In this document: positions 1 to 64,000 of the stretch, piece after piece
How the letters are laid out: each line of letters begins with the position of its first letter
Numbering within the stretch: position 1 is the first letter of the stretch
Source: an uncultured bacterium
GTDB taxonomy: Bacteria > JAGRBM01 > JAHCIT01
Length of the DNA stretch: 64,000 bases
Direction of reading: 5' to 3'
Assembly (NCBI GenBank): GCA_964621525.1
Contig: CAZUMS010000011.1
Span: 587-64,586, forward strand
Program-made: the position numbers and the translations under genes
Notes under the pieces: model-generated
What the model was told of the DNA's origin: nothing
Seen by the model: the letters and a program-made list of their open reading frames with translations, nothing else
The model's database searches: none

Positions 1-369
1 TATCACCTGTCCTTCGATCTCGTCTCCAAGATCATGCAGAGGCTGAAGCGCGAGGGCTATGTGCAGAGCCACCAGGGCATTCTGGGTGGCTATAGCCTGT
101 CGGCCGACCTGAACCGGATCTCGCTCGCCGATTTCGTGGAGGCCATGGACGGTCCTCTCGGCATGATCGAGTGTGCGCGGCCTTCGGGCACGGACGGTGC
201 CGGCGCCCAGACCTGCATCCAGTTCAACCACTGCACGATCGTGGGTCCCATGCGCCGGCTGAACAGCCGCGTGCGGGACGTGCTTAAGCAGACCACGCTC
301 GGCGAGATTTTCGCGGAGATTTCCGATCCGGCCAAGGAAGGCCAGCGGCCCGAGGCCGCCGCCGTTTGA
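1..369 (+). CDS. Rrf2-family transcriptional regulator (IscR-like), 5' truncated by window edge
   Basis: Frame 1 is open from base 1 ([33 protein letters not shown], Rrf2 wHTH). Three Cys in the C-terminal half. Directly upstream of iscS. Confidence 0.85.
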
Positions 370-401
370 GGCGCTTTTCTGGAGGTTCACCGTCAGCAGC
401 C

Positions 402-1646
402 ATGCCGCAACTGAAGACACTCGATAACGGCGTCCGGATTCCGGTCTACATGGACCATAACGCCACGACGCCCGTGGACCCGGAAGTGCTCCAGATCATG
501 CTGCCGTACTTCTCTGAGGAGTTCGGCAACGCTGCGAGCCGGAGCCACGCCTACGGCTGGGCGGCCGAATCCGCCGTCGAGAAGGCGCGCGAGCAGCTGG
601 CGGCGCTGGTCGGCGCCTCGTCCAAGGAAATCGTCTTCACCTCGGGCGCCACCGAATCGGACAACATGGCCGTGCTCGGCGTCGCCGAGATGTACGAGGA
701 AAAGGGCAAGCACATCGTCACGACGAAGCTTGAGCACAAGGCGGTCCTCGACCCGTGCAAGTACCTGGAGAAGAAGGGCTGGCAGGTCACCTATCTGGAC
801 GTGGACCAGCATGGCCGGATCAGCCTGGACGCCCTGAAGGATGCCATTCGCCCGGATACGGTCCTCGTGTCGGTGATCTTCGCCAACAATGAGATCGGGA
901 CGATCCAGGACATCGAGGCGATCGGCAGGATCTGCAAGGACAGGAAGGTCGTCTTCCACACGGACGCCGTGCAGGCGCTCGGCAAGGTGAAGGTGGACGT
1001 GGAGCAGATGGGGATCGATCTCCTGTCCGTTTCCGCCCACAAGATGTACGGTCCCAAGGGGATCGGCGCCCTTTACGTGCGGCGCCGCAACCCCCGCGTG
1101 CGCGTAGCTCCGGTCATTCACGGCGGCGGTCACGAGCGCGGCATGCGGTCGGGTACGCTGAATGTCCCCGGCATCGTGGGCCTCGGCGCGGCGGCCGAAA
1201 AGGCGGGCCGTGTGTGGGAAGAGGAGAGCGGCCGCCTCAAGCAGCTCCGCGACAGGCTCTGGACGCGGTTCCAGAAGGAACTGGACGAAGTTCACCTGAA
1301 CGGCCATCCCGTCCACCGGCTGCCGAACAACCTGAACGTGTCGTTCGCCTTCGTCGAAGGCGAGTCGATGATGATGGCGATCAAGAATGTGGCTGTGAGT
1401 TCGGGTTCCGCCTGCACGTCGGCGAGCCTCGAGCCGAGCTACGTTCTCCGGGCGCTCGGCGTCGGCGAGGAACTGGCCCACAGCTCGATCCGGTTCGGGC
1501 TCGGGCGGTTCACGACCGAACAGGAAGTGGATTACGTGGCTGGGGAGGTGGTGGGCGCCGTCAGGCGTCTCCGCGACCTTTCCCCGCTTTATGAAATGTA
1601 CAAGGAAGGCATCGACCTGAAGACGGTCCAGTGGACGGGTCACTGA
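402..1646 (+). CDS. iscS: Cysteine desulfurase IscS
   Basis: [29 protein letters not shown] (PLP Lys), SSGSACTS (catalytic Cys). Start placed at ATG 402 after GGAGG. Confidence 0.97.
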
Positions 1647-1687
1647 CTCCCGCTGCGGCGGTCCGGCAATAACAGAGGTAACGTCAC

Positions 1688-2083
1688 ATGGCATACAGCG
1701 ACAAGGTCATCGATCACTTCGAGAACCCCCGGAACATGGGCGCGCTCGACAAGTCGGACGAGAGCGTCGGCACGGGTGTTGTCGGCGCTCCCGAGTGCGG
1801 CGACGTGATGAAGCTGCAGATCAGGGTGGCGAACGGCGTCATCGAGGACGCGAAGTTCAAGACCTTCGGCTGCGGCAGCGCCATCGCCAGCTCGTCGCTC
1901 GCTACCGAGTGGGTGAAGGGCAAATCGGTGGAAGATGCTCTCAAGATCAAGAACACGGACATCGTGAACGAGCTGGCGCTCCCGCCGGTGAAGATCCACT
2001 GTTCCGTGCTCGCCGAGGACGCCATCAAGGCGGCGGTGAACGACTACCTGAAGAAGCAGGGCAAGGAGCCCTCCAAGAGCTGA
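1688..2083 (+). CDS. iscU: Fe-S cluster scaffold IscU
   Basis: MAYSDKVIDHFENPRN, GAPECGDVMKLQI, FKTFGCGSAIAS, LPPVKIHCSVLAEDA. Confidence 0.97.
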   Translation: MAYSDKVIDHFENPRNMGALDKSDESVGTGVVGAPECGDVMKLQIRVANGVIEDAKFKTFGCGSAIASSSLATEWVKGKSVEDALKIKNTDIVNELALPPVKIHCSVLAEDAIKAAVNDYLKKQGKEPSKS

Positions 2084-2086
2084 GCC

Positions 2087-2422
2087 ATGAGCGAACCGGT
2101 CATCACAATGACAGAGAAGGCCCGCGAGCAGGTGAGATACCTGATCGACAAGGAACAGCTCGGCGAAGTAGGCCTGCGGGTCGCGGTCGTGGGCGGCGGC
2201 TGCTCGGGCATGAGCTACCGGCTCGCCTTCGAGAAGGACCCGGGCCAGTTTGACCGTATCCAGGACGAGAGCGGCCTCCGGGTGTTCATCGACCCCAAGA
2301 GCTCGCTCTACCTACAGGGTATCCAGATCGACTACGCGGACGGCCTCGAGGGTTCCGGCTTCACGTTCCAGAACCCGAATGCCTCCAAGAGCTGCAGTTG
2401 CGGCGAATCGTTCGCCGCGTAA
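2087..2422 (+). CDS. iscA: Fe-S carrier IscA/HesB family
   Basis: GGGCSGMSY and C-terminal CSCGESF motifs; position in the isc operon. Confidence 0.93.
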   Translation: MSEPVITMTEKAREQVRYLIDKEQLGEVGLRVAVVGGGCSGMSYRLAFEKDPGQFDRIQDESGLRVFIDPKSSLYLQGIQIDYADGLEGSGFTFQNPNASKSCSCGESFAA

Positions 2423-2440
2423 ACGCGGAACAGTAACGCC

Positions 2441-3103
2441 ATCAGCGACACGGTCTGCCAGGGTTGTGGAAAGCCGGTGAGGCCGGCGGAGCCGCTCTGT
2501 CCTGCCTGCGGCTGGGTTCAGCCGCTCCGCGGAGACGAAGACCTGTTCACGGTGCTCGGGCTTCCGCGCACGCTGGAACCGGATCTGAAAGCGGCCGAGA
2601 GCCGGTTCTACGAGCTGTCCCGAAGGCTTCACCCGGACCGGTTCGGGAAGAAACCCGAACAGCTAGAGAACGCGATGCAGCGTTCGGCGCTTCTGAACGA
2701 CGCCTGGCGGACGATGCGCGACCCCACCGCCCGGCTCGACTATTTCCTCGGGCTCGAGGAGAAGGAACTGGAGATTCCGGCGGGAGCTTCCGCCGGGGCT
2801 AAGGCTCAGGTCCCGGCCGAGCTTGCGGAAGACTATTTCGAGATGCAGGAAGCGCTGATGGACGGGGAGAGCGGAGCGCTCCGGAAGATTTCGGAACGCC
2901 TGGAGGCTCTCGAGACGGAGAACCGGCAGGCGGCCTCCAGGCTCTCGGCCCGCTGGAAATCGGAGGGGCTGGAAAATCCTGGGGAGAGGGCGGGCAACGG
3001 AGCGCTCCGGCGGGAGATCGCCGGGGAACTGCGGAAGTTGAAAACAGCCGGGCAGTATCTCTATCGCATGCGTGAAGATATTCGCCGGCGGACCGGCGGT
3101 TAA
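2441..3103 (+). CDS. hscB: Co-chaperone HscB with N-terminal tetracysteine Zn-finger (start uncertain: GTG 2477 or a non-canonical codon upstream)
   Basis: J-domain LHPDRF, SALLNDAWRTMRDP; in-frame CQGC (2456-2467) and CPAC; lies between iscA and hscA. Confidence 0.9.
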   Translation: MSDTVCQGCGKPVRPAEPLCPACGWVQPLRGDEDLFTVLGLPRTLEPDLKAAESRFYELSRRLHPDRFGKKPEQLENAMQRSALLNDAWRTMRDPTARLDYFLGLEEKELEIPAGASAGAKAQVPAELAEDYFEMQEALMDGESGALRKISERLEALETENRQAASRLSARWKSEGLENPGERAGNGALRREIAGELRKLKTAGQYLYRMREDIRRRTGG

Positions 3104-3115
3104 GGAGCAGGTTTC

Positions 3116-5044
3116 ATGGCGCGTCCGATCATGATCGACATGTCGGCTATCAAGGGGAAGAAGGAAAAGGCCCCGGTCATCGGCATCGACCTCGGCACGA
3201 CGAACAGTCTCGTCGCCGTCTCGGACCAGGGCGGCCCCCGCATCCTAGTGGACTGCGACGCCCAGCCGCTGGTGCCGTCGATGATCGCCTTCACCGGTGA
3301 CGGAATCATGGTCGGCGACCGGGCGAAGGCACAGCGGCTTCTGAACCCCGAGCTCACGCTCTTTTCCGTCAAGCGGTTCATGGGCAAAAGCTATGACGAA
3401 GTGAAGCCATTTATCGGCGGGCTTCCCTACAAGGTTGAGCCTACGGGCAAGGAGATGGTGAACTTCAACGTGGGCGGCCGGAAGATCAATCCGGTCGAGG
3501 CGTCCTCGCTCATCCTCGGTGAGCTGAAGGACCGGGCGGAGACAGTGCTGAAGCTGCCGGTGGAGGATGCCGTCATCACGGTGCCGGCCTACTTCAACGA
3601 CAGCCAGCGGCAGGCGACGAAGCTTGCGGGCGAGATCGCCGGGCTGAATGTGGTCCGGATTATCAACGAACCCACGGCGGCCGCACTCGCCTACGGTCTC
3701 GACAAGAAGAAGCAGGGCCTGATCGCCGTTTATGACCTGGGCGGCGGCACATTCGACATTTCGGTCCTGAATCTCAGGGACGGCGTATTCGAGGTGAAGT
3801 CCACGAACGGCGACACGCAGCTCGGCGGCGACGATTTCGACAGCGCCTTCGCCGCGTTCGTCAACGATTGCTGCAAGCGGGATACCGGTAAGGACCTGCT
3901 GGCGACGCCGGTGGGCCGTGCCGTGCTCAAGGCCGAGTGCGAGCGGGTGAAAATCCGCCTCTCGGACGAACCGGGTGCGCATCTTGAAGTGAAGGCTGGC
4001 GACTTCAGTTACAGCCGTACTGTTTCACGCAGCGAATTCGAGGGGATCATCCGTCCCATCGTGGATCGCACGGGCCGGATCGTCCGGGCGGCTCTCGCCG
4101 ACGCGGGGGTCTCGCCCAAGGAAATCGACGAGGTGGTTATGGTGGGCGGTTCCACCCGGGTGCCCTTCGTCCGCAAGTACGTGGAAGACCTGTTCGGCCG
4201 CCGTCCGCATACGGAGATCAATCCCGATGCTGTGGTTGCGCTCGGGGCCGCCGTCCAGGGAGAGATTCTCTCCGGCGGCCGCGACGATCTGCTGCTGCTC
4301 GACGTGATTCCGCTCTCCCTCGGCATCGAGACTCTGGGCGGCGCGATGGCGAAGCTCGTTCACCGGAACACGACGATTCCGTCGCTCGCGAAGGAGAACT
4401 TCACCACCTTCGCCGATGGCCAGACAAAGGTGGCGATCAACATCTACCAGGGAGAACGCGAACTCGTTCAGGACTGCCGCCTGCTCGGCAAATTCGAGCT
4501 GACCGATATCCCGCCCCTTCCGGCGGGCGTCCCGCGCATTGAGGTGTCGTTTCTCGTCGATGCGAACGGCATCCTGAAAGTGACGGCTAAGGAGCTCCGT
4601 ACGGGGCGCGCCGCCCAGATTCAGGTGGAACCGGCCTCGGGGCTCGACGAAACGACCATCGAACGGATGCTGAAGGACTCCATCGTGAACGCGCAGGCGG
4701 ATCTCGAGATGCGCCAGCTGCTGGAACTCCGGGTCGAGGCCGAAACGATGGTCCGGGCGACCGAAAAAGCGCTCGCCAAGGGCAACGTAAAGCTCTCTCC
4801 GCCCGACAGGATGCGGATCGATCAGGCGCTTCTGACCACCAAGGCCGCCGCGCAGGGGACCGACCGGAACCTGCTTCAGGCCTGCATTCAGGAACTGGAT
4901 CGGGCGACGCACGGCCTTGCAGAGGAACTCATCAACAGTTCCATCCAGAACGCTCTCGGCGGCCAGGAGGCGAGCGCCATCGCCGGCACGAAGCTTGTCC
5001 AGAACGCCGATGAGAGCGGCGGCCACCCGCCGAAACGCTCCTGA
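3116..5044 (+). CDS. hscA: Hsp70-family Fe-S chaperone HscA
   Basis: GIDLGTTNS, TVPAYFNDSQRQAT, DLGGGTFDIS, GGDDFD; operon context. Confidence 0.93.
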   Translation: MARPIMIDMSAIKGKKEKAPVIGIDLGTTNSLVAVSDQGGPRILVDCDAQPLVPSMIAFTGDGIMVGDRAKAQRLLNPELTLFSVKRFMGKSYDEVKPFIGGLPYKVEPTGKEMVNFNVGGRKINPVEASSLILGELKDRAETVLKLPVEDAVITVPAYFNDSQRQATKLAGEIAGLNVVRIINEPTAAALAYGLDKKKQGLIAVYDLGGGTFDISVLNLRDGVFEVKSTNGDTQLGGDDFDSAFAAFVNDCCKRDTGKDLLATPVGRAVLKAECERVKIRLSDEPGAHLEVKAGDFSYSRTVSRSEFEGIIRPIVDRTGRIVRAALADAGVSPKEIDEVVMVGGSTRVPFVRKYVEDLFGRRPHTEINPDAVVALGAAVQGEILSGGRDDLLLLDVIPLSLGIETLGGAMAKLVHRNTTIPSLAKENFTTFADGQTKVAINIYQGERELVQDCRLLGKFELTDIPPLPAGVPRIEVSFLVDANGILKVTAKELRTGRAAQIQVEPASGLDETTIERMLKDSIVNAQADLEMRQLLELRVEAETMVRATEKALAKGNVKLSPPDRMRIDQALLTTKAAAQGTDRNLLQACIQELDRATHGLAEELINSSIQNALGGQEASAIAGTKLVQNADESGGHPPKRS

Positions 5045-5334
5045 TGGCTTCCGTCCTGTTCCGTCCTTCGGGCGTCACGGCGGAGATTTCTCCGGGAACA
5101 TCCGTTCTCGAGGCGGCCCTCGCCGCCGCCACGGGACTTGGTCACGAATGCGGCGGCCAGGGCCGGTGCACCACCTGCCATGTGATTGTTGAATCGGGGC
5201 GGCAGTTGCTCTCACCCGCTTCCGAAGCGGAGGCGATGAAGCTGTCCGCTGCGAGAGGGGTCACGGCGTTCTCCCGGCTGGCCTGTCAGGCACGGGCAGA
5301 AGGTGACGGCCGGATCGTCGTCCGGATTCCCTAG
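5044..5334 (+). CDS. fdx: ISC-type [2Fe-2S] ferredoxin
   Basis: HECGGQGRCTTCHV...SRLACQ (C-x5-C-x2-C...C); start overlaps the hscA stop. Confidence 0.9.
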   Translation: MASVLFRPSGVTAEISPGTSVLEAALAAATGLGHECGGQGRCTTCHVIVESGRQLLSPASEAEAMKLSAARGVTAFSRLACQARAEGDGRIVVRIP

Positions 5335-6107
5335 ACGCGGTCCACGAGGGACGGGTACCGGCGATTGTAATAGAGGATCCCTCCCGCCAGAAGCAGGAGA
5401 TTAACCGCCATAGCCGCTCCCCAGACTTCAGGGGGACCAACGCGGCCTTCAATGACGGCGAGGCGCCCGAGCGCCGCCCACTGGGCGAGCGGGTTAAAGC
5501 CGAGCGAGGCTGTTCCCAGAAAACCCGGGAGCTGTTCCTGCGGGTAGAAAACCGGCGAGAGAAACAGCCATGCCTGGAGGGCCCACTGGAGCAGCGGCTG
5601 GAACTCCCGCCGTTCGGTGAAAAACGCCGCCGAGAGGAGGGCGAGACCTGCGAGGCCTGCGGTCTGGATGGCGAGCACGAGCGGAAGGAGCAGTATCGCC
5701 GGGCTCCCCCGGCCCCCGGCCACGAGAACCGTCAGGCCGATTCCTGTCGCGATCAGTTGCGAGATCATCGCCGGGCCCAGGGGCACCAGCGGAACGGCGT
5801 ACTTTGGAACCGGATACGAGCGGACGAGCGAAGCCCGTTCGAAGAACGAGAGGCTCGACCGCATGATCGTTTCCTGAAGCGCAAGGTAGGGCAGCAGGCC
5901 CAGAAAAAGTGCCGAGATGTAGCCGGTGAATCCGCCGCCGCCGAAGCGTACGTCGAGAATGCCGAAGAACACGCCGGTCATGAAGGCGAGGTAAAAGAGC
6001 GGCTGGAGCACGACCCAGACCTTTGCGAAACGGCTGCCGCCGTAGCGGACCTTGAGGTCCGTCATTACCAGCGTTCGGTAAACGGCGAAACCGGAAGCCG
6101 CGCTCAC
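5331..6107 (-). CDS. ABC-2 transporter permease (Wzm-like polysaccharide exporter)
   Basis: DLKVRYGGS, WVVLQPL, FLSPVFYP, NPLA; about 6 hydrophobic segments. Confidence 0.85.
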   Translation of the reverse strand: MSAASGFAVYRTLVMTDLKVRYGGSRFAKVWVVLQPLFYLAFMTGVFFGILDVRFGGGGFTGYISALFLGLLPYLALQETIMRSSLSFFERASLVRSYPVPKYAVPLVPLGPAMISQLIATGIGLTVLVAGGRGSPAILLLPLVLAIQTAGLAGLALLSAAFFTERREFQPLLQWALQAWLFLSPVFYPQEQLPGFLGTASLGFNPLAQWAALGRLAVIEGRVGPPEVWGAAMAVNLLLLAGGILYYNRRYPSLVDRV

Positions 6108-7297
6108 CGTTCGCCCTCCTGACGGAAGCTCACAGGCAGGCGGAATACGCCGGCCCGAAGCTCGAAGTTGCTCCGGCTGTTGTCGATGCTGAAAAAACGC
6201 CTGCCGGTCTCATAGTCGAAATATCCGACGACGAGGCCCTTGGGGATCAGGGCGATGTTCAGGCTGTATTCGCCGGTCGTGAGCGGGATCTCGGGGCAGT
6301 CGCCCCGCAGCAGGGTCCGGGTGCGGCCGCCATCCGGCGCATCGAATTCGTAGCCAAACTGAGAGACCAGCAGTCCGTCGCTACGGTAGACATAGAACGA
6401 GACAAGCATCGAGGGGAGCGGGACGTCACCTTCAAGAGATACTTCGAAGCCGAACCGCCCGCCGGTGGAGAAGCTGCGGGCTTCAAAGCCGTCAGGACCC
6501 AGAAGCCGGAATCCGGCGATCCTGACCGGCATCGCGGCGGAGGTGTGGTGGATCCATCCGGACGTCGCGCCGAAGGCGTGGGCAGGGAGTTCGCGGGAGT
6601 CTCCCGAAGAGCGCTTGTAGGCATCGAGGACGCCCGCACTCGGGCCGTCATCCCTGATTTTACCCCGGTCCAGCCAGATCGTCCGGCGGCAGAGCATCTC
6701 GATCCGGTAGAGGTCGTGGGAGGCGAAAATGACGGTGGTGCCCCGCTCGAGCAGCGAGATTACGCGCCGGTTGCATTTCACCTGGAACTCCTCGTCCCCT
6801 ACGAGCAGCAGTTCATCGAGAAGCAGCAGGTCGCCGACAAACGCCGTCGCAGCGGAGAAGCCGAGCCGGAGAATCATCCCCTGCGAGTAGGAGGCCAGAG
6901 GCTCAGCCAGTTTTCCTCCAAGTCCGCTGAACGCGGCCGCTTCCCCGTGGAGGCGGTCGAGATCGCCAGCGGGAGCCCCCTGGAGCTGGAGGGCAAGGCG
7001 GAGGTTCTCGGATCCGGTGAGGACGGGGGAGAACGGGGCCGTGAGTTCCAGAACCGACGTGACGCGCCCGTGTATCTGAAGGTTGCCGGAGTTCGGGTGC
7101 AGGATCCCGGCGGCGAGCCGGAGCAGGGTGGTTTTGCCTGCACCGTTGGGGCCCACGAGCCCGAGAGCTTCTCCCCCCGGCACCTCGAACGAAACGCCCG
7201 ACAGGGCCCAGGTTCCGCCGCCGGATTCGAACGGACGGGGCGGGCGTCCGCGGCCGAACCACTTTCCGAGCTGATCGGTCTTGAGCCGGGGCTTCAT
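6104..7297 (-). CDS. ABC transporter ATP-binding protein (Wzt-like) with C-terminal carbohydrate-binding-type domain
   Basis: Walker A GPNGAGKTT, YSQGMILRLGF signature, LLLDELLLVGD, SHD; C-terminal beta domain with LTTGEYSLNIA. Confidence 0.88.
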   Translation of the reverse strand: MKPRLKTDQLGKWFGRGRPPRPFESGGGTWALSGVSFEVPGGEALGLVGPNGAGKTTLLRLAAGILHPNSGNLQIHGRVTSVLELTAPFSPVLTGSENLRLALQLQGAPAGDLDRLHGEAAAFSGLGGKLAEPLASYSQGMILRLGFSAATAFVGDLLLLDELLLVGDEEFQVKCNRRVISLLERGTTVIFASHDLYRIEMLCRRTIWLDRGKIRDDGPSAGVLDAYKRSSGDSRELPAHAFGATSGWIHHTSAAMPVRIAGFRLLGPDGFEARSFSTGGRFGFEVSLEGDVPLPSMLVSFYVYRSDGLLVSQFGYEFDAPDGGRTRTLLRGDCPEIPLTTGEYSLNIALIPKGLVVGYFDYETGRRFFSIDNSRSNFELRAGVFRLPVSFRQEGER

Positions 7298-8226
7298 GTG
7301 TCTCCGGGACCGCCGCCGTCCCGTTTGTCAGCAGGCGGGGACCTGAATCCCTCCGGCAGAACCCAGCCGGGAATCCTGAGATCGCGCCGGCCTGCCTCGA
7401 CAGCAAGCCGGTGGAGCCACCGGTAGAGGGCGGACTGGCGCAGGTCGCGGAGATCGCTTTTCAGCCCTTCGATCTCCCGGGCGAGATGCGAGATGACGCC
7501 TTCGAAGCGTCCGGTACTTTCAGCTTCGAATCCGGACAGGGGGCCGAGGGCTGTCGCCGAGGCGATGGCCGGAAGCTTGCGCATGGACGCAGCGGCTGCC
7601 CAGCCCCGGTGTTCGAGTTCCGGAAGGCGGAGGGTGGTTTCCTCATGGCCGAACGGAAGCACGGTGGCGCCGGCATAGGTCACGAGCCGGAACAGCCGGA
7701 CATGGGGGAAATGCTGCCGCATGAGTCCCAGCAGGCGGCTATGGGTGAACCGGTTCCGGTGATAGGGGTTTGCCGCCGGGAGCAAACCGTCGTTCGGGAC
7801 GCTGACGATCACGAGACCGTCGGGTTTCACGACGCGGCGGCATTCTGCAACCGCTGCATCGGGCTGGTCCAGATGCTCGATCACCTCGAGAGCGGTGACG
7901 AGGTCGAACGACCGGTCGGCGTAAGGAAGGGTTTCGGCGGGTCCTTTCTGAAGATGCACGTTCGGATACCCGGCAAGTTGCTGGCGCACGGCATCGAGGG
8001 CCTCTTCCGAACCGTCGATACCGAACAGTTCCGCGGCGCCGTTCCGGGCCGCGAGTTCCAGCATGAGGCCTTCGCCGCAGCCCACATCAAGAATCCGCTT
8101 GCCGGCCGTCAGCTGGGCGATAAAACGGTACCTCGCCTCGTGTTCGAGGCTGAGCTGCGTCCGCCGGCCATAGGCTGCCGCAGACAGGCGCTCAGGCGCC
8201 GTATCGTCCGGAATTCCGTTTCCCAC
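7294..8226 (-). CDS. Class I SAM-dependent methyltransferase with C-terminal coiled coil (WbdD-like)
   Basis: EHEARY, ILDVGCGEG, FDLVTALEVIEHL; heptad-like HLAREIEGLKSDLRDLRQS. Confidence 0.8.
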   Translation of the reverse strand: MGNGIPDDTAPERLSAAAYGRRTQLSLEHEARYRFIAQLTAGKRILDVGCGEGLMLELAARNGAAELFGIDGSEEALDAVRQQLAGYPNVHLQKGPAETLPYADRSFDLVTALEVIEHLDQPDAAVAECRRVVKPDGLVIVSVPNDGLLPAANPYHRNRFTHSRLLGLMRQHFPHVRLFRLVTYAGATVLPFGHEETTLRLPELEHRGWAAAASMRKLPAIASATALGPLSGFEAESTGRFEGVISHLAREIEGLKSDLRDLRQSALYRWLHRLAVEAGRRDLRIPGWVLPEGFRSPPADKRDGGGPGDT

Positions 8227-8291
8227 CGTCAGGCCGATTATACCGCAAATCGGGCGGAAACCACCCGGAGATGGATCACGGCGGCCTGGGG

Positions 8292-8666
8292 CTATTTGCG
8301 CAGTTCGATGCCGAGCAGGCCGGCGCAGGTACGGGATATTTCAGTTACGTTGGACGGCTTACGGAGAAACTGGTTCGCGCCTTCGGTCACGGCGACCATC
8401 TTGAGGTCGATGGCCGAGTAAAAAAGGATCGGGAGAACCGAGCCGTTCGGCATGGTACGAACACGTTTCAGGGTCTCGAGGCCATCGATTTTCGGCATCA
8501 GGTGATCCAGCACCATGAGGTCGAACGTCTCTTTCTCAAGTAGTTCGATGGCGTCGATTCCGGACGGCACCATGGTCACGGTCACATCCAGCGCCCGCTC
8601 GAGCGTCGTCTTGAGCAGCTTCGAGAGGTTCGGATCGTCGTCACATACGAGAACGCGCTTGGACAA
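8292..8666 (-). CDS. Single-domain response regulator receiver
   Basis: VLVCDDD, MVLDHLMPKIDG (phospho-Asp), FLRKP. Confidence 0.9.
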   Translation of the reverse strand: MSKRVLVCDDDPNLSKLLKTTLERALDVTVTMVPSGIDAIELLEKETFDLMVLDHLMPKIDGLETLKRVRTMPNGSVLPILFYSAIDLKMVAVTEGANQFLRKPSNVTEISRTCAGLLGIELRK

Positions 8667-8716
8667 CTGGAAGGGCTCCCTCTCCGCCCCATCGGACGGA
8701 TGGATATGCTGCGGAA

Positions 8717-8938
8717 TCAGATCCGCCGCCGGATTTCGTCGGCGAATTCCGGGCGTTTGAAGCTGGTTGTGGAGAGAATATGGGACAGCCCCAGCCGGAA
8801 ATCGTTTTCCTGGCCGGTCTGGCGATACCGTTTCTCGAGGACATCGAGGCGGACAGACCAGTCTTCCGGGGTCCAGGACAGCTCGTGCGCCTGGATCAGG
8901 GCCTGGATCACTGGAGGGTTTTGCTTCGGTGAGGGCAT
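8717..8938 (-). CDS. Small hypothetical protein
   Basis: 73-aa ORF with protein-like composition in a co-oriented gap; no motif recognised. Confidence 0.4.
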   Translation of the reverse strand: MPSPKQNPPVIQALIQAHELSWTPEDWSVRLDVLEKRYRQTGQENDFRLGLSHILSTTSFKRPEFADEIRRRI

Positions 8939-9035
8939 AATGAGGATTCCTGTCCCTCCCTTTGGGGACGGGCGGGTTACATAGTTACTTCGCCGCCTTG
9001 CGGCAAGCTGGCCGGAACGGCGGGGTCAAGAGGGG

Positions 9036-9320
9036 TTATTTCATCAGGCGGTGGCCGAGTTCGTTTTCATCCAGATAGTGGAGGAAGATAGTCCGGGAAT
9101 CCGAAGGGGCGGCGAAGGCCAGCCGGCCGTCCCGCTTGCCCTCCAGTTCGATGGCGGAACCGGGCTCCAGCCGGATTCTGGACCCTTCGGGAAGGGTATC
9201 GCCCGGGTGCAATGTCTGCTGTCCGCTCCGGACCGCGGCCAGCCGCTGAACGGTGCCTCGGACGGCAAGCACCTGGAGGGGCCCCCGCGCGCGGATGGAT
9301 TCAAAGGGAACAGCCGTCAT
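9036..9320 (-). CDS. Hypothetical protein, FecR-N-like beta domain
   Basis: VLAVRGTVQ...LHPGDTLPEGSRIRLEPGSAIEL pattern. Start moved to ATG 9320 to avoid overlap with the kinase gene. Confidence 0.5.
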   Translation of the reverse strand: MTAVPFESIRARGPLQVLAVRGTVQRLAAVRSGQQTLHPGDTLPEGSRIRLEPGSAIELEGKRDGRLAFAAPSDSRTIFLHYLDENELGHRLMK

Positions 9321-9390
9321 AATTGGGGAGAGGATGGCATGGTCCGGCCGCCGCGGCGAGCCGGACGGAGATTGAGACCGGGACGTAAGA

Positions 9391-10377
9391 ATGAGCGTTG
9401 AGCGGAAAGAACGGAAAAGGATCGCATGGGTCATCACCTTCGGTGTCCTGCTGACGATCTTCGCCGTGATGTTGACCGTGGGATGGAACATCCTCATGGT
9501 CCGCGACTACCTGCATCTTCGCCAGCTCAAGGAGCGGATCGGCACCTCCCACTGGGTGGTGCTCGGATTCGGCTCCCTGTTCTTCGCCCTGATCATCGTC
9601 GGGCTCATCCTGTTCATCATCCGGCTTGTGAGCGAGATCCGTCAGAACGAACGGCAGCAGACGTTTATCGACTCGATCACCCATGAGCTCAAGACCCCGA
9701 TCGCCTCTCTTTCGCTCTACCTCGACACGATTCAGATGCCGGATCTGGATCCCGCACTGCGGACGGAGTTCCATGGTACCATGCGCCGGGAACTGAACCG
9801 CCTCAGCCGGGTGATCGAGGAAGTGCTCCAGGTGCAGACCATCGACGCGGAGGACCGCCGGGACCTGTTTCAGCCGGTGAGCCTTCCGGCGATCCTGGAC
9901 GAATGTGCCGCCGAGGCCCGCGAGCGGTACCAGCTCGGCGACAGCCAGTTCGAGTGGCGGAGGACGGGCGAGGCGGTCGTTTCCGGAGACGCGGAACTCC
10001 TCCGGGTAGTGTTCAGGAATCTGATCGACAATGCGGTCAAATACAGCGGCGAGCGGGTCCGGGTGACCGTGTCGATGGATCTCTCCGTCCCGGACCGGGC
10101 CGTTGTGTCGGTGACGGACGAAGGGGTAGGGATCCCGGGATTCGCCCTCGAAAAGATATTCGACCGTTTTTACCGGGCCCCCGGCGACGAAGTCCGCCGC
10201 AGGGCAGGGTCGGGACTCGGGCTTTATCTTGCGGCCCGTTCGGTGCACCTGCACCGGGGGAAAATCGAGGCCATTTCCGGCGGCCCCGGCCGGGGCACGG
10301 TGTTCCGGGTGACGCTGCCGCTGGTTCGCGACGCCGAACCCGCGCTGGTCCGGGAGGTTTCCGGTTCCCATGCCTAG
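9391..10377 (+). CDS. Sensor histidine kinase (2 TM, HisKA, HATPase)
   Basis: SITHELKTPIAS, NLIDNAVKYS, DEGVGI, FDRFYR, GSGLGL. Confidence 0.93.
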   Translation: MSVERKERKRIAWVITFGVLLTIFAVMLTVGWNILMVRDYLHLRQLKERIGTSHWVVLGFGSLFFALIIVGLILFIIRLVSEIRQNERQQTFIDSITHELKTPIASLSLYLDTIQMPDLDPALRTEFHGTMRRELNRLSRVIEEVLQVQTIDAEDRRDLFQPVSLPAILDECAAEARERYQLGDSQFEWRRTGEAVVSGDAELLRVVFRNLIDNAVKYSGERVRVTVSMDLSVPDRAVVSVTDEGVGIPGFALEKIFDRFYRAPGDEVRRRAGSGLGLYLAARSVHLHRGKIEAISGGPGRGTVFRVTLPLVRDAEPALVREVSGSHA

Positions 10378-11086
10378 ACTGCTGCTTGTGGAAGACGACG
10401 CCGCGCTTTCCCGCGGACTCCAGTTCAACCTGGACCGGGAAGGTTTCGAGGTCGTTGCCGTGGATAACGGCAGGGTAGCGAGCGAGCGGGTCCGGGAGGA
10501 GAAGTTCGACATTGTGATCCTGGACGACATGTTGCCGGGGATGGAGGGCACGGAAGTCGTCCGGGGGATGCGCAAGGCGGACAACTATACGCCGGTTATC
10601 ATGCTCACCGCCCGGTCGCAGCCGGAGGATCAGGCTGGCGGACTCGAAGCCGGGGCGGACGACTATCTGACCAAGCCGTTCGACTTCAAGATTCTTCTGG
10701 CCCGCCTGAACGGACTGCTCCGCCGTCAGGAGTGGTTGCGCGGACCGGGCGGGAAAACCGCCAGGACGAAGATGGGCGTGGCTGAAGTGGATTTTGCCCG
10801 CCACGAGATCGCCCGGGGGGGCGAGCGCCAGACCCTGACGGTGAAAGAGGCGATGCTTCTCAAGATTTTCGCGGAAAATCCCGGACGGCTCGTCCCCAGA
10901 GCCGAACTGCTGGAAAAGGTATGGGACCTCAAGCCTGACACGAATACCCGCACGGCCGACGCTTTCATCGTTCGGCTCCGCCGGTTCATTGAGGCCGATC
11001 CCGTGAACCCCCGTTTCCTGCTCACGGTACGGGGGCTCGGCTACCGATACGACCCGGATGGAACGGGCGAAAGCTCCAATTCCTGA
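10370..11086 (+). CDS. OmpR/PhoB-family response regulator
   Basis: LLVEDD, ILDDMLPGMEG, GADDYLTKPF, wHTH end TVRGLGYR. Confidence 0.93.
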   Translation: MPRLLLVEDDAALSRGLQFNLDREGFEVVAVDNGRVASERVREEKFDIVILDDMLPGMEGTEVVRGMRKADNYTPVIMLTARSQPEDQAGGLEAGADDYLTKPFDFKILLARLNGLLRRQEWLRGPGGKTARTKMGVAEVDFARHEIARGGERQTLTVKEAMLLKIFAENPGRLVPRAELLEKVWDLKPDTNTRTADAFIVRLRRFIEADPVNPRFLLTVRGLGYRYDPDGTGESSNS

Positions 11087-11186
11087 ACCGGGGCGGCTAG
11101 GCTTCCGGTATCTCGACGTGCCCGCACCATCAGGCAGCGCCTGCCGTCCCGGAACGCCGCCGGCTGGTGTCTGAAAGGATCATGCC

Positions 11187-12035
11187 ATGAGTTCACGCCC
11201 TCAGCCTGTGCCACCGGAAAAAATGTCACTCTGGCGGCGGATCGCACTGCACGTCTGGGACGAACCGGCTTCGCCTACCATCTGCGCCACACGGGACTAT
11301 GACGTCGAGGCGGCGATGAAATTCCTCGCCTGGTACAACACCACGAACGATACCCACGTGACGATGACCGGGCTTCTCATCAAGGCAGTGGCGCTCAGTC
11401 TTGAAAAATACCCCGAGCTGAACCGCCGGATCGTCGGCAAGCGGCTCTACGACCTGTCCACCATCGATATTGCCGCCCCGGTGAACCTCGGGGACAAGAG
11501 CGAAACGGCGATGATCCTGATCCGGGATGCGAACCGGAAATCCCTGAAAGAAATTGCGGCCGACATGAGAGGGCGGGTGAAAGTGACGAAAGAGTCGAGT
11601 GACCGCATGGAGAAAGGCGGGGAGATCGGCCGGCTTCTCGACGCCCTGCCGCCGTTCGTCCTGAACACGGTCGTTCGGGCGGCCAAGGCGGCCATCAGCA
11701 ACTTCAGCCTCGGGGAGGTGATCCCGGACCTCGATGTGAGCCCCGGAAGCTTCTCCGTCAGCTCGCTCGGCATGAACGAAGCGGCGACCTTCACCGGACT
11801 AGCTCTCATGCCGCCGCCGGGCATCGGGATTGTGGCGTCGATGGTGGTCGGCCGGGTAGAGAAAAAACCGGTGGTGGAGAACGACCAGATTGTCATCCGT
11901 CACCGGCTGCCGCTGATGGCGTTCTTCGACCACCGGGCCGTGGACGGCTGGAAGATCACGAAATACGGACAGTTCTGGCAGGAATTCCTGAAGGATCCCG
12001 GAAAACATCTCGGGATCGACTGGCCGGGTGCCTGA
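11187..12035 (+). CDS. 2-oxoacid dehydrogenase E2-like acyltransferase, catalytic domain only
   Basis: LLIKAVALSLEKYPELN, SFSVSSLG, KPVVENDQIVIR, FDHRAVDG; no lipoyl domain. Confidence 0.8.
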   Translation: MSSRPQPVPPEKMSLWRRIALHVWDEPASPTICATRDYDVEAAMKFLAWYNTTNDTHVTMTGLLIKAVALSLEKYPELNRRIVGKRLYDLSTIDIAAPVNLGDKSETAMILIRDANRKSLKEIAADMRGRVKVTKESSDRMEKGGEIGRLLDALPPFVLNTVVRAAKAAISNFSLGEVIPDLDVSPGSFSVSSLGMNEAATFTGLALMPPPGIGIVASMVVGRVEKKPVVENDQIVIRHRLPLMAFFDHRAVDGWKITKYGQFWQEFLKDPGKHLGIDWPGA

Positions 12036-12038
12036 GGA

Positions 12039-12260
12039 TCAGGCGGTTTCCTTGCCCGTATCGCAGCAGGACGCATCGCCTTTGCTGCAGGTGGAGATCC
12101 CGAACGGAAGGTAGGCCGGGCACCACCGCAGGGCGGATGTCGTGAGGGGAACAACGCCGATCACACCCCACCAGGACTGGTAGTATAGGCCGGCGGAAAT
12201 GATGCCGAGGCCCATAACGGCCCTCGCAATTCGATCAGCGGTTCCCACGTTGGCTTTCAT
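12039..12260 (-). CDS. DUF2892/YgaP-like small membrane protein
   Basis: MKANVGTADRIAR...WCPAYLPFGISTC; GGAGG Shine-Dalgarno before ATG 12260. Confidence 0.85.
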   Translation of the reverse strand: MKANVGTADRIARAVMGLGIISAGLYYQSWWGVIGVVPLTTSALRWCPAYLPFGISTCSKGDASCCDTGKETA

Positions 12261-12343
12261 GTGGACTTCCTCCATATCCGGGCGAAAGGCCCGGTATCGC
12301 ACTTAATCATGCCGGAACTGTGGCTGGTACCCCATGATCTGAG

Positions 12344-15300
12344 TCATCCCGCTCCGGGCTCCTGGGCAGCCTTCCCGGCAGCCTGCCGGGCGGTTCTCTC
12401 CGTATGCCATTTTCCAATCCGTTCCTTGTAATCGTCCGACACGAGATAGAACGCCGGAACGACCAGCAGGCTGAGAACCGTCGAGACGATGAGGCCGCCC
12501 AGTACCGCAATGGCCATGGGGGCACGGACTTCGGATCCGGCACCGAGCTGAAGCGCCACCGGCACGGACGCCATCATCGTCGTAATCGACGTCATCATGA
12601 TCGGCCGGAAACGGACCGCTCCGGCGCGGTAGAGAGCCTCCAGCACCGGCATGCCTTTCTCGCGGGCCTGCTTCGTGTAGTCCACGAGGATGATCGAGTT
12701 CTTCTTCACGAGCCCCATCAGGAGCAGAAGGCCGATCATGCTGAAGATGTTGAGACTCTTGCCGGCAAGCCAGAGCGCAGCGGCCGCTCCTGTGACCGAG
12801 AGGGGAAGAATCGTCAGCACGGTCACCGGATCCAGATAGGAGTTGTACTGGGCGGCCAGAATCATGTAGGCGACGACAATGCCGAGGACGAGGGCGAATA
12901 GCAGGCTGTTCATCGACTCCTGGAAAGCCACAGAGGATCCACCGAGCACGAGTGTGTAGCCCGTGGGCATCTTCGATCGCAGTCCCTCGACGAAGGCGAC
13001 GGCTTCTTTCTGCGAGTGACCGGGTGCGATGTTGGCGAACACGGTGATCGCCCGCTCGCGGTCCTTGCGGGTGATCGCCTGGAGCGCCGGCTGTTCGATG
13101 GTTCGCACGAGGGAGGACAGCGGGACCAGGTTTCCTCCCGAAGTGCGGAGCTTCAGACGGGAGAGGTCTTCCGGGCGGGCCCGCTGTCCGGCAAGCAGCC
13201 GGAGCCGGACGTCCACCCGGCGGCCACCGGTGCTGAATTTGCCGGTCCGGACACCACCCACAAGCGCGTTTACGGTCGTCGCCACGTCGGCGACGGGAAT
13301 GCCGAGATCCGCCGCCCGGGCCCGGTCGGGCAGCACGCGGAGCTCAGGCATGCCGAGCTGGTAGTCGGTATCGAGGTCGATCACGAGGCCGCTCTGGCGC
13401 AGCTCTTCCACCACGTCCTGGCTGAGTTTCACGAGTTCGTCCCAGTCGGAACCCCGGACGGAAAACTCCAGCGGGAAGCCGCGTTGCGCCGTAAATCCCT
13501 GCTGCGAAAGATCCTGCACGACCGCTTTGAGTCCGGGGTAGGAGTTCAATTCCTTGCGGAGCCGGGCGGAGAATTCCTTCTGTGTGACGTCTCGCTGGCC
13601 CGGCGGCTTCAGCGTGACGAACATGACGCCGGTATTCACCTGGCCGCCGCCCATGCCGCCTACGACGGCAAAGGCGAGATCCACTTCCGGCTGGACGTTG
13701 ACGTATGCTTCTGCCTGCTTGAACAGGCTGTCGGTTTCCCAGATGTCGGAACCCACGGCCGTCTGCAGGCGGACAAGCACGCGGCTCTGGTCCTGGCTCG
13801 GAACGAATTCGCCGGGCAGCCGGGAGAACACCCACACGCTGGCAACGAACAGGAGGACGGCTCCTCCCAGCACCAATCTCGGATTCGAGAGCGACCAGCG
13901 CAGAGCCTTCGCGTAAATGCGCTCCTGCCGCTCGAACTCCCGGTCCACGGCACGGCCGATGCGGCCGCGCTCGTGTTCGGCGGAAATATTGAGGATCTGG
14001 GCGCAGCGGGCCGGAGCCAGCGTGATGGCTTCCAGATACGACAGCATGACGGCTACGCAGAGTGTCACGCCGAACTGGATGAAGAACTTGCCGATGACGC
14101 CGCCCATGAAAACGACAGGAAGAAATATGGCGACGACGGCGAGCGTTGCGGCGAGAGCAGCAAACTTGATCTCGTCCGTACCCTCTTGTGCGGCGGTCAC
14201 CCTGTCGGAACCTTCTTCGGCACGCCGCACGATATTCTCCAGCACCATGATGGCGTCGTCCACGACAATGCCGACGGCGAGTCCGAGACCGAGCAGGGTG
14301 AAGGTGTTCAGCGTAAAACCGCAGAAATAGATGACGGCGATCGTGCCCATGAGAGACATGGGAATCGCGAGAATAACGTTCAGCGTCGACGAGAGCGATC
14401 CGAGGAACAGCCAGCAGACCAGCGCGGTGAGTACGATGGAGAGCACGAGCTCGTGCTCAATATCGGTCACCGACTGCTCGATGAACTGGGTGGAGTCGAA
14501 AGTGACCTGTAGGCTCATCCCCTCGGGAAGACTCTGCCGGATTTTCTCAAGCTCCCGATGAACGCCCTGGGCTACCGCTACGGCGTTGGAGCCGCGCTGC
14601 TTGCGGATGCCGAGCGACTGGGCCGGTGCACCCATCACACGGGCCAGGCGGCGAACGTCTTCGAATCCGTCTTCGACGAGGGCTACGTCCTCCAGATAGA
14701 CCGGTCCGCCCTGCGTCTGGCGTACCACAAGCTTGCGAAACGAACTGAGGTCGAGGGCTTCGCCCATGACCCGGACATTGATCTCGCGTCCGGACGTTTC
14801 GATGCGTCCAGCGGGCAGTTCGATGTGCTCTTTCTGGATGGCGGAGATGATGTCGGTGACGACGATGCCCTTTTCGTCCAGGCGGGCGGCATCGACCCAG
14901 ATGCGGACGTTGCGTTCCAGAAATCCACCAAGCGTGATTTCCCCAATGCTGGGCACCGTCTGGAGCCGTTCCTTGATCCGGTAACGGACATAGTCGGAGA
15001 GTACCTGCGGCGAAAATGGGCCCGAGAGGGCAACCCACATGATGGGCTGGTCTTCGGGGTTGCTCTTGGAAATGACCGGCGGATCCAGCTCGTCGGGCAG
15101 GTTTCGCTGGGCGGCGACGATTTTGGACTGCACGTCCTGGAGCGCCACGTCCACGTCGCGGGAGAGATCCAGCTCAAGAGTAATGTTCGCCTGGCCCTGC
15201 TTGGCGCTGGAGGAGATCGACCGCACGCCTTCGGTCTGGACGAGGGCCTCCTCGAGGACCTCGACGACGTCGTTCTCCATCACCTCCGGAGCTGCCCCTT

Positions 15301-15454
15301 CCCAGGTGACGCTGACAGTGATGTTGGGGAAGTCGACGTCCGGGAACTGGCTGATCCCGATGCGTGTGACGGCGACGACGCCGAAGATGATCGTGGATGC
15401 CATGATCATCCACGCGAGTACCGGGCGCCGTATGCAGATTTCCGTGATGTTCAT
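12344..15454 (-). CDS. RND efflux transporter permease subunit
   Basis: MNITEICIRRPV, GIVVDDAIMVLEN, GLVKKNSIILVD, RFRPIMMTS; start set at ATG 15454. Confidence 0.95.
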   Translation of the reverse strand: MNITEICIRRPVLAWMIMASTIIFGVVAVTRIGISQFPDVDFPNITVSVTWEGAAPEVMENDVVEVLEEALVQTEGVRSISSSAKQGQANITLELDLSRDVDVALQDVQSKIVAAQRNLPDELDPPVISKSNPEDQPIMWVALSGPFSPQVLSDYVRYRIKERLQTVPSIGEITLGGFLERNVRIWVDAARLDEKGIVVTDIISAIQKEHIELPAGRIETSGREINVRVMGEALDLSSFRKLVVRQTQGGPVYLEDVALVEDGFEDVRRLARVMGAPAQSLGIRKQRGSNAVAVAQGVHRELEKIRQSLPEGMSLQVTFDSTQFIEQSVTDIEHELVLSIVLTALVCWLFLGSLSSTLNVILAIPMSLMGTIAVIYFCGFTLNTFTLLGLGLAVGIVVDDAIMVLENIVRRAEEGSDRVTAAQEGTDEIKFAALAATLAVVAIFLPVVFMGGVIGKFFIQFGVTLCVAVMLSYLEAITLAPARCAQILNISAEHERGRIGRAVDREFERQERIYAKALRWSLSNPRLVLGGAVLLFVASVWVFSRLPGEFVPSQDQSRVLVRLQTAVGSDIWETDSLFKQAEAYVNVQPEVDLAFAVVGGMGGGQVNTGVMFVTLKPPGQRDVTQKEFSARLRKELNSYPGLKAVVQDLSQQGFTAQRGFPLEFSVRGSDWDELVKLSQDVVEELRQSGLVIDLDTDYQLGMPELRVLPDRARAADLGIPVADVATTVNALVGGVRTGKFSTGGRRVDVRLRLLAGQRARPEDLSRLKLRTSGGNLVPLSSLVRTIEQPALQAITRKDRERAITVFANIAPGHSQKEAVAFVEGLRSKMPTGYTLVLGGSSVAFQESMNSLLFALVLGIVVAYMILAAQYNSYLDPVTVLTILPLSVTGAAAALWLAGKSLNIFSMIGLLLLMGLVKKNSIILVDYTKQAREKGMPVLEALYRAGAVRFRPIMMTSITTMMASVPVALQLGAGSEVRAPMAIAVLGGLIVSTVLSLLVVPAFYLVSDDYKERIGKWHTERTARQAAGKAAQEPGAG

Positions 15455-15476
15455 CGAGGCGGACGCTCCCCGGTTT

Positions 15477-16706
15477 TCAAAGGTTCTTTTCGGGTGCAGC
15501 AGGAGTGCCGGGTGCTTTTCCTGCGGGAGCCGCCGCCGGAGGAGCCGCCGGGGCCGGCTGCTTTTCGGCTTCTGCGGCCGGCTGGGTGCCATTCATCGTC
15601 ACGGTGACGCTCACGCCGTCCCGGAGGGCTTCACCACCCCGGATAACGATGGTCTCGCCCACGGCAAGTCCTGATTTCACCTCGACCCAGCCGTCGGCGG
15701 TCCTGAGCCCGAGAGTGATCTGACGTTCTTTCGCCGTACCGGCTTCGACGGCAAAGGCGAGGAACCCCTTCGAGGTGGGACGGATCGCCGTCTGCGGAAT
15801 GACCGGACGGTCCTGGCGGTTGCCTACCGGTACCGTCACTTCGGCGAATTGTCCCGGGCGCAGCGCCGCCTGCTTCTTGTCCGTGACTTTGGCCGTAACG
15901 GCTACCATGCGGGTGGTGTCATCTGCTTTGGTGGCGACGTGGATGATCTGGGCGGTGTAGCTCGTGTCGCTGTCGCGGACTGTGAAGCGGGTTTCCATGC
16001 CTGCCGACAGGGGAGCGGCATCCTGTTCTGGAACCTGGAACCGGAGCAGCAACGGATCGCGGCGGATCAGTGAAGCGAGAACCGAGCCGAACTTCACATA
16101 CTGGCCGGTCTGAACCGTACGTGTTTCGATGATTCCCGCCACAGGGGCACGCACGTAAGCATCCCGGTATTTCAGTTCCGCCAGTTCCCAGTTGGCCTTT
16201 GCGGCCTGAGCGTCGGCGGCTTTCGCCTGTGCGTCGCGGCGCAGGGCATCCAGATCTTCCTCGGAAATAATGTCGGGAGCCGTCTTCTGGAGTTCATTCC
16301 GGCGTGCGAGGGCGTTTTCGGTATCACGGCGTCCAGCATCGGCCTTGCTGTATTCCGCTTTCGCAGCGTTCGCGGCGAGGCGGAACCGCTCGGGCTCGAC
16401 TTCCACCAGAATGTCCCCGGCCTTCACCCGGTCGCCCTCGGTAAAGCGCACTTTCTCGACGACGCCCTCGACCTTGGCACTCACCTCGACCCGTTCGAAG
16501 GCATCCACGGAGCCGACCGCCTCCACCGAATACTCCACCTTCCGGGCCTGAACGGCCATGGCTTCCACGGGAAAGCTGACCGGCTTGGATTTGGCGGCGC
16601 CTCCTGCGTCCTCCTTGGAGCATCCGGTAGCGAGCGCGAGTCCAAGGCAAAGGGCGGCTGCAGCCGGGAGACCGGGAGTTTTGAGACTGTATTTGGATCG
16701 GATCAC
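15477..16706 (-). CDS. RND periplasmic adaptor (membrane fusion protein), lipoprotein
   Basis: Lipobox LATGC, VSAKVEGVV...GDRVKAGD, VRAPVAG, LRPGQFAEV; P/A-rich tail. Confidence 0.93.
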   Translation of the reverse strand: MIRSKYSLKTPGLPAAAALCLGLALATGCSKEDAGGAAKSKPVSFPVEAMAVQARKVEYSVEAVGSVDAFERVEVSAKVEGVVEKVRFTEGDRVKAGDILVEVEPERFRLAANAAKAEYSKADAGRRDTENALARRNELQKTAPDIISEEDLDALRRDAQAKAADAQAAKANWELAELKYRDAYVRAPVAGIIETRTVQTGQYVKFGSVLASLIRRDPLLLRFQVPEQDAAPLSAGMETRFTVRDSDTSYTAQIIHVATKADDTTRMVAVTAKVTDKKQAALRPGQFAEVTVPVGNRQDRPVIPQTAIRPTSKGFLAFAVEAGTAKERQITLGLRTADGWVEVKSGLAVGETIVIRGGEALRDGVSVTVTMNGTQPAAEAEKQPAPAAPPAAAPAGKAPGTPAAPEKNL

Positions 16707-16932
16707 GGGTGGCTCCGGGCAAACAATGAAAGAAAACGGGGTAAAAGGCTGATGGTTACAGCCGTTCAGTTTTTAAGAAGGCATTCCGCTTGAGTCAGGG
16801 CCGCCGGGTGAACCGGCCAGAAATCCGGTTACCTGCCCGGTTTTCCCTCGGCAACTGTTTCATATCGATCCCCGAATCGGTAGACGACGCCCAGAAATTC
16901 ACCGGATTGCCGCTTTTGACTCTAGGTGTGAA

Positions 16933-16951
16933 ATTGATAACGGTATTCAAT
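16933..16951. promoter_or_regulatory. Candidate Fur-family operator
   Basis: AT-rich dyad ATTGATAACGGTATTCAAT about 40 nt upstream of the FMN-binding gene; resembles TGA-N9-TCA Fur/PerR boxes. Confidence 0.4.
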
Positions 16952-16991
16952 ATGGACCGGTTCCCCGGTCCCTGTGTTTTCCGGTGGAGCG

Positions 16992-17582
16992 ATGCGGGTA
17001 GCAAAAAAGTCCGGTTCGGGCCTGGCGGCAGTTCTCCTTCTGGGAGTTCTGGTCCTCGCTGTTCCTCCTGTCCAGGCGATCCGGTACCTGCCGGATGCCG
17101 AAGCCTATGCCTATGTACTTGGCGAAGGGGTGGAACTCACTCCCGAAATCCGCACTCTGACCGCCGTGCAGGCGAAGGAGCTGGAAGCCTATTCCGGTAT
17201 TCCTTCGGGTGAAGGGGACAAGGTCGAATTTCAGGTGGGCCGCAAGGCCGGGCAGGTGGTGGGCTATGCGCTCATGCTGACCGAGAAAACCCGTTACCGG
17301 CCGATTACCTTTGCCGTATCGGTGGGACCGGACGGCCGGGTGATGAAATCGGTGGTCGTGGTCTACCGGGAACCCCGGGGCGAGCAGGTGAAGTCGGAAC
17401 GGTTCAACAGCCAGTTCGAAGGAAAGACTCGCGACGATTCCCTCAAGGTCGGCGCTTCGATACGGGCCGTATCGGGTGCTACGGTGTCCGCCGAAGTGAT
17501 GACGATGGGTGTGAAGAAAGCTCTCTATCTTGTGAGCGAATTTTTTCTGAAACCAGGCCAGCCCGCGGGAGGGCCTTCATGA
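16992..17582 (+). CDS. Exported FMN-binding domain protein (flavinylation substrate)
   Basis: Signal peptide; YREPRGEQVKSERFNSQFEGK; AVSGATVSA matches the [S/T]GA[S/T] ApbE target motif. Confidence 0.85.
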   Translation: MRVAKKSGSGLAAVLLLGVLVLAVPPVQAIRYLPDAEAYAYVLGEGVELTPEIRTLTAVQAKELEAYSGIPSGEGDKVEFQVGRKAGQVVGYALMLTEKTRYRPITFAVSVGPDGRVMKSVVVVYREPRGEQVKSERFNSQFEGKTRDDSLKVGASIRAVSGATVSAEVMTMGVKKALYLVSEFFLKPGQPAGGPS

Positions 17583-18589
17583 AGCTGTCCCGCCGGGAAT
17601 CGCTCCGGATTCTGGGAGTGGCAGGCGTGGCGGCCCTGGCCCGGCCGTACCGGCTGCTGGCAGTCTCCGATGCGTCGCTCATCGCCCGGGCGGCTCCGGT
17701 CATGGGGACGATCGCCGAAGTATTTGTCCGCCATCAGAACCGTGCAGCTGGCATTGCCGCCGTGGAAGCAGCGCTGGAGACGCTCCGGGCTGTGGACCGC
17801 AATCTGTCCCACTACACTACGGAGAGCGACCTCGGCCGCCTTCATGGCGCAGCCGGTGAATGGACACCTGTATCTGGAGATTTCCTCGCCGTGTTCGGCC
17901 GGAGCCGTGAGCTCCACGATGCCAGTCGTGGCCGGTTCGATCCGTCCTGCGGAGCGCTGATCCGCCTCTGGAAGGACGCGGCGAAGACCGGCTGCGAGCC
18001 ATCGGTTTCGGCGCTGAAGGAGGCCGCTTCCGGATTCGGTGGGATTGAAGTGGACGGAGCCAATCGCCGCGCCCGGCTGCTCGATTCACGCATCCGTCTC
18101 GATTTCGGTGCCATCGGCAAGGGGTACGGAGCCGAACGGGCTGCAGAGACACTCCGCCAGCACGGAATCAGCAGCGGACTTGTGGCGGTAAGCGGCGATA
18201 TCCGGGTGACGGGAAAGATGCCGGTGGAGGAAATTGCCATCCAGCATCCAGAAGCCCCGGACCGCTTCCTTGCGGCTATCTCTCTGGACGACGCGGCAGT
18301 CTCGACTTCAGGCGACTACGAACAGGGTCTTGTGTTTGCGGGCCGCGCGAAATCCCACCTGGTCGATCCGTCGTCCAGGGCTCCGGTGGCTTTGCCGCCC
18401 CGGAGTGTCAGCGTCATTGCTCCGGCAGGTGCCCTCGCCGACGGAATTTCGAGTGCTGCGTTCATCCTCGGCGAGCAGGAGGGTTTCAGTTTCGCCGCTG
18501 CCCGGGGTGAAGTGCTGGTCGCAGGCCGGGAAACCGTGTCGGCAACGCCCGGTTTCCTGCGGCGGCTTGTTCGTGAGGTCAGCCTGTGA
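17579..18589 (+). CDS. apbE: FAD:protein FMN transferase ApbE with Tat signal
   Basis: SRRESL Tat motif, VMGT, FDPSCG, LDFGAIGKGY, GDIR, VSTSGDYE, HLVDP, ADGISSA. Confidence 0.92.
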   Translation: MKLSRRESLRILGVAGVAALARPYRLLAVSDASLIARAAPVMGTIAEVFVRHQNRAAGIAAVEAALETLRAVDRNLSHYTTESDLGRLHGAAGEWTPVSGDFLAVFGRSRELHDASRGRFDPSCGALIRLWKDAAKTGCEPSVSALKEAASGFGGIEVDGANRRARLLDSRIRLDFGAIGKGYGAERAAETLRQHGISSGLVAVSGDIRVTGKMPVEEIAIQHPEAPDRFLAAISLDDAAVSTSGDYEQGLVFAGRAKSHLVDPSSRAPVALPPRSVSVIAPAGALADGISSAAFILGEQEGFSFAAARGEVLVAGRETVSATPGFLRRLVREVSL

Positions 18590-19125
18590 GCGGAAAACGT
18601 CCACCAGTCGTTCACTACCGGCTTTCCCGGTCTTCACCGGCGATCAAGGTGCTGTCGACCGGCGCACTCCTGCTCACCCTTACCGGCATCGTCATCACCA
18701 TATTCTTTGCCCTGAAGCAGAGCGGCCTCACGCCGGATGGCCTCACCGCCCACTACGCGGGAGGTGACGAACTGGCCGAGGGCACCTCGCTCTACTTCGC
18801 CATCGACTACGAGACCCTGCTCCGCATCACGCATGTGCACTGTTTTGGCATGGGCATGCTGCTGTATATCTACGGCCACATGCTGACGCTCACGGCCTTC
18901 AGCGAGCGGTTCAAGGTGGCCGTGATCGGGTCAATGTTCGGCGGCCTGATCCTGTTCCTCGCGAGCTTGTGGCTGATCCGGTACGTCTCGACAGGGTTTG
19001 TCTGGCTGTTCCTTGCCAGCTTTGCCGTTTCGCTGGGTGCGCTCGGACTCACTGCCATTTGCGTGCTTCGCGAGATGTGGGGCCCTGAACGGGCAGCTCC
19101 CTACACGCCGCCTGTGGCCGAATAA
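18586..19125 (+). CDS. 4-TM membrane protein with His residues (possible heme b protein)
   Basis: Four hydrophobic helices; TAHY, ITHVH, YGHM; overlaps the apbE stop. Confidence 0.65.
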   Translation: MSGKRPPVVHYRLSRSSPAIKVLSTGALLLTLTGIVITIFFALKQSGLTPDGLTAHYAGGDELAEGTSLYFAIDYETLLRITHVHCFGMGMLLYIYGHMLTLTAFSERFKVAVIGSMFGGLILFLASLWLIRYVSTGFVWLFLASFAVSLGALGLTAICVLREMWGPERAAPYTPPVAE

Positions 19126-19198
19126 TCGTTCCGGATGAAGCAGGTTTAATGGTTTAGGGGTTCCTGTCTCTACCCCGTTTTCACCTAGAATCCGCCCG

Positions 19199-19897
19199 AT
19201 GACTGTCGTCGAAATGACCGGCGTGGAAAAAATCTGGCGGACGCCTGGGGGCGCTCCGGACGCGGCCGTACGTATTCGAAGCTTCCGGCTCGAAGCCGGA
19301 GAAGAACTGGCTGTCCGAGGTCAGAGCGGATCGGGCAAGACGACGTTTCTCAACCTCATTGCCGGTATCCTGAAGCCCGACTGCGGCACCATCCGGGTGG
19401 CTGGGGCCGAGCTGTCGGCGATGACGGAGGCCGGACGCGACCGCCATCGTGCACTCCATGTGGGATACGTCTTCCAGTCGTTCAATCTGCTGCAGGGATA
19501 TACGGCGCTGGAAAACGTCCTGCTCAGCATGAGATTCGGCCGGGGGATGGATGAAGGCGAGGCCCGCCGCCTGCTGGACCGGGTGGGGCTTTCGGGACGG
19601 CTAGGGCACCGGCCCGGCGAAATGTCGGCCGGTCAGCAGCAGCGTGTCGCTATTGCCAGGGCGCTCGCAAACCGCCCCGATATTGTGCTTGCGGATGAAC
19701 CTACGGGCAATCTGGACGAAGAAAACTCGAAAGAAGCCCTCAGGCTTCTGCGGGAGGCCTGCCACGAATCGGGAGCCACCCTGCTGGTTGTCTCCCATGA
19801 CAGCGCGGCGCTGGACACCTTCTCCCGGACCGTGTCCTTCACGGAAATTGCCGGCGCCCGGACCGCTGGCCGTGAACCGGCAGAGGGCGGGCCGTGA
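19199..19897 (+). CDS. ABC transporter ATP-binding protein (LolD/MacB type)
   Basis: GQSGSGKTT, MSAGQQQRVAIARAL, LADEPTGNLD, SHD. Confidence 0.93.
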   Translation: MTVVEMTGVEKIWRTPGGAPDAAVRIRSFRLEAGEELAVRGQSGSGKTTFLNLIAGILKPDCGTIRVAGAELSAMTEAGRDRHRALHVGYVFQSFNLLQGYTALENVLLSMRFGRGMDEGEARRLLDRVGLSGRLGHRPGEMSAGQQQRVAIARALANRPDIVLADEPTGNLDEENSKEALRLLREACHESGATLLVVSHDSAALDTFSRTVSFTEIAGARTAGREPAEGGP

Positions 19898-21132
19898 ACA
19901 CGATCCTCCTTCTGGTCCGGCGCAGCCTCCGCCAGCATCTGGCAGCCACCGTCGTGACGGTGCTGTCCATCTCGCTTGCTTCCGGCCTTGCCATGTCGAT
20001 CTGGACGCTCGAAGCCAGGAGCCGGGCTGCATTTACCGGTGGGGGCGCGGGTTTCGATGCCGTTCTCGGCGCGCGGGGCAGCCAGCTTCAGCTCGTTCTG
20101 AATTCTGTGTTTCATCTGGAGACTTCTCCGGGGAATATCCCCTGGAGTCTGTACGATCAGGTGCGGCGCGATCCGCGCGTGGAACTGGCCGTGCCTTATG
20201 CTGTGGGGGACAACTTCCGGGGATTCCGGATTGTCGGCACCACGGAAGACATCTTCAGCCGGGTGCCTGGGCGCCGGTTTTCGGATGGCATCCCGTTCGA
20301 TCCCGGCCGTCAGGAGGCGGTGCTGGGAAGCACCGTGGCTGCAGCCACGGGACTAAACGTGGGAGATATTTTTCACCCGAGCCACGGCACGGTCGAGGGC
20401 GAGGGGCATGAGCACAAAGACGAGTACACGGTGACAGGAATCCTCGCACCGTCGAATACCCCCGATGACCGGGCGATCTGGATCCCGATTGAGGGCATCT
20501 TTCGCATGTCCGGCCATGTGCTCCGGGGGAGCGGTTCGATGTACGAACCGGATCCGGACGAGGATATTGCAGACGAACACAAGGAAGTGAGCGCCGTGCT
20601 CCTCAGGCTGAAAGATCCGGCGGCCGGGTTCGCCCTCGATCAGTCCATCAACAAAGACGGCCGGACCGCCACGCTCGCCTGGCCCGTGGGGCGGGTGATG
20701 GCGGAACTGTTCGACAAGCTGGGGTGGGTCAATCGCGTGCTGAAGCTCGTCGCCGTGCTCGTGGCCGTTGTGGCGGGATGCGCCGTTGCCGCTTCGCTTT
20801 ACGGTTCGCTTGAGGCCCGGCGACGGGAGTTTGCTATCCTGCGGGCGATCGGAGCTTCGAGGGCAACGGTCTTCGTTTCACTGGTGGCAGAATCGGCGAG
20901 TGTAGCGCTCCTTGGCAGCCTTGCGGGTTATGCCGTCTATCTGGCGATTCTGGGGATAACGGCAGGCATCGTCCGTTCGCAGACCGGCGTGGTGATCAGG
21001 CTGCTTGAGTTCCATCCGTCGCTGGTGCTTGTGCCTTTCGGCATGACCCTGTTGGGCGGGCTGACCGGGCTGCTCCCGGCCTGGCGCGCTTATCGTACGG
21101 ATGTGGCTTCGAATCTCGGACCGGTGGTCTGA
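19894..21132 (+). CDS. ABC transporter permease (FtsX/MacB type)
   Basis: GARGSQLQLVLNSVFH, His patch SHGTVEGEGHEHKD, RRREFAILRAIGA. Confidence 0.9.
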   Translation: MNTILLLVRRSLRQHLAATVVTVLSISLASGLAMSIWTLEARSRAAFTGGGAGFDAVLGARGSQLQLVLNSVFHLETSPGNIPWSLYDQVRRDPRVELAVPYAVGDNFRGFRIVGTTEDIFSRVPGRRFSDGIPFDPGRQEAVLGSTVAAATGLNVGDIFHPSHGTVEGEGHEHKDEYTVTGILAPSNTPDDRAIWIPIEGIFRMSGHVLRGSGSMYEPDPDEDIADEHKEVSAVLLRLKDPAAGFALDQSINKDGRTATLAWPVGRVMAELFDKLGWVNRVLKLVAVLVAVVAGCAVAASLYGSLEARRREFAILRAIGASRATVFVSLVAESASVALLGSLAGYAVYLAILGITAGIVRSQTGVVIRLLEFHPSLVLVPFGMTLLGGLTGLLPAWRAYRTDVASNLGPVV

Positions 21133-21177
21133 GGGCCTGTTCATCAGGCGGAGAGTAGTCAAAGCGAACGTCCGGCG

Positions 21178-21855
21178 ATGAAAGTAGACCCACTACCCAC
21201 CCGGCCCCGGCCGCTGCTTCGCAGAGCAGTCAGGTTCGTTGCGGCAATGGCCCTGGTTCTCTGGGCGGGGGCCTCGATGAATCCTTCACTGGCGGAGCGT
21301 GCGGCTGAGGAAACGCCGAGAACACCAGCAGTAAGGGGTCGGCCGTTCCGGACTCCGCAAAGTGCACCTGCTGCACCCGAAGGCCACCCAGTGACGAAGC
21401 AAAAAGGACCGAAAGAGATAGACGGCTATCTCTTCGCGCCGTTCGAATTCCTTGCGAGTTTCGACTACCGGCTGCCGGAGCCCGAACTTCCGGATTCGAA
21501 GCCAGTTAAACCGAAGCCGGCTCTGCCCGCTCCTTCGGTCATACCGCCGGAGATCCGCTCGCTCTCCGGAAAGAAAGTGGCGATCAAGGGGTTCATGATC
21601 CCGATCGAGGTGGACAGCCAGGGAGTGTCCCGGTTCGCTCTGGTAAGGAACCAGATGGCCTGCTGCTATGGTGTCACCCCGCAACCCAACGAATGGGTTT
21701 ATGTGGTGATGAGCCGGGGGAAGAAGACCGAGACGATCATGGATCAGTTGATAACGGCATTTGGCACCCTAAGGGTTAGCGATACAATTACCGAAGGGGG
21801 AATTAACAGCCTCTATCAGCTGGAATGCGAGCGGGTAAAGGGACCGATTGAATAA
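21178..21855 (+). CDS. DUF3299-family protein
   Basis: LSGKKVAIKGFMIP...FALV...ACCYGVTPQPNEWVYV. Confidence 0.8.
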   Translation: MKVDPLPTRPRPLLRRAVRFVAAMALVLWAGASMNPSLAERAAEETPRTPAVRGRPFRTPQSAPAAPEGHPVTKQKGPKEIDGYLFAPFEFLASFDYRLPEPELPDSKPVKPKPALPAPSVIPPEIRSLSGKKVAIKGFMIPIEVDSQGVSRFALVRNQMACCYGVTPQPNEWVYVVMSRGKKTETIMDQLITAFGTLRVSDTITEGGINSLYQLECERVKGPIE

Positions 21856-22031
21856 GGCCCATCAGGGTCTAAATTGCTGGAACCATAAGAAAACTAAACT
21901 TGTACACCGGGCTCGGGACACATGAATTTGGTTGACGCGTCGCGACGGAATTCAGTAGCCTTGTGACTGTAACGGGCGCGTTCGTAATTTGGTCAAGCGC
22001 CCGGCCGGAGGCCGGCCTTCAGCTGGTTACC

Positions 22032-22451
22032 ATGGATAATAACACGCAACCGAGCAGGATTCTCATCGTCGAAGACAACCCGATGATGCGTACCTTTTAC
22101 CAGATCGCGTTCAAGAACTATCCGGCCGAGCTGATCTTCGCCGCCGACGGGCAGAAGGGCTACGACCTTTCCCGCCAGGTGGAGCCCGCCATGATTATCA
22201 TGGACATCAACCTGCCGGGGATGGACGGGCTCGTCGTGACCAAGCTGATCCGTTCAGACGCAAAACTCGCACAGGTCCCGATTCTCGCCGTCACGGCCCG
22301 GCATAAAGACGATCCGGCGCTCCGTTCACACCTATTCAACGATATCCTTTTCAAGCCTGTGAAGGTCGACGACCTGCGGAACGTGGTGTCCCGTTTTCTG
22401 CCCGATATCGGCGATGAGGAAGAGCTCGAGGTCACTCCTCCGGCCCACTGA
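22032..22451 (+). CDS. Single-domain response regulator (DivK-like)
   Basis: ILIVEDN, IIMDINLPGMDG, PILAVTA, KP. Confidence 0.9.
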   Translation: MDNNTQPSRILIVEDNPMMRTFYQIAFKNYPAELIFAADGQKGYDLSRQVEPAMIIMDINLPGMDGLVVTKLIRSDAKLAQVPILAVTARHKDDPALRSHLFNDILFKPVKVDDLRNVVSRFLPDIGDEEELEVTPPAH

Positions 22452-22466
22452 GAGTATTTCCCGCTG

Positions 22467-22949
22467 TCAGCGGCTGAACTCTTCGACCTGGATGACATGA
22501 TCCAGGTTCGCGATCCTGAGCCCGTCCCGTGAATTCAGATAAAAGAAACGCTCGCCCCGGTTGAGGAAATCGAGCGTGCGGTCTTTGTCCGGCGGCATGT
22601 TGATGATGACCTGTCCGCGCACCTTGATTCCCCCGGTGAGCGAGACAACGAGTCCGCGCCGGTCTCCAAAATCCGTTCCCGTGTCACTGTCGCTGGCGAG
22701 ATCCGGTGCCGCCAGTTCGACCATCAGGATATGGGACTTGTTCAGCAGGGTGGTCTCGTTTTTCTCGGGGTTGAAGAACGGGATCATGGGTCCTTCTGCG
22801 TTCAGCACATCCTTCACCCGTTCATGCCCGTGATGGGCCGCCGATTCTGACGCAAGCCGGAACTCGCCTTTATAGGCGTGCCCGTCCGTCAGGCGGACGA
22901 GCACGGTCGCGGACAGCTTGGGAACGATCAGATCCTGATTCTTGCCCAT
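22467..22949 (-). CDS. Hypothetical protein made of two internal repeats
   Basis: Halves align: LTDG..KG..R..DVLN..PF..LN..HI and LTGG..RG..R..DFLN..FF..AN..HV. Confidence 0.75.
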   Translation of the reverse strand: MGKNQDLIVPKLSATVLVRLTDGHAYKGEFRLASESAAHHGHERVKDVLNAEGPMIPFFNPEKNETTLLNKSHILMVELAAPDLASDSDTGTDFGDRRGLVVSLTGGIKVRGQVIINMPPDKDRTLDFLNRGERFFYLNSRDGLRIANLDHVIQVEEFSR

Positions 22950-22982
22950 GATTCGAGTTCCATCCTGGCGCCGGGAATTACC

Positions 22983-23813
22983 TCAGGCGCAGGCACGGTG
23001 GGCCGTGGCACGGACCTGACGGCCTGCCGGTTTCAGGGTGAAGCGGGATTTGATCCCTTCGGAAGGTTCGGTGCCCGCGATCTCGAACAGGCGGTTCAGG
23101 TCGTGGATCACGACCGTACCTTTGGGGGTGCTGATCCAGCCTTCTGCACGCCAGGAGGACAGCATGCGGATTCCGGTCTCGACGGCACAACCGACAAGGT
23201 CAGCCATCTCCTGACAGGTGAAACTCTTGTCCGTCACCACGTTGCCGTTCACGTTACGGCCGTTCCACTCCACGAGACGGACCAGCACGCGGGCGATCCG
23301 GCGGTCGACGCCGAGGCCTGCCTGTACCTGCCAGTCGCTCGAGGACCGGAAGCGGCGCCCGAGTTCCTGAAGCAGGTTCCGCTGGAGTTCGGGATACTGG
23401 CCGGCGAGGGCGGAGAAGGTGCTTGCCGGGATAGCGATCAGTTCTGTCTGGTTGCCGGCGATGGCGGTGGTCGAGTGGACACCCATATCGGCGAACACCA
23501 CGGCTCCGACCGTATCGCCGGGGCGGAGAACATCGAACAGGACGCCGTGGCCGCCGGGCGTTTCACGGATGGTCCGCACCCATCCGGACTTCACAATGTA
23601 AAAGGCATTCGGCTGCTGTCCTTCGGTGAAGATCCGGTTCCCGCGGCGGAACGGAACTACGCGGGCGGTCTCGGCGAGCCGGGCGATGAGCGAACCCGGC
23701 AGGCTTTTCAGCATCGGCACCGTCCGGAGAAAGTCCTCCGCGGCGGCGGTCTGGCTGAACCGTACCTGAGGAGCGAACTTGACCGGGGTGATTGTGGCGG
23801 TGGCGAGCTGCAT
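22983..23813 (-). CDS. Crp/Fnr-family transcriptional regulator
   Basis: cNMP-type domain (IFTEGQQPNAFYIVKSGWV) and HTH (TCQEMADLVGCAVETGIRMLS); purine-rich SD before ATG 23813. Confidence 0.9.
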   Translation of the reverse strand: MQLATATITPVKFAPQVRFSQTAAAEDFLRTVPMLKSLPGSLIARLAETARVVPFRRGNRIFTEGQQPNAFYIVKSGWVRTIRETPGGHGVLFDVLRPGDTVGAVVFADMGVHSTTAIAGNQTELIAIPASTFSALAGQYPELQRNLLQELGRRFRSSSDWQVQAGLGVDRRIARVLVRLVEWNGRNVNGNVVTDKSFTCQEMADLVGCAVETGIRMLSSWRAEGWISTPKGTVVIHDLNRLFEIAGTEPSEGIKSRFTLKPAGRQVRATAHRACA

Positions 23814-24085
23814 GATGACTTCTCCCTCTTCTTGCTGTCTGCGTATGGAAAACCGTTGGTGAGGGGGAGTAGAGCAACAGCCGGGCCAACATGGACACCA
23901 GCAGATGGTGACCATGATCCAGGTCAGGATTTCCTTATGATTTCAGTCAGTTAAGCGGCCATGGTTTCTTGCTGCCGATCCGGGATCAAATGCCAGTGGT
24001 ATCTGAAGCGGCTCTCCGGCGGGGACTTTTTCCCGGAGGCGGGGAATTCCCCCCACCAAGGCACAGGAAGCGGGCGGCTTGGCTG

Positions 24086-25441
24086 CTAATGGATGGCCGG
24101 AAGTTCCATTACAAACCGGGCACCACGCCCCGGGGCATGGACAAGGCGCAGGTCTCCGCCGTGGTCGATGGCGACACGCCGGGCAACGGCCAGGCCGAGG
24201 CCTGTGCCCTGAGATTTTGTCGTGACGAACGGCTTGAAGATTTCCGCCTGAAGGTGCGGAGGAACACCGGGCCCCGAGTCCTCGATCTCGATAATCCCGG
24301 AACCCGTCTCGCTGTTTCTTGCCCGGACCTCGATTTTCCCGGTGCCGTTCATCGCCTGCGCAGCGTTCAGCATGAGGTTCAGGATGACTTCCGACACCAT
24401 GGCGGCATCGACGTTCAGCACAATATCATCGAGTTCCGGACAGATCTCGACCGACTTGAATGCGGGGTCGTTCGAAACCTGCCGCAGCACGCCGCCAATC
24501 AGATCTTTGGCGGGGATCCCGTTCCGGGCCGGCGTTCGCGGGCGTGCGAACACCAGCATGTCGCCGAGCCGCCGCGCCAGCGAATCGGCCCGGTTCACGA
24601 TTTCATGGCAGACCTGCCGTTCCCGGCTGGCTTCCGGAAAGCGGGTGGCAAGCACCTGGAGCGCACCGGAGATGCCGGCAAGCGGATTTTTCACTTCATG
24701 TGCGACGATGGCGGCCATCTCTCCCAGCCGGGCGAGACTTTCCTTCTCGTTCAGTTTTTCCTCGGCCAGCTTGCGTTCGGTGATGTCGTGCCGGATGGCC
24801 ATGAACTGGTAGATTTCGCTCGTATCGCTCCGGAAAGGGATGATCGTGGTGTCGACCCAGTAGATTGAGCCATCCTTCGCCCGGTTGCAGATCTGCCCAT
24901 GCCAGACTTTCCCGGACTGGATGGTTTCCCAGAGCTGCTGGAAAAAGGCCCCGGAGTGGCGGCCGGAATTGATGATCCGGTGGTCCTGCCCGAGCAGTTC
25001 TTCCCTCGAGTATTTCGAAATCCGGCAGAAGTTATCGTTGACGAAGGTGATTTTCCCGCGGGCATCGGTCGCGGCGACGATGGCCGCCTGGTTGAGGGCG
25101 AAGTTGAGGGCGGACAGTTCGCGGCTGCTGGCGGCGAGCGCCTGCTCCGCCCGGCCCCGTTCTTCGCGTTCGGTCGCCAGTTCCAGTGTGGCTGCCTCGC
25201 TCCGGGCGCTCGCTTCTTTTTCTATCGTGGATACCGCCGAAAGCTGGCGGCGGGCGATCCAGTAGACGATGAAGATGGAGACCGCGGCGAATATCCAGCC
25301 GCGGTACAGGAAGACTGCTTCCCTGAGCGCCGGGTCGGTAAACAAGAAAACCCGCGCCAGTTCTGTCAGCAGGATCCAGAGGAGGCTGACGACCGCATAC
25401 GAGGCCGCGATTCTCCAGGCAGGAGCGAATTTCCCGTTCAT
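24086..25441 (-). CDS. PAS-domain sensor histidine kinase
   Basis: PAS ITFVNDNFCRISKYSREELLGQDHR...YWVDTTIIP, AHEVKNPL, NLMLNAAQA, GTGLGL. Confidence 0.93.
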   Translation of the reverse strand: MNGKFAPAWRIAASYAVVSLLWILLTELARVFLFTDPALREAVFLYRGWIFAAVSIFIVYWIARRQLSAVSTIEKEASARSEAATLELATEREERGRAEQALAASSRELSALNFALNQAAIVAATDARGKITFVNDNFCRISKYSREELLGQDHRIINSGRHSGAFFQQLWETIQSGKVWHGQICNRAKDGSIYWVDTTIIPFRSDTSEIYQFMAIRHDITERKLAEEKLNEKESLARLGEMAAIVAHEVKNPLAGISGALQVLATRFPEASRERQVCHEIVNRADSLARRLGDMLVFARPRTPARNGIPAKDLIGGVLRQVSNDPAFKSVEICPELDDIVLNVDAAMVSEVILNLMLNAAQAMNGTGKIEVRARNSETGSGIIEIEDSGPGVPPHLQAEIFKPFVTTKSQGTGLGLAVARRVAIDHGGDLRLVHAPGRGARFVMELPAIH

Positions 25442-25617
25442 CGCCGGGTATTCTCCTCAGCTAGACGGGTGAATACTCCGGGAGCAGGTTCATTGTTTTT
25501 CATGGGAAGGGATGAGATATTGGCCCAGTCAGTGCAGTGGAGATGGGAGCAGTCCCGGATAGGCCTGTTCCAGCCGGGAAGTGGGGGATATTTCCCCCTG
25601 ACTGCGGGAATTTCCCC

Positions 25618-26004
25618 ATGTTCGATCAAAAAACACTTCTTCTCATAGTCGACGACGAGATGCTGATCCGCTGGTCGCTGGCCGAGCGTCTCGTTCAAGA
25701 AGGCTACGAAGTGATCGAAGCGGCCGACGGCCTCGCCGCCCGGAAGGAGTTCGCCAAGGGGCTGAACCGCCCGATGGTCATGCTTCTCGACATCAAGCTT
25801 CCTGATGCCGACGGTGTGGAGCTGCTTAAGGAGTTCCGGCGCCAGAAACCGGACTGCCGGGTCATCATGATTACCGCTCATGGTGCCGACGATCTGGCCA
25901 CCGAAGCCCATCGCGAAGGCGCTTACGCCTTCTGCAACAAGCCCTTCAAGATCGAGGATATCGTCGGTCTCGTGAACAGGGCGAATATCGACGTTCCCCG
26001 CTAG
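25618..26004 (+). CDS. Single-domain response regulator receiver
   Basis: IVDDEMLIRWSL, LLDIKLPDADG, ITAHG, KPF. Confidence 0.88.
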   Translation: MFDQKTLLLIVDDEMLIRWSLAERLVQEGYEVIEAADGLAARKEFAKGLNRPMVMLLDIKLPDADGVELLKEFRRQKPDCRVIMITAHGADDLATEAHREGAYAFCNKPFKIEDIVGLVNRANIDVPR

Positions 26005-26196
26005 GATAGCGGCCGTATTCACTGCACACCCCCTCCGGATTGCAGGCGGGACACTTCACGTCGACGCGAAACTTATATTAGTCTATTCTTATCGATGTTC
26101 TCCCGCAAGCGGAATTTTCGGTTTTACGCAGGACCGGCGAAAGCTGCCGATGCGGATGTGTCCGGAGAAAGCGGCTAAAAGCCTGATCGCGTACGC

Positions 26197-27579
26197 ATGG
26201 CAAGCCCCAGAATCATTATCGTCGACGACGAAGAGCTGATCCGGTGGTCGATCCGGGAGCGGCTGACGGCCGCCGGTTACGATATTGGAGAGGCTGGTAC
26301 CGGGGCCGCCGGCCTTGAGCTGGCCCGCAAGGGTGCCGACCTCGTGCTGCTCGATTTCCGCCTGCCGGACACGGACGGACTGACTCTGCTCGACCAGATC
26401 AAGGCGGCGGACCCCGACATCCTGGTCATCCTGATGACCGGACAGGGCAGCATCGAAATGGCCGTAAAGGCCATGAAACAGGGGGCCTTTCATTTTGTCC
26501 ATAAGCCGTTCGATCTCGACGAGCTGGAAAACCTCGTGGGCCGTGCACTGGAGACGACGAAGCTCCGGCGGGAGGTGAAGGCCCTGCGGGGGATGTCGGA
26601 GCACTTCGGTTTCGACCGGATCGTCGGCGAATCGCCGGCCATGAAATCGGTCAAGCAGCTTCTGGCCCGCATTGCCGCGAGCCCCGGTTCCACGGTGCTG
26701 CTGACGGGCGAGAGCGGAACGGGCAAGGACCTCGCTGCCAAAGCGGTCCATTACAACAGTGACCGTGCCGACGGCCCGTTCATGAATATCACCTGTTCAA
26801 CTATCGCCGAGACGCTGCTGGAGAGCGAGCTGTTCGGCCACGAGCGGGGCGCGTTCACCGACGCCAAGACCCAGAAGAAGGGCCTGCTCGAGCTTTCACA
26901 TGGCGGGTCGGTATTTCTGGACGAGATCGGCGAGATGTCGCTGGCCCTTCAGGCGAAGCTGCTCCGTTTCCTGGAAGACCGGACGCTGAAGCGCGTGGGC
27001 GGCAGCGTCGATATCAAGGTCGATGTGCGGGTGATTGCCGCCACGAACCGCAATCTCGAAGAAGCTGTTCAGAAGCGGGAGTTCCGCGAGGACCTCTACT
27101 ACCGGCTCCGGGTTCTGCCGGTCGCGATCCCGCCGCTGCGCGAGCGCAAGGGCGATATCCCGCTGCTGCTCGGCTACTACATCGACCGCTTCAATACAGA
27201 GTTCAAGCGGAATGTGAAGGGCGTGAACGCGGCGGCGCTCAAGGCGCTGGAAGCACACCTCTGGCCGGGCAATATCCGGGAGTTCCGCAATGCCGTCGAA
27301 CGGGCGATGCTGCTCTCCATGAGCAGCGAGCTCGGCCCCGACGATTTCCTGATGCTGGTCCCGTCCGGAAGCGCTGCCGCCGGGCCGGCTGCGGGGAACA
27401 GGCGGTTCCAGCTTCCTTCCGAGGGAATCAATTTTGAGGAATTCGAGCGCGATCTGGTCCGTCAGGCGCTCGCCGCAGCAAACGGCAACCAGACGAAAGC
27501 CGCCCAGCTTCTTGGCATGAACCGCGACCAGATCCGTTACCGGATGGAGAAGTTCGGGTTCGACAAGAAAGACGCCTGA
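26197..27579 (+). CDS. Sigma-54-dependent response regulator (NtrC family)
   Basis: Receiver; [45 protein letters not shown]; Fis HTH. Confidence 0.96.
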
Positions 27580-27585
27580 CCGGAC

Positions 27586-29421
27586 TTATTCTCCGGTCTT
27601 GTCCGTACCGGCGGAAGGCTCCGCCTCTGCGTGCGAAACCGCAGGTTCCGGTGCCTCCGGCCTCACCTGCAGCAGCGGAATTTCATCACCAGGTTTTGCC
27701 GGAACCGCGGGTGCGTCGTCCGTCGGCTCGTCAATCCACGGTGCGTTCGGAATCCGTTCGCGCCGCCGCTTTTTGCGGCGGCCCTGCTGCTGGCCGTTCG
27801 CCGGCTGGCCTCCGGGCTGGCCCTGTTGCGGCCGTTGCTGCTGCTGAGGCTGCGGTTTGGGCTGCGGTTTGGGCTGCGGTGGCCGCTGCTGCTGGGGCGG
27901 CTTCGGGGGCTCGGGTTTGGGCCGGGGCCGCGGAGCAGGGATCGTCGCCAGCTTCTCGATGGCGGCCTTGAGCCGGTTGATCGCCTCCGGCACTTCCTCG
28001 GGGGCGAGGTCCAGCACCGACACCGCGAAGTGCGTCGACTCGGCGAAATACGGTTCGAACAGCTCGCCCGGCCAGATGGCGACCTTGTGCTCCAGAGCCA
28101 CGTCGGCGAACTGGTGCGTCGGCCGGTTCGAGCGGAGGCGGAACCAGAGATAGTGGCCGCCGCGGGGGGCATGATACTCCACATGCTCCTTGAGCGAACT
28201 CTCGATCCACTGGAGCCAGGCGTCACGCCGCTTGCGCATCGTGACGCGCAGGCGGTCCAGATAGACGTTCCAGCCGTTGTGGTTGATGAGTTTCGCCGCG
28301 ATTTCCTGCGCGATGCGATTCGTACGGATTCCCTGCGCGTCCACGTAACGGACGAGGCGATCCTTGAGGGCGGCCGGCAGGGTCATGGCGGCGACAGGAA
28401 TCGACGGCGAGCCGAGCATCTCGAAGTCGAGAAGGTGCACCCGGAACAGGCCGGGGGGCGGGGGGATCGGCCTGGGAGGCGGCGCGCCGTAATAGATTTC
28501 CCGGAACGGATCGTCCTCGACGAGGACCACGCCCCGGCGGGCACAGATCTCGGCGACTTCCTGACGGCGTTTGTCGAACAGAACCGCATCATCTGGTTCC
28601 CGGTAGGTGGGGTTCAGATAGACAAACCTGACGCCGCCCTGTTGGAGCCGGCGGTCCAGGCCCCGGGGATCGAGACCTTCGTTGTCGGACGGGGCGATCT
28701 CGACGCGGGCATTGGCCGCCTTGAACGCATGGATGGCCCGCGCGCGCGTGAGTTTTTCCACGAGGACCGTCGTGCCGGGGTCGAGGAGAGCCAGCGCCAG
28801 CAGTGTGAGCGAGTGCTGGACACCCGAGGTCACGAACACGTCGTGCTCGGTAGTAGCGACGCCCTCGCGGGTAAGAAACCGGGCGACGCCGTCCCGGAGC
28901 TGGGGCAGGCCGTCGGGCGGGACCGGGCCCATGAGGTCGAGCGGTTTTGGAAGCCCGGAAATGGCTTCCTGCCAGATCGGATCCCGTTCCACTTCCTTGG
29001 GCTGCCGGAGGCCGAGGGGGGCGACGACGCCGTCAACGGCGCGGACTTTTTCGATCCACTGCTGCCACGGATCGCGGCGGGGCGTGGCGCCGCCGGAACT
29101 CAGGGCACGGGCAAACTGGATCTGCTGGGGTTCGCGGGGTGGCAGGGGCTGACCCGGACGGCTGTCACGGTGTCCCTGCTGGTGGGGCCGCCCGTCGCGG
29201 CGTTCACCGCCGCGGCCATCGCCGCCTTCGCGCGGCCCCCGGCGGTCTCGTCGTCCTTCGCGCCGGCCTCCGGGACGGTCGCCGGGCCGGTTGCCCTGGC
29301 GGCCTCCCTGCGGGCCGTTAGGCCGTCCCTCGCGGGGCGGACGGGTTGCTTCGGCTGCGGGTGCCGGGGCGGCGCCGCCTTCCGCCGGGCTCTGCGGCGG
29401 GTTCTGGTTCTCTTCGCTCAT
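27586..29421 (-). CDS. Degenerate class I/II PLP aminotransferase-fold (MocR-like) protein with long low-complexity termini
   Basis: VFVTSGVQHSL, VYLNPTY, VEDDPF, PRGGHYLW, PGELF; catalytic Lys motif absent; R/G-rich N-terminus and P/Q-rich C-terminus. Confidence 0.8.
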   Translation of the reverse strand: MSEENQNPPQSPAEGGAAPAPAAEATRPPREGRPNGPQGGRQGNRPGDRPGGRREGRRDRRGPREGGDGRGGERRDGRPHQQGHRDSRPGQPLPPREPQQIQFARALSSGGATPRRDPWQQWIEKVRAVDGVVAPLGLRQPKEVERDPIWQEAISGLPKPLDLMGPVPPDGLPQLRDGVARFLTREGVATTEHDVFVTSGVQHSLTLLALALLDPGTTVLVEKLTRARAIHAFKAANARVEIAPSDNEGLDPRGLDRRLQQGGVRFVYLNPTYREPDDAVLFDKRRQEVAEICARRGVVLVEDDPFREIYYGAPPPRPIPPPPGLFRVHLLDFEMLGSPSIPVAAMTLPAALKDRLVRYVDAQGIRTNRIAQEIAAKLINHNGWNVYLDRLRVTMRKRRDAWLQWIESSLKEHVEYHAPRGGHYLWFRLRSNRPTHQFADVALEHKVAIWPGELFEPYFAESTHFAVSVLDLAPEEVPEAINRLKAAIEKLATIPAPRPRPKPEPPKPPQQQRPPQPKPQPKPQPQQQQRPQQGQPGGQPANGQQQGRRKKRRRERIPNAPWIDEPTDDAPAVPAKPGDEIPLLQVRPEAPEPAVSHAEAEPSAGTDKTGE

Positions 29422-29455
29422 AGGAGGACTTCCGTAACTGAAATGTGCCGCTGTG

Positions 29456-29947
29456 TCACTTCTTCGTGAACGGATTCGGAGGGTATGGGTCTGCAACCGT
29501 TTTGGGGCGCCGGGGGAGCAGCACTTTGCGGCGGAGCACCAGCACCTTCTCCGATTTCTGGTTCCAGGCGCGGGTTTCGACGTAGATCACACCCCGGTCG
29601 TCTTTGGTTGTGGACGGGGTAACGTCGAGGATCTCCGACTCGGCATAGATCGTATCGCCGTGGAAGGTCGGACCCACGTGCTTCACCGTCTCGTATTCGA
29701 GATTGGCGATGCAGATCTCCGAGACGTCCTTCACACTCATGCCGACGACGATGGAGAACACCAGCGTCCCGTTCACGAGGCACTGCTTGTGCTGCGACTT
29801 CGACCCCCAGTAGGCGTCGAAGTGAAGCGGGTTCGTGTTCATCGTGAGCAGAGTGAACCAGGTGTCGTCCGCCTCCGAAATCGTGCGGCCCGGCCAGTGC
29901 CGGATCACCTCGCCCTTCGTGAAATCCTCGAAATACTTCTGGGCCAT
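29456..29947 (-). CDS. MaoC-family dehydratase
   Basis: YFEDF, GRTISEAD, NTNPLHFD, LVNG, PTFHGDTIYAES. Confidence 0.92.
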   Translation of the reverse strand: MAQKYFEDFTKGEVIRHWPGRTISEADDTWFTLLTMNTNPLHFDAYWGSKSQHKQCLVNGTLVFSIVVGMSVKDVSEICIANLEYETVKHVGPTFHGDTIYAESEILDVTPSTTKDDRGVIYVETRAWNQKSEKVLVLRRKVLLPRRPKTVADPYPPNPFTKK

Positions 29948-29968
29948 CGGCCTTTACTCCTGCTCCGG

Positions 29969-31144
29969 TCAGTCGATCGAATAGCGCTTCTTGATCTGTT
30001 TCGCGATCACGGTCTGGAGGATCTCGTTCGCTCCCTCGCCCACGGTCATGAGCGGGGCGTCCCGGTAGTAGCGTTCCACGTCGAACTCCACCGTGTAGCC
30101 GTAACCGCCGTGGAGCTGGATGCCCTCGAACGAATGCCGGGCGCAGGCCTGCGAGGCGAACAGCTTGGCCATTCCGCTTTCCAGGTCGCACCGCTGGCCG
30201 TGGTCCTTCTTCTTCGCTGCATCAAGCGTCAGGAGCCGGGCGGCCTGAAGGTCCGTGTGCATATAGGCGAGCTTCTGCTGGATGAGCTGGTGCTCGATAA
30301 TGGGCTTGCCGAACGTCACCCGTTCCTGGGCGTATTTCGCGCAGTCTTCGAAGATCGCCCGCAGGACGCCGACGGCACGGGCCGCCACATTGATGCGGCC
30401 CGTCTCGAGGCCGTCCATCACCTGATAGAATCCTTTCCCTTCCTCGCCGCCGACCAGGTTGGCCGCCGGGATCCGGACGTTTTCGAAGTTCAGCTCGCAG
30501 GTCTCGATGCCCTTGTAGCCCAGCTTCTTGAGGTTCCGGCTCACGCTGAAGCCGGGGTCGCCCTTCTCGAAGATGAAGCCGCTGATTCCCTTGAAGGCGG
30601 GATTGGTATTCATGTCGGTCTTGGCCAGCAGGAAGTAGCAGTTTCCGTAGCTGCCGTTCGTGATCCACATTTTCGTGCCGTTGACGACGTAGTGATCGCC
30701 TTTCCTGTCTGCACGGGTGCGGAGGCCGGCCACGTCCGAGCCGCCCTGGGCTTCCGAGAGTGCAAGGCCGCCGCGCAGCTCGCCGGTGGCGAACTTCGGG
30801 AGGAACCTCTTCTTCTGGTCCGGCGTGCCATAGGTCTTTACGGCGTAGGCCATGATGAGGTGCGTGTTGATGAACCCGGACAGGGACATCCACACCCGGG
30901 AGAGTTCCTCGTTGATGAGGGCGTAGGTGTAGTAGTCGAGGCCGAGACCGCCGTACTCCTGCGGAATCGTCGCTCCGAACAGGCCGAGGTCTTTCAGCCC
31001 CTGAACGAATTCCGCCGGGTACTCGTCCGCGTGCTCGTAAAGCTGGACCTTCGGCTTGACGTCCTTCTCCAGCCATTTGCGGATCGTTTCGATCAGCACC
31101 CGCTGATCGTCGTTCATGAGCGTTTCGTCGATGGCGCGAAGCAT
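29969..31144 (-). CDS. Acyl-CoA dehydrogenase
   Basis: ALSEAQGGSDV, NGTKMWITNG, FGKPI, HGGYGY, GEGANEI. Confidence 0.95.
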   Translation of the reverse strand: MLRAIDETLMNDDQRVLIETIRKWLEKDVKPKVQLYEHADEYPAEFVQGLKDLGLFGATIPQEYGGLGLDYYTYALINEELSRVWMSLSGFINTHLIMAYAVKTYGTPDQKKRFLPKFATGELRGGLALSEAQGGSDVAGLRTRADRKGDHYVVNGTKMWITNGSYGNCYFLLAKTDMNTNPAFKGISGFIFEKGDPGFSVSRNLKKLGYKGIETCELNFENVRIPAANLVGGEEGKGFYQVMDGLETGRINVAARAVGVLRAIFEDCAKYAQERVTFGKPIIEHQLIQQKLAYMHTDLQAARLLTLDAAKKKDHGQRCDLESGMAKLFASQACARHSFEGIQLHGGYGYTVEFDVERYYRDAPLMTVGEGANEILQTVIAKQIKKRYSID

Positions 31145-31223
31145 CTTGAAAGGTCCCTCTTGCAGCCCGGTCAGCCGGGGACGGGGACACTAGGACCGGA
31201 CGGGCGGGAGGGCAATACGGCAC

Positions 31224-32546
31224 TCAGGCGAACACCAGTTCCACCTTGATGCCGAGCTCGTCGGCCCGTTTTTTGAACCTCGGGGCATTGGAGATGAGGA
31301 AGGCGAACACGTCGAAGTTGGGATCGAACATCTTCGACATGCCCTCGAAGGTGGCGTAGGCGACCGAGATCATCGTGGCGTCGGAATCGAACGGCATTTT
31401 CCATTTAAAGGCGAGCTGGAACGTCTTCATCATCATTTCGCCGAATTCGATCTCGGAATGCGACTTGCCGCGCATGAGGTCCAGTACCCCGTCGATATCC
31501 CTGATAAACAGCTCGAATTCATCGTCCGTGCCGGGGAATCCGTAGGCTTCATCCAGAGCGTCGGCCATCTTGCGGGCATTAAGGCCCCAGAGGGCGAAGT
31601 TCACCTTGTAGTGGGACAGGAGATAGGTGGGCTTGATGGCTGTCGTGAGGCCGAGGTCGATCATCACCACATCGCCGTTCGGCAGAAACCACATGTTGCC
31701 GGGATGCATGTCGGAGTGGATGAACAGGTCCTCGAAGGCCATCTTGATGTAAACCTCGAAGAGCCGTTTCGCCATATCAGCACGGGAGAGGGTAAGCGCA
31801 CCGTCCTTCGTGGCCTCCTCGATCCGGTGGCCCCTGACGAATTCCATCGTGAGCACTTCCTCGCCGCAGAAACCTTCGTAGAGTTTCGGAATCTTCATGT
31901 AGGGCACATTGGCAAAGTTCTTCTGGAACCGGCGGTTGTTGTCTGCCTCGGTGCGCAGGTCCGTCTGGGCCCGGATCGCCGCCCCGAACTCCGCCACCTG
32001 CTTTCCCGCCTGGGCCAGCGTGATGACCGGCAGCCGGTCCAGAACCCAGGCGAAGGCGGCCGCTATGGCGAGGTCGCGGTCCACCTGCTCCCGGATATTG
32101 GGGCGGAGTACCTTCACGGCCACTTCCTCGCCGGTTTTGAGCCGTGCCCGGTGGACCTGGGCGACGCTGGCGGCCGCCACCGGTACTGGGTCGAACTCCG
32201 AATAGATGTCGGAAATCTTGCGGCCAAAGCTCCGCTGGACCGCTTCCTCGACCCTGCTGAAAGGGAACGGCGGTACCCGGTCCTGCAGATGCTTCAGTTC
32301 CGAGACAAGATCCGCGGGCAGGAGATCCGGCCGGGACGAGAGGATCTGGCCGAGCTTGATGAAAGTGGCGCCCATCCGCTGAAGGAGCTGCCGGACAGCC
32401 TTGTAGATCTTCCGGTTCCGCCAGGTCTCCCGTTCGGCCTTGCTCTTTCCGCCCATGAACCAGGCGGCGACATAATAGGAAAGGATCTGAACGGTGGAGA
32501 GCGACGCCTCCAGAAACAACCGGAAGGCGTTAAGAACGGTACGCAT
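31224..32546 (-). CDS. AarF/UbiB/ABC1 atypical kinase family protein
   Basis: GATFIKLGQILSSRPD, AAASVAQVH, VAVKVLRP, HSDMHPGN, DLG. Confidence 0.93.
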   Translation of the reverse strand: MRTVLNAFRLFLEASLSTVQILSYYVAAWFMGGKSKAERETWRNRKIYKAVRQLLQRMGATFIKLGQILSSRPDLLPADLVSELKHLQDRVPPFPFSRVEEAVQRSFGRKISDIYSEFDPVPVAAASVAQVHRARLKTGEEVAVKVLRPNIREQVDRDLAIAAAFAWVLDRLPVITLAQAGKQVAEFGAAIRAQTDLRTEADNNRRFQKNFANVPYMKIPKLYEGFCGEEVLTMEFVRGHRIEEATKDGALTLSRADMAKRLFEVYIKMAFEDLFIHSDMHPGNMWFLPNGDVVMIDLGLTTAIKPTYLLSHYKVNFALWGLNARKMADALDEAYGFPGTDDEFELFIRDIDGVLDLMRGKSHSEIEFGEMMMKTFQLAFKWKMPFDSDATMISVAYATFEGMSKMFDPNFDVFAFLISNAPRFKKRADELGIKVELVFA

Positions 32547-32690
32547 CGGATGGGAGAACCTCGGCCGGGACTAATACGCCGTTATAGCGGGACTGGCAAC
32601 AGCACCACCCCCTTGAACCGGACGGTTTCTGGCGTTCAGGATGCGCGCGCCGCCGGTTGACCGGCGAGTCAACATTTCAGGAGCTGCCTC

Positions 32691-33551
32691 ATGGCCGGAT
32701 CGGTCCAGAAAATTCTCAAGTCCGGGAAATCCCTTGTACTGCCGGGGGTCTATGACGCGCTCTCGGCCCGGCTCGCCGAGCGCGCCGGTTTCGAAGCCGC
32801 TTTCGTCAGCGGGTATTCGCTTTCGGCCGCCAACCTGGGCGAACCCGATTTCGGATTTATCGGTCATGCGGAGATCGTCGATGCAGCCCGCCGGATCTGC
32901 GGCGCGGTGAAGATTCCGGTCATCGTCGATATCGACACTGGTTATGGCAACGCGTTCAACGTGGAGAAGGTCGTGAATGACCTTATCCACGTGGGAGCCG
33001 CCGGTTGCTTTCTCGAGGACCAGGTATGGCCCAAGCGCTGTGGCCACATGGAAGGCAAGCGGGTGATTCCCCTCGAGGAATATCTGCCGAAGCTCCGGGC
33101 GGCGGTCGAAACGCGGGGCAATCGGCCCTTTTTCATCACCGCTCGCACCGATGCCCGGGCGGCAGTCGACCTCGACGAGGCAGTTCGCCGGGGCAAGGCG
33201 TTCGCGAAGGCGGGTGCCGACGCCGTGTTTATCGAAGCGCCCCAGTCGGAAGCCGAGATGAAGCGAATCCGAAAGGAACTGCCCGCGAGTGTGCCGCTCG
33301 TCGCCAACATGGTTGAAAACGGCAAGACACCGCTCCGGAAGTTCTCCGAACTGAAGAAGATGGGTTTCTCCGTCGTTGTCTGCCCGGTCACGGGACTCCT
33401 TGCAGCCGCGAAGGCGATGGAAGGGGCTTACGCGACCCTGAAGCGCGACGAGGTATCCACGAAGTTCCAGAAGAACATGTTCAGGTTTCAGGAGATGAAC
33501 GATCTGACCGGCCTGCCCGAGCGGTACCGCCGGGAGAAGGAGTGGCTGTGA
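32691..33551 (+). CDS. Isocitrate lyase/PEP mutase family (methylisocitrate lyase-like)
   Basis: YDALSA, DIDTGYGN, EDQVWPKRCGHM, ARTDA, ANMVENGKTP. Confidence 0.9.
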   Translation: MAGSVQKILKSGKSLVLPGVYDALSARLAERAGFEAAFVSGYSLSAANLGEPDFGFIGHAEIVDAARRICGAVKIPVIVDIDTGYGNAFNVEKVVNDLIHVGAAGCFLEDQVWPKRCGHMEGKRVIPLEEYLPKLRAAVETRGNRPFFITARTDARAAVDLDEAVRRGKAFAKAGADAVFIEAPQSEAEMKRIRKELPASVPLVANMVENGKTPLRKFSELKKMGFSVVVCPVTGLLAAAKAMEGAYATLKRDEVSTKFQKNMFRFQEMNDLTGLPERYRREKEWL

Positions 33552-34363
33552 GCTTCGCCCGGATCGAACGGCCACGGCCGCACATCGCCGTACTCCTCAT
33601 GGACCGGCCGGACCGGTACAATGCCCTGTCGTACGCCATGCTCCGGGACCTCCATACGGCGCTCGACGAACTCATGGGCGACCTGAAAAGCCGCGTCGTG
33701 ATCCTGACCGGCGCGGGCAAGGGGTTTTGCGCAGGGGCGGACCTCAAGGCCGGTGCCACCGGCGAAAACGGCGTCTGGGAGAAAGACCTCGGCAACATCC
33801 AGGAAAAATTCCGGATGCAGCAGGCCTATGGCGACCTGATCGTGAAGTTCCGGCGGATCCCGCAGCCGGTGATTGCCGCCGTGAACGGCCCCGCTGCTGG
33901 CGGCGGGTTTTCCGTTGCGCTCGCCTGCGACATGCGGATCTGCACGCCGAACACGAAGTTCAACTGCGCCTATACGCGTCTCGGTATCGGCGGCGCCGAG
34001 ATGGGGTCGAGCTACTTCCTGCCGAAGCTGGTGGGGCCTGCGCTCGCGGCCGAGCTCATGTACACGGGCCGGTTTGTGGAGGCGGACGAGGCGCTCCGGA
34101 CGGGAATCGTGAGCCGGGTGGTCGAAAGCGAAAAGCTCATGGACGCAGCGATCGATATTGCCGGCGAAATGGTGAAGCATGCGAGTCCATTCGGTCTCCG
34201 GATCACCAAAGAGGCGATCAATCTCGTGCAGGGCGGCCTGTCTCTGGAAGAAGCGGTTCATCTCGAGAACCGTAATCAGGTGCTCGCACTCCAGACGCAG
34301 GATTTTATGCAGGCGACTGCCGCCTGGCTCCAGAAGAAGCTCCCAGAGTTCAAGGACCGTTAA
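33542..34363 (+). CDS. Enoyl-CoA hydratase/isomerase family
   Basis: FCAGADL, IAAVNGPAAGGG, AEMGSSY, AEEA-like VEADEAL. Confidence 0.92.
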   Translation: MAVSFARIERPRPHIAVLLMDRPDRYNALSYAMLRDLHTALDELMGDLKSRVVILTGAGKGFCAGADLKAGATGENGVWEKDLGNIQEKFRMQQAYGDLIVKFRRIPQPVIAAVNGPAAGGGFSVALACDMRICTPNTKFNCAYTRLGIGGAEMGSSYFLPKLVGPALAAELMYTGRFVEADEALRTGIVSRVVESEKLMDAAIDIAGEMVKHASPFGLRITKEAINLVQGGLSLEEAVHLENRNQVLALQTQDFMQATAAWLQKKLPEFKDR

Positions 34364-34364
34364 G

Positions 34365-35129
34365 ATGAAGAGAAATCCTTTTGACCTTTCCGGGAAAACT
34401 GCTGTTGTTACCGGCGCCAGCAGCGGTCTCGGCCGCGCCATGGCCATTGCTTACGGCGAAGCCGGAGCCTCTGTGGTGCTCGCTGCCCGGCGAAAGGAAG
34501 CACTGGAAGAGACTGCTAAGGCCGTCCGCGGGGCAGGGGCCGAGGCCCTCCTGGTGATCGCGGATCTGGCGACGCCCGAGGGTAACGACAAGCTCGCCGC
34601 CGAAGCGCTTGGCTGGAAGGGCGGGGTCGATGTGCTGGTGAACAATGCGGGGGCAACGCTGCCCACGCAGTTCCTGGACTCGACGGATGAGGCGTGGCTG
34701 AAACTCTTCAATATCAATCTGTTCGGCATCGTCCGGCTGACGCGGGCCGTCGGCAAGTCCATGGCGGAGAAGAAAAAGGGTTCGGTCATCATGGTCGGCA
34801 GCGTTCTTGGGCGCACAGCCATGAGCAATACGGTCCCCTATTCGGTCAGCAAGGGTGCCATCGAGCAGCTCACCCGGGCACTCGGCGTGGAATGGGCGAA
34901 ATATAATGTCCGGGTAAACCTGATTGCGCCGGGGTACTTCGAGACGGAGATGACGGAATCAGCCCAGGAGCCCGGAAAGACCTACGACTACATCGTGAAG
35001 CGAACGCCTATGCGCCGGTTCGGCAAGGCGGAGGAAATCGTTAGCGCTGCGCTCTATCTGGCCAGTGACGCTTCGAGCTACACGACCGGCTCCATCGTCC
35101 ATGTGGACGGAGGCTGGGCGGCGGGCTGA
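34365..35129 (+). CDS. SDR-family oxidoreductase
   Basis: TGASSGLG, NNAG, YSVSK, PGYFET, DGG; start at ATG 34365. Confidence 0.93.
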   Translation: MKRNPFDLSGKTAVVTGASSGLGRAMAIAYGEAGASVVLAARRKEALEETAKAVRGAGAEALLVIADLATPEGNDKLAAEALGWKGGVDVLVNNAGATLPTQFLDSTDEAWLKLFNINLFGIVRLTRAVGKSMAEKKKGSVIMVGSVLGRTAMSNTVPYSVSKGAIEQLTRALGVEWAKYNVRVNLIAPGYFETEMTESAQEPGKTYDYIVKRTPMRRFGKAEEIVSAALYLASDASSYTTGSIVHVDGGWAAG

Positions 35130-35135
35130 GGCCGT

Positions 35136-35765
35136 TCAGACTTTCCGGCTGAAGTTCTTGAGATTCGCCGGCTGGGCGAACCGGAGCATCCGGAAGCAGA
35201 CCTTGAGGTCCACTTCTTCCGGGTCCAGCTGCCACTGAAGGAAGATCCCGTCGTAGACGGCGAGCATGAGCGTCGCTACCTGCCGGGCGGTCTCGGGCAG
35301 GAGCCCCGGAAGCTCCTGCGTCATCTCCCGGACGATGGCCTCGCGATACCGGCGATAGATGCCCCTTAGCCGGTCGCGGACCCGGCTGTCCTCGCCGGAC
35401 CGTTCCATGGCGAGCTGGTGGATCACCCGGAGCGTTTCCGGCGAATCGATCATCTGCTTCTCGACAGAGTTGAGGAAAATCTCGAACCGCTCCTCGATGC
35501 TCCTGCCGTTCCGGATTTCAGCGAGGACCCTGTCCACGTAGGTCGCCGTACTCTCCTCGATGACGGCCAGCAGGATGTCGTCCTTGCCGCCCTTGAAATG
35601 CCAGTAAATGGAAGAGGGAGATGCCTTCGCCGATTCGGCGATTTCGTCCACTGAAGTGGCCGAATAGCCCTTGCGGGAAAAAAGCTGTTCGGCGGCCGCC
35701 AGCACCCGTTCTCTCGATCCGAGCACCGGCTTGTTCCGCCGGGTCCGGGTGCCGATCCGGTTCAC
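35136..35765 (-). CDS. TetR/AcrR-family regulator
   Basis: AAEQLFSRKGYSATSVDEIAESAKASPSSIYWHF. Confidence 0.93.
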   Translation of the reverse strand: MNRIGTRTRRNKPVLGSRERVLAAAEQLFSRKGYSATSVDEIAESAKASPSSIYWHFKGGKDDILLAVIEESTATYVDRVLAEIRNGRSIEERFEIFLNSVEKQMIDSPETLRVIHQLAMERSGEDSRVRDRLRGIYRRYREAIVREMTQELPGLLPETARQVATLMLAVYDGIFLQWQLDPEEVDLKVCFRMLRFAQPANLKNFSRKV

Positions 35766-36631
35766 GCCGCGCTGCCTGCCATCCGGCGGTTGTAGGCCAT
35801 GATGGACTTCTGCATGTTCACGCCCATGCGGTACTGGGGGAGGTTCATGGCATGCGGGGCCCGTTCGGGAACTGCCTGCACGCGGTTCCAGTACTTTTCC
35901 TGCCGGGCGGGATCGACCATCCGGCGGGCCATGGTCATGGCGTGGCGGAAGGCCGTCGTGAACCCCAGCGGGACGAAGACCATACCGCCGAGCAGCCGTC
36001 CGCCGGAGCGGGCGATCTGGAGCGCCGCCGCCGGAAGATCGACCTTTCCGCCGGGGTTTCGGGCCTCGATCTCGAGGCCGCGGCGTTCCAGCAGCCAGTA
36101 GTCCATGGCCAGGTGGCGGGACTCGTCGATGTCGATCCGGCGGAACACTTCCGCCTGCAGCGGATCTGAAATCATGGTCTTCAGCGCCGGAATCAGGATC
36201 GCGTCGAGGCCGATCTCGAACAGAATGATCTGGGCACTTGTGAATTCGTAGAGCATCTGCGTCGGCTTCTCGAAGTTGCCTCGCAGGTAGCGGAACATGA
36301 GCCGGGTTTCGAGGGGCAGATCCTTCCAGCCCACACCGTACCGCTTCGCCATGAGCATCTCGGCGTCGGCGTGACGGGTTTCGTCGAGCTCGAACAGCCG
36401 GTAGATCTCCTTCGCCCGCGGGTCGTCCACGTACTTCGCGCAGAGGGCGAAAATCTTCGCCGCCTGGCGTTCCAGGCCGGCGGTGAAGACGATCATGAGC
36501 GCGGCGTCGCGCAGTTCACGCTCGGACAGGCCTTCGATTCCCTTCAGCGGCTGGTTCCAGTCGAAGTCGTCCACGGACCACTGGCCTTTGCGGGTGGCTT
36601 CGAGAACATGGTCGAGATCGATATCGGGCAT
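35762..36631 (-). CDS. Ferritin-like di-iron carboxylate protein (AurF/desaturase-like)
   Basis: Two E...DExRH motifs (GLERQA/DETRHA; LFEIG/DESRHL); GAGGAG SD before ATG 36631. Confidence 0.8.
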   Translation of the reverse strand: MPDIDLDHVLEATRKGQWSVDDFDWNQPLKGIEGLSERELRDAALMIVFTAGLERQAAKIFALCAKYVDDPRAKEIYRLFELDETRHADAEMLMAKRYGVGWKDLPLETRLMFRYLRGNFEKPTQMLYEFTSAQIILFEIGLDAILIPALKTMISDPLQAEVFRRIDIDESRHLAMDYWLLERRGLEIEARNPGGKVDLPAAALQIARSGGRLLGGMVFVPLGFTTAFRHAMTMARRMVDPARQEKYWNRVQAVPERAPHAMNLPQYRMGVNMQKSIMAYNRRMAGSAA

Positions 36632-36676
36632 GGCAGGACTCCTCGGATTGGGTGAGCGGATCGCGATCATCCATCG

Positions 36677-36716
36677 CTGGAACGCTCGTTCCAGAAAAGT
36701 GTAACGATCGTTCCAG
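36677..36716. promoter_or_regulatory. Twin palindromic operator, probably for the downstream TetR
   Basis: Perfect dyad CTGGAACG-CT-CGTTCCAG (36677-36694) and near copy GTGTAACGATCGTTCCAG (36699-36716). Confidence 0.7.
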
Positions 36717-36726
36717 ATGCATGCAA
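36698..36726 (-). promoter_or_regulatory. Sigma70-type promoter of the ferritin-like/TetR operon
   Basis: TTGCAT, 17-bp spacer, TACACT on the minus strand. Confidence 0.65.
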
Positions 36727-36758
36727 CTGCAAAGTCATAAACTATTGTAATTATTAAG

Positions 36759-37334
36759 TTATTTACGGAAGCGAAGGAGCATAAGTGCTGTGAAAACTGT
36801 CAGGAAAGCTGCCGGTTCGGTAGGATCCCGCAGCATGAGCCACCAGAAATGCAGGATGCCGAGGGCCGCGACTGCGTAGGTAAGCAGGTGGAGTTTCGCC
36901 CAGTTTCGTCCCAGTTTTCGGACCATTGCATCCGTGGAGGTCGCGGCCAGCGGGATCATGGCCGCAAACGACGCTGCACCGGCGGTAATGAACGGCCGCT
37001 TCACAATGTCTTTCCAGATATCCGCCCAGTCGAAGAACTTGTCCAGCCACATGTAGGCCGCAAGGTGCAGCGAGCCGTAACCGAAAGACCACAGCCCCCA
37101 GGGCCGGCGAAGTTTCAGGAGTTCCGGGCGCCCGAGCAGCCGCCGGGCCGGTGTCACGGCGAGGGTCGCGCCAAGCAGGAACAGGCACCACCAGCCGGTA
37201 CGCTGGGTGATCTCCTGGATCGGATTTGCGCCGAGTTCGTGGAACAGGCCCTGTTTGGCGTTCCACAGGAGGGGAAGGACCGGCAGGACGAATCCCGCCG
37301 TCCGGAGCAGGAACGCCGGTACCGGTTTCTTCAC
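36759..37334 (-). CDS. msrQ: Heme-binding membrane subunit MsrQ (YedZ)
   Basis: LGANPI, TLAVTP, RRPWGL, HLAAY, ATS, WAKLHLLTY, HFWW; follows msrP. Confidence 0.9.
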   Translation of the reverse strand: MKKPVPAFLLRTAGFVLPVLPLLWNAKQGLFHELGANPIQEITQRTGWWCLFLLGATLAVTPARRLLGRPELLKLRRPWGLWSFGYGSLHLAAYMWLDKFFDWADIWKDIVKRPFITAGAASFAAMIPLAATSTDAMVRKLGRNWAKLHLLTYAVAALGILHFWWLMLRDPTEPAAFLTVFTALMLLRFRK

Positions 37335-37336
37335 GG

Positions 37337-38272
37337 TCAGTAGAATTTCTGGAGATCCATGCCTTTGTAAAGGGAGGCGACCTCGTTCGCATAACCATTA
37401 AGCATGAGAGTCTTGCGCTTGAAGAATTCCCCGATGCGCCGCTCGCTGGCCTGGCTCCAGCGGGGATGATCCACTTCGGGATTCACGTTGGAGTAGAATC
37501 CGTATTCGCTCGGGATCGCCAGGTTCCAGGATGTTGGCGGCATCTTTTCCTGAAATCGGATCTTGACGATCGACTTGATGCTCTTGAAGCCGTACTTCCA
37601 CGGTACCACCAGCCGGAGCGGTGCGCCGTTCTGGTTCGGCAGAATCTCGCCATAAAGCCCCACAGCCAGAATCGTCAGCGGGTTCATTGCCTCGTCCATG
37701 CGGAGCCCTTCCCGGTAAGGCCAGTCCAGCACGTAGCCCTTCTGGCCGGGCATTTCCTCGGGTGCGAGTTTGGTTTCGAAGGCGACGAATTTGGCCCGTG
37801 ACGTCGGCTCGAACCGTTTGAGGAGATCGCCGAGCGGAATTCCCGCCCACGGGATCACCATCGACCACCCTTCCACACACCGGAACCGGTACACCCGTTC
37901 CTCGATCGTATGGGGTTTCAGGATATCTTCGAGCGCGTAATCGCCGGGCTTTCCCGCCTCGCCTTCCACTTTTACGGTCCACGGCGAAGTCTTGAGCGTA
38001 TGAGCGTATTCGGCGGGGTCTTCCTTGGAGGTCCCGAATTCGTAGAAGTTGTTGTAGGTCGTGACGTCCTTGAGCGGGGTCAGGTCTTCATTGACCCGCC
38101 AGCGGAGCTCCTTTTTGAGGTTGTCGAGTCTTTTGCCGGCCTGTACAGCGCCCGCCATGCCCAACACAAGGCTGCCGGCGGCAAGGCCGGCGTCCCGCAT
38201 GAATTCCCGGCGGCGCAGGAAGACGGATTTTGGCGTGATCTCGCTGGATGGTATTCCGCTATGGAATTTCAT
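37337..38272 (-). CDS. msrP: Protein-methionine-sulfoxide reductase catalytic subunit MsrP (YedY)
   Basis: [15 protein letters not shown] (Tat), [41 protein letters not shown]. Confidence 0.96.
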
Positions 38273-38436
38273 GAAGATATCGCTCCGGCAGGCGGGCCTT
38301 TCAGGGACAGTCCGCCTTGCGCACATTCCGTTACAACGGGCTAGAGTCTAGCCGCACGGACAGCATTCCTGCGACGGATGCCCGTCCGGATGCGGAATGC
38401 CTGGACACAGTTTCATCTCATTGACGGAAGGCTGCC

Positions 38437-39504
38437 ATGATCGAAAAGCTGGAATCCCTCATTCCCGGAACCGAGTACGACCACTGGCTGGTGTTGCTGG
38501 TTCTTGCATCTGTGGTGTTCGCCGTTCTGGATTTCATCCGGACTCTCGCGGCGAAAACCCTGAAAAAACTCGCATCGAAGACGGAAACCAAATGGGATGA
38601 TCTGGTTGCGGAACTGATTCTCGGGATGAAGCACTGGGCGGTATTCATGCTCGCCCTTGTGCTGGCGCTGCCGTTTTCCAGGCTGGAGCCCCGCCCGGCG
38701 GGAGTCATTCACAAGATCGCCATCGTGCTCGCCTTCGTTCAGGTCGGCCTCTGGGGCGGGATGGTCGTAAACCAGTGGGTTGCCGGGAAATCGGCCAGTT
38801 CCGACGGGCAGCAGGCGAGTCTTACTGGCTACAAGGTGCTCGGAGCCCTGGGCAAGGTCGTGCTCTGGTCGATTCTGCTGCTGCTCACGCTGGATAACCT
38901 CGGAGTAAATGTGACCGCCCTCGTGGCCGGTCTCGGTGTCGGCGGTGTGGCTGTGGCCCTCGCTGTTCAGAATATCCTCGGCGACATCTTCTGTTCCTTC
39001 ACGATCCTGCTCGACAAGCCCTTTGAGGTGGGCGATGCGATAAACGTGGGAGACATTACCGGCGAAGTCGTCCAGGTCGGTATCAAGACCACGCGGATCC
39101 GCAGTATCACAGGAGAAGAGGTCGTATTGTCGAACGCAGATCTCGTGGGCAGCCGGATCCGCAATTTCCGCCGCATGAACGAACGCCGGGCGATCTTCGC
39201 TCTCGGAGTCGTTTATGGAACCTCGCGCGAGAAGCTGGAGAAAATTCCCGGCCTTCTTCAGGGAATTATCCAGGCGGAATCGCAGGTTCGTTTCGACCGG
39301 AGCCACTTCAAGTCGTTCGGGGTGTCGTCGCTCGATTTCGAGACCGTCTACTGGGTGCTGGACCGGGACTACAAGGTGTTTATGGACGTTCAGCACCGGA
39401 TCAATCTGGAGATATTCCGCCGGTTTGAGGCAGAAGGAATCGAGTTCGCTTACCCGACCCAGACGGTTTACGTGAACGGACAGCCGGCGAAAGCTGCCCT
39501 TTGA
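38437..39504 (+). CDS. MscS-family mechanosensitive channel
   Basis: LVAGLGVGGVAVALAVQNILGD, KPFEVGD, IGIKTTRIR, IEFAYPTQT. Confidence 0.93.
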   Translation: MIEKLESLIPGTEYDHWLVLLVLASVVFAVLDFIRTLAAKTLKKLASKTETKWDDLVAELILGMKHWAVFMLALVLALPFSRLEPRPAGVIHKIAIVLAFVQVGLWGGMVVNQWVAGKSASSDGQQASLTGYKVLGALGKVVLWSILLLLTLDNLGVNVTALVAGLGVGGVAVALAVQNILGDIFCSFTILLDKPFEVGDAINVGDITGEVVQVGIKTTRIRSITGEEVVLSNADLVGSRIRNFRRMNERRAIFALGVVYGTSREKLEKIPGLLQGIIQAESQVRFDRSHFKSFGVSSLDFETVYWVLDRDYKVFMDVQHRINLEIFRRFEAEGIEFAYPTQTVYVNGQPAKAAL

Positions 39505-39515
39505 CCGGCGGTGTG

Positions 39516-40568
39516 TCAGGCCTTCAGGAATTCGCGAAGCAGCCGCCGCTCCGGAGCAGACGCTGCGGTCCCGTAACCCAGCCGCAGGATCGCGACCGGA
39601 CTGAAGCCGCCGAGGCCGAACAGCGCATCCATTTCCCGGCGCGTTGTATCCACCTGGCAGGGCGCGTTGTGGTATGAGCTGAGGATCCCAAGCTGGGCGG
39701 CCAGGATCTGAAACCGCTCGGCGGTCTCGCCAGCAGAAATCCAGTGCGGCCGGTCGTCGGCTTTCGCGCTGATCAGGGCGATGTGAGAAGCACTTTCCAG
39801 GGCCGCGATGTCACGCGTGGCCTGCTGTTCAGCCGTAATGAACTGCTTGACGTATTTGCGGCCCATTCCGGCGCGGAGCCGGGGTACGCGGACGGAGTCG
39901 GGAGCAAGGCCGTCTGCCGCGCGCTCCGCGTTTTTCGACCCGAACCGCGACCACTGAAGAAATTCGTCGAGGAAACCGGGGTCCTGAAGCTGCTCGGTGT
40001 GGGCTTTCAGATAGAGGTCACGGTATTGAAGGGCTTCCTTGCCCGCAGGAACGATCGTGATTTGTATCCCGGCGCCAGGTTGCAGGGCTTTCAGTTCGGC
40101 GAGCCGTGACGCGACGATCGTTTCGCCGGAAAACAGCGTCCGCGTCGTCCGCCGTGCCTTGAGTGCGCGCAACGTCAGCCTGCTGTGACCTCCCTGTTCC
40201 GGAATCAGCGAAAGCCGCAGACCGGACACGAGGCCGCCTTCCTCGAGCGTTCGTGCCATGACGCCATACCCGGCATGCGACGCAGCGATACGGATGTTCT
40301 CCGCCACGGCTCCGAGACTAAAGAACAGCTCCCGGTTCATAGGATCTACCACCGGGCGGCTGCGGGAGAAGTCCGGAAGGACCGTAATGTCGTTGCCGGT
40401 TACGGCAAATTTCCACGGCTGGGAATTGTATCCTGAAGGGGCCTGGATGGCGGCCTTGAGGATCAGTTCCAGATGCGGTTCGAGGACGGATGCGGGCGCT
40501 TTCTGGTAGCCCCAGGCAGCGAGGGGAGAGTTCAGTCCGGTTCCGGTGGCCGTATTTGTCAGGTCCAT
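39516..40568 (-). CDS. Acg-family FMN-binding nitroreductase-like protein
   Basis: AIQAPSGYNSQPWKF, DPMNRELFFSLGA, RRTTR, LRLGYG. Confidence 0.85.
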   Translation of the reverse strand: MDLTNTATGTGLNSPLAAWGYQKAPASVLEPHLELILKAAIQAPSGYNSQPWKFAVTGNDITVLPDFSRSRPVVDPMNRELFFSLGAVAENIRIAASHAGYGVMARTLEEGGLVSGLRLSLIPEQGGHSRLTLRALKARRTTRTLFSGETIVASRLAELKALQPGAGIQITIVPAGKEALQYRDLYLKAHTEQLQDPGFLDEFLQWSRFGSKNAERAADGLAPDSVRVPRLRAGMGRKYVKQFITAEQQATRDIAALESASHIALISAKADDRPHWISAGETAERFQILAAQLGILSSYHNAPCQVDTTRREMDALFGLGGFSPVAILRLGYGTAASAPERRLLREFLKA

Positions 40569-40910
40569 GGCTGTCTGTTCTCCTGTCCGTATTCGGGTGC
40601 CGTGCCTCCCGCCGAAAGCCGGGAAGTCACCCTGAAATCTATTTTCGGCCCTATTGCAGGTCAGTCCTATGACGGACCTCAGTGCCAACCGGCATCCGGA
40701 ACGCCTATCCTAAACCCGCCAGCCGGCCGGGAGTTGTGGAGAACCCCGCTTGTCACGAGATTGTCGAATTTGCCGGCCGTTATCATGGTGCCCCTGTGAG
40801 CGAGGGCGAATCTGTGCAAGCCACGGTAAGTACGGGAGATTTCGCCGTTCGTCAATGGAACGGCAGATTTTTCCAGCAGGGTTGCCGCCTCCCCTCGGCT
40901 GCCGGTAGGA

Positions 40911-41279
40911 ATGAATTCGATGAAAGTACTCGTGATCGACGACAATGAAGCCGCCCGCAAGTTTGCCGTACTTGCCGTCAAGCGGGCGCAGCCGGATGCC
41001 GAAATCCGGACCGCTCATGACGGACTTGAGGCCCGGTCCGTGGCCCAGGAGTTCAAGCCGGACGCCATGGTACTCGATCACATGATGCCCAAGCTGGACG
41101 GGTGGAAATTCCTCGAAGAACTCCGCAAAAGCGACTGGGGAAAACGCACGCCGGTATTGTTCTACAGCGCCATCGATTTGCGGCGGGATGCCAACAAGAT
41201 CCAGGGTGTGCTCTTTCTGCGCAAGCCGTCCACGCTGGATGAATTCGTTACCGCGTTCCGCAAGATTGCTGTCGGTTAG
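40911..41279 (+). CDS. Single-domain response regulator receiver
   Basis: VLVIDDN, MVLDHMMPKLDG, FLRKP. Confidence 0.88.
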   Translation: MNSMKVLVIDDNEAARKFAVLAVKRAQPDAEIRTAHDGLEARSVAQEFKPDAMVLDHMMPKLDGWKFLEELRKSDWGKRTPVLFYSAIDLRRDANKIQGVLFLRKPSTLDEFVTAFRKIAVG

Positions 41280-41289
41280 CGCAAGCCGG

Positions 41290-42804
41290 TCAGGGCTGGC
41301 TGCGTTTGACCGAAGCGAGTGCTTCTTCCGCCATTCGCCGGATGGCGGCCGTGCTGCCTGAAACCGACGCCTGTTCGAGCTGCGGTGCGGCTGCCACCGC
41401 ACCAGGACCGATTTCCTTGAGCGCCCACGCGGCGCCGTAGGCGGTGCGCCAGTCGGCGAGTGCCGCAGCCAGGGCGGGAACGGCCAAGGGATCGCCGATT
41501 TTACCCAGAGCCTGAGCTGCGTCCTCGTTCCCCTGTTTCAGCGATTCCGAAAGAGCGGGAACGGAGGCTTTTGCCTGCGGCCCCATGACCGCCAGCGAAC
41601 GGGCCGCAGCCCGCCGGATGCGTACGTCGCCGTCGGCGAGCGCCTGCTCAAGAGCTGGCAGCGAATGCGGCCCGCCGATGGAGCCGAGAGCTTCGATGGC
41701 CGCAAGACGGAGGTCGTCGGCAGCGGGAGGCCGGGATTTTTGTGAAAGCAGAGAGACGGCTTCGCGGCCCTTTTCTCCAGTCCTGCCGAGTGCTCTGGCG
41801 CAGGCCGCCTGCTGGGCCGCACTAGGGTCGTCGAGCCCCTGAATGAGCTGGGGTACGGCGGGTGCGGCCTTGGGACCCATGGCGGCAAGGGCCCGTGCCG
41901 CCTTCTGCCGTTCGGAGAGATCGGCGCTGGACAGCATCGCAGTCCAGGCGCCGAGGTCGGCGGGCGGTTCGGTTTCCGCAGGAGCGATGCTCTCGACGAC
42001 ACGGATCGAGAACGGCGGCAGCGTCGCCGGAGGCGACACGCTGTCCGTTACGGCAATCATGATCTTTTCATAGAGGCCGGCCTGCTCGGCCGTGGGGGTG
42101 CCGGACAGCCTGCCGGTGATGGCATCGAAGGTCAGCCACGAGGGTTTGTTCGCAATGGCGAAGCGGAGCTGCTGGCCGTTGGCGGTATCCGGGTCATCCG
42201 CCTCCGGTGTAAACGTGTAGGCCTGGCCCGCGGCAGCCTCCGGAGCCGGCGTGCCTGAGATTGCGGGGGGGGTGTTCGTCGCTGTCACGACGATGGAAAA
42301 GGGCGGCAGGCTGGATGTCAGCCCGCTGTCGGTCGCGGCAATGATTTCAATGCCGGAGTAATTGCCTGCATCCCCTTTGCCAGGCCGTCCCCCAAGGAAT
42401 CCCCGCTTCGTATCGAAGGTGGCCCAGTGCGGCCGGTTTCTGATCGAGAACCGGAACTCTTCATGACGGGGAACGCCGCTAACCGATGGCCGGAACTCAT
42501 AGTCGCTGCCTTCGGGCACCGTATCCCGGGGTGATCCCGTCAGGGCGAATGGCTGGGCAGGTTCGGAGGTCGGTTTGCCTGCACCAGGGTTCGGTTGGGC
42601 TTCCGGAGCAGCGGCAGTCGGCGCAGGCGTTGGACCGCTTTCTTTCTGACAGGCAGAAAACGAAATCAGGGCTGCACAGGCGGCAGCGATAGCCGGATGC
42701 ATTGGACCTGCGGCAAATATGAGATGGCGTTTCAGAACGGAAAAGCCCCCTTCGGCCTTTTCGATCGGATCCCGGCGGTTCAACCCCGCAACCACCGGGC
42801 TCAT
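41290..42804 (-). CDS. Putative lipoprotein with two putative Ig (He_PIG/cadherin-like) domains and C-terminal HEAT repeats (start 42804 or 42702)
   Basis: ISFSAC lipobox; YEFRP..NRPHWATFD..LGGRP and YTFTP..NKPSWLTFD..LSGTP; repeats of AARALxxMGPxAxxAVPxL. Confidence 0.8.
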   Translation of the reverse strand: MSPVVAGLNRRDPIEKAEGGFSVLKRHLIFAAGPMHPAIAAACAALISFSACQKESGPTPAPTAAAPEAQPNPGAGKPTSEPAQPFALTGSPRDTVPEGSDYEFRPSVSGVPRHEEFRFSIRNRPHWATFDTKRGFLGGRPGKGDAGNYSGIEIIAATDSGLTSSLPPFSIVVTATNTPPAISGTPAPEAAAGQAYTFTPEADDPDTANGQQLRFAIANKPSWLTFDAITGRLSGTPTAEQAGLYEKIMIAVTDSVSPPATLPPFSIRVVESIAPAETEPPADLGAWTAMLSSADLSERQKAARALAAMGPKAAPAVPQLIQGLDDPSAAQQAACARALGRTGEKGREAVSLLSQKSRPPAADDLRLAAIEALGSIGGPHSLPALEQALADGDVRIRRAAARSLAVMGPQAKASVPALSESLKQGNEDAAQALGKIGDPLAVPALAAALADWRTAYGAAWALKEIGPGAVAAAPQLEQASVSGSTAAIRRMAEEALASVKRSQP

Positions 42805-42894
42805 CGGGGGCATTGTACAGCGAAACAGACGCAATCTGTCCAGCGGAACCTATTAAAAACCGGTATTCATGGCCGGTTCATGACCGTTTCCGTT

Positions 42895-43857
42895 TCAGGA
42901 CGGAACGGGAGGAAGATGCCGGGTTCGGGGTGCGGTCACGAGTCGCACGCAGACGCACGGTTTTGCCGGATCGTACGACCCGGGATCAGCCGCTTCCCGC
43001 AGCGGGAAGATCTGGAGCGTCACCGCCGAACGTCCCGGTTCTCCGCCCGGTGCCTTCCAGATGTCGCAGACGCGGACGTGGGCGTTCCCGGTAAACATGG
43101 GACGTTTGTAGAGGATGGCGATGCGCTGGAAATACCAGTTCGCCGGGTTGTCGCCCATGGAACCCAGGGCATCCGTAGCGAGATCTTCGGCAGCCCGCAC
43201 GTACTCCATGGCGTGAACATGATCGTTCGGGTCTGTCCGGTTGTAGGACCAGAACCGTGCCCGGTTGTCGGCGTAGGAGCCGGCTTTGCTCGAGTAAGGT
43301 TCCGGAGGCCTTAGGACGTCGCTGCTCTGCACGAACGGCAGGATTTTCCCCGGCATCGTCTTGGTAAATCCGAGATCCGGCGGGAGTTCGCGGACCCGCC
43401 GCTGTTCCGGCGGTGCGGACGGCCGGGTCAGGATGTGATCCACAATCATGGTGCCCGAACGGACTTTCTGCGCCTCCTTGTCCAGCCGGTCAAACCGTCC
43501 GGTAGAGGGAGTGCAGAAAATGTCCGTCGTGCTGCGGGTGATGATTCGCGGATCGTCGCCTGCGGAGCGGCCGATGTCGAGCTTCACCTTCACGTCGCAG
43601 GTCATTTCCCGCGGCATGGCGACCGGGATATCGGTCACTTCCAGCTCGGTGTAGGAGATGATTCCCGCCAGCCCCGTCCGGCCCCGGTAGGCAGCATCGA
43701 ACATCGCCCGCTGGAATACCGGCCAGTGGACGGGTGAACAGATCCGGAGCAACGAGTTGATCTTGATGGCACAGGTTTCGGTGAGGTCGGCAAAGCTGTA
43801 CGACGACTCGCCTTCGCCGGTAACTGTCTGATCAGGGTCTTTGAGGGGGTCATTCAT
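42895..43857 (-). CDS. Hypothetical protein, probable hot-dog-fold acyl-ACP thioesterase-like
   Basis: RTDPNDHVHAMEYV resembles the D-x-N-x-H-V-N-N-x-x-Y thioesterase motif; ILYKRPMF. Confidence 0.55.
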   Translation of the reverse strand: MNDPLKDPDQTVTGEGESSYSFADLTETCAIKINSLLRICSPVHWPVFQRAMFDAAYRGRTGLAGIISYTELEVTDIPVAMPREMTCDVKVKLDIGRSAGDDPRIITRSTTDIFCTPSTGRFDRLDKEAQKVRSGTMIVDHILTRPSAPPEQRRVRELPPDLGFTKTMPGKILPFVQSSDVLRPPEPYSSKAGSYADNRARFWSYNRTDPNDHVHAMEYVRAAEDLATDALGSMGDNPANWYFQRIAILYKRPMFTGNAHVRVCDIWKAPGGEPGRSAVTLQIFPLREAADPGSYDPAKPCVCVRLVTAPRTRHLPPVPS

Positions 43858-44062
43858 GGCCCGGCGATCCTAGCTTGGCGCACCGGCGAACGGCAGGGCC
43901 CGTTTTGCAGGCCGCCGGGGATGGGGTACCGTTAAGCATAGTCCATCGTTGCTGGCAATGGTGTCCGGCGTGATGCCGGTCGGCCCGGAGACCCAGAGAT
44001 TGAGCGCGAACGGCCGCGAAAGCGGAGGTGACATCATCGGTGAGAATTCGTTCTGGCGGAAG

Positions 44063-45982
44063 ATGGCCCGCCGGTTCGGAACCCCGCTCGACTGGTCAAA
44101 CATGGACAAGTGCGCCGCAGGCGGAATGCTCGCCTTGCCTTTTCTTGTCCAGGAAACGGTGCTGAATTTCCTGTTCATCAGGCGCAACCCGGCAGTCTCA
44201 TATCTGGAACCCGGTTATCAGCATTTCTACTCCTGGTCCATACTGTGCATCACCGTCGTCTGGATGGGAATGATCGGGTACGCACTGTATCTGAGGGGAC
44301 GCGATCCTGATAACATCTTTGTCACCCGGCTGATGATATTCTACAGCAGCTGCTATCTGGTATTCGTCGTATACTCCTACGGTATCTTCACAACCCCGAT
44401 GTTCACCCTGATTCCATGCGTCGGAATTCTGGGAGTGCTCCTGTTTCCGAGGAAAATAAGTATCCAGGCGTATTATCTCGCCTTCGGCGCACTAGCAGTG
44501 CTTGGAATACTCGAGCAGTTGAGGGCGATTCCCTATGCTCCGCTGCTCCGCCGGCAGCCGTATTCCTTCCACCGGCTGGATTCGGCCTGGGTGCTTAATT
44601 CCGGAGCAATCACGTATGTTTTCTCGCTGGCCGTGATGGCGCTTTGTGGAGCCATGTTCGATCTCTGGCGGGACCGGGAATCCCGGCTGGCTGAATCGAC
44701 CCGGGAACTCGAGCGCTCCCGAGACATGCTGGAAACCCATGTCGCGGCGAGAACGGAGGAACTTGAGAAATCGAACCAGTACCTGCTTGAGGAGATCGTC
44801 CGCCGCCGGAAGGCGGAGGAGGCCAGACTCGCCATCGAGCGCAGGATGCTTGAGGCTCAGAAACTGGAAAGCCTGGGAGTGCTGGCTGGCGGAGTCGCCC
44901 ACGACTTCAACAACCTGATTTCCTCGATTCTGGGGAATGCCGAACTTGTGCAGGCGGATCTCCTTCCTGGCAGTGCGCAGCTGGAGAGCGTCCGCGCGAT
45001 CACCCAGGCCGCCCGTCGGGCGGGCGATCTCACCCGCCAGCTTCTTGCGTATGCAGGCAAGGCGCAATTCAGCATCGAACCCGTAAACCTGAACGAACTG
45101 GCGGAGGAAATGGTCCAGATCCTCCGGGTATCGATTCCGAAGGACATAAAGGTCGAGTTCCGTCTCGCACCGGACCTGCCGGCGGTCGAAGGTGACCCGA
45201 CGCAGCTCCGGCAGGTGGTGATGAATCTCATCACCAATGCGGCGGAAGCGATCGGGGAAAACGCAGGGACCATTACGATCAAGACGGACTTCATGAAGCT
45301 GGACGAACATGCCCTCGCCGACGGCTACCGGCCTTCGACGCGGCCGCCCGGCAATTACGTCAGTATCGAGATCCGGGACACGGGCTGCGGTATCGGCGCC
45401 GAAACCCTGGAGCGTATCTTCGACCCGTTCTTCACGACCAAGTTCACGGGACGGGGGCTTGGGCTTCCTGCCGTGCGCGGAATCGTGAACGGCCACCGGG
45501 GAGCGGTGAAGGTGACGAGCCGTCCCGGCGAAGGCTCTGCCTTCCGGGTTCTGTTCCCGGCCCTGCCGGGGGCAGCTCCGCGGAAATCGGAGAGCAGCGG
45601 CGACCCGCTCGCCTGGCGCGGCTCGGGCCGGATTCTCGTGGTGGACGACGAGGAACCCATGCGCGCCGTGATGCAGCGGATTCTCGTGCGGCTCGGCTTT
45701 GACGTGGACGTGGCGGCCAGCGGTGCCGAGGGACTCGCCCGGTTCCGGGATCAGGGCGGCGGATACCGGTGCGTGCTGATGGATCTCGTAATGCCGGGGA
45801 TGACCGGGCTGGAGCTGCTCCAAGAGGTCCGGGCCCTCTCGAGGGAAGTCCGGATCGTCCTGATGAGCGGGTACAGTGAGGACAGCATTGCCACGGGACG
45901 GGATCCCCTGACCGGTTTCCTGCAGAAACCGATATCCATCGAGGATCTTGCCCGCACCATGCGGGACATCTGCCGGGATTAG
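44063..45982 (+). CDS. Hybrid sensor histidine kinase/response regulator, multi-TM N-terminus (start may be upstream, ORF open from 43949)
   Basis: AGGVAHDFNNL, NLITNAAEA, FDPFFTTKFTGRGLGL, receiver VVDDEE/LMDLVMP/KP. Confidence 0.93.
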   Translation: MARRFGTPLDWSNMDKCAAGGMLALPFLVQETVLNFLFIRRNPAVSYLEPGYQHFYSWSILCITVVWMGMIGYALYLRGRDPDNIFVTRLMIFYSSCYLVFVVYSYGIFTTPMFTLIPCVGILGVLLFPRKISIQAYYLAFGALAVLGILEQLRAIPYAPLLRRQPYSFHRLDSAWVLNSGAITYVFSLAVMALCGAMFDLWRDRESRLAESTRELERSRDMLETHVAARTEELEKSNQYLLEEIVRRRKAEEARLAIERRMLEAQKLESLGVLAGGVAHDFNNLISSILGNAELVQADLLPGSAQLESVRAITQAARRAGDLTRQLLAYAGKAQFSIEPVNLNELAEEMVQILRVSIPKDIKVEFRLAPDLPAVEGDPTQLRQVVMNLITNAAEAIGENAGTITIKTDFMKLDEHALADGYRPSTRPPGNYVSIEIRDTGCGIGAETLERIFDPFFTTKFTGRGLGLPAVRGIVNGHRGAVKVTSRPGEGSAFRVLFPALPGAAPRKSESSGDPLAWRGSGRILVVDDEEPMRAVMQRILVRLGFDVDVAASGAEGLARFRDQGGGYRCVLMDLVMPGMTGLELLQEVRALSREVRIVLMSGYSEDSIATGRDPLTGFLQKPISIEDLARTMRDICRD

Positions 45983-46620
45983 CTGGCGGTTCCGTTCGAG
46001 CGGTTCCGGGCGCGCAGGTAGCCGATGATACCGGGCAGAACGGACAGGAAGATCACCACAAGAATGACTTTCTCGATGTGCTTGTCGATGTTCGGGACCA
46101 GCGTTCCGAGAAAGTAGCCCGTACAGGTCATCGACAGGATCCAGAAAGCGCCGCCAAAGACGTTAAATGCGGCGAAACGGCGGTACCCCATATCTGCAAT
46201 TCCGGCGGCGACCGGGATAAATGTCCGGAACAGCGGCATGAACCTGGCAATGACGATGGTCTTGCCGCCGTGCTCCTCGTAGTAGGCGTGAGCCGCTTTC
46301 AGGTGTTCGGGCCGGAACAGGAGCGACCGGGGGCGGCTGAACAGTAAGGGCCCGCTCTTCCTGCCGATCCAGTAGCTGACGGCGTCGCCGATGATGGCGG
46401 CCGGAACGAGCAGCAGGTTCAGCCAGAGCATCGAGAGATCTCCCTTGGCCGCATAGAGCCCGGCCGTAACGAGCAGCGAGTCTCCCGGCAGGAAGAACAC
46501 CATGGCTCCGGTTTCGAGAAAGATGATCAGGAAGAGACCCGGATAACCGCCCCAGCGGATGAGGTCGCCGGGCTCCCGGATGAAGTGGATGATCTGTTCG
46601 AGCATGCCCGGCAGTAGCAT
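45979..46620 (-). CDS. DedA/VTT-family membrane protein
   Basis: IIFLETG..FFLPGDSLL, AIIGD.VSY.IG, HGGKTIVIARFMPLFRTF. Confidence 0.93.
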   Translation of the reverse strand: MLLPGMLEQIIHFIREPGDLIRWGGYPGLFLIIFLETGAMVFFLPGDSLLVTAGLYAAKGDLSMLWLNLLLVPAAIIGDAVSYWIGRKSGPLLFSRPRSLLFRPEHLKAAHAYYEEHGGKTIVIARFMPLFRTFIPVAAGIADMGYRRFAAFNVFGGAFWILSMTCTGYFLGTLVPNIDKHIEKVILVVIFLSVLPGIIGYLRARNRSNGTAS

Positions 46621-46655
46621 GCCGCCGCGTCAGGGGTCCAAGCCGCCATCTCAAC

Positions 46656-46697
46656 AAAAAGGAACCCTTCTCTCCCCGGCGGGAGGGGAGAGAAGGG
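46656..46697 (-). terminator. Intrinsic terminator-like hairpin upstream of dedA
   Basis: 13-bp stem CCCTTCTCTCCCC/GGGGAGAGAAGGG, 7-nt loop, then TTCCTTTTT on the minus strand. Confidence 0.7.
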
Positions 46698-46845
46698 GGG
46701 ACGGAAGAAAGATGGAGGATGGTGAGTGGACCCGGAACCCGGCGCCTTAAGCGCCCTGCTCCGGAGTGCGGAAGCGATCGGAATCCACGGAGAGTGCCTT
46801 GCGGGTTAGGCTTTGTGGACTCCTTTCCACTCCGACGCACCGCCA
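46656..46845 (-). ncRNA. Candidate sRNA or structured attenuator leader
   Basis: Nested stems CGGAGTG/CACTCCG and GGAGTCCAC/GTGGATTCC, hairpin GGCGC/GCGCC, C/U-rich tract with CCTCC, then the terminator. Confidence 0.45.
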
Positions 46846-47058
46846 TACCTATTACACAACCTGTGCCATGTGAGCGGGATCATCCGGGGACGGGAGTAAC
46901 CGGCATTTTTGCGGCTTCGGGCTGGAAAATCCCCTGAATCCGGTGCTCCGCTTCCGGTCCCCTGCGTGGCAACTGCCCGCCGTGTCGGCAGGCTGTGCAC
47001 CGGCTGCCCAAGAGGTGGCCAGCCTGACAGGCTGGTGAGAGCTGGCGGACGGCTTCGG

Positions 47059-48420
47059 TCAGGCGGCTCCGGCCGGGGCGCCGGCCGCGGCTTTTTTGGC
47101 CGCCATCTCGGCCTGCATCTTCGCCATGCGCCGCTTCATCATCTCCTGGAACAGCTCCGTGAGATAGGGATAGAGCTCCTGGTTCAGGTTGATCTCGGGA
47201 TAGAGGGTCCGTCCGACGCCCTCGGAGACAAGGAGCCCCACGTTCACGACCGTATAGGCCGCGTTCACCCGGACCCGGTGCTTGCGCAGAATGTTCACCA
47301 TCTTGGCGACGGCGATGGAGATCTCGATCTCGTTCAAGGGTTTCCCGAAGAATTCGTTCACATGGGCCGCGACGTCTTTTGCATATTCCTCGAAGTTCGT
47401 GATCCGGTGGGAAGGGGCGAAGTTCATCATCAGCTCGGCGACCTTGCGGCCGTCGTTGTTCGCCATCGCCATGAACGCTTCGATGAAGTTCTCCCGGTCC
47501 TTGTCCGTCAGGGATGCCACCATGCCGACGTCGAGGTAAGTCACATGGTTGCCGTTGTTGAACAGGAAGTTGCCGGGGTGAAGGTCGGCGTGGACGAAGC
47601 CGTCCCGGTAGATCATCTGGAAGATCGCCCTGAGGCCATGCCGTGCCAGTTCCTTCGGGTCGCAGTCGGTCTTCGCCACATCGTCGATGTGATAGCCCGT
47701 GACGAACTCCATGACGAGGATGTTCTCGGCGCAGTAATCGTCGATCAGCTTCGGGAAGCCGACGAACTGGTTGCCCTCGAAGTTCTTGCGGAAGCGGCGG
47801 TTGTTCGCCGCCTCGTTGCGCAGATCAAGCTGGCCCTTGATGGCGTTGCCGAACTCCTCGACCGACTCGACCGGGGAGGTGACCTCCACTGACGGGATGA
47901 AGGAAATCGACTGCGCAAAAATGCGCATGACGGCAAGGTCGTATTCGACCTTCTGCTTCACGCCCGGCCGGCGGATTTTCACAGCGACCCGCTCGCCGGT
48001 CTTGAGCCGGGCCTCATGGACCTGCGCCACGGAGGCCGAGGCGATGGGCTTCTCACTGAACTCGGCGAAGATCTCCGCCGGCTGCTTGCCGAAGGCGAGC
48101 TGGAACTCGCGCGGGATGAGCAGCGGGTCGAACGGCGGGACGTTGTCCTGCAGGTTCTTGAGTTCCTCGATGAAAAACGGGGGGAAGATGTCGGGCCGTG
48201 TAGACATGATCTGGCCCATCTTGATGAACGTCGCACCGAGGTCCTCCAGCATCCGGCGGAAACAGTAGGCGAACCGGGTGAAGGCGTTCTCGTTATAGGC
48301 GTCCTTCTTTCCGCCCGGCAGGAACCGGCTGATGGTCAGACCAGTGAATATGAATCCGTACTTGATGACGAGCAGATAAATCGTGACGAGGCGGAGTGCC
48401 GAATAGAAGAACTTCTTCAA
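47059..48420 (-). CDS. AarF/UbiB/ABC1 atypical kinase family protein (second paralog)
   Basis: GATFIKMGQIMSTRPD, ASASVAQVH, VAVKIRRP, HADLHPGN, DVG; TTG start. Confidence 0.93.
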   Translation of the reverse strand: MKKFFYSALRLVTIYLLVIKYGFIFTGLTISRFLPGGKKDAYNENAFTRFAYCFRRMLEDLGATFIKMGQIMSTRPDIFPPFFIEELKNLQDNVPPFDPLLIPREFQLAFGKQPAEIFAEFSEKPIASASVAQVHEARLKTGERVAVKIRRPGVKQKVEYDLAVMRIFAQSISFIPSVEVTSPVESVEEFGNAIKGQLDLRNEAANNRRFRKNFEGNQFVGFPKLIDDYCAENILVMEFVTGYHIDDVAKTDCDPKELARHGLRAIFQMIYRDGFVHADLHPGNFLFNNGNHVTYLDVGMVASLTDKDRENFIEAFMAMANNDGRKVAELMMNFAPSHRITNFEEYAKDVAAHVNEFFGKPLNEIEISIAVAKMVNILRKHRVRVNAAYTVVNVGLLVSEGVGRTLYPEINLNQELYPYLTELFQEMMKRRMAKMQAEMAAKKAAAGAPAGAA

Positions 48421-48555
48421 TGCGCGTTTCCTTCCGGCGCGGCAGACCCGGCAGGGGCCGTGCTGCTGACGGATCTGTCAGGAAGGCTTTTCTAGCCAAC
48501 GGGGGTGTGAAACCGCAAACCCGGCTTCAAAGCGGTGTGAAAGCAGACGCAGGCT

Positions 48556-49164
48556 CTAGCGCTTCAGGGCGGTGCCCACGAGAAGGTGCCGGACGAGGCC
48601 GGGGCCCTCCACGTCGATCTCCCTGGTGCCGGAAGTATCGAACCCCGCCGACCGGAGAAGGGCCGGAATATCCCGGTCCAGGGTGCAGCCCAGGAAAACC
48701 CTCTGCCACAGGGGGTTCCACCGCTTCTGCCACCGGACCATGCCGGGATCGTCCGAGCGGATGTGCTCGAGAAGGAGCCACTTGCCGCCGGGCTTCAGTA
48801 CCCGCTTGACCTCGGCGGCGGCTTTCTCGGGCGTATGAACCGAACAGAAAACGAGCGTCGCCGCCACGGTGTCGAAGCTGCCATCGGGGAAGGGAAGACT
48901 CTCCGCTTCGCCGAGCTTGAGCTCGACCGGCACGGGTGCCGCTGCGGCACGGCCCTTGGCCCGTTCGATCATGCCGGGCGAGGGCTCGATGGCGGTTACC
49001 TTCGTGACCGCCTTGGGATAGTGGGCGAAATTGAGCCCCGTACCGGCTCCGATCTCGAGAACCGAACCTGACGCCCCCTCCAGCGCCCGGCCGCGAAGCG
49101 GAGCAAAGGTCTCTGTGGCGAGGTCGTTCAGGCGGGGGAAGATCTTTTCAGCATAGAAAGACAT
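48556..49164 (-). CDS. Class I SAM-dependent methyltransferase
   Basis: VLEIGAGTGLN, AESLPFPDGSFDTV, LVFCSV, VLKPGG, LEH. Confidence 0.92.
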   Translation of the reverse strand: MSFYAEKIFPRLNDLATETFAPLRGRALEGASGSVLEIGAGTGLNFAHYPKAVTKVTAIEPSPGMIERAKGRAAAAPVPVELKLGEAESLPFPDGSFDTVAATLVFCSVHTPEKAAAEVKRVLKPGGKWLLLEHIRSDDPGMVRWQKRWNPLWQRVFLGCTLDRDIPALLRSAGFDTSGTREIDVEGPGLVRHLLVGTALKR

Positions 49165-49210
49165 GGCGGCGAGTGTAGCCGCCCGAAGGCCGGAGGCCAG
49201 CGGTGACGGG

Positions 49211-49894
49211 TCACCACTCCGCCGTGATCCGGGTGGGGGACCAGTAGAGCCGGACGCCGGCGGGCAGGTGCCGGCCGGGGTCGGCGGCGGCGAACCAGCC
49301 CTCCAGCGGCGTGAACTCCTCGATCAGGGTGCCGAGCACCACGCCGCTCGCGGCGAAGATCAGCGGGTCGTCGAGCGCCACGGGGGTGCTCCAGGCCTTC
49401 ACGGCGAATTCCCGGGCGGTGAGGGCGGCCAGCAGGAAGACCGCCGCCCCCGCGCGCGAGTACCCCCGCTGGCGCAGGGCGAGGTAGGTGGCCGTCGCCG
49501 CCGCCGGGTGGAGCAGCGCGTCGGTCTGCCACCGGTCGCCGTCGTAGAAGCGGAAATCGCCGAGGTTCCGCCGCCAGTTACCGCCCCGGGGCCTGAGGAC
49601 CCCGTCCGACGCGCCCCGGTCGATGCCGCTCGCGGCGAGGGCGAGCAGGAGGAACTGGGCGGCATCCTCGCCGAACCGGTCCCGCTCGGGGCAGACGGTG
49701 CAGTAGCGCCCGAGCTCGGTCCGGGCGAACAGCCCCCTGAGGACGAGCGGGTCGGTCTCCTCGGGCAGGGTAATCCGGTAGCGGGGCGGGGGAGGAGGCA
49801 GCGGCTCCGCCTCCGCCCGGAGCGGGCCCAGGGCGAGGGCAGAGAGGACGAGAGCGGCGCCGAGGGTTCGAAGGGTCTGGAGGATAAATTTCAC
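49211..49894 (-). CDS. Exported/membrane hypothetical protein, DUF3943-like
   Basis: Signal peptide; YDGDRWQTDALLHP..TY..LRQRG...D.LI...GVVLG.LIE pattern. Confidence 0.55.
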   Translation of the reverse strand: MKFILQTLRTLGAALVLSALALGPLRAEAEPLPPPPPRYRITLPEETDPLVLRGLFARTELGRYCTVCPERDRFGEDAAQFLLLALAASGIDRGASDGVLRPRGGNWRRNLGDFRFYDGDRWQTDALLHPAAATATYLALRQRGYSRAGAAVFLLAALTAREFAVKAWSTPVALDDPLIFAASGVVLGTLIEEFTPLEGWFAAADPGRHLPAGVRLYWSPTRITAEW

Positions 49895-50120
49895 GGCCGG
49901 TACCCCCTTTCGAGAGGTACCCTTCCCCGCAGGCGCACGGGGCGGCCGTTACTGCCGGAGCTCGATGCACCGGCGCGCCACACTCCATGATGCGCCTTCC
50001 GGCCCCGGAGGGGGAGCCGTTACCCCTACGGTGAAAGCCTTTTCAGGCGGCGTTCAGAATTCTCCCGCCCGACTGGCGGCCCCCCGTGATTTGGGCCATT
50101 CTTCCCGGCACGGACAGATC

Positions 50121-50906
50121 ATGAAGCTCCTCCGCGGACTACTCGCCCTCGTGCTCCTCGCCGCCGCCGCCCTTTCATCAGGCGGCTGCGACGGGTTCCA
50201 TTTCGGCGCGAAGGGCGGGGACAAGCCCAAGTACGATCCGGTGGAGCTCCTCATCATGGCCCGCGTGGCGGACCTGCGGAGCACCGAACCCGACATCTGG
50301 CGCCAGGCGATGACGGCGCTGGAGGGCGTGGGCCCCCGCGCGGTGCCGAAGATCGTCCCGCTCCTCGCGGAGGAGAACGCCACGATCCGGAGCCGCGCGG
50401 CGGAGCTCCTGGGCCGCATGGGCCCCGCCGCGAAGGACGCCCTCCCGGCGCTGCTCGAGCGCGTGAAGCTCCGGAACGACCGGGACATGGAAGCGGTCCT
50501 GAAGGCCATCGGCGGCATCGGACCGGCGGCGGGCGAGGCGGTCGCCCCCATGGTCGAGCTCGTGCGCGACAAGTCGGCCCGCAAGGAACACAAGCGGCTC
50601 GCCGGCAAGGCGATCGTCAAGATCGGCGCCCCGGCGGTGCCCCGGCTCATCGAGGCGCTCTCGGACCCGGACCCCGGCTACCGGTACGGCGCCGCCCGCG
50701 CGCTCGCCAAGATCGGCGGGCCGGCCGAGCCCGCCCGCGAGGCCCTCGGCGGCCTCAAGAACGACCCCGACCAGAAGGTGAAGTTCTGGGCCCGCAAGGC
50801 GCTCGAGACGCTGGACCGCGCCAAGACCGAAGGCGCCACGGCGCAGGCGCCCGCGGGTGACGGCGCGGACGACGCCGAAGACGGCGACGAAACCGGCGAG
50901 AACTGA
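50121..50906 (+). CDS. HEAT-repeat lipoprotein
   Basis: Signal with SSGGC lipobox; repeats AAELLGRMGPAAKDALPAL, KAIGGIGPAAGEAV, AARALAKIGGPA. Confidence 0.82.
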   Translation: MKLLRGLLALVLLAAAALSSGGCDGFHFGAKGGDKPKYDPVELLIMARVADLRSTEPDIWRQAMTALEGVGPRAVPKIVPLLAEENATIRSRAAELLGRMGPAAKDALPALLERVKLRNDRDMEAVLKAIGGIGPAAGEAVAPMVELVRDKSARKEHKRLAGKAIVKIGAPAVPRLIEALSDPDPGYRYGAARALAKIGGPAEPAREALGGLKNDPDQKVKFWARKALETLDRAKTEGATAQAPAGDGADDAEDGDETGEN

Positions 50907-50950
50907 CGGCCACACCCCGCCGGACCAGACTCTCCCGGCGCTTCGCGCCA

Positions 50951-50976
50951 CCCTCCCTATTCAGGGAGGGTTTTTT
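50951..50976 (+). terminator. Intrinsic terminator-like hairpin
   Basis: CCCTCCCT-ATTC-AGGGAGGG followed by TTTTTT, downstream of the HEAT gene. Confidence 0.65.
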
Positions 50977-51086
50977 GCCGCTTGACCCTTCGGCAGAGCC
51001 TGTCCTGAGCAATTTCGAAAGGCTCAGGGTGAGCGCGGCATCCGGTTCCCCCTCCCTGTGGACAGGGAGGGGGCGAGGGGGAGAGT
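50951..51086. repeat. REP-like palindrome cluster, copy 1
   Basis: CCTCCCTAYTCAGGGAGGGTTTT and CCGGTTCCCCCTCCCTG-N-AGGGAGGGGGC..GGGGGAGAGT also occur at 57384-57471. Confidence 0.7.
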
Positions 51087-51097
51087 CTCCGCGGGCC

Positions 51098-51388
51098 TCA
51101 GATGTTCTTGGGGACCTTGTCCAGGTCGCACTGGCGCAGGGCGGCGCGGATCAGCGCGCTCTTGTTCGCCTTGGTGTGCCCCTTGGCCTTCAGGTCGGCG
51201 ACCATCTTGTTCAGCAGGTCGATGTCCTCGGTGTAGAGCGAGATCGAGACGATCTTGTAGTGCAGGGGGCGCGCCTCGTCGTCGTCGGCAGGGCGGCGGT
51301 AGAACGTCGTCTGCATGACGTCCTCGGTGAGCGGGTTGCTGCCGAGGGCGGGGGCCATTGAAAGGGCTTCGTGCTTCTTGTGGTCCAT
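51098..51388 (-). CDS. Small ribbon-helix-helix-like protein, partner of ParA
   Basis: YKIVSISLYTEDIDLLNKMVADLKAKGHTKANKSALIRAAL (strand-helix-helix); GGAGAG SD; it is the real 3' part of the 508-aa ORF call. Confidence 0.75.
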   Translation of the reverse strand: MDHKKHEALSMAPALGSNPLTEDVMQTTFYRRPADDDEARPLHYKIVSISLYTEDIDLLNKMVADLKAKGHTKANKSALIRAALRQCDLDKVPKNI

Positions 51389-51438
51389 GATCTCTCCGTG
51401 GGGTCGAATCCTGCTCTGGGGTGAATCTTTCTCGCGCG

Positions 51439-52608
51439 TCAGGCCGAAGCTCCGGCCGTCTGCGCGCGGGGTTTCTCGCGGCGGTCCCTCAGCCGTTCCT
51501 CCACGGCGGACACCAGCTTCTGGTAATCCACCGCGGCGGGGCACCGGGGGTCGTATTCGAAAATCGTCTTCTTGTAGGACGGGGCTTCCTTCAGCTTCGA
51601 GTTCGCCCGGATGGGCTCGAACATCTGGTCCTTGAAGTAGTCCTTGAGGCTCGCCATCACGTCGTGGGTGATCCGCGCCCGCGGGTCGTAGAACGTCGGC
51701 AGCACGCCCAGGATCTCCAGCGGGTGGACGAGCTGCTCGCGCACGTAGCGCACCGTCTTTAAAATCTGCTTCACCCCGAACATGGCCAGGAAGTCGCACG
51801 ACACCGGGATCAGCACGTCGTTCGCGTAGGTGAGGGCGTTCTGGTTCACGATCGAGAGGCTCGGCGCGCAGTCCAGCACCACGTAGTCGTAGCCCGTGAG
51901 CGCCTCGAGCCGCTGCTTCAGGAGCCGCTCGCGCCGCTTCATGTTCACGAGCCGGATCTCCGCCGCCGCCACGGTCTCGTCGGAGGTGATGATGTCGAGG
52001 CCCGGCCGCACCGGCACGGCGACCTCCTGCGGCGCGGCCGAATCGATCAGGACGTGGTAGATCGACCGCTCCCCCCGCACGCCGAGCGAGGCGCCCACGT
52101 TCCCCTGCGAATCCATGTCGATGAGCAGCACGCGCTTCCCCGAGGCGGCGAGCCCCGCGGCGAGCGTCACGCTGGTCGTCGTCTTCCCGGTGCCCCCCTT
52201 CTGGTTCAGCACGGCGATCTTCTCGAGGTGGTGGTTCGCCGTCGCCGCCTTCACCAGCTTCGTGCGGCACTCGGGGCTGCACACGCGGCGGGTCTGGTTG
52301 CCGGCCACGAAGATCTGGCCGAGGTAGGCGACCTTGAACGGTTTTCCGCACTGGTCGCACTGGACCGGGGCGTCGGCCCCGCTGGAGACCACGCGGCCCG
52401 TCTCGACATCGACGAGCTTGGGCCCCGTGGACGATTCCTCGAGGAGGCAGTTCGAGCTGCAGTAGTAGCGGTCCCCGCCGGCCGTCTGGCGGCGCTGGAA
52501 GCTGAAAGTGAGCTCGAAATTCCGGCCGCAGACGCAGCAGGTCTTCTGTTCGGAGCGGGCTTCCTGGGGATTCAAAACGGGCCGCCTGACGTCGCCAGAG
52601 GCCCTCAC
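51439..52608 (-). CDS. ParA/Soj-family ATPase with two N-terminal Cys4 (TRASH/MYM-like) motifs
   Basis: NQKGGTGKTTT, IDMDSQGN, DCAPS, IPVSC; CxxC...YCSxxC and CxxC...VCSxxC. Confidence 0.9.
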   Translation of the reverse strand: MRASGDVRRPVLNPQEARSEQKTCCVCGRNFELTFSFQRRQTAGGDRYYCSSNCLLEESSTGPKLVDVETGRVVSSGADAPVQCDQCGKPFKVAYLGQIFVAGNQTRRVCSPECRTKLVKAATANHHLEKIAVLNQKGGTGKTTTSVTLAAGLAASGKRVLLIDMDSQGNVGASLGVRGERSIYHVLIDSAAPQEVAVPVRPGLDIITSDETVAAAEIRLVNMKRRERLLKQRLEALTGYDYVVLDCAPSLSIVNQNALTYANDVLIPVSCDFLAMFGVKQILKTVRYVREQLVHPLEILGVLPTFYDPRARITHDVMASLKDYFKDQMFEPIRANSKLKEAPSYKKTIFEYDPRCPAAVDYQKLVSAVEERLRDRREKPRAQTAGASA

Positions 52609-52741
52609 CTTGCTGAAACGTCACTAATATAAGGGGGTTATGGAACTCCTGTCAACCGGAGAATTTTACAAACGTGCCGGGCGGCCCTCCGGAAGGGTGC
52701 CGGACCGGCGCGCGGGGAGGCCCCCCCCCCCTCTGTTTTTT

Positions 52742-52881
52742 CCCGAACTCATCCCGGCGCTCCCCGCGCCACCCTTCTCTGCCAGCGCAGAGAAGGGACC
52801 GTTTCAGTTAACGGGGTTAGCTGGATTCCGGCCCTCTTTACGTCAGTAGAGAGGGCAGCCCCGGAGGGGCGGGTGAGTCCG
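52742..52881. ncRNA. Candidate structured RNA element, copy 1
   Basis: Multi-hairpin fold; 24 nt identical to copy 2; compensatory changes between copies. Confidence 0.45.
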
Positions 52882-52902
52882 TTCTGCGCCCGCCAGTGAG
52901 GT

Positions 52903-52927
52903 GTGCCGTTCCGTGCCGTTCCGTGCC
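52903..52927. repeat. Short tandem repeat (GTGCCGTTCC)x2.5
   Basis: GTGCCGTTCCGTGCCGTTCCGTGCC read directly from the sequence. Confidence 0.8.
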
Positions 52928-52984
52928 CAAGTGTGTTTATCCGTGCTGACCTGTGCAGGGTACCCCTCCCCCCCCCTGTTTTTT

Positions 52985-53112
52985 CCGGACCCATCCGGCC
53001 TCGCGGCCACCTTCCCTGCACGCAAGGAAGGCGCATCCCCAAGGCATGATGGCTGACGGGATGGCCCTCTTTGCTTGCAGAGAGGGTGCCCCGGAGGGGC
53101 GGGTGAGTCCGG
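52985..53112. ncRNA. Candidate structured RNA element, copy 2
   Basis: Same stem order as copy 1; also preceded by a C-run plus CTGTTTTTT. Confidence 0.45.
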
Positions 53113-53396
53113 TCCCGCTATCAAAACCCCAGGGGTTTCAGCCGGTTAACCCCGATAACGAGGAATAGGGAGGAAAATCCCCGCGCCGCCTGCCGTTAAG
53201 GTTTCCAGGTCCGGGCCGGGCACGGGGCAAACGGGCTCCCGGCGGAGCCCCAGCCACCGGGATTAGTATAGGTTATATGACGAGAAAGGCAAGGGGGAAT
53301 CGGCAAAGCGCAAAAGGGCATTGCCTCTAAGTTGAGTCATTAGGCCTGATTTTAGATTTTATTTTGGGAATCAATCCGCTAGCATCTTTAGGGCAT

Positions 53397-54956
53397 ATGG
53401 CAATTGCAAAACCAAAACCGGCGAACCGGCGGGTAATACCTGCAATCAAGGTTCATCAGTGGCTACCTGAATGGGACCGAATAAAATTTGATGCTGAAGG
53501 TTGGCAGCGCAAACCAGAAAAGCGTCATTTCTACATTTTCTCAATTAAGGCCGCTGAATTGAAAGCACTCACAGGTATCCAGCGTAGATCAGCAAACGCA
53601 GATCAACCACGAAAACGAGAATTAGGAATTCAGAGGCGACACGAAGAAGAAAGATCTCTGGCGATCAGAGATTTTGTTCGTTACGGCTATCCTGCATGTG
53701 ATCTCAATGTAGCACAGCGAAAAGAAGAGAAATATCGTCCACTTCTTCGGCCGGGGTGGCTGCCATCGGCAATAATTGTCAATATTCGACCAGAGAACGA
53801 CGAATTCGGACATATTTTTCAGGAAGATTTAGTTACGGTGATAGATCTACCAGATGGTGCCGCTTCTATCCAATTACCTTATGGTTTTAAAGATTCGCGA
53901 TGGAGGCCAGAATCAAGTGACCAATTTCCAATTCAGGTAATCGATGGACAACACAGGCTATGGGCTTTTAATGACGTAGGAATCGACGAAAAGGGACAAT
54001 TTGAAGTGCCAGTTGTGGCATTCGATAATCTGGATATTGGTTTCCAAGCGTACCTTTTCTGGTCAATTAATATTCGTCCTAAGAGGATTAAACCATCCTT
54101 AGCCTTCGATCTTTATCCATTGCTGCGATCCCAGGACTGGCTTGATGGTTTTTCTGGACATTCGATATACCGTCAGACTCGAGCGCAAGAAATTGTCGAA
54201 AATCTATGGATGTACCCAGAAAGTCCTTGGTATAAATCAATCGATATGCTCGGTGAAAAAACGGGGTATGTTACACAATCGGCATGGATTAATTCGTTAA
54301 CCTCATCATATATTAAAAGATGGAATGATAAAGTTGATGAAGACGAAACTAGGATTGGTGGACTCTTCGGTGCGCCAAATAAAAAAGACGCATTACTAAT
54401 AGGATGGAATAGAGCACAACAAGTAGCATTTCTTATTTACTTAGGAAATGAACTCAAATTTCGTGTAGCCAAAAATAGTGACTGGGCAGACAAAATAAGA
54501 GATTCGTCGGAAAAGAAAAAACCGGACCCGGCTTTCTACAGTCAAGACTCATTGCTGAATTCTGATCAAGGTGTTCGAGGTCTCTTGGCCGTCACCAACG
54601 ACATATTCTGCGCTCTCTCAAGAAAGTATAAATTAAAGGAATGGCAGAGTGCGAGTGATGATATTTCTGATATAACAGATGAAGCAATTAAGATTGAATT
54701 AGCCAGTATTGAAGATCAGGATTTCAAAAAGATAATTAAAAATATGGCGAATATACTATCGCAATTTGACTGGCGCACTTATTCTGCGGTCCCTGATGAT
54801 GACAAAGCCAAAGAGCGAAAGGCCGCATATCGTGGTGGTTCAGGATATAAAGAACTCAAAAGGCACTTATTAGAGCATTTATCTGGTGAGTCGTCTGATA
54901 TTGGGGAAATCGCCAGGGCACTACTTAGAAATCCAAGAAAAATCTCGCATGAGTAA
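53397..54956 (+). CDS. DGQHR-domain protein (DndB/ParB-Srx-like family)
   Basis: LGIQRRHEEER, PSAIIVN, QVIDGQHRLWAF, LFWSIN..PKRIKPSL; AT-rich codons. Confidence 0.88.
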   Translation: MAIAKPKPANRRVIPAIKVHQWLPEWDRIKFDAEGWQRKPEKRHFYIFSIKAAELKALTGIQRRSANADQPRKRELGIQRRHEEERSLAIRDFVRYGYPACDLNVAQRKEEKYRPLLRPGWLPSAIIVNIRPENDEFGHIFQEDLVTVIDLPDGAASIQLPYGFKDSRWRPESSDQFPIQVIDGQHRLWAFNDVGIDEKGQFEVPVVAFDNLDIGFQAYLFWSINIRPKRIKPSLAFDLYPLLRSQDWLDGFSGHSIYRQTRAQEIVENLWMYPESPWYKSIDMLGEKTGYVTQSAWINSLTSSYIKRWNDKVDEDETRIGGLFGAPNKKDALLIGWNRAQQVAFLIYLGNELKFRVAKNSDWADKIRDSSEKKKPDPAFYSQDSLLNSDQGVRGLLAVTNDIFCALSRKYKLKEWQSASDDISDITDEAIKIELASIEDQDFKKIIKNMANILSQFDWRTYSAVPDDDKAKERKAAYRGGSGYKELKRHLLEHLSGESSDIGEIARALLRNPRKISHE

Positions 54957-56250
54957 GAAGTTTTCCAAGGGTTCGCCGGACTTTGCAGCGGCAGTTAAAG
55001 CAGCCTCCAACGCTCGAATCGGTATCGCCCTTTCTGGACATATTGGCCCTCGATTACGAAAGGAGCAGAGATGGCTGGAGAAACTGAATATCTATTCTAC
55101 AGATCCGATCAAAGCTATAAAGTCTCATTCGATAAATCATCAACAACTTACTGAGTACGTTGCTGTAGCAGGAATATTACATACGTTTGACGGTTGGTCA
55201 TATCTGGGCCGGGCGTTGAATGCGCTAATGCTTTCGGACTTTTCTAGATCAATACATTTTTCGTATTATGCCGAACTTCGTGCAGCGCTTTCCATCTTGG
55301 CTCTCGAAGGAATTGGAGTTTTTAACGGCAGGAATATTTATATCGATGTGAAAGGGAGATGCCGCCTACATTCCTCACTCCCGACACATAAAGCTGTATG
55401 GAGTTATCTAGATAGTTGGGGGCGTTCGCCTAAGAGCGAAATCACCACGAAGCTTTTCAGATATCAGGGTGTCACATTCGAAGATTGGATAATCGCCTCA
55501 AAATTATCCACTGGGTCAATTGCACCACATGCATGGCTTTCATGCTGGGGTACAGATATTAAAAATTTTGCCAATGATCACTTAACCCGGAACAATGCGA
55601 GTTATCAACCGTCTCCATTGTCAGGAGACTATAAAGTTCCACTGCCTAAGATTTATGATCTAGTATGTAAGATATGGGAGTCTTTCGTCCCGACTATCGG
55701 TGGCTATGACGAAAATAGTAATGTCGATCATCTGATTGATATGTATGAATTGTATGAAAAAAATGCGGCAGTAACGAATATTGTTAACGGTCATATCGTT
55801 CCAGGGATGCAAGTGTTAGGTATTAATACGGGGATACAAAGACTTATTATAGATCGATACAAAAATAATAAGCGTGGGACACTTGGACTTATCCTTGATT
55901 CTGGAAATCCAAATAACAATGAACCGATTCCAGTTCAGATGATATCTAGAGCGACAATGCTACTTAAACTTGCAACATTGATGGCTAGACGCAGTATCGG
56001 CTCTTCTATAGATTTCCACAATGATGCGAAATTCTGGTGGATGACAGAGTGTGCCTATCGAGGGTTATGGAATGAAAAATCTCCACCGGCAGATATAAAA
56101 TTGTGTTGGGATGATATGAAACAGGTATTGGCGGACTTAGTCGCCGGGCAACAAAAGTCGTTAGATCGATATGATATTTCGAAAAATATAAGAGGAACTG
56201 AGAAGGTTGAGGCTTGTGAACTAATAGGGCTATACGGAATGGCAGCATGA
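54949..56250 (+). CDS. Large hypothetical protein with HEPN-like signature
   Basis: SYYAELRAALSILALEG...THKAVW...RNNASY parallels the HEPN pattern YxA..AL..G..H..V...R..xY; overlaps both neighbours. Confidence 0.75.
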   Translation: MSKKFSKGSPDFAAAVKAASNARIGIALSGHIGPRLRKEQRWLEKLNIYSTDPIKAIKSHSINHQQLTEYVAVAGILHTFDGWSYLGRALNALMLSDFSRSIHFSYYAELRAALSILALEGIGVFNGRNIYIDVKGRCRLHSSLPTHKAVWSYLDSWGRSPKSEITTKLFRYQGVTFEDWIIASKLSTGSIAPHAWLSCWGTDIKNFANDHLTRNNASYQPSPLSGDYKVPLPKIYDLVCKIWESFVPTIGGYDENSNVDHLIDMYELYEKNAAVTNIVNGHIVPGMQVLGINTGIQRLIIDRYKNNKRGTLGLILDSGNPNNNEPIPVQMISRATMLLKLATLMARRSIGSSIDFHNDAKFWWMTECAYRGLWNEKSPPADIKLCWDDMKQVLADLVAGQQKSLDRYDISKNIRGTEKVEACELIGLYGMAA

Positions 56251-57380
56251 AATACATGGGCTCCAAACGGGCGATGCTCCAGAACGGACTTGGCGAGGAG
56301 CTCGCCAGACGGGTGCCCGAGGCTGTCAGGTTCGTTGACCTGTTCACGGGTTCCGGTGCAGTGGCGTGGCATGTGGCGACACACTGGGGGATCCCTGTTC
56401 TTGCCGTCGATTTGCAGGCCTATGCAACGGCATTGGCGGGTGCTGTCGTTTGCCGGGACACGGTCGTCGATGGGGCACAACTCAAAAACGACTGGTTCGA
56501 CCGCGCGGAGGAGCTTCTCAGCGAAGCTTCCTGCTGGAATGACCTGACGGAGTTCCAGGACGATCTGGGCGAACGGATATCCAGACGCTTGGCTGACGAA
56601 GCCCGGCAGCTTTGTGAACTGCTCGGGCCAATCGGTCAGGCATACGGCGGTTATTATTACAGCCCGATGCAGGCTGCGGTCATCGAAGGGCTCAGGGCAA
56701 CGCTCCCCGAAACTCCGAATGAACGGCGGGTGGCTATTGCCGCCCTGATTCAGGCTGGCAGCCGGTGCGCGGCCTCTCCGGGCCATACGGCGCAGCCGTT
56801 CAAGCCGAACAGCACGGCGGGGAAATTCCTGCTGGAAGCGTGGCGTCGAGACGTCTGGGACGAGACTGAAAAGGCATTAAAGGCGATATCATCGCTCGCT
56901 GCGAAGGTTTCGGGAGACACGCATCAGGGCGATGCCGTGGCCCTGGTTCCCGACCTCATCCGGGAAGGGGATCTCGTTTTCCTCGATCCGCCCTATTCCG
57001 GCGTTCATTACAGCCGCTTCTATCATGTGCTGGAGACAATCGCGCGTGGTGAGATCGGCGAAGTTTCCGGCACAGGGCGCTATCCGGCACCGGAGGAACG
57101 GCCGCGTTCCGCCTTCAGCGTCATGACCGAATCGCGCGATGCCCTCGATACGCTCCTTCAGTCGATCAGCGCGGCAGGCGGAAGGGTTATTATGACTTTT
57201 CCCGCAGGCAAGGCTTCCAACGGATTGTCCGGCGTCAAAGTTAAAAATACTGCCGAAAAGTATTTCAAAATTCTCTCCCAGAAGATTTCCTCCAGGTTCA
57301 GCACCTTGGGCGGCAACCGTGAGAATCGAGATGCCCGGATTGACCGGGGAGAACTTATCCTGACGCTGCTTCCCAAATAG
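56247..57380 (+). CDS. N6-adenine DNA methyltransferase (D12/FokI-NlaIII-like class)
   Basis: KYMGSK, DLFTGSGAV (motif I), FLDPPY (motif IV), YSRFYHVLETI. Confidence 0.9.
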   Translation: MKYMGSKRAMLQNGLGEELARRVPEAVRFVDLFTGSGAVAWHVATHWGIPVLAVDLQAYATALAGAVVCRDTVVDGAQLKNDWFDRAEELLSEASCWNDLTEFQDDLGERISRRLADEARQLCELLGPIGQAYGGYYYSPMQAAVIEGLRATLPETPNERRVAIAALIQAGSRCAASPGHTAQPFKPNSTAGKFLLEAWRRDVWDETEKALKAISSLAAKVSGDTHQGDAVALVPDLIREGDLVFLDPPYSGVHYSRFYHVLETIARGEIGEVSGTGRYPAPEERPRSAFSVMTESRDALDTLLQSISAAGGRVIMTFPAGKASNGLSGVKVKNTAEKYFKILSQKISSRFSTLGGNRENRDARIDRGELILTLLPK

Positions 57381-57383
57381 GCT

Positions 57384-57471
57384 CCTCCCTACTCAGGGAG
57401 GGTTTTCCGGTCCCGTCATTCAGCTCCCGGTTCCCCCTCCCTGGGTATAGGGAGGGGGCAGGGGGGAGAGT
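57384..57471. repeat. REP-like palindrome cluster, copy 2 (first hairpin may terminate the methyltransferase operon)
   Basis: Matches both modules of 50951-51086 in the same orientation. Confidence 0.7.
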
Positions 57472-57533
57472 CCGTTCGCGTCCCATCCCCCCATTTCGCT
57501 CCGTCCGTTCGGCTGCGGTATACTCCCTCCCCG

Positions 57534-57911
57534 ATGGAAGCAGAGAAACAGCAGGGCCCCGGTGTTCCGCTGCCGCCGGACGCGATCGAGCGCCGGCTGG
57601 GGAGCCCCGGCGTGCTGGCCGGTATCCGGCGGCGGCTGGAGGCGGCGTTCGGCGCGCGCCTGAAGGACGTGATCCTCTACGGCTCCACGGTCCGGGGCGA
57701 CGACGAGCCGGACAGCGACATCGACCTGCTGGTGCTGGTTTCGGAACCCTACGACTGGGGCCGGGACTGGGACCTGGCCTACGATGCCCTTTACGACATT
57801 TACCTCATCGGCGGCCGCCCGCTGTCGATCAAGGTCAAGACGCTGGCGCAGTACGAGACCTCGCCGATGCCGTTCTACCGGAACGTCCACCGCGAGGGGC
57901 TTCACCTTTGA
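57534..57911 (+). CDS. Minimal nucleotidyltransferase (MNT, antitoxin-type)
   Basis: ILYGSTVRGDDEPDSDIDLLV (GS-x10-DxD). Confidence 0.9.
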   Translation: MEAEKQQGPGVPLPPDAIERRLGSPGVLAGIRRRLEAAFGARLKDVILYGSTVRGDDEPDSDIDLLVLVSEPYDWGRDWDLAYDALYDIYLIGGRPLSIKVKTLAQYETSPMPFYRNVHREGLHL

Positions 57912-58321
57912 CCGAGGCGGCGGGAATTCTCTGGAACAAGTCGGTCCGCAAGCTGCGGGCGGCGGAAACCCTTTTTGCGGAAGGGGATTACGGATCGGCG
58001 TCGGGCCTCGCCTATTTCGCTGCGTTCAATGCGGTGTCGGCGCTGTTCCTGCTGGATGGGCTTGAGTTCCGCAAGCATTCCCAGGTCCAGTCGGCCGTGT
58101 TCGTCGAACTGGCGAGAAAGGGCCGCTGGCCCGAAGAACTGGCACGGGGATTCCGCAAGCTCGGCGAACTCCGCGCGGAAGACGATTACGAAACCGCCCC
58201 GGAATGCACGGAGTCCACCGGCAAGGAGGCGCTCCGCATGGCGGAGGCGATCCTCCGGCAGGTGAGCCGGGAGCGTCCGGGCCTGTTCGTTCTCTGGGAC
58301 GAGGACGACGTGAGCCGATGA
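57908..58321 (+). CDS. HEPN-domain protein (MNT partner)
   Basis: LAYFAAFNAVSAL, KHSQV, LRAEDDY; TTG start overlaps the MNT stop. Confidence 0.88.
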   Translation: MTEAAGILWNKSVRKLRAAETLFAEGDYGSASGLAYFAAFNAVSALFLLDGLEFRKHSQVQSAVFVELARKGRWPEELARGFRKLGELRAEDDYETAPECTESTGKEALRMAEAILRQVSRERPGLFVLWDEDDVSR

Positions 58322-59736
58322 AACCATTCAACCGCACCAAGATCGTGGCGACGCTGGGCCCTTCCGCGAACAGCGTGGAACGGATCCGGGAGCTGATCCG
58401 CGCCGGGGCGGACGGCTTCCGGCTGAACTTCTCGCACGGGGACGGGGCGCAGCTGGAGCCGCTTGTCCAGGCGGTGCGCGAGGCGGTGAAGGCCGAGCGG
58501 GTGCACATCCCCGTGCTGGCCGACATCCAGGGGCCCAAGCTCCGGATCGGCCGGATGCCCAAGGAGGGCGTCACGCTGGTGGAGGGGGAGCCGCTCGTTC
58601 TCACCGAACGGCCGCTCCCGGAGGGCAGCGCCCATGAAATCCACTCCCCCTACGAATACCTGACGAAGGACATTAAGGCCGGGGCGAGGATCCTGCTCGC
58701 CGACGGGACTATCGAACTGAAAGCCGAAGCGGTCTCGGGCCAGGACATCCGGTGCCGCATCGTCACGGGCGGCCGCCTTTATTCCAACAAGGGGCTCAAC
58801 CTGCCGGGGACGAAGCTCTCGGTGGAGACGCTGACGGCAAAGGACCGGCTGGACCTCGAATACATCGCCCGGCGGGGCCTCGACATGGTGGCGATCTCGT
58901 TCGTCCGGTCGGCGGAGGATGTCGAGCTGGCGCGGCGGCTCCTTGGCGGCGGGCGGAAGATCCCCGTGATGGCGAAGCTGGAGCGGCCGGAGGCGCTGGA
59001 CCATCTGGACGACATTCTGGAGGCTTCCGACGGCGTGATGGTGGCGCGCGGCGATCTGGGCGTCGAACTCGACTTCGAACGGGTGCCGCTCCTCCAGAAA
59101 CGCATCCTGGAGCGGGCCGCCGTGCGCGGTAAGTGGGCCATCGTCGCCACGCAGATGCTGGGCTCCATGGTCCTGAACCGGCGGCCCACGCGGGCGGAGG
59201 TGTCCGACGTGGCGAACGCCGTGCTGGACGGCGCCGACGCGGTGATGCTCTCGGAGGAGACCGCCGCGGGGAACCACCCGGTCGAGGCGGTGGACGCCAT
59301 GGCGCGGATTTCCCGCGAGGCCGAGACGGCCGACCACACGGCCCCGGTGAAGTTCGACGCCGACATTGTGTCGTTCGCCGCCGGGGCGGCCGGGGCGGCG
59401 GTCTCCGCCGCCGAGCGGCTGAACGCGAAGGCCATCGTCGCGCTCGCGGGCTCGGGCCTCACGGCGCTGCTCGTTTCCAAGTGGCGGCCGCGCCTCCCGG
59501 TGCTCGCGCTGTCCGCCCACGAGCCCACGCTCCGCCGCCTCAACGTCCTGCGCGGCGTGATCCCGGTGCCGATCGGCGAGCGCGCCGACATGGAGCGGCA
59601 GCTCGAATCGGCCGACCGGTATCTCACCCGCGAGGGCTGGGCCCGGCCCGGCGACACGGTGGTGGTCGTCGCGGCGGTGCCGCTCGGCGAGGGCAAGGAA
59701 ACGAACTCGATCCGGTTCCACAAGGTGAGGGCGTGA
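58318..59736 (+). CDS. pyk: Pyruvate kinase
   Basis: RTKIVATLGP, RLNFSHG, DIQGPKLR, MAKLE, MVARGDLG, ATQML, TRAEVSDVANA. Confidence 0.97.
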   Translation: MKPFNRTKIVATLGPSANSVERIRELIRAGADGFRLNFSHGDGAQLEPLVQAVREAVKAERVHIPVLADIQGPKLRIGRMPKEGVTLVEGEPLVLTERPLPEGSAHEIHSPYEYLTKDIKAGARILLADGTIELKAEAVSGQDIRCRIVTGGRLYSNKGLNLPGTKLSVETLTAKDRLDLEYIARRGLDMVAISFVRSAEDVELARRLLGGGRKIPVMAKLERPEALDHLDDILEASDGVMVARGDLGVELDFERVPLLQKRILERAAVRGKWAIVATQMLGSMVLNRRPTRAEVSDVANAVLDGADAVMLSEETAAGNHPVEAVDAMARISREAETADHTAPVKFDADIVSFAAGAAGAAVSAAERLNAKAIVALAGSGLTALLVSKWRPRLPVLALSAHEPTLRRLNVLRGVIPVPIGERADMERQLESADRYLTREGWARPGDTVVVVAAVPLGEGKETNSIRFHKVRA

Positions 59737-59757
59737 ACTCCCGGCGCTTCGCCGCTT

Positions 59758-59850
59758 CCCTCACCCCCGTCCCCTCTCCCGTGAATCGGGAGAGGGGCGT
59801 TGTCCCTCCCGATTCACGGGAGGGACGGCGAGCGCAGCGGGCAGGGTGGG
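59758..59850. repeat. REP-like palindrome doublet
   Basis: CCCCTCTCCC-GTGAATC-GGGAGAGGGG and GTCCCTCCC-GATTCAC-GGGAGGGAC. Confidence 0.7.
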
Positions 59851-59869
59851 GCGCCGCCCAGGAGCCCGC

Positions 59870-60724
59870 GTGAACTCCCAGCTCTTCGCCCTCGGTTTCC
59901 GGCCCGACGATCCGCAGCAGCTCTACACGCTGCTGTCGGTGGCGGCCGAGCGCTCGCTCCCCGTGCTGGGGAGCCCGAAGGGCGCCGAGCACCGCCTCTA
60001 CGTGGACCCGAGCGGCGCGGCCCTCGCCGTGCACCGCTCCTCCGGGAAGATCGACGCCCTGACGCCGTGGCTGGAGAGCGACACGGTCTGGCCGCTGGAC
60101 GTGACCGGCTTTGTCCCCGACCCGGAGACGGTCCACTGGTCCGGCGCGAAGGGAACCGTGCTGGCCCCGGACGGGCCGGTGCCGGGCGTGACGGTTCACA
60201 TCAAGGATGTTTCCGCGTGGCGGCCGCTTCTCCAGAAGGGCGGCCGGTTCATGCTCCAGATGGCGGTGATCGGGGACGACGTGCAGGTGTTTTCCACGCC
60301 GGACGAACTCGGCGCCTCGCTCCGGGCGGCGTTCGGGAAAAACGAGCGGGGCGAGGAACTTGCGCTCCCCCGGAGCTTCATCCTGCCGACGGGCAGCGCC
60401 GCCGGCGGCGGGACGGGCCCGAAACCGGCGGGCGGCGGGAAACTCTCCGATATCGCCACGGCGCTCATCGCCGGCACCGTCACCGCCTTCGAGACGCGCG
60501 AGAACACGCTCTGCCGCAAACCGTTCCGGGTGGCCCGGATCGTGGCGGCCGGTCTCGACACGGAGGTCGCCTTCTGGAAGACCCGCGACGGCAGGGAGCC
60601 CCGGCCGGGGGAGGAGCTCCTCGCGCACTCGTGGCTCGCCGGGACGCCGCTCGGTGTCACGCCGCCGGAGGAGGCCGCGCCGGGCGGGCTCCTGTCGAAA
60701 CTTTTTTCGCTCCGCGCCCGGTGA
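59870..60724 (+). CDS. Hypothetical protein
   Basis: GTG start after CAGGAG; high GC3 coding pattern; no motif recognised. Confidence 0.7.
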   Translation: MNSQLFALGFRPDDPQQLYTLLSVAAERSLPVLGSPKGAEHRLYVDPSGAALAVHRSSGKIDALTPWLESDTVWPLDVTGFVPDPETVHWSGAKGTVLAPDGPVPGVTVHIKDVSAWRPLLQKGGRFMLQMAVIGDDVQVFSTPDELGASLRAAFGKNERGEELALPRSFILPTGSAAGGGTGPKPAGGGKLSDIATALIAGTVTAFETRENTLCRKPFRVARIVAAGLDTEVAFWKTRDGREPRPGEELLAHSWLAGTPLGVTPPEEAAPGGLLSKLFSLRAR

Positions 60725-60828
60725 GGGCGCATTTTCACGGACACGGGGCCTTTACTCCGGCGCGGCGGTGTCCCTAGCCTTTGCTCCCAGACGGCCGCTC
60801 TTCAGCGGCGGAGGGAGAGATTCCAGTC

Positions 60829-61296
60829 ATGGCAAGACCGAGCGAAGGGCAGCAGGCCCCCCGGTTCGAGGGCACGGCGGGCGACGGCACGCGGGTGTCC
60901 CTGGACGAACTGCTGAAAAAGGGCCCCGTGATGGTGGTGTTCTACCCCAAGGACGAAACCGCCGTCTGCACGGCGCAGCTGTGCGACTACCGGGACAACT
61001 ACGGCGAGTTCCGCCGCCTCGGCGTCCAGATCGTGGGCGTGAGCGGCGGCTCGGTGCGCTCGAAGGAGAAGTTCGCGGAGCACCACAGCTTCCCGTTCCC
61101 GCTGATCGCCGACACGGACGGAAAGATCGCCAAGGCCTGGGGCATGCGGAATTTCCTCGGCATGACCGACCGGGGCAATTTCCTCGTGGCCGAGGACGGC
61201 AAGGTCCTCTACGCCCACAAGGAAGCGATCCCGGTGTTCCGCAGAAAGAGCGACGAGCTGATCGACGTCGCCCGCCGCTACTACGGAAAGCCCTGA
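60829..61296 (+). CDS. bcp: Peroxiredoxin Q/Bcp
   Basis: FYPKDETAVCTAQLC (PxxxTxxC plus resolving Cys), FPLIADTDG; GGAGG/GGAG SD. Confidence 0.9.
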   Translation: MARPSEGQQAPRFEGTAGDGTRVSLDELLKKGPVMVVFYPKDETAVCTAQLCDYRDNYGEFRRLGVQIVGVSGGSVRSKEKFAEHHSFPFPLIADTDGKIAKAWGMRNFLGMTDRGNFLVAEDGKVLYAHKEAIPVFRRKSDELIDVARRYYGKP

Positions 61297-61315
61297 GGGG
61301 GCTTTTGGGTTCCGG

Positions 61316-63052
61316 ATGAGCCGGGCCGGCGAGGCGGGTTCGGGCGGCCGCCGTCCCGAAGGGGACGCCGCTTCGGGTGCGGGCCTGCTGCCGTTCGTCC
61401 GGCGGCTCGCGGCGACGCTCGACCTTGAGCCCGGCAGCGAAAATCTCAAGCGGCTCCTTGCCGAGGGGATCGCCCTCGGGGCGGCGAAGGTGTTCCGGGC
61501 GAAGACCACCTGGCCGGAGCCTCTCGCCCGCGCCGACCGGTTCACGCTCGCCCGGCTCGAACGGGAGTTCGCCGCGCAGATCGAACCGGCAGGCGATCCG
61601 CTCGACCGGCTGCTCCGGGCGGGCCGTCTCTACGAAACCGTCGTCCAGTCCGGCTCGAAGACCGCCCGCCGCGCATCCGGCAGTTTCTTCACGCCCCCCG
61701 GCATCGCCCGCTACGCCGCCGGGGCGGCGTCGGCGGGCCTCGAAACCCGCGATTTCCACGACCCCGCCTGCGGCGCGGGGAGCCTGCTCGCCGCCTTAAG
61801 GCTCGCGGGCGGCGTTCCGCTGGAGTGGCTGCACGGCACCGATCTGGACCCCGTGGCCGTGCACCTCGCGCGGGTGCTGCTCTGGCTCGCCGATGGTGCT
61901 TCGCCGGAGTCCGTGGAAACCGTCCGTGCGAATCTCCGCTGCGCGGACGGCCTCGCGGGCACGCTCCCCGAAGGTGCTGTCGTCATCGCCAACCCGCCGT
62001 TCGTGAAGGGCGTCGTGAAGACCGGCGCCGCCGGGAAGGCCGCCCGGAACGGGCTCCGGCGGCGGCTCCCGCTCCTTCAGGGGGCGTTCGACCTCGCGGC
62101 CGCGTTCTGGGCGCTTGCCGATCACGACCAGTGCCGCCGCACCGTGCTGGTGCTCCCGAACCGGCTGCTCGCCGCGGGCTACACGGCAAGGCTCCGCGAG
62201 GCGGCGCTGCTCCGGGGCGACTCGGTCACGATCCGGGATTTCAGCCGCCAGCGGGCGTTCGGCTCCGTCGGCGTGTATCCCGTCGTCCTCACCCTGGACC
62301 GTGACGGCCGGGGCGAGGGGCTCACGGGCGACGGGCGGAGCACCTTCCGGTGGAAGCCGAGGCTCCTCCGGGGACGGAGCTGGAGCGCGGCGCTGTCCGC
62401 CGAGGCGATGAAGCTGCTGGAACGGGACCCGCTCCGGCTCGGCGAGGTCGCCACCGTCACGGCGGGGCAGACCACCGCCGAGGCGTACGAAACCAAGGAA
62501 GCACTCGGCACACGGGGCGAATTCCTGTTCGTCACGGCGGGGGCCATCGAACCCCACCGGATCCTGCGCGACGCCCCGCAACGGTTCCTCGGGAAGGACT
62601 GGAAAAACCCCCGCCTCGCCGCGAAGGCCATGGGCGCCCGCCGGGCGAGAATTGCCCGCACCCCGAAGCTGCTCGTCGCCGCCATGGGCCGTCGGATCGA
62701 GGCGGCGCTGGATCTCAAAGGGGAGATCGCTCCGGCGGTGAGCGTCTTCACCGTGATCCCAAAGGAGGGCGGGCCGCTTGGCCCCGGAGCCCTGTCGGCG
62801 CTTCTCAATTCGCGTCCCCTCGCCGGACTGTTCACGGCGCTCCACGGCGCGCAGGCCATGTCGGGCGGCTACATCTCGGTCACGCGGCCGATGCTGGAGG
62901 ACCTTCCGCTCGCCGTGCACTCCGACCCGGCGCGGATCCGGCGCCTTGAAGCCCTCGGTCTCGCCCTCTCCGAACTGCCCGAAACCCCCGAACTTCTTGA
63001 GGAAGCCGACGAACTCGCCGCCGGTCTGCTGGCGGAAGGAAAAACGGGTTAA
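61316..63052 (+). CDS. Orphan N6-adenine DNA methyltransferase (Eco57I/TaqI-like)
   Basis: FFTP, DPACGAGSLL, IANPPF, C-terminal TaqI-C-like region (ALLNSR..F..GGY). Confidence 0.8.
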   Translation: MSRAGEAGSGGRRPEGDAASGAGLLPFVRRLAATLDLEPGSENLKRLLAEGIALGAAKVFRAKTTWPEPLARADRFTLARLEREFAAQIEPAGDPLDRLLRAGRLYETVVQSGSKTARRASGSFFTPPGIARYAAGAASAGLETRDFHDPACGAGSLLAALRLAGGVPLEWLHGTDLDPVAVHLARVLLWLADGASPESVETVRANLRCADGLAGTLPEGAVVIANPPFVKGVVKTGAAGKAARNGLRRRLPLLQGAFDLAAAFWALADHDQCRRTVLVLPNRLLAAGYTARLREAALLRGDSVTIRDFSRQRAFGSVGVYPVVLTLDRDGRGEGLTGDGRSTFRWKPRLLRGRSWSAALSAEAMKLLERDPLRLGEVATVTAGQTTAEAYETKEALGTRGEFLFVTAGAIEPHRILRDAPQRFLGKDWKNPRLAAKAMGARRARIARTPKLLVAAMGRRIEAALDLKGEIAPAVSVFTVIPKEGGPLGPGALSALLNSRPLAGLFTALHGAQAMSGGYISVTRPMLEDLPLAVHSDPARIRRLEALGLALSELPETPELLEEADELAAGLLAEGKTG

Positions 63053-63103
63053 TCCGCACCGAAATTTCTTCTCGCCGGGGGCGGTTCCGGATGCTATGGG
63101 AAC

Positions 63104-63247
63104 GGGCGCTTGGCCCGGCCCTTCGCAACGGCCGGATCCTGCACGACAGCGAGCCGACGAACCCCGCCAGGTCCGGAAGGAAGCAACGGTACTCGATACT
63201 CCTGTGTTTGCAGCGGTCCGGCTTTTGGGGAGGGCCGAGGCGGGCAC
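63104..63247 (+). ncRNA. ffs: Signal recognition particle RNA
   Basis: Helix 8 core CCAGGTCCGGAAGGAAGCAACGG inside a long hairpin (GGCCGGATCCTGCA/TGCAGCGGTCCGGCT); conserved position upstream of dnaX. Ends approximate. Confidence 0.9.
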
Positions 63248-63296
63248 CGCTTGAGGACCGCAGAAGCCCGGAGGCCGGGCAGGGAGGGCGCACCGC

Positions 63297-64000
63297 ATGT
63301 CGTATCTCGTTCTCGCCCGCAAATACCGGCCCCAGACATTCGAAGAGATCGTCGGGCAGGAGCACGTCACCCGCACGCTCCAGAGCGCCATCCGCCTGAA
63401 CCGCGTCGCGCATGCCTACATGTTCTCGGGCTCGCGCGGCACGGGAAAGACCTCCATCGCCCGAATCTTCGCCAAGGCGATCAACTGCCTGAAGAACCGC
63501 GAGGGCACACCCTGCAACGAGTGCGAATCGTGCACCGAGATCACCCGCTCGGCAGGGGTGGACGTCATCGAGCTCGACGCCGCCTCGAACCGCGGCAAGG
63601 AAGACGCCGAGCAGCTCCGGGAGTCCGCCCGCTTCGCGCCGGCCAGGGGCCGCTACAAGATATTCATCATCGACGAGGCGCACATGCTCACGGCGGAGGC
63701 CTCGAATGCCCTCCTCAAGATCCTCGAGGAGCCGCCGCCGCACGTCATCTTCATGTTCGCCACGACCGAAGCCCACAAGATGCTGGAGACGATCCGCTCC
63801 CGGTGCCAGCGGTTCCAGTTCCGGCGGCTCTCGGTGCAGCAGCAGGTGGCGCAGCTCGACAAGGTGACGAAGGCCGAGGGCCTGAAGTTCGAGACCGAGG
63901 CGCTCAAGATCATTTCGCGCGAGTCGCAGGGCGGCATGCGCGATTCGCTCGCCCTCGTGGACCTCGTGACGTCTTCCATCGCCGACGCCTCGAAGACGGT
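63297..64000 (+). CDS. dnaX: DNA polymerase III gamma/tau subunit, 3' truncated by window edge
   Basis: Translated by hand: MSYLVLARKYRPQTFEEIVGQEHV, GSRGTGKTS, PCNECESC, ELDAASNRG, IIDEAHML, IRSRCQ. Missing from the ORF track because it has no stop. Confidence 0.96.
   Translation, partial: MSYLVLARKYRPQTFEEIVGQEHVTRTLQSAIRLNRVAHAYMFSGSRGTGKTSIARIFAKAINCLKNREGTPCNECESCTEITRSAGVDVIELDAASNRGKEDAEQLRESARFAPARGRYKIFIIDEAHMLTAEASNALLKILEEPPPHVIFMFATTEAHKMLETIRSRCQRFQFRRLSVQQQVAQLDKVTKAEGLKFETEALKIISRESQGGMRDSLALVDLVTSSIADASKT

Follow-up and report, generated by a model that had tools for sequence, protein, structure and literature searches.

Nested-palindrome repeats beside a ParA gene are probably members of a dispersed, trans-mobilised family in an uncultured Myxococcota-related lineage

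The stretch of DNA analysed here, hereafter the window, spans 64 kb and contains two hairpin-rich units in a single intergenic region. To their left lies a gene for a ParA-type ATPase (51439-52608, − strand; AAA_31, 1.5e-50), whose promoter-like sequence TTGACA-18-TATATT (52626-52655, −) matches the consensus at 11 of 12 positions and lies outside the elements. To their right is an island of 40-50% GC in surroundings of 60-72% GC (53300-57380). It encodes a weakly DndB/DpdB-like protein, a 433-454-aa protein that matched no family and a D12-class adenine methyltransferase. The island is followed by a nucleotidyltransferase/HEPN gene pair (57534-58321) and then by pyruvate kinase. The ParA protein shares 85-86% identity with its counterparts in two metagenome-assembled genomes (MAGs) and about 50% with Myxococcota proteins, which identifies the host as an uncultured Myxococcota-related bacterium. 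The closest homologues of the DndB-like protein are found in Chloroflexota and Stutzerimonas. Upstream of ParA, sequence conservation with two relatives, L029 and L030, stops at about 52655-52663, just beyond the promoter. In L030, which belongs to MAG co199_84, ParA is directly followed by a small ORF and pyruvate kinase, and the window segment of about 52665-58318, comprising both units, the island and the nucleotidyltransferase/HEPN pair, has no counterpart.

Both hairpin-rich units are real, and every stem listed in a preliminary description of this DNA was found in the sequence where that description had placed it. Unit 1 (52742-52881, +) and unit 2 (52985-53112, +) have their stems in one common order, which begins with the closing stem and a short GC hairpin, continues with two polypyrimidine/polypurine hairpins separated by a variable centre, and finishes with a GCCCC-GGA-GGGGC hairpin. 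Unit 1, which we assigned to subfamily 1b of the type-1 elements, has closing arms, a GGCGC hairpin, a CCCTTCTCTGC hairpin, the variable centre, a GCCCTCTTTAC hairpin and the GGA-loop hairpin; unit 2 belongs to subfamily 1a. The 24-mer GCCCCGGAGGGGCGGGTGAGTCCG occurs exactly twice in the 64 kb, at 52858-52881 and 53088-53111, as previously noted, and the chance expectation for such a repeat was zero (100 shuffles).

The sequences around the units recur as well. A C-run plus CTGTTTTTTCC stands directly 5' of each unit, in agreement with the preliminary description. The 5' flank module of unit 1 (52712-52745, +) consists of a weak G/C hairpin, a C-run and CTGTTTTTT, and is 80% identical to 52955-52989; the flank module of unit 2 (52955-52984, +) likewise contains a C-run and CTGTTTTTT. 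Similar C-run/T-rich flanks precede other copies, as seen from loose contig ends at 52742 in the source metagenome. The spacer between the units (52885-52954, +) contains GTGCCGTTCC twice (52903-52922) and a CCGTG-rich tail. Similar CGTG-rich tails stand behind other copies, both at loose contig ends at 52884 in the source metagenome and in the flank of L012, and because of this recurrence the repeated unit may extend past the hairpin core. A spacer variant found in runs X1 and X2 lacks 78 nt (52885-52962), joining 52884 to 52963. Inspection of the flanks of units 1 and 2 revealed no evident direct repeats.

Both units fold far more stably than dinucleotide shuffles. Unit 1 reaches −84.2 kcal/mol (z = −7.39 on the + strand, −5.93 on the − strand) and unit 2 −84.7 kcal/mol (z = −5.90 on +, −7.28 on −). 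The multi-hairpin fold that had been proposed for both units, a cloverleaf, is indeed the minimum-energy form of unit 1, but that of unit 2 is a single long hairpin, because its second and fourth hairpins are near-copies. This duality is explained by the architecture of the elements, as each unit contains one two-hairpin module of about 45 nt twice, in inverted orientation. Within the module, an ACYCAYCC arm is followed by a short GC hairpin and then by a polypyrimidine/polypurine hairpin. A structure-aware scan for this arm followed by a hairpin of at least 4 bp and another of at least 7 bp gave five matches in the window, starting at 52747 (+), 52878 (−), 52989 (+), 53108 (−) and 50929 (+). 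Of 30 Markov shuffles, 29 gave no match and one gave a single match. The first four matches are the half-modules of the two units: left 52747-52798 (+) and inverted right 52831-52878 (−) in unit 1, left 52989-53032 (+) and inverted right 53064-53108 (−) in unit 2.

Facing module pairs of 98-210 nt were found in the window, in MAG co199_84 and in the metagenome Ga0268299, with spacers between the modules that vary from 7 to 110 nt. The elements measure 101-205 nt, or 100-210 nt in round figures, and have no coding capacity. They end in ACYCAYCC and GGRTGAGT, and their closing arms of 12-15 bp include AGAGACTCATCC with GGGTGAGTCTCT and CCGGACCCATCC with GGGTGAGTCCGG. Some copies contain extra inserted modules, for example CCCTTCGGCAGGCTCAGGGC. 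Elsewhere in the window, an isolated perfect 13-bp polypyrimidine/polypurine hairpin, CCCTTCTCTCCCC-GGCGGGA-GGGGAGAGAAGGG (46665-46697), lies just past the 5' end of a VTT-domain gene (45979-46620, −), with a stem similar in style to those of the elements.

The two units had been read as a duplicated pair. Their mutual similarity is confined to the last 50 nt or so, whereas the closest relative of unit 1, a copy in another locus (L006, 1683-1807), matches it at 75.7% identity across 140 nt that include the centre. For unit 2, copies in L017, L020 and L008 show 82-84% identity over about 120 nt. Since unit 1 is nearer to the L006 copy than to unit 2, the units are separate members of a family that lie side by side and did not arise by local duplication.

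This family is dispersed and present in multiple copies. In four bioreactor metagenome runs containing the window, the flanks had contig word depths of 6-19 and the element segments depths of 60-280, roughly 5-30 times the flank depth at the level of the community. The copy number derived from these contig depths is about 10-30 genome equivalents, measured in a community rather than in one genome. Per run, about 30 contig pieces leave the element into differing sequences. All three Logan contigs with the DndB-like gene begin inside unit 2, and the repeats account for the breaks at this place in short-read assemblies of the lineage. MAG co199_84 carries the exact 24-mer on two different contigs and, when scans for the 24-mer and for the 5'-module pattern are combined, at least seven copies on four contigs. 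A slightly degenerate 3' pattern matched 23 metagenome loci, of which 12 proved to be true elements; inspection showed about 11 to be chance matches within genes of unrelated taxa, and these were set aside. Metagenome Ga0268299 holds about 20 copies on 11 contigs, often in arrays, and L010 is a twelfth locus with one copy.

The genes beside the copies are unrelated to one another and include a PDZ-type protease, a thioredoxin-reductase-like protein, APS kinase and pyruvate kinase. Most copies are intergenic and one lies in frame within an ORF: in L001, a 355-aa ORF (6799-7866) runs through a 205-nt type-1 element (7447-7651), giving peptides such as PFDRLRANG. The ORF may have been mis-called; otherwise the case is similar to Rickettsia palindromic elements, which insert in frame. 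We also observed a non-coding sequence of about 350 nt adjoining type-1 elements, 91-96% identical among at least six Ga0268299 contigs (L017 1860-2211, L016 4415-4762, L018 1367-1733, L020 233-593, L028 684-1051 and L008 4098-4263). Its opposite strand contains TTGATA-16-TATACT, the L020 copy shows a whole-stem swap from GGCTGCTGTCGAGACAGCC to GGAAGGGTGTGACCCCTTCC, and searches of this sequence against Rfam gave no match. Possible identities are a structured RNA in several copies and a larger repeat.

Sister families of the same design occur in the window. A type-2 element (50928-51087, +; GACTCTCCC ... GGGGGAGAGTC) lies between convergent genes, at a position that an ordinary terminator-like hairpin (AAAAGGGCGGGA..TCCCGCCCTTTT) occupies in L029 and L030. 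A 5'-truncated type-2 element (57381-57472, +) begins one base past the stop codon of the methyltransferase gene and marks where the low-GC island ends on the right, which looks as though the island had been inserted within an element or next to one. A type-3 element with two hairpins (59754-59867, +) is inserted where pyruvate kinase stops and the next gene starts. It is bracketed by 23-nt direct repeats (59731-59753 and 59868-59890, 21 of 23 positions identical), which represent the duplicated stop/start overlap of these two genes. The same junction in L030 is empty: the target is present once, and the stop and start codons overlap. In L023 the junction holds the type-3 element and, behind the stop codon of pyruvate kinase, a type-1 element that the window lacks. 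This type-1 element is flanked by CCGGCGTGA and CCCGCGTGA, the only type-1 site where we saw a target duplication (about 6-9 bp). Filled and empty sites with direct repeats are as expected of transposition.

We compared 17 copies of the family to assess how their hairpins are conserved. In total, 93.6% of the cells pair, against 41-57% in slid controls. The compensatory changes reported for the two units, including an A-T to G-C swap, are real: across the 17 copies, both-sided changes occur in nine pairs (20 cells), and none of 500 shuffles reached the observed values. This indicates that the hairpins are maintained. Leaving aside one T.G pair fixed in all copies, the mismatched cells comprise 14 G.T and 18 A.C, an absence of asymmetry that gives no sign of selection on the RNA of either strand. 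Sixteen of 20 copies fold somewhat better as the + strand, largely through the fixed T.G pair. The strand symmetry would fit palindromes maintained at the DNA level and is also compatible with roles as RNA. The arms of quasipalindromes can be co-corrected by template switching, an established mutational mechanism.

Searches for known RNA families gave no match at the units. The sole Rfam match in the window at gathering score is a bacterial small SRP RNA (63130-63226, 58.5 bits, E-value of 2.8e-10). Within 52300-53500, a search to E-values of 10 returned only chance-level matches (E ≥ 0.15), which were microRNA-type models and a weak anti-hemB-like match outside the units; related loci searched at E ≤ 0.1 or E ≤ 1 matched no family, and a tRNA/tmRNA scan found none. 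The anti-hemB-like match (53171-53295, −; E-value of 0.15, far under the gathering score) ends in GCGCGGGGATTTTCC, and a weak promoter-like site, TTGCCT-16-TATACT (53292-53265, −), is aimed toward the units. A candidate small transcript at 53171-53295 (−) may point at unit 2. Other known classes of structured elements were also considered. RNAs of the CsrB/RsmZ type have many hairpins with conserved GGA in the loops. Each unit has one GGA loop, and other copies have GAA, GGCA or GTCA in its place, so that a CsrA decoy was rejected. A retron msr/msd occupies a single locus with an adjacent reverse transcriptase; here the element is dispersed and the flanking genes are ParA-like and DndB-like. 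Integron attC sites were rejected because the element ends are ACYCAYCC / GGRTGAGT and not the R''/R' form RYYYAAC ... GTTRRRY.

We next looked for the module beyond the lineage of the window. The 5' module pattern ACTCATCCGGCC-N3-4-GGCCACC matched 70 loci in a genome collection, about 25 of which turned out on inspection to be fortuitous hits in coding regions of unrelated taxa and were set aside. At least 37 matches outside the lineage continue with CTTCTCCC...GGGAGAAGG and thus carry the same module. It is nearly identical in sequence over about 45 nt, consisting of [CC]ACTCATCC, GGCC-loop-GGCC, A and CCTTCTCCC...GGGAGAAGG, and the apical part of the stem varies with compensation. Carriers belong to at least six phyla, with representatives in Planctomycetota (including Kuenenia), Verrucomicrobiota, Alpha- and Gammaproteobacteria, Acidobacteriota, Chloroflexota and 'delta' lineages, and include the cultured Ensifer and Methylobrevis. 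Examples among the loci L108-L175 are L112 1489-1600, L128 2341-2470, L149 2751-2660, L120 4239-4286 and L143 1757-1805. The strict module scan found single copies only outside the window lineage; read less strictly, a few loci, L112, L128, L149 and L173 among them, seem to have an inverted partner as well. The module is almost absent from viral contigs and matches no Rfam model. A literature search with its core sequence as a word returned primer coincidences only and no description of the module. Considering that the module is not specific to one lineage, it could be recognised by a widespread, sequence-specific partner, with the window elements as a doubled form of its substrate, a tentative idea that we think improbable as it stands.

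Several readings compete to explain the two units. Elements of the REP/BIME, ERIC and Correia types are reported to act within mRNAs as stabilisers, terminators, processing sites or insulators, and the units might similarly be an exapted cis-acting RNA structure of neighbouring mRNAs, serving as a 3'-end stabiliser, terminator, processing site or insulator. The folds are very stable, copies in L002, L017c, L023 and L006 start 3-20 nt past a stop codon in gene sense, and the type-2 element of the window replaces a terminator-like hairpin of its relatives. Contigs of a freshwater metatranscriptome pile up on the L143 module (depth 35-77, against 0-3.5 in the flanks), which is weak evidence that some module copies are transcribed, although it concerns another organism, consists of contigs only and may reflect DNA carry-over. 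The units themselves lie between divergent genes and upstream of the ParA promoter, so that no known transcript covers them. Moreover, no U-tract follows the closing stem, and neither strand shows an excess of G.U over A.C. Overall, we consider such a role for the units unlikely.

Far less probable is the lead reading of the preliminary description, a structured ncRNA belonging to this locus, be it an sRNA, a protein-sequestering RNA or an RNA partner of the DndB-like/methyltransferase island. The units do adjoin the 5' side of the island, one of their hairpins carries the GGA loop known from CsrA/RsmA decoys, and the weak − strand promoter-like site faces them. Yet the family is scattered beside unrelated genes, the GGA loop is not conserved and Rfam holds no match. 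The sequences upstream of four DndB-like homologues (43-46% identity; from Dehalococcoidia, Stutzerimonas, Chloroflexota and Caldilineaceae) contain no element-related sequence or motif, and we therefore rejected an RNA component of the neighbouring defence operon. The elements could instead be recombination or attachment scars, either a target or a by-product of the arrival of the low-GC island. They do occur at both of its edges, the two units at the left and the truncated type-2 element at the methyltransferase stop on the right, and the entire segment 52665-58318 is missing from L030. However, the elements at the two edges are of different families, and the island is not bracketed by direct repeats. 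It yielded no integrase or recombinase, and the same families occupy many sites that have no island. We regard this as very unlikely. The many dispersed, REP/MITE-like copies, which the preliminary description had itself named as evidence against an ncRNA, favour the last alternative on its list, a non-autonomous repeat.

The two units are thus probably independent members of a dispersed, non-coding family of nested-palindrome repeats of REPIN/BIME/MITE-like character, mobilised in trans and situated in a variable intergenic hotspot. The best explanation of the sequence comparisons is a new family of a known type, combining a REPIN/BIME-like architecture with MITE-like insertion behaviour and carried by an uncultured Myxococcota-related lineage and its relatives. 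We infer that the elements spread as DNA, mobilised by an enzyme encoded outside the element. REPINs are mobilised by a hairpin-recognising HUH/Y1 transposase; RAYT is such a Y1 HUH transposase, with a gene flanked by REP repeats. Candidate mobilisers here would be a hairpin-recognising HUH/Y1 transposase or the transposase of an insertion sequence with matching ends. The hairpins would be retained through recognition by this enzyme, through arm-to-arm template-switch correction of quasipalindromes, or both. The site between the ParA promoter and the DndB-like island would be a permissive and variable intergenic hotspot with no role for either neighbour, and any local effects, such as transcript ends, insulation or recombination, would be secondary.

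Comparison with known repeat systems shows both likenesses and differences. Like the REPINs and BIMEs of Proteobacteria, the elements are mostly extragenic and multi-copy, with two inverted short palindromic units that fold into a larger hairpin, mosaic units, arrays and no coding capacity. The doublet organisation of REPINs is matched by the facing module pairs of 98-210 nt, among whose minimum-energy folds are long hairpins. Between the tail G[A/T]AGGCCGGATGAG and the enterobacterial REP head GTAGGCCGGATAAG (PMC2817692) there is a likeness, though only a partial one. A REP is a single hairpin of 20-35 nt rather than a two-hairpin module of about 45 nt, and has a conserved 5' GT[A/G]G head where the module has ACYCAYCC; the absence of this GTAG hallmark counts against our preferred reading. 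So does the copy number, as REPs occur in hundreds of copies and this family apparently in tens (about 10-30, from community depth), which is low for classical REPs. A tblastn search with E. coli RayT over 1.38 Mb of loci, the window included, found no credible RAYT gene, with one weak match within an unrelated ORF in L163 (E-value of 0.29). A scan of annotated window proteins identified no transposase. A further difference from REPINs is that at least one insertion here is flanked by direct repeats.

Structured MITEs, such as Correia/NEMIS, ERIC/IRU, RUP and the Rickettsia palindromic elements, share with this family terminal inverted repeats, stable hairpins, presence or absence at orthologous sites and flanking direct repeats. 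The elements are small, contain no ORF and differ in occupancy at the 3' junction of pyruvate kinase among the window, L023 and L030; the in-frame copy is a likeness to the Rickettsia elements in particular. Unlike in MITEs, target duplication is inconsistent, being evident at a single type-1 site and not at the window units, a further point against the preferred reading, and the interior consists of swappable palindromic modules. BOX elements of Streptococcus pneumoniae are similarly modular, in the style of boxA-boxB-boxC, with varying module number and order and a stable predicted structure, but they have other modules, no sequence relation and a host of another phylum. For RIME and other intergenic mosaic elements, our literature search yielded no sequence for comparison.

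For annotation, recognising this family removes a tempting false ncRNA call. For the biology of this uncultured Myxococcota-related lineage, nested-palindrome repeats mark variable intergenic hotspots, where they can separate a stop codon from an overlapping start codon and duplicate the junction in doing so; they can also lie in frame within genes. A wider question is raised by the near-identity of one 45-nt module across at least six phyla. If a widespread partner does recognise it, this would be an undescribed factor and could be a mobilising enzyme of wide distribution, or else a protein or an RNA-processing activity conserved among the hosts.

Follow-up and report, generated by a model that had tools for sequence, protein, structure and literature searches.

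Gene layout and composition of the locus

Three genes (g1, g2 and g3) lie on the + strand at positions 53397-54956, 54949-56250 and 56247-57380 of the window, the whole 64,000-nt stretch of DNA that was analysed, and overlap by 8 nt and 4 nt. In the ORF list, g1 is given as 53364/53397..54956 (+; 519 aa counted from the ATG), g2 as 54886/54949..56250 (+; 433 aa counted from the ATG) and g3 as 56247..57380 (+; 377 aa). Products of 519, 433 and 377 aa were also called independently on two metagenome contigs, and the three co-oriented, overlapping genes described in an earlier sequence-only reading were thus borne out. The g1 stop codon TAA (54954-54956) is contained in ATGAGTAA, which is also the start of g2 at 54949, and the g3 ATG at 56247 is overlapped by the g2 stop codon TGA (56248-56250). 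To judge from these start/stop overlaps, expression of the three genes is tied together. The motifs picked out by the sequence-only reading (IDGQHRL, THKAVW, RNNASY, DLFTGSG and DPPY) were all located in the genes to which it had assigned them. The features are as follows.

53270..56250, + strand: low-GC block (~42%) comprising a leader, g1 and g2 (composition profile, per-gene GC)
53397..54956, + strand: g1, 519-aa DGQHR-domain (DndB-like, ParB/Srx-fold) protein (TIGR03187, 66.3 bits)
53940..53960, + strand: IDGQHRL, ParB-fold phosphate-binding box, g1 residues 182-188 (motif search)
54949..56250, + strand: g2, 433-aa all-alpha protein of an unannotated family (no database match; AF2 models)
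55180..55287, + strand: g2 helices 1-2, with invariant H78, D81-G-W83, H103 and Y106-Y-A-E109-L-R111 (alignments A1 and A2)
55384..55401, + strand: g2 T146-H147...W151 (THKAVW, 146-151), invariant histidine after the beta hairpin (alignments, model)
55555..55611, + strand: g2 D203...D210...R214-N215-x-x-S218-Y219-x-P221, R-x4-Y motif at a helix end (alignment, model)
56247..57380, + strand: g3, 377-aa alpha-class (D12) N6-adenine DNA methyltransferase (PF02086, 52.4 bits)
56337..56357, + strand: g3 motif I, DLFTGSG, SAM binding, residues 31-37 (motif search)
56985..56996, + strand: g3 motif IV, DPPY, catalytic, residues 247-250 (motif search)

The GC content of g1 and g2 was 0.417 and 0.419, that of g3 0.593 and that of the flanks 0.66-0.70 (per-gene GC), in keeping with the reported AT-richness of the first two genes against a high-GC host. 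The low-GC block starts at ~53,270 and ends sharply at the junction of the g2 stop and g3 start. Thus in the window g1-g2 (42% GC) and g3 (59% GC) have different compositional histories. Should the pair have been swapped in ahead of a resident methyltransferase, either reader and writer need no strict sequence matching or g1-g2 could have lost its function in this genome. An MNT-HEPN toxin-antitoxin pair lies downstream of the trio. Profile searches of the window around the trio detected no dndCDE or ssp genes and no known restriction-endonuclease domain, as had been read from the letters alone.

The three proteins and their relatives

The product of g1 passed the cutoff of the TIGR03187 DGQHR model (58.85 bits), and its assignment as a DGQHR/DndB-like ParB-fold protein was upheld. 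Against Pfam DndB (PF14072) it scored 24.7 bits, under the 29.1 cutoff, and matched only profile positions 10-159 of 338; the match to this model was weak in all 32 g1 relatives. No DndB equivalog of NCBIfam was matched (TIGR04172, 51 against a cutoff of 450). With the PF14072 cutoff missed and no dnd genes in the window, g1 was rejected as DndB proper. Its relatives (>2,557 at ~47% identity) are named only 'DGQHR domain-containing protein'. Residues D183, G184, Q185, H186 and R187 were invariant among the 32 relatives; in DndI, the arginine of DGQQR, the counterpart of the DGQHR arginine, is essential for ATPase activity and defence (PMC11662687). The g1 protein is predicted to be an NTP-dependent reader of DNA or of its modification. 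No nuclease or other catalytic fold was recognised in its C-terminal 200 residues.

The g3 product matched PF02086 at 52.4 bits (cutoff 22) and the PADLOC MTase_II model at 72.6 bits, and carries motif I N-terminal to the DPPY of motif IV, as in the alpha (D12) class; its reading as a DPPY N6-adenine methyltransferase is therefore correct. An orthologue of Dam (GATC) was rejected, the TIGR00571 score being 32.6 bits against 114.85 and g3 falling in a cluster of its own, apart from the canonical Dam partners.

For g2, nothing was matched in Pfam, NCBIfam, PADLOC, PHROGs or PDB. It has 623 relatives, and its 1,218 cluster representatives are all of ~420-470 aa and free of fusions. The AF2 models (pLDDT 77.6 at full length, 85.9 over residues 38-255) are all-alpha with one beta hairpin, and rule out the PD-(D/E)xK fold that had been raised as the contrary case to a HEPN-like protein. 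Searches with Foldseek, using full-length and domain models, gave no match. Helices were modelled at residues 64-94 and 98-119 (HFSYYAELRAA spans residues 103-113) and at 202-218, the last being followed by a loop. RNNASY corresponds to residues 214-219 (nt 55588-55605), and R214, S218, Y219, P221 and D203 were invariant in 120 sequences. The protein is predicted to be an effector or partner subunit.

The sequence-only reading took g2 for HEPN-like. Motif order and helix topology agree with this; HMM, Foldseek and hhalign searches lent it no support. Three signatures occur collinearly in g2 and the neighbouring UPF0332/HEPN-T protein: 'GD(P/Y)xxA...YYA...A..LL..EG', a (T/K)H that follows the second helix, and R-x3-(S/D)-Y. 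In the models, a helix ends and a loop begins at R214-N215...Y219; E109 is part of the long helix before it, and between them comes a large insert that contains the invariant H147. The order of elements set against the HEPN four-helix core is helices 64-94 and 98-119 (with E109), insert 120-201, and helices 202-218 and 232-246. The published HEPN layout (Anantharaman et al., PMC3710099) includes members of the AbiV/AF0298 type, in which a histidine of the insert stands in for the missing motif histidine; the motif order and helix positions of g2 fit this layout, that variant included. One of the HEPN families listed there is encoded in operons alongside genes for ParB and a methylase (PMC3710099). 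Pairwise hhalign of the helix 1-2 region against the neighbouring small HEPN gave a P-value of 0.003-0.007, but the probability was only 3-10%, the alignment covered the first helical hairpin alone, and it never extended to the R-x4-Y motif even with the insert removed. Moreover, none of 34 g2-family members matched a HEPN Pfam family at E<=10, and Foldseek with full and domain models returned no HEPN structure (best E 0.3 in PDB, TM<0.4). Compared with Rx4-6H, the arginine, the polar asparagine and the helix end before a loop fit, whereas an invariant tyrosine replaces the canonical catalytic histidine, and the wealth of invariant His/Asp residues is more suggestive of a metal site than of the metal-independent site of HEPN. 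That g2 is a divergent HEPN RNase, acting by abortive infection once g1 senses unmodified DNA or methylation failure, is on this evidence unlikely, and an abortive-RNase role would be wholly speculative.

Conservation, partners and mobility of the g1-g2 pair

In genomes, g1 was directly upstream of g2 at 79 of the 80 loci found via g2, the sole exception being cut by a contig end; in metagenomes, g2 was directly downstream of g1 at all 71 loci that were found through g1 and had room for g2. The g1-g2 order thus recurs in 150 independent loci, and the layout of the trio is therefore more than chance. The genes do form a conserved unit, but its core is the obligate g1-g2 pair, and the methyltransferase is an exchangeable partner.

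A DNA-modification gene was found beside the pair in ~73 of the 80 genome loci (~90%), usually translationally coupled. In ~40 it was a D12 methyltransferase of the g3 type, which was counted directly downstream of g2 in 41-43 of the 80; the others included canonical Dam (16), beta-class N6_N4 (8), MT-A70 (2) and HsdM (2). True DndC/DndD genes adjoined the pair at 3 genome loci, and dnd genes were present at 3-5 of 80 overall. The partners thus belong to at least five enzyme families, or are dnd genes. Such a combination, a single reader/effector pair served by many alternative writers, would be expected of a restriction module and not of a housekeeping function.

Pair subtype was co-inherited with modification type: the nearest relative had the same modification type in 57 of 66 cases for g1 and 55 of 65 for g2, against 20 +/- 4 expected from shuffling. 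The g1-g2 subfamilies track the modification type. Wherever the methyltransferase was broken (L054, L058), g1 or g2 was broken too. At two loci (L032 and L064) the pair seems intact, and the nearest ~6-8 kb contain no modification gene.

At least 162 species genomes spanning >15 phyla, as well as one archaeal genus, carry the cassette, and its GC content was on average 8-9 points under that of the flanks (69 loci). It is horizontally mobile and spread over many bacterial phyla. In Zymomonas plasmids the trio forms a discrete 5.2-kb cargo between conserved backbone and adjoins DarT/DarG-like genes; a PIN+HTH pair takes its place in pZM32. Recurrent neighbours of g1-g2 loci are BglII-family type II R-M, HsdM and integrase genes. 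The cassette lies among defence and mobile genes. In Zymomonas CP3, an m6A motif, RGATCY, without an assigned enzyme is methylated at 98.6% of sites (PMC8088579). CP3 belongs to the CP4 group, which carries the trio plasmid, and this methylation would fit an active Dam-family partner of g1-g2. Like the joint decay at L054 and L058, it is an indirect hint of restriction-modification logic.

Proposed mode of action and its relation to known systems

On balance, the trio is probably a restriction-modification-like cassette for modification-based discrimination of self from non-self. In this scheme g3 would methylate adenines in host DNA, and g1 and g2 together would be the restricting part. With its intact DGQHR nucleotide-binding box, g1 would bind DNA and read the mark through an NTP-driven switch; g2, with its invariant His/Asp/Glu/Arg/Tyr constellation, would supply the catalytic or effector function, probably as a nuclease. 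Unmarked incoming DNA would trigger the effector, and marked host DNA would release or silence the complex. Reading of DNA marks by a ParB-like NTPase has been shown for DndI and SspE. The closest precedent in experiment is DndI (DUF262 with DGQQR, plus HNH), in which the host phosphorothioate mark stimulates the ATPase, leading to release from self DNA, and which nicks unmodified DNA (PMC11662687). The data show the gene structure, the domains of g1 and g3, the strict g1-g2 linkage, the linkage to interchangeable modification genes, the co-inheritance of pair subtype and modification type, and the mobility of the cassette; the defence function, the cutting subunit, its target and the sense, protecting or licensing, of the mark are inferred. 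Several observations stand against the cassette as described: neither g2 nor the C-terminal 200 residues of g1 contain a recognised nuclease or other catalytic fold; transcriptional regulation, and not restriction, is the task of DndB, the named protein most closely related to g1 (PMC4507180); the L032 and L064 pairs stand alone; and the GC of g1-g2 and g3 in the window is mismatched. As a tentative extension, g1-g2 might be a universal mark reader plus effector that can be plugged into different marks (N6-methyladenine from four unrelated methyltransferase folds; Dnd phosphorothioate); g2 would then represent either a nuclease fold not described before or a HEPN protein that has diverged to the extreme, its active site built on tyrosine and metal.

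The regulatory activity of DndB, a DGQHR protein that represses dndBCDE by promoter binding (PMC4507180), suggests that g1, with g2 as cofactor, could exert DndB-like, DNA-binding control of the adjacent modification enzyme and take no part in restriction. In agreement with this, g1 comes first in the operon behind an unusual repeat-containing leader, and at three cyanobacterial-type loci (order dnd_assoc_4, g1, g2, AAA ATPase, DndC, DndD) the pair sits at the expected place of DndB within a true dnd cluster. We consider such a role improbable: two strictly co-inherited proteins totalling ~950 residues with dozens of invariant polar residues far exceed the needs of a repressor, the pair serves six unrelated modification machineries, and g1 fails the DndB-specific models (Pfam DndB under cutoff, no DndB equivalog match). 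Likewise improbable is a modification-dependent action, in which a host mark activates the pair (as in SspE) or the pair attacks foreign-marked DNA (as in type IV systems) and the adjacent methyltransferase has some other function. Readers of the DUF262/ParB fold do include SspE, stimulated by host PT, and the type IV GmrSD/BrxU; at two loci the pair occurs with no methyltransferase, and the GC mosaic of the window suggests that the pair can join a pre-existing one. A stand-alone type IV system would not be expected to have an adjacent modification gene at ~90% of loci, nor a subtype that tracks the modification type; the sequence data fit the licensing and protective variants alike.

No system of PADLOC-DB v2 was fully matched (g2 none, g1 weakly DpdB only, g3 the generic MTase_II), so the trio is, as first read, not a named system there; its architecture was nevertheless foreshadowed by the ParB-HEPN-methylase operons recorded in 2013 by Anantharaman et al. 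(PMC3710099). The MAE_28990-type operon likewise has three parts, combining a ParB-fold gene with genes for a helical (HEPN) protein and a DNA methylase (PMC3710099), but in model searches g2 and 33 relatives did not match Pfam HEPN_MAE_28990 or other HEPN models, and that family retains Rx4-6H, the histidine of which is replaced in g2 by an invariant tyrosine.

In DndI/SspE, which act in phosphorothioate-sensing defence, a DUF1524/HNH nickase is fused to a DUF262 ParB-like NTPase. Like the trio, they join a ParB/Srx-fold domain bearing a DGQxR box to an effector and are genetically linked to a modification module; the scheme proposed for the trio also follows them in that the host mark governs NTPase activity and DNA release and that unmodified DNA is attacked (PMC11662687). 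In the trio, however, the reader belongs to the DndB/DGQHR branch instead of Pfam DUF262, its effector is encoded separately and has neither HNH/DUF1524 nor a recognised fold, and the mark is mostly N6-methyladenine from varied methyltransferases. No HNH/DUF1524 domain was found in g1, g2 or their neighbours that would place them with DndI/SspE/GmrSD. DndB belongs by HMM to the same domain family as g1, and some g1 relatives lie in dnd clusters, but g1 is longer (519 aa against ~360), falls under DndB-specific cutoffs, is always accompanied by g2 and mostly lies beside methyltransferases instead of dnd genes. Similarity to DpdB of the Dpd 7-deazaguanine system was weak and confined to the DGQHR core (NCBIfam 32 bits, PADLOC 28 bits), far under the equivalog cutoff of 300 bits; there are no dpdA/dpdC genes at the trio, and DpdB aids the modification step, not restriction. 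With type II R-M the trio shares a co-transcribed methyltransferase beside genes that would presumably be toxic in its absence, mobility as a cassette and joint decay; it differs in lacking a recognised PD-(D/E)xK, HNH, GIY-YIG or PLD endonuclease fold and in a restriction part of two proteins (~950 aa) that includes an NTP-binding ParB fold.

If confirmed, the cassette would be a widespread but rare modification-based immune module whose restricting half has no recognisable nuclease, and a bridge between the phosphorothioate systems (DndI, SspE) and classical R-M. DndB-type ParB-fold proteins, so far known as regulators, could then form the reading half of methyl-DNA restriction systems. A function, and probably a new catalytic fold with it, could be assigned to the g2 family, which numbers ~1,200 diverse protein clusters. 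With its interchangeable writers the cassette offers a natural experiment in how a single reader adjusts to different marks, and it may be an overlooked obstacle to DNA transfer in Zymomonas mobilis CP4 and similar strains.

Organization and composition of the operon

The genes of the window that are dealt with here are listed below; g1, g2 and g3 form a three-gene operon (the trio), and their lengths are those of the ORF list.

Genes of the trio and its surroundings in the window
51439–52608, − strand: ParA/MinD-type ATPase (AAA_31, CbiA), divergent from the trio across a repeat-bearing intergenic region
53397–54956, + strand: g1, DGQHR protein, 519 aa from ATG
54949–56250, + strand: g2, helical protein, 433 aa
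56247–57380, + strand: g3, D12 N6-adenine methyltransferase, 377 aa
57534–57911, + strand: MNT nucleotidyltransferase (PF01909), directly after g3
57908–58321, + strand: small HEPN protein (PF05168, UPF0332-type), 4-nt overlap with the MNT gene
61316–63052, + strand: second DNA methyltransferase, 578 aa (N6_Mtase; weak Eco57I, TaqI_C-like and mad2/MADS matches)

The overlapping stops and starts claimed in the sequence-only reading, which proposed an undescribed defence operon, were present in the ORF list, and the same three products were called on two independent metagenome assemblies carrying an identical g2 protein. Within ATGAGTAA (54949–56) g1 ends and g2 begins, g2 ends and g3 begins within ATGA (56247–50), and all motifs quoted in that reading were found at the expected residues.

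The AT-rich block is real, because the GC content of g1 (0.417) and g2 (0.419) compares with 0.66–0.70 in the flanks; it takes in no more than the leader and the first two genes and stops at the junction of g2 with g3 (g3, 0.593). The operon (53270–57380) is a mosaic of 0.42 (g1-g2) versus 0.59 (g3), and the GC break coincides exactly with the ATGA overlap. The methyltransferase genes of 40 other loci were within about 0.03 of g1-g2 in GC content, whereas g3 of the window lies 17 points above. The break points either to a recent exchange of g1-g2 before a resident g3 or to very different amelioration of the genes; since g1, g2 and g3 were about equidistant from all relatives in a recombination test, the swap suggested by GC could not be confirmed by phylogeny. 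The g2 of the window is a family outlier, with at most 32% identity to relatives that share 41–45% with their own nearest neighbours.

The leader 5′ of g1 (52712–53114) contains a tandem duplication of about 235 nt, with three repeat families at spacings of 230–243 nt; one 24-mer has exact copies at 52858 and 53088 and is absent from the rest of the window. Two independent metagenome contigs stop within this leader, 317 nt upstream of g1. The leader had no match in Rfam, and no tRNA, Rfam family or convincing promoter or terminator was found at the cassette borders. The trio and the MNT-HEPN toxin-antitoxin pair make up a 5.7-kb islet between the ParA-like ATPase gene and pyruvate kinase. The MNT-HEPN pair is type VII toxin-antitoxin-like and matches the PADLOC candidates PDC-S09 and PDC-M05; its small HEPN protein has three close relatives in the protein database. 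At its N-terminus the ATPase is extended by about 125 Cys-rich residues that include several CxxC-like pairs. The second methyltransferase gene has a peroxiredoxin gene on one side and the end of the window on the other, and no endonuclease gene is visible beside it.

Identity of the three products

The assignment of g1 to the DGQHR proteins was borne out by the NCBIfam domain model (66.3 bits, above the cutoff of 58.85); the match to Pfam DndB was weak (24.7 bits, below the cutoff of 29.1), and scores against the DpdB and DGQHR_dnd_1 models were far under the cutoffs. With more than 2,557 clusters at E ≤ 1e-10, about 47% identical to the window protein, this is a large family; its members have "DGQHR domain-containing protein" as their sole name, and D183-G-Q-H-R187 is invariant. 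The g1 profile had no match in the PDB, and in hhalign comparisons the g1 C-terminus was unrelated to g2 and g1 to the small HEPN protein. Likewise, g3 was confirmed as a D12-class N6-adenine DNA methyltransferase (PF02086, 52 bits; PADLOC MTase_II), with motif I N-terminal to DPPY; it failed the Dam model.

Neither singly nor as a 34-member family did g2 match Pfam, NCBIfam, PADLOC, PHROGs or PDB sequences (E ≤ 10), and phmmer and profile searches against PDB sequences returned nothing. Relatives of g2 fell into 623 clusters at 90%. The family is sharply bounded, since its profile retrieved 1,218, 1,141 and 886 of 1.84 billion representatives at E ≤ 1e-3, 1e-10 and 1e-30, respectively, all of about 420–470 aa and without fusions. 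Positions that do not vary among 120 g2 sequences include H78, D81, G82, W83, H103, Y106, Y107, E109, R111, H147, D203, R214, S218, Y219 and P221. AlphaFold2 models of the full-length protein (pLDDT 77.6, pTM 0.84) and, from a deeper alignment, of residues 38–255 (pLDDT 85.9, pTM 0.81) were both all-alpha with a single beta hairpin. A PD-(D/E)xK fold, named in the sequence-only reading as an outcome contrary to its proposal, was ruled out by these models. The hairpin and the H147 helix were also considered as an HNH-like beta-beta-alpha-metal unit; this was rejected, as Foldseek gave no support and the window copy has Asn at the family's hairpin-histidine position.

HEPN domains are defined by a four-helix core in which Rx4-6H closes helix 3 and a polar residue follows the R; helix 2 carries an acidic residue and is separated from helix 3 by inserts. 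In AbiV/AF0298-type members the motif histidine is missing, and a histidine of the insert is used instead (PMC3710099). The g2 layout maps well on this definition, with helices at 64–94 and 98–119 (E109), an insert at 120–201 (H147) and a helix at 202–218 closing with R214-N-x-x-S-Y219 at the position of Rx4-6H. The helix 1–2 region resembles the adjacent UPF0332-type protein in pairwise hhalign (P 0.003–0.007), at a probability of 3–10%, and the alignment stops short of the R-x4-Y motif whether or not the insert is removed. This test is weak because the homology search with the small HEPN protein returned only the three sequences that make up its profile. Foldseek searches of both models against the PDB and BFVD gave a best E of 0.2–0.3 with TM < 0.4, hence no match, a result that neither supports nor cleanly excludes HEPN. 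The claim that g2 is HEPN-like is compatible with the helix and motif layout and found no support in structural matches; the odds are roughly even that the fold is HEPN, and those of RNase chemistry are lower.

Conservation of the pair and variety of its partners

One genome per species was scanned, and 162 species had a g2 relative. The g1-g2 pair is obligate in both directions, because g1 was directly upstream of g2 in 79 of the 80 best loci (the exception is a contig end) and g2 followed g1 in all 71 metagenome loci having at least 600 nt downstream. The co-occurrence expected of an operon was therefore found for the pair; the three-gene unit is conserved in part, the third gene being variable.

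Modification genes (writers) beside the g1-g2 pair in 80 loci
About 40: g3-type methyltransferase
16: canonical Dam
8: beta-class N6_N4 methyltransferase
2: MT-A70
2: HsdM
3: bona fide DndC/DndD cluster with dnd_assoc_4
2: Dnd hints only (Methanoregula)
2: contig ends, no information on writer
1: degraded locus
2: intact pair without a modification gene nearby

Pair subfamilies track the modification type, with several switches; nearest neighbours agreed in type in 57/66 cases for g1 and 55/65 for g2 (20 ± 4 on shuffling). The hosts belong to Proteobacteria, Actinomycetota, Chloroflexota, Acidobacteriota, Planctomycetota, Cyanobacteria, Bacteroidota, Verrucomicrobiota, Armatimonadota, Nitrospinota, Elusimicrobia, Gemmatimonadota, Mycoplasmatota and Methanoregula; g2 was absent from phage records. 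In cyanobacterial-type loci (L006, 5910–14679; also L019 and L038) the pair lies inside a true dnd cluster, in the usual place of DndB (DndD-like ATPase, Uma2 nuclease, dnd_assoc_4 [TIGR04062], g1, g2, AAA ATPase, DndC, DndD). Two Bacteroidota loci (L039, 5707–7899; L055, 5659–7869) have a g1 of about 730 aa, some 200 residues longer, and the methyltransferase upstream of g1, not downstream of g2.

Module GC averaged 8–9 points under the flanks (69 loci). Integrases adjoin the module in seven loci, HsdM in six and a BglII-family type II R-M system in four loci of different lineages, where the endonuclease is accompanied by a beta-class N6_N4 methyltransferase (L001, 3897–6308; L046, 11727–13285; L054, 12291–13846; L072, 4690–6397). 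In Candidatus Foliamicus (L054, 1546–12034) an integrase-bearing insertion of about 4.7 kb splits g1, and the gene of the g3-type methyltransferase is itself split and has a frameshift, with g2 apparently intact; in L058 both g2 and Dam are fragmented. A broken methyltransferase was always accompanied by a broken g1 or g2 (L054, L058).

On a 30,952-bp Zymomonas plasmid (pZZM405/CP4 type; NC_022903/NC_013788) the trio consists of DGQHR, a hypothetical protein and Dam, with a PI-PLC gene on one side and DarT/DarG-like genes on the other. The plasmid also encodes a type I R-M system, as well as several toxin-antitoxin pairs. In the ZM4 plasmid pZM32, whose backbone is 88–99% identical, a PIN-domain and HTH pair (L165, NZ_CP023716.1, 9907–11451) replaces the 5.2-kb trio segment (L082, NC_013788.1, 3453–8664), and no relative of g1, g2 or g3 is present; such a swap in a variable slot is the behaviour of defence cargo.

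Proposed function and relation to known systems

The best-supported reading of these comparisons is an R-M-like system with a predicted role in defence, in which an exchangeable writer (a methyltransferase or other modification gene) would be joined to g1-g2 as a constant reader/effector. A precedent is DndI, whose DUF262 domain has a DGQQR box: the host phosphorothioate mark stimulates its ATPase, which drives release from self DNA, the fused HNH nicks unmodified DNA, and R87A or N541A abolishes defence (PMC11662687). The separate g2 would take the effector role held by the HNH. Indirect support comes from the joint decay in L054 and L058 and from the methylome of Zymomonas CP3 (CP4 group, plasmids shared), in which an unassigned m6A motif, RGATCY, is modified at 98.6% of sites (PMC8088579). 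This mark fits an active Dam-family partner, for which CP3 is a candidate host. BstYI, of the same enzyme family as BglII, cuts RGATCY; this agreement with the CP3 motif could be fortuitous or could point to common GATC-core targets. The ZM4 methylome (only CAGN4CTG, GAAGN7TCC and GANTC; PMC8432527) was considered as a sign of a silent Dam partner and rejected, because pZM32 lacks trio relatives and the record named "ZM4 pZZM405" is a CP4-type plasmid, not one of the current ZM4 strain.

Three main rivals are weighed against the R-M-like reading. The pair may act in a DndB-like regulatory role (PMC4507180), or follow a licensing or type IV-like logic; alternatively g2 may be a HEPN abortive RNase, with the methyltransferase marking self and DGQHR sensing, as the sequence-only reading had it, for which the helix layout speaks and the low hhalign probability tells against it.

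ParB-fold modification readers have been experimentally established in DndI, SspE and GmrSD, and HEPN fusions to DndB-like proteins were noted by Makarova et al. The claim that the trio is no named system held for the pair, for which literature searches on DGQHR, DndB-like and related terms turned up neither a description nor a name, and less so for the architecture: a ParB-fold gene with a helical gene and a methylase, like the trio, had been pointed out for the MAE_28990 HEPN family in a computational study of 2013 (PMC3710099). New are the g2 family, for which Pfam, NCBIfam and PADLOC have no model, the obligate association of g2 with a distinct subfamily of long DGQHR proteins, and the range of writers that accompany g1-g2.
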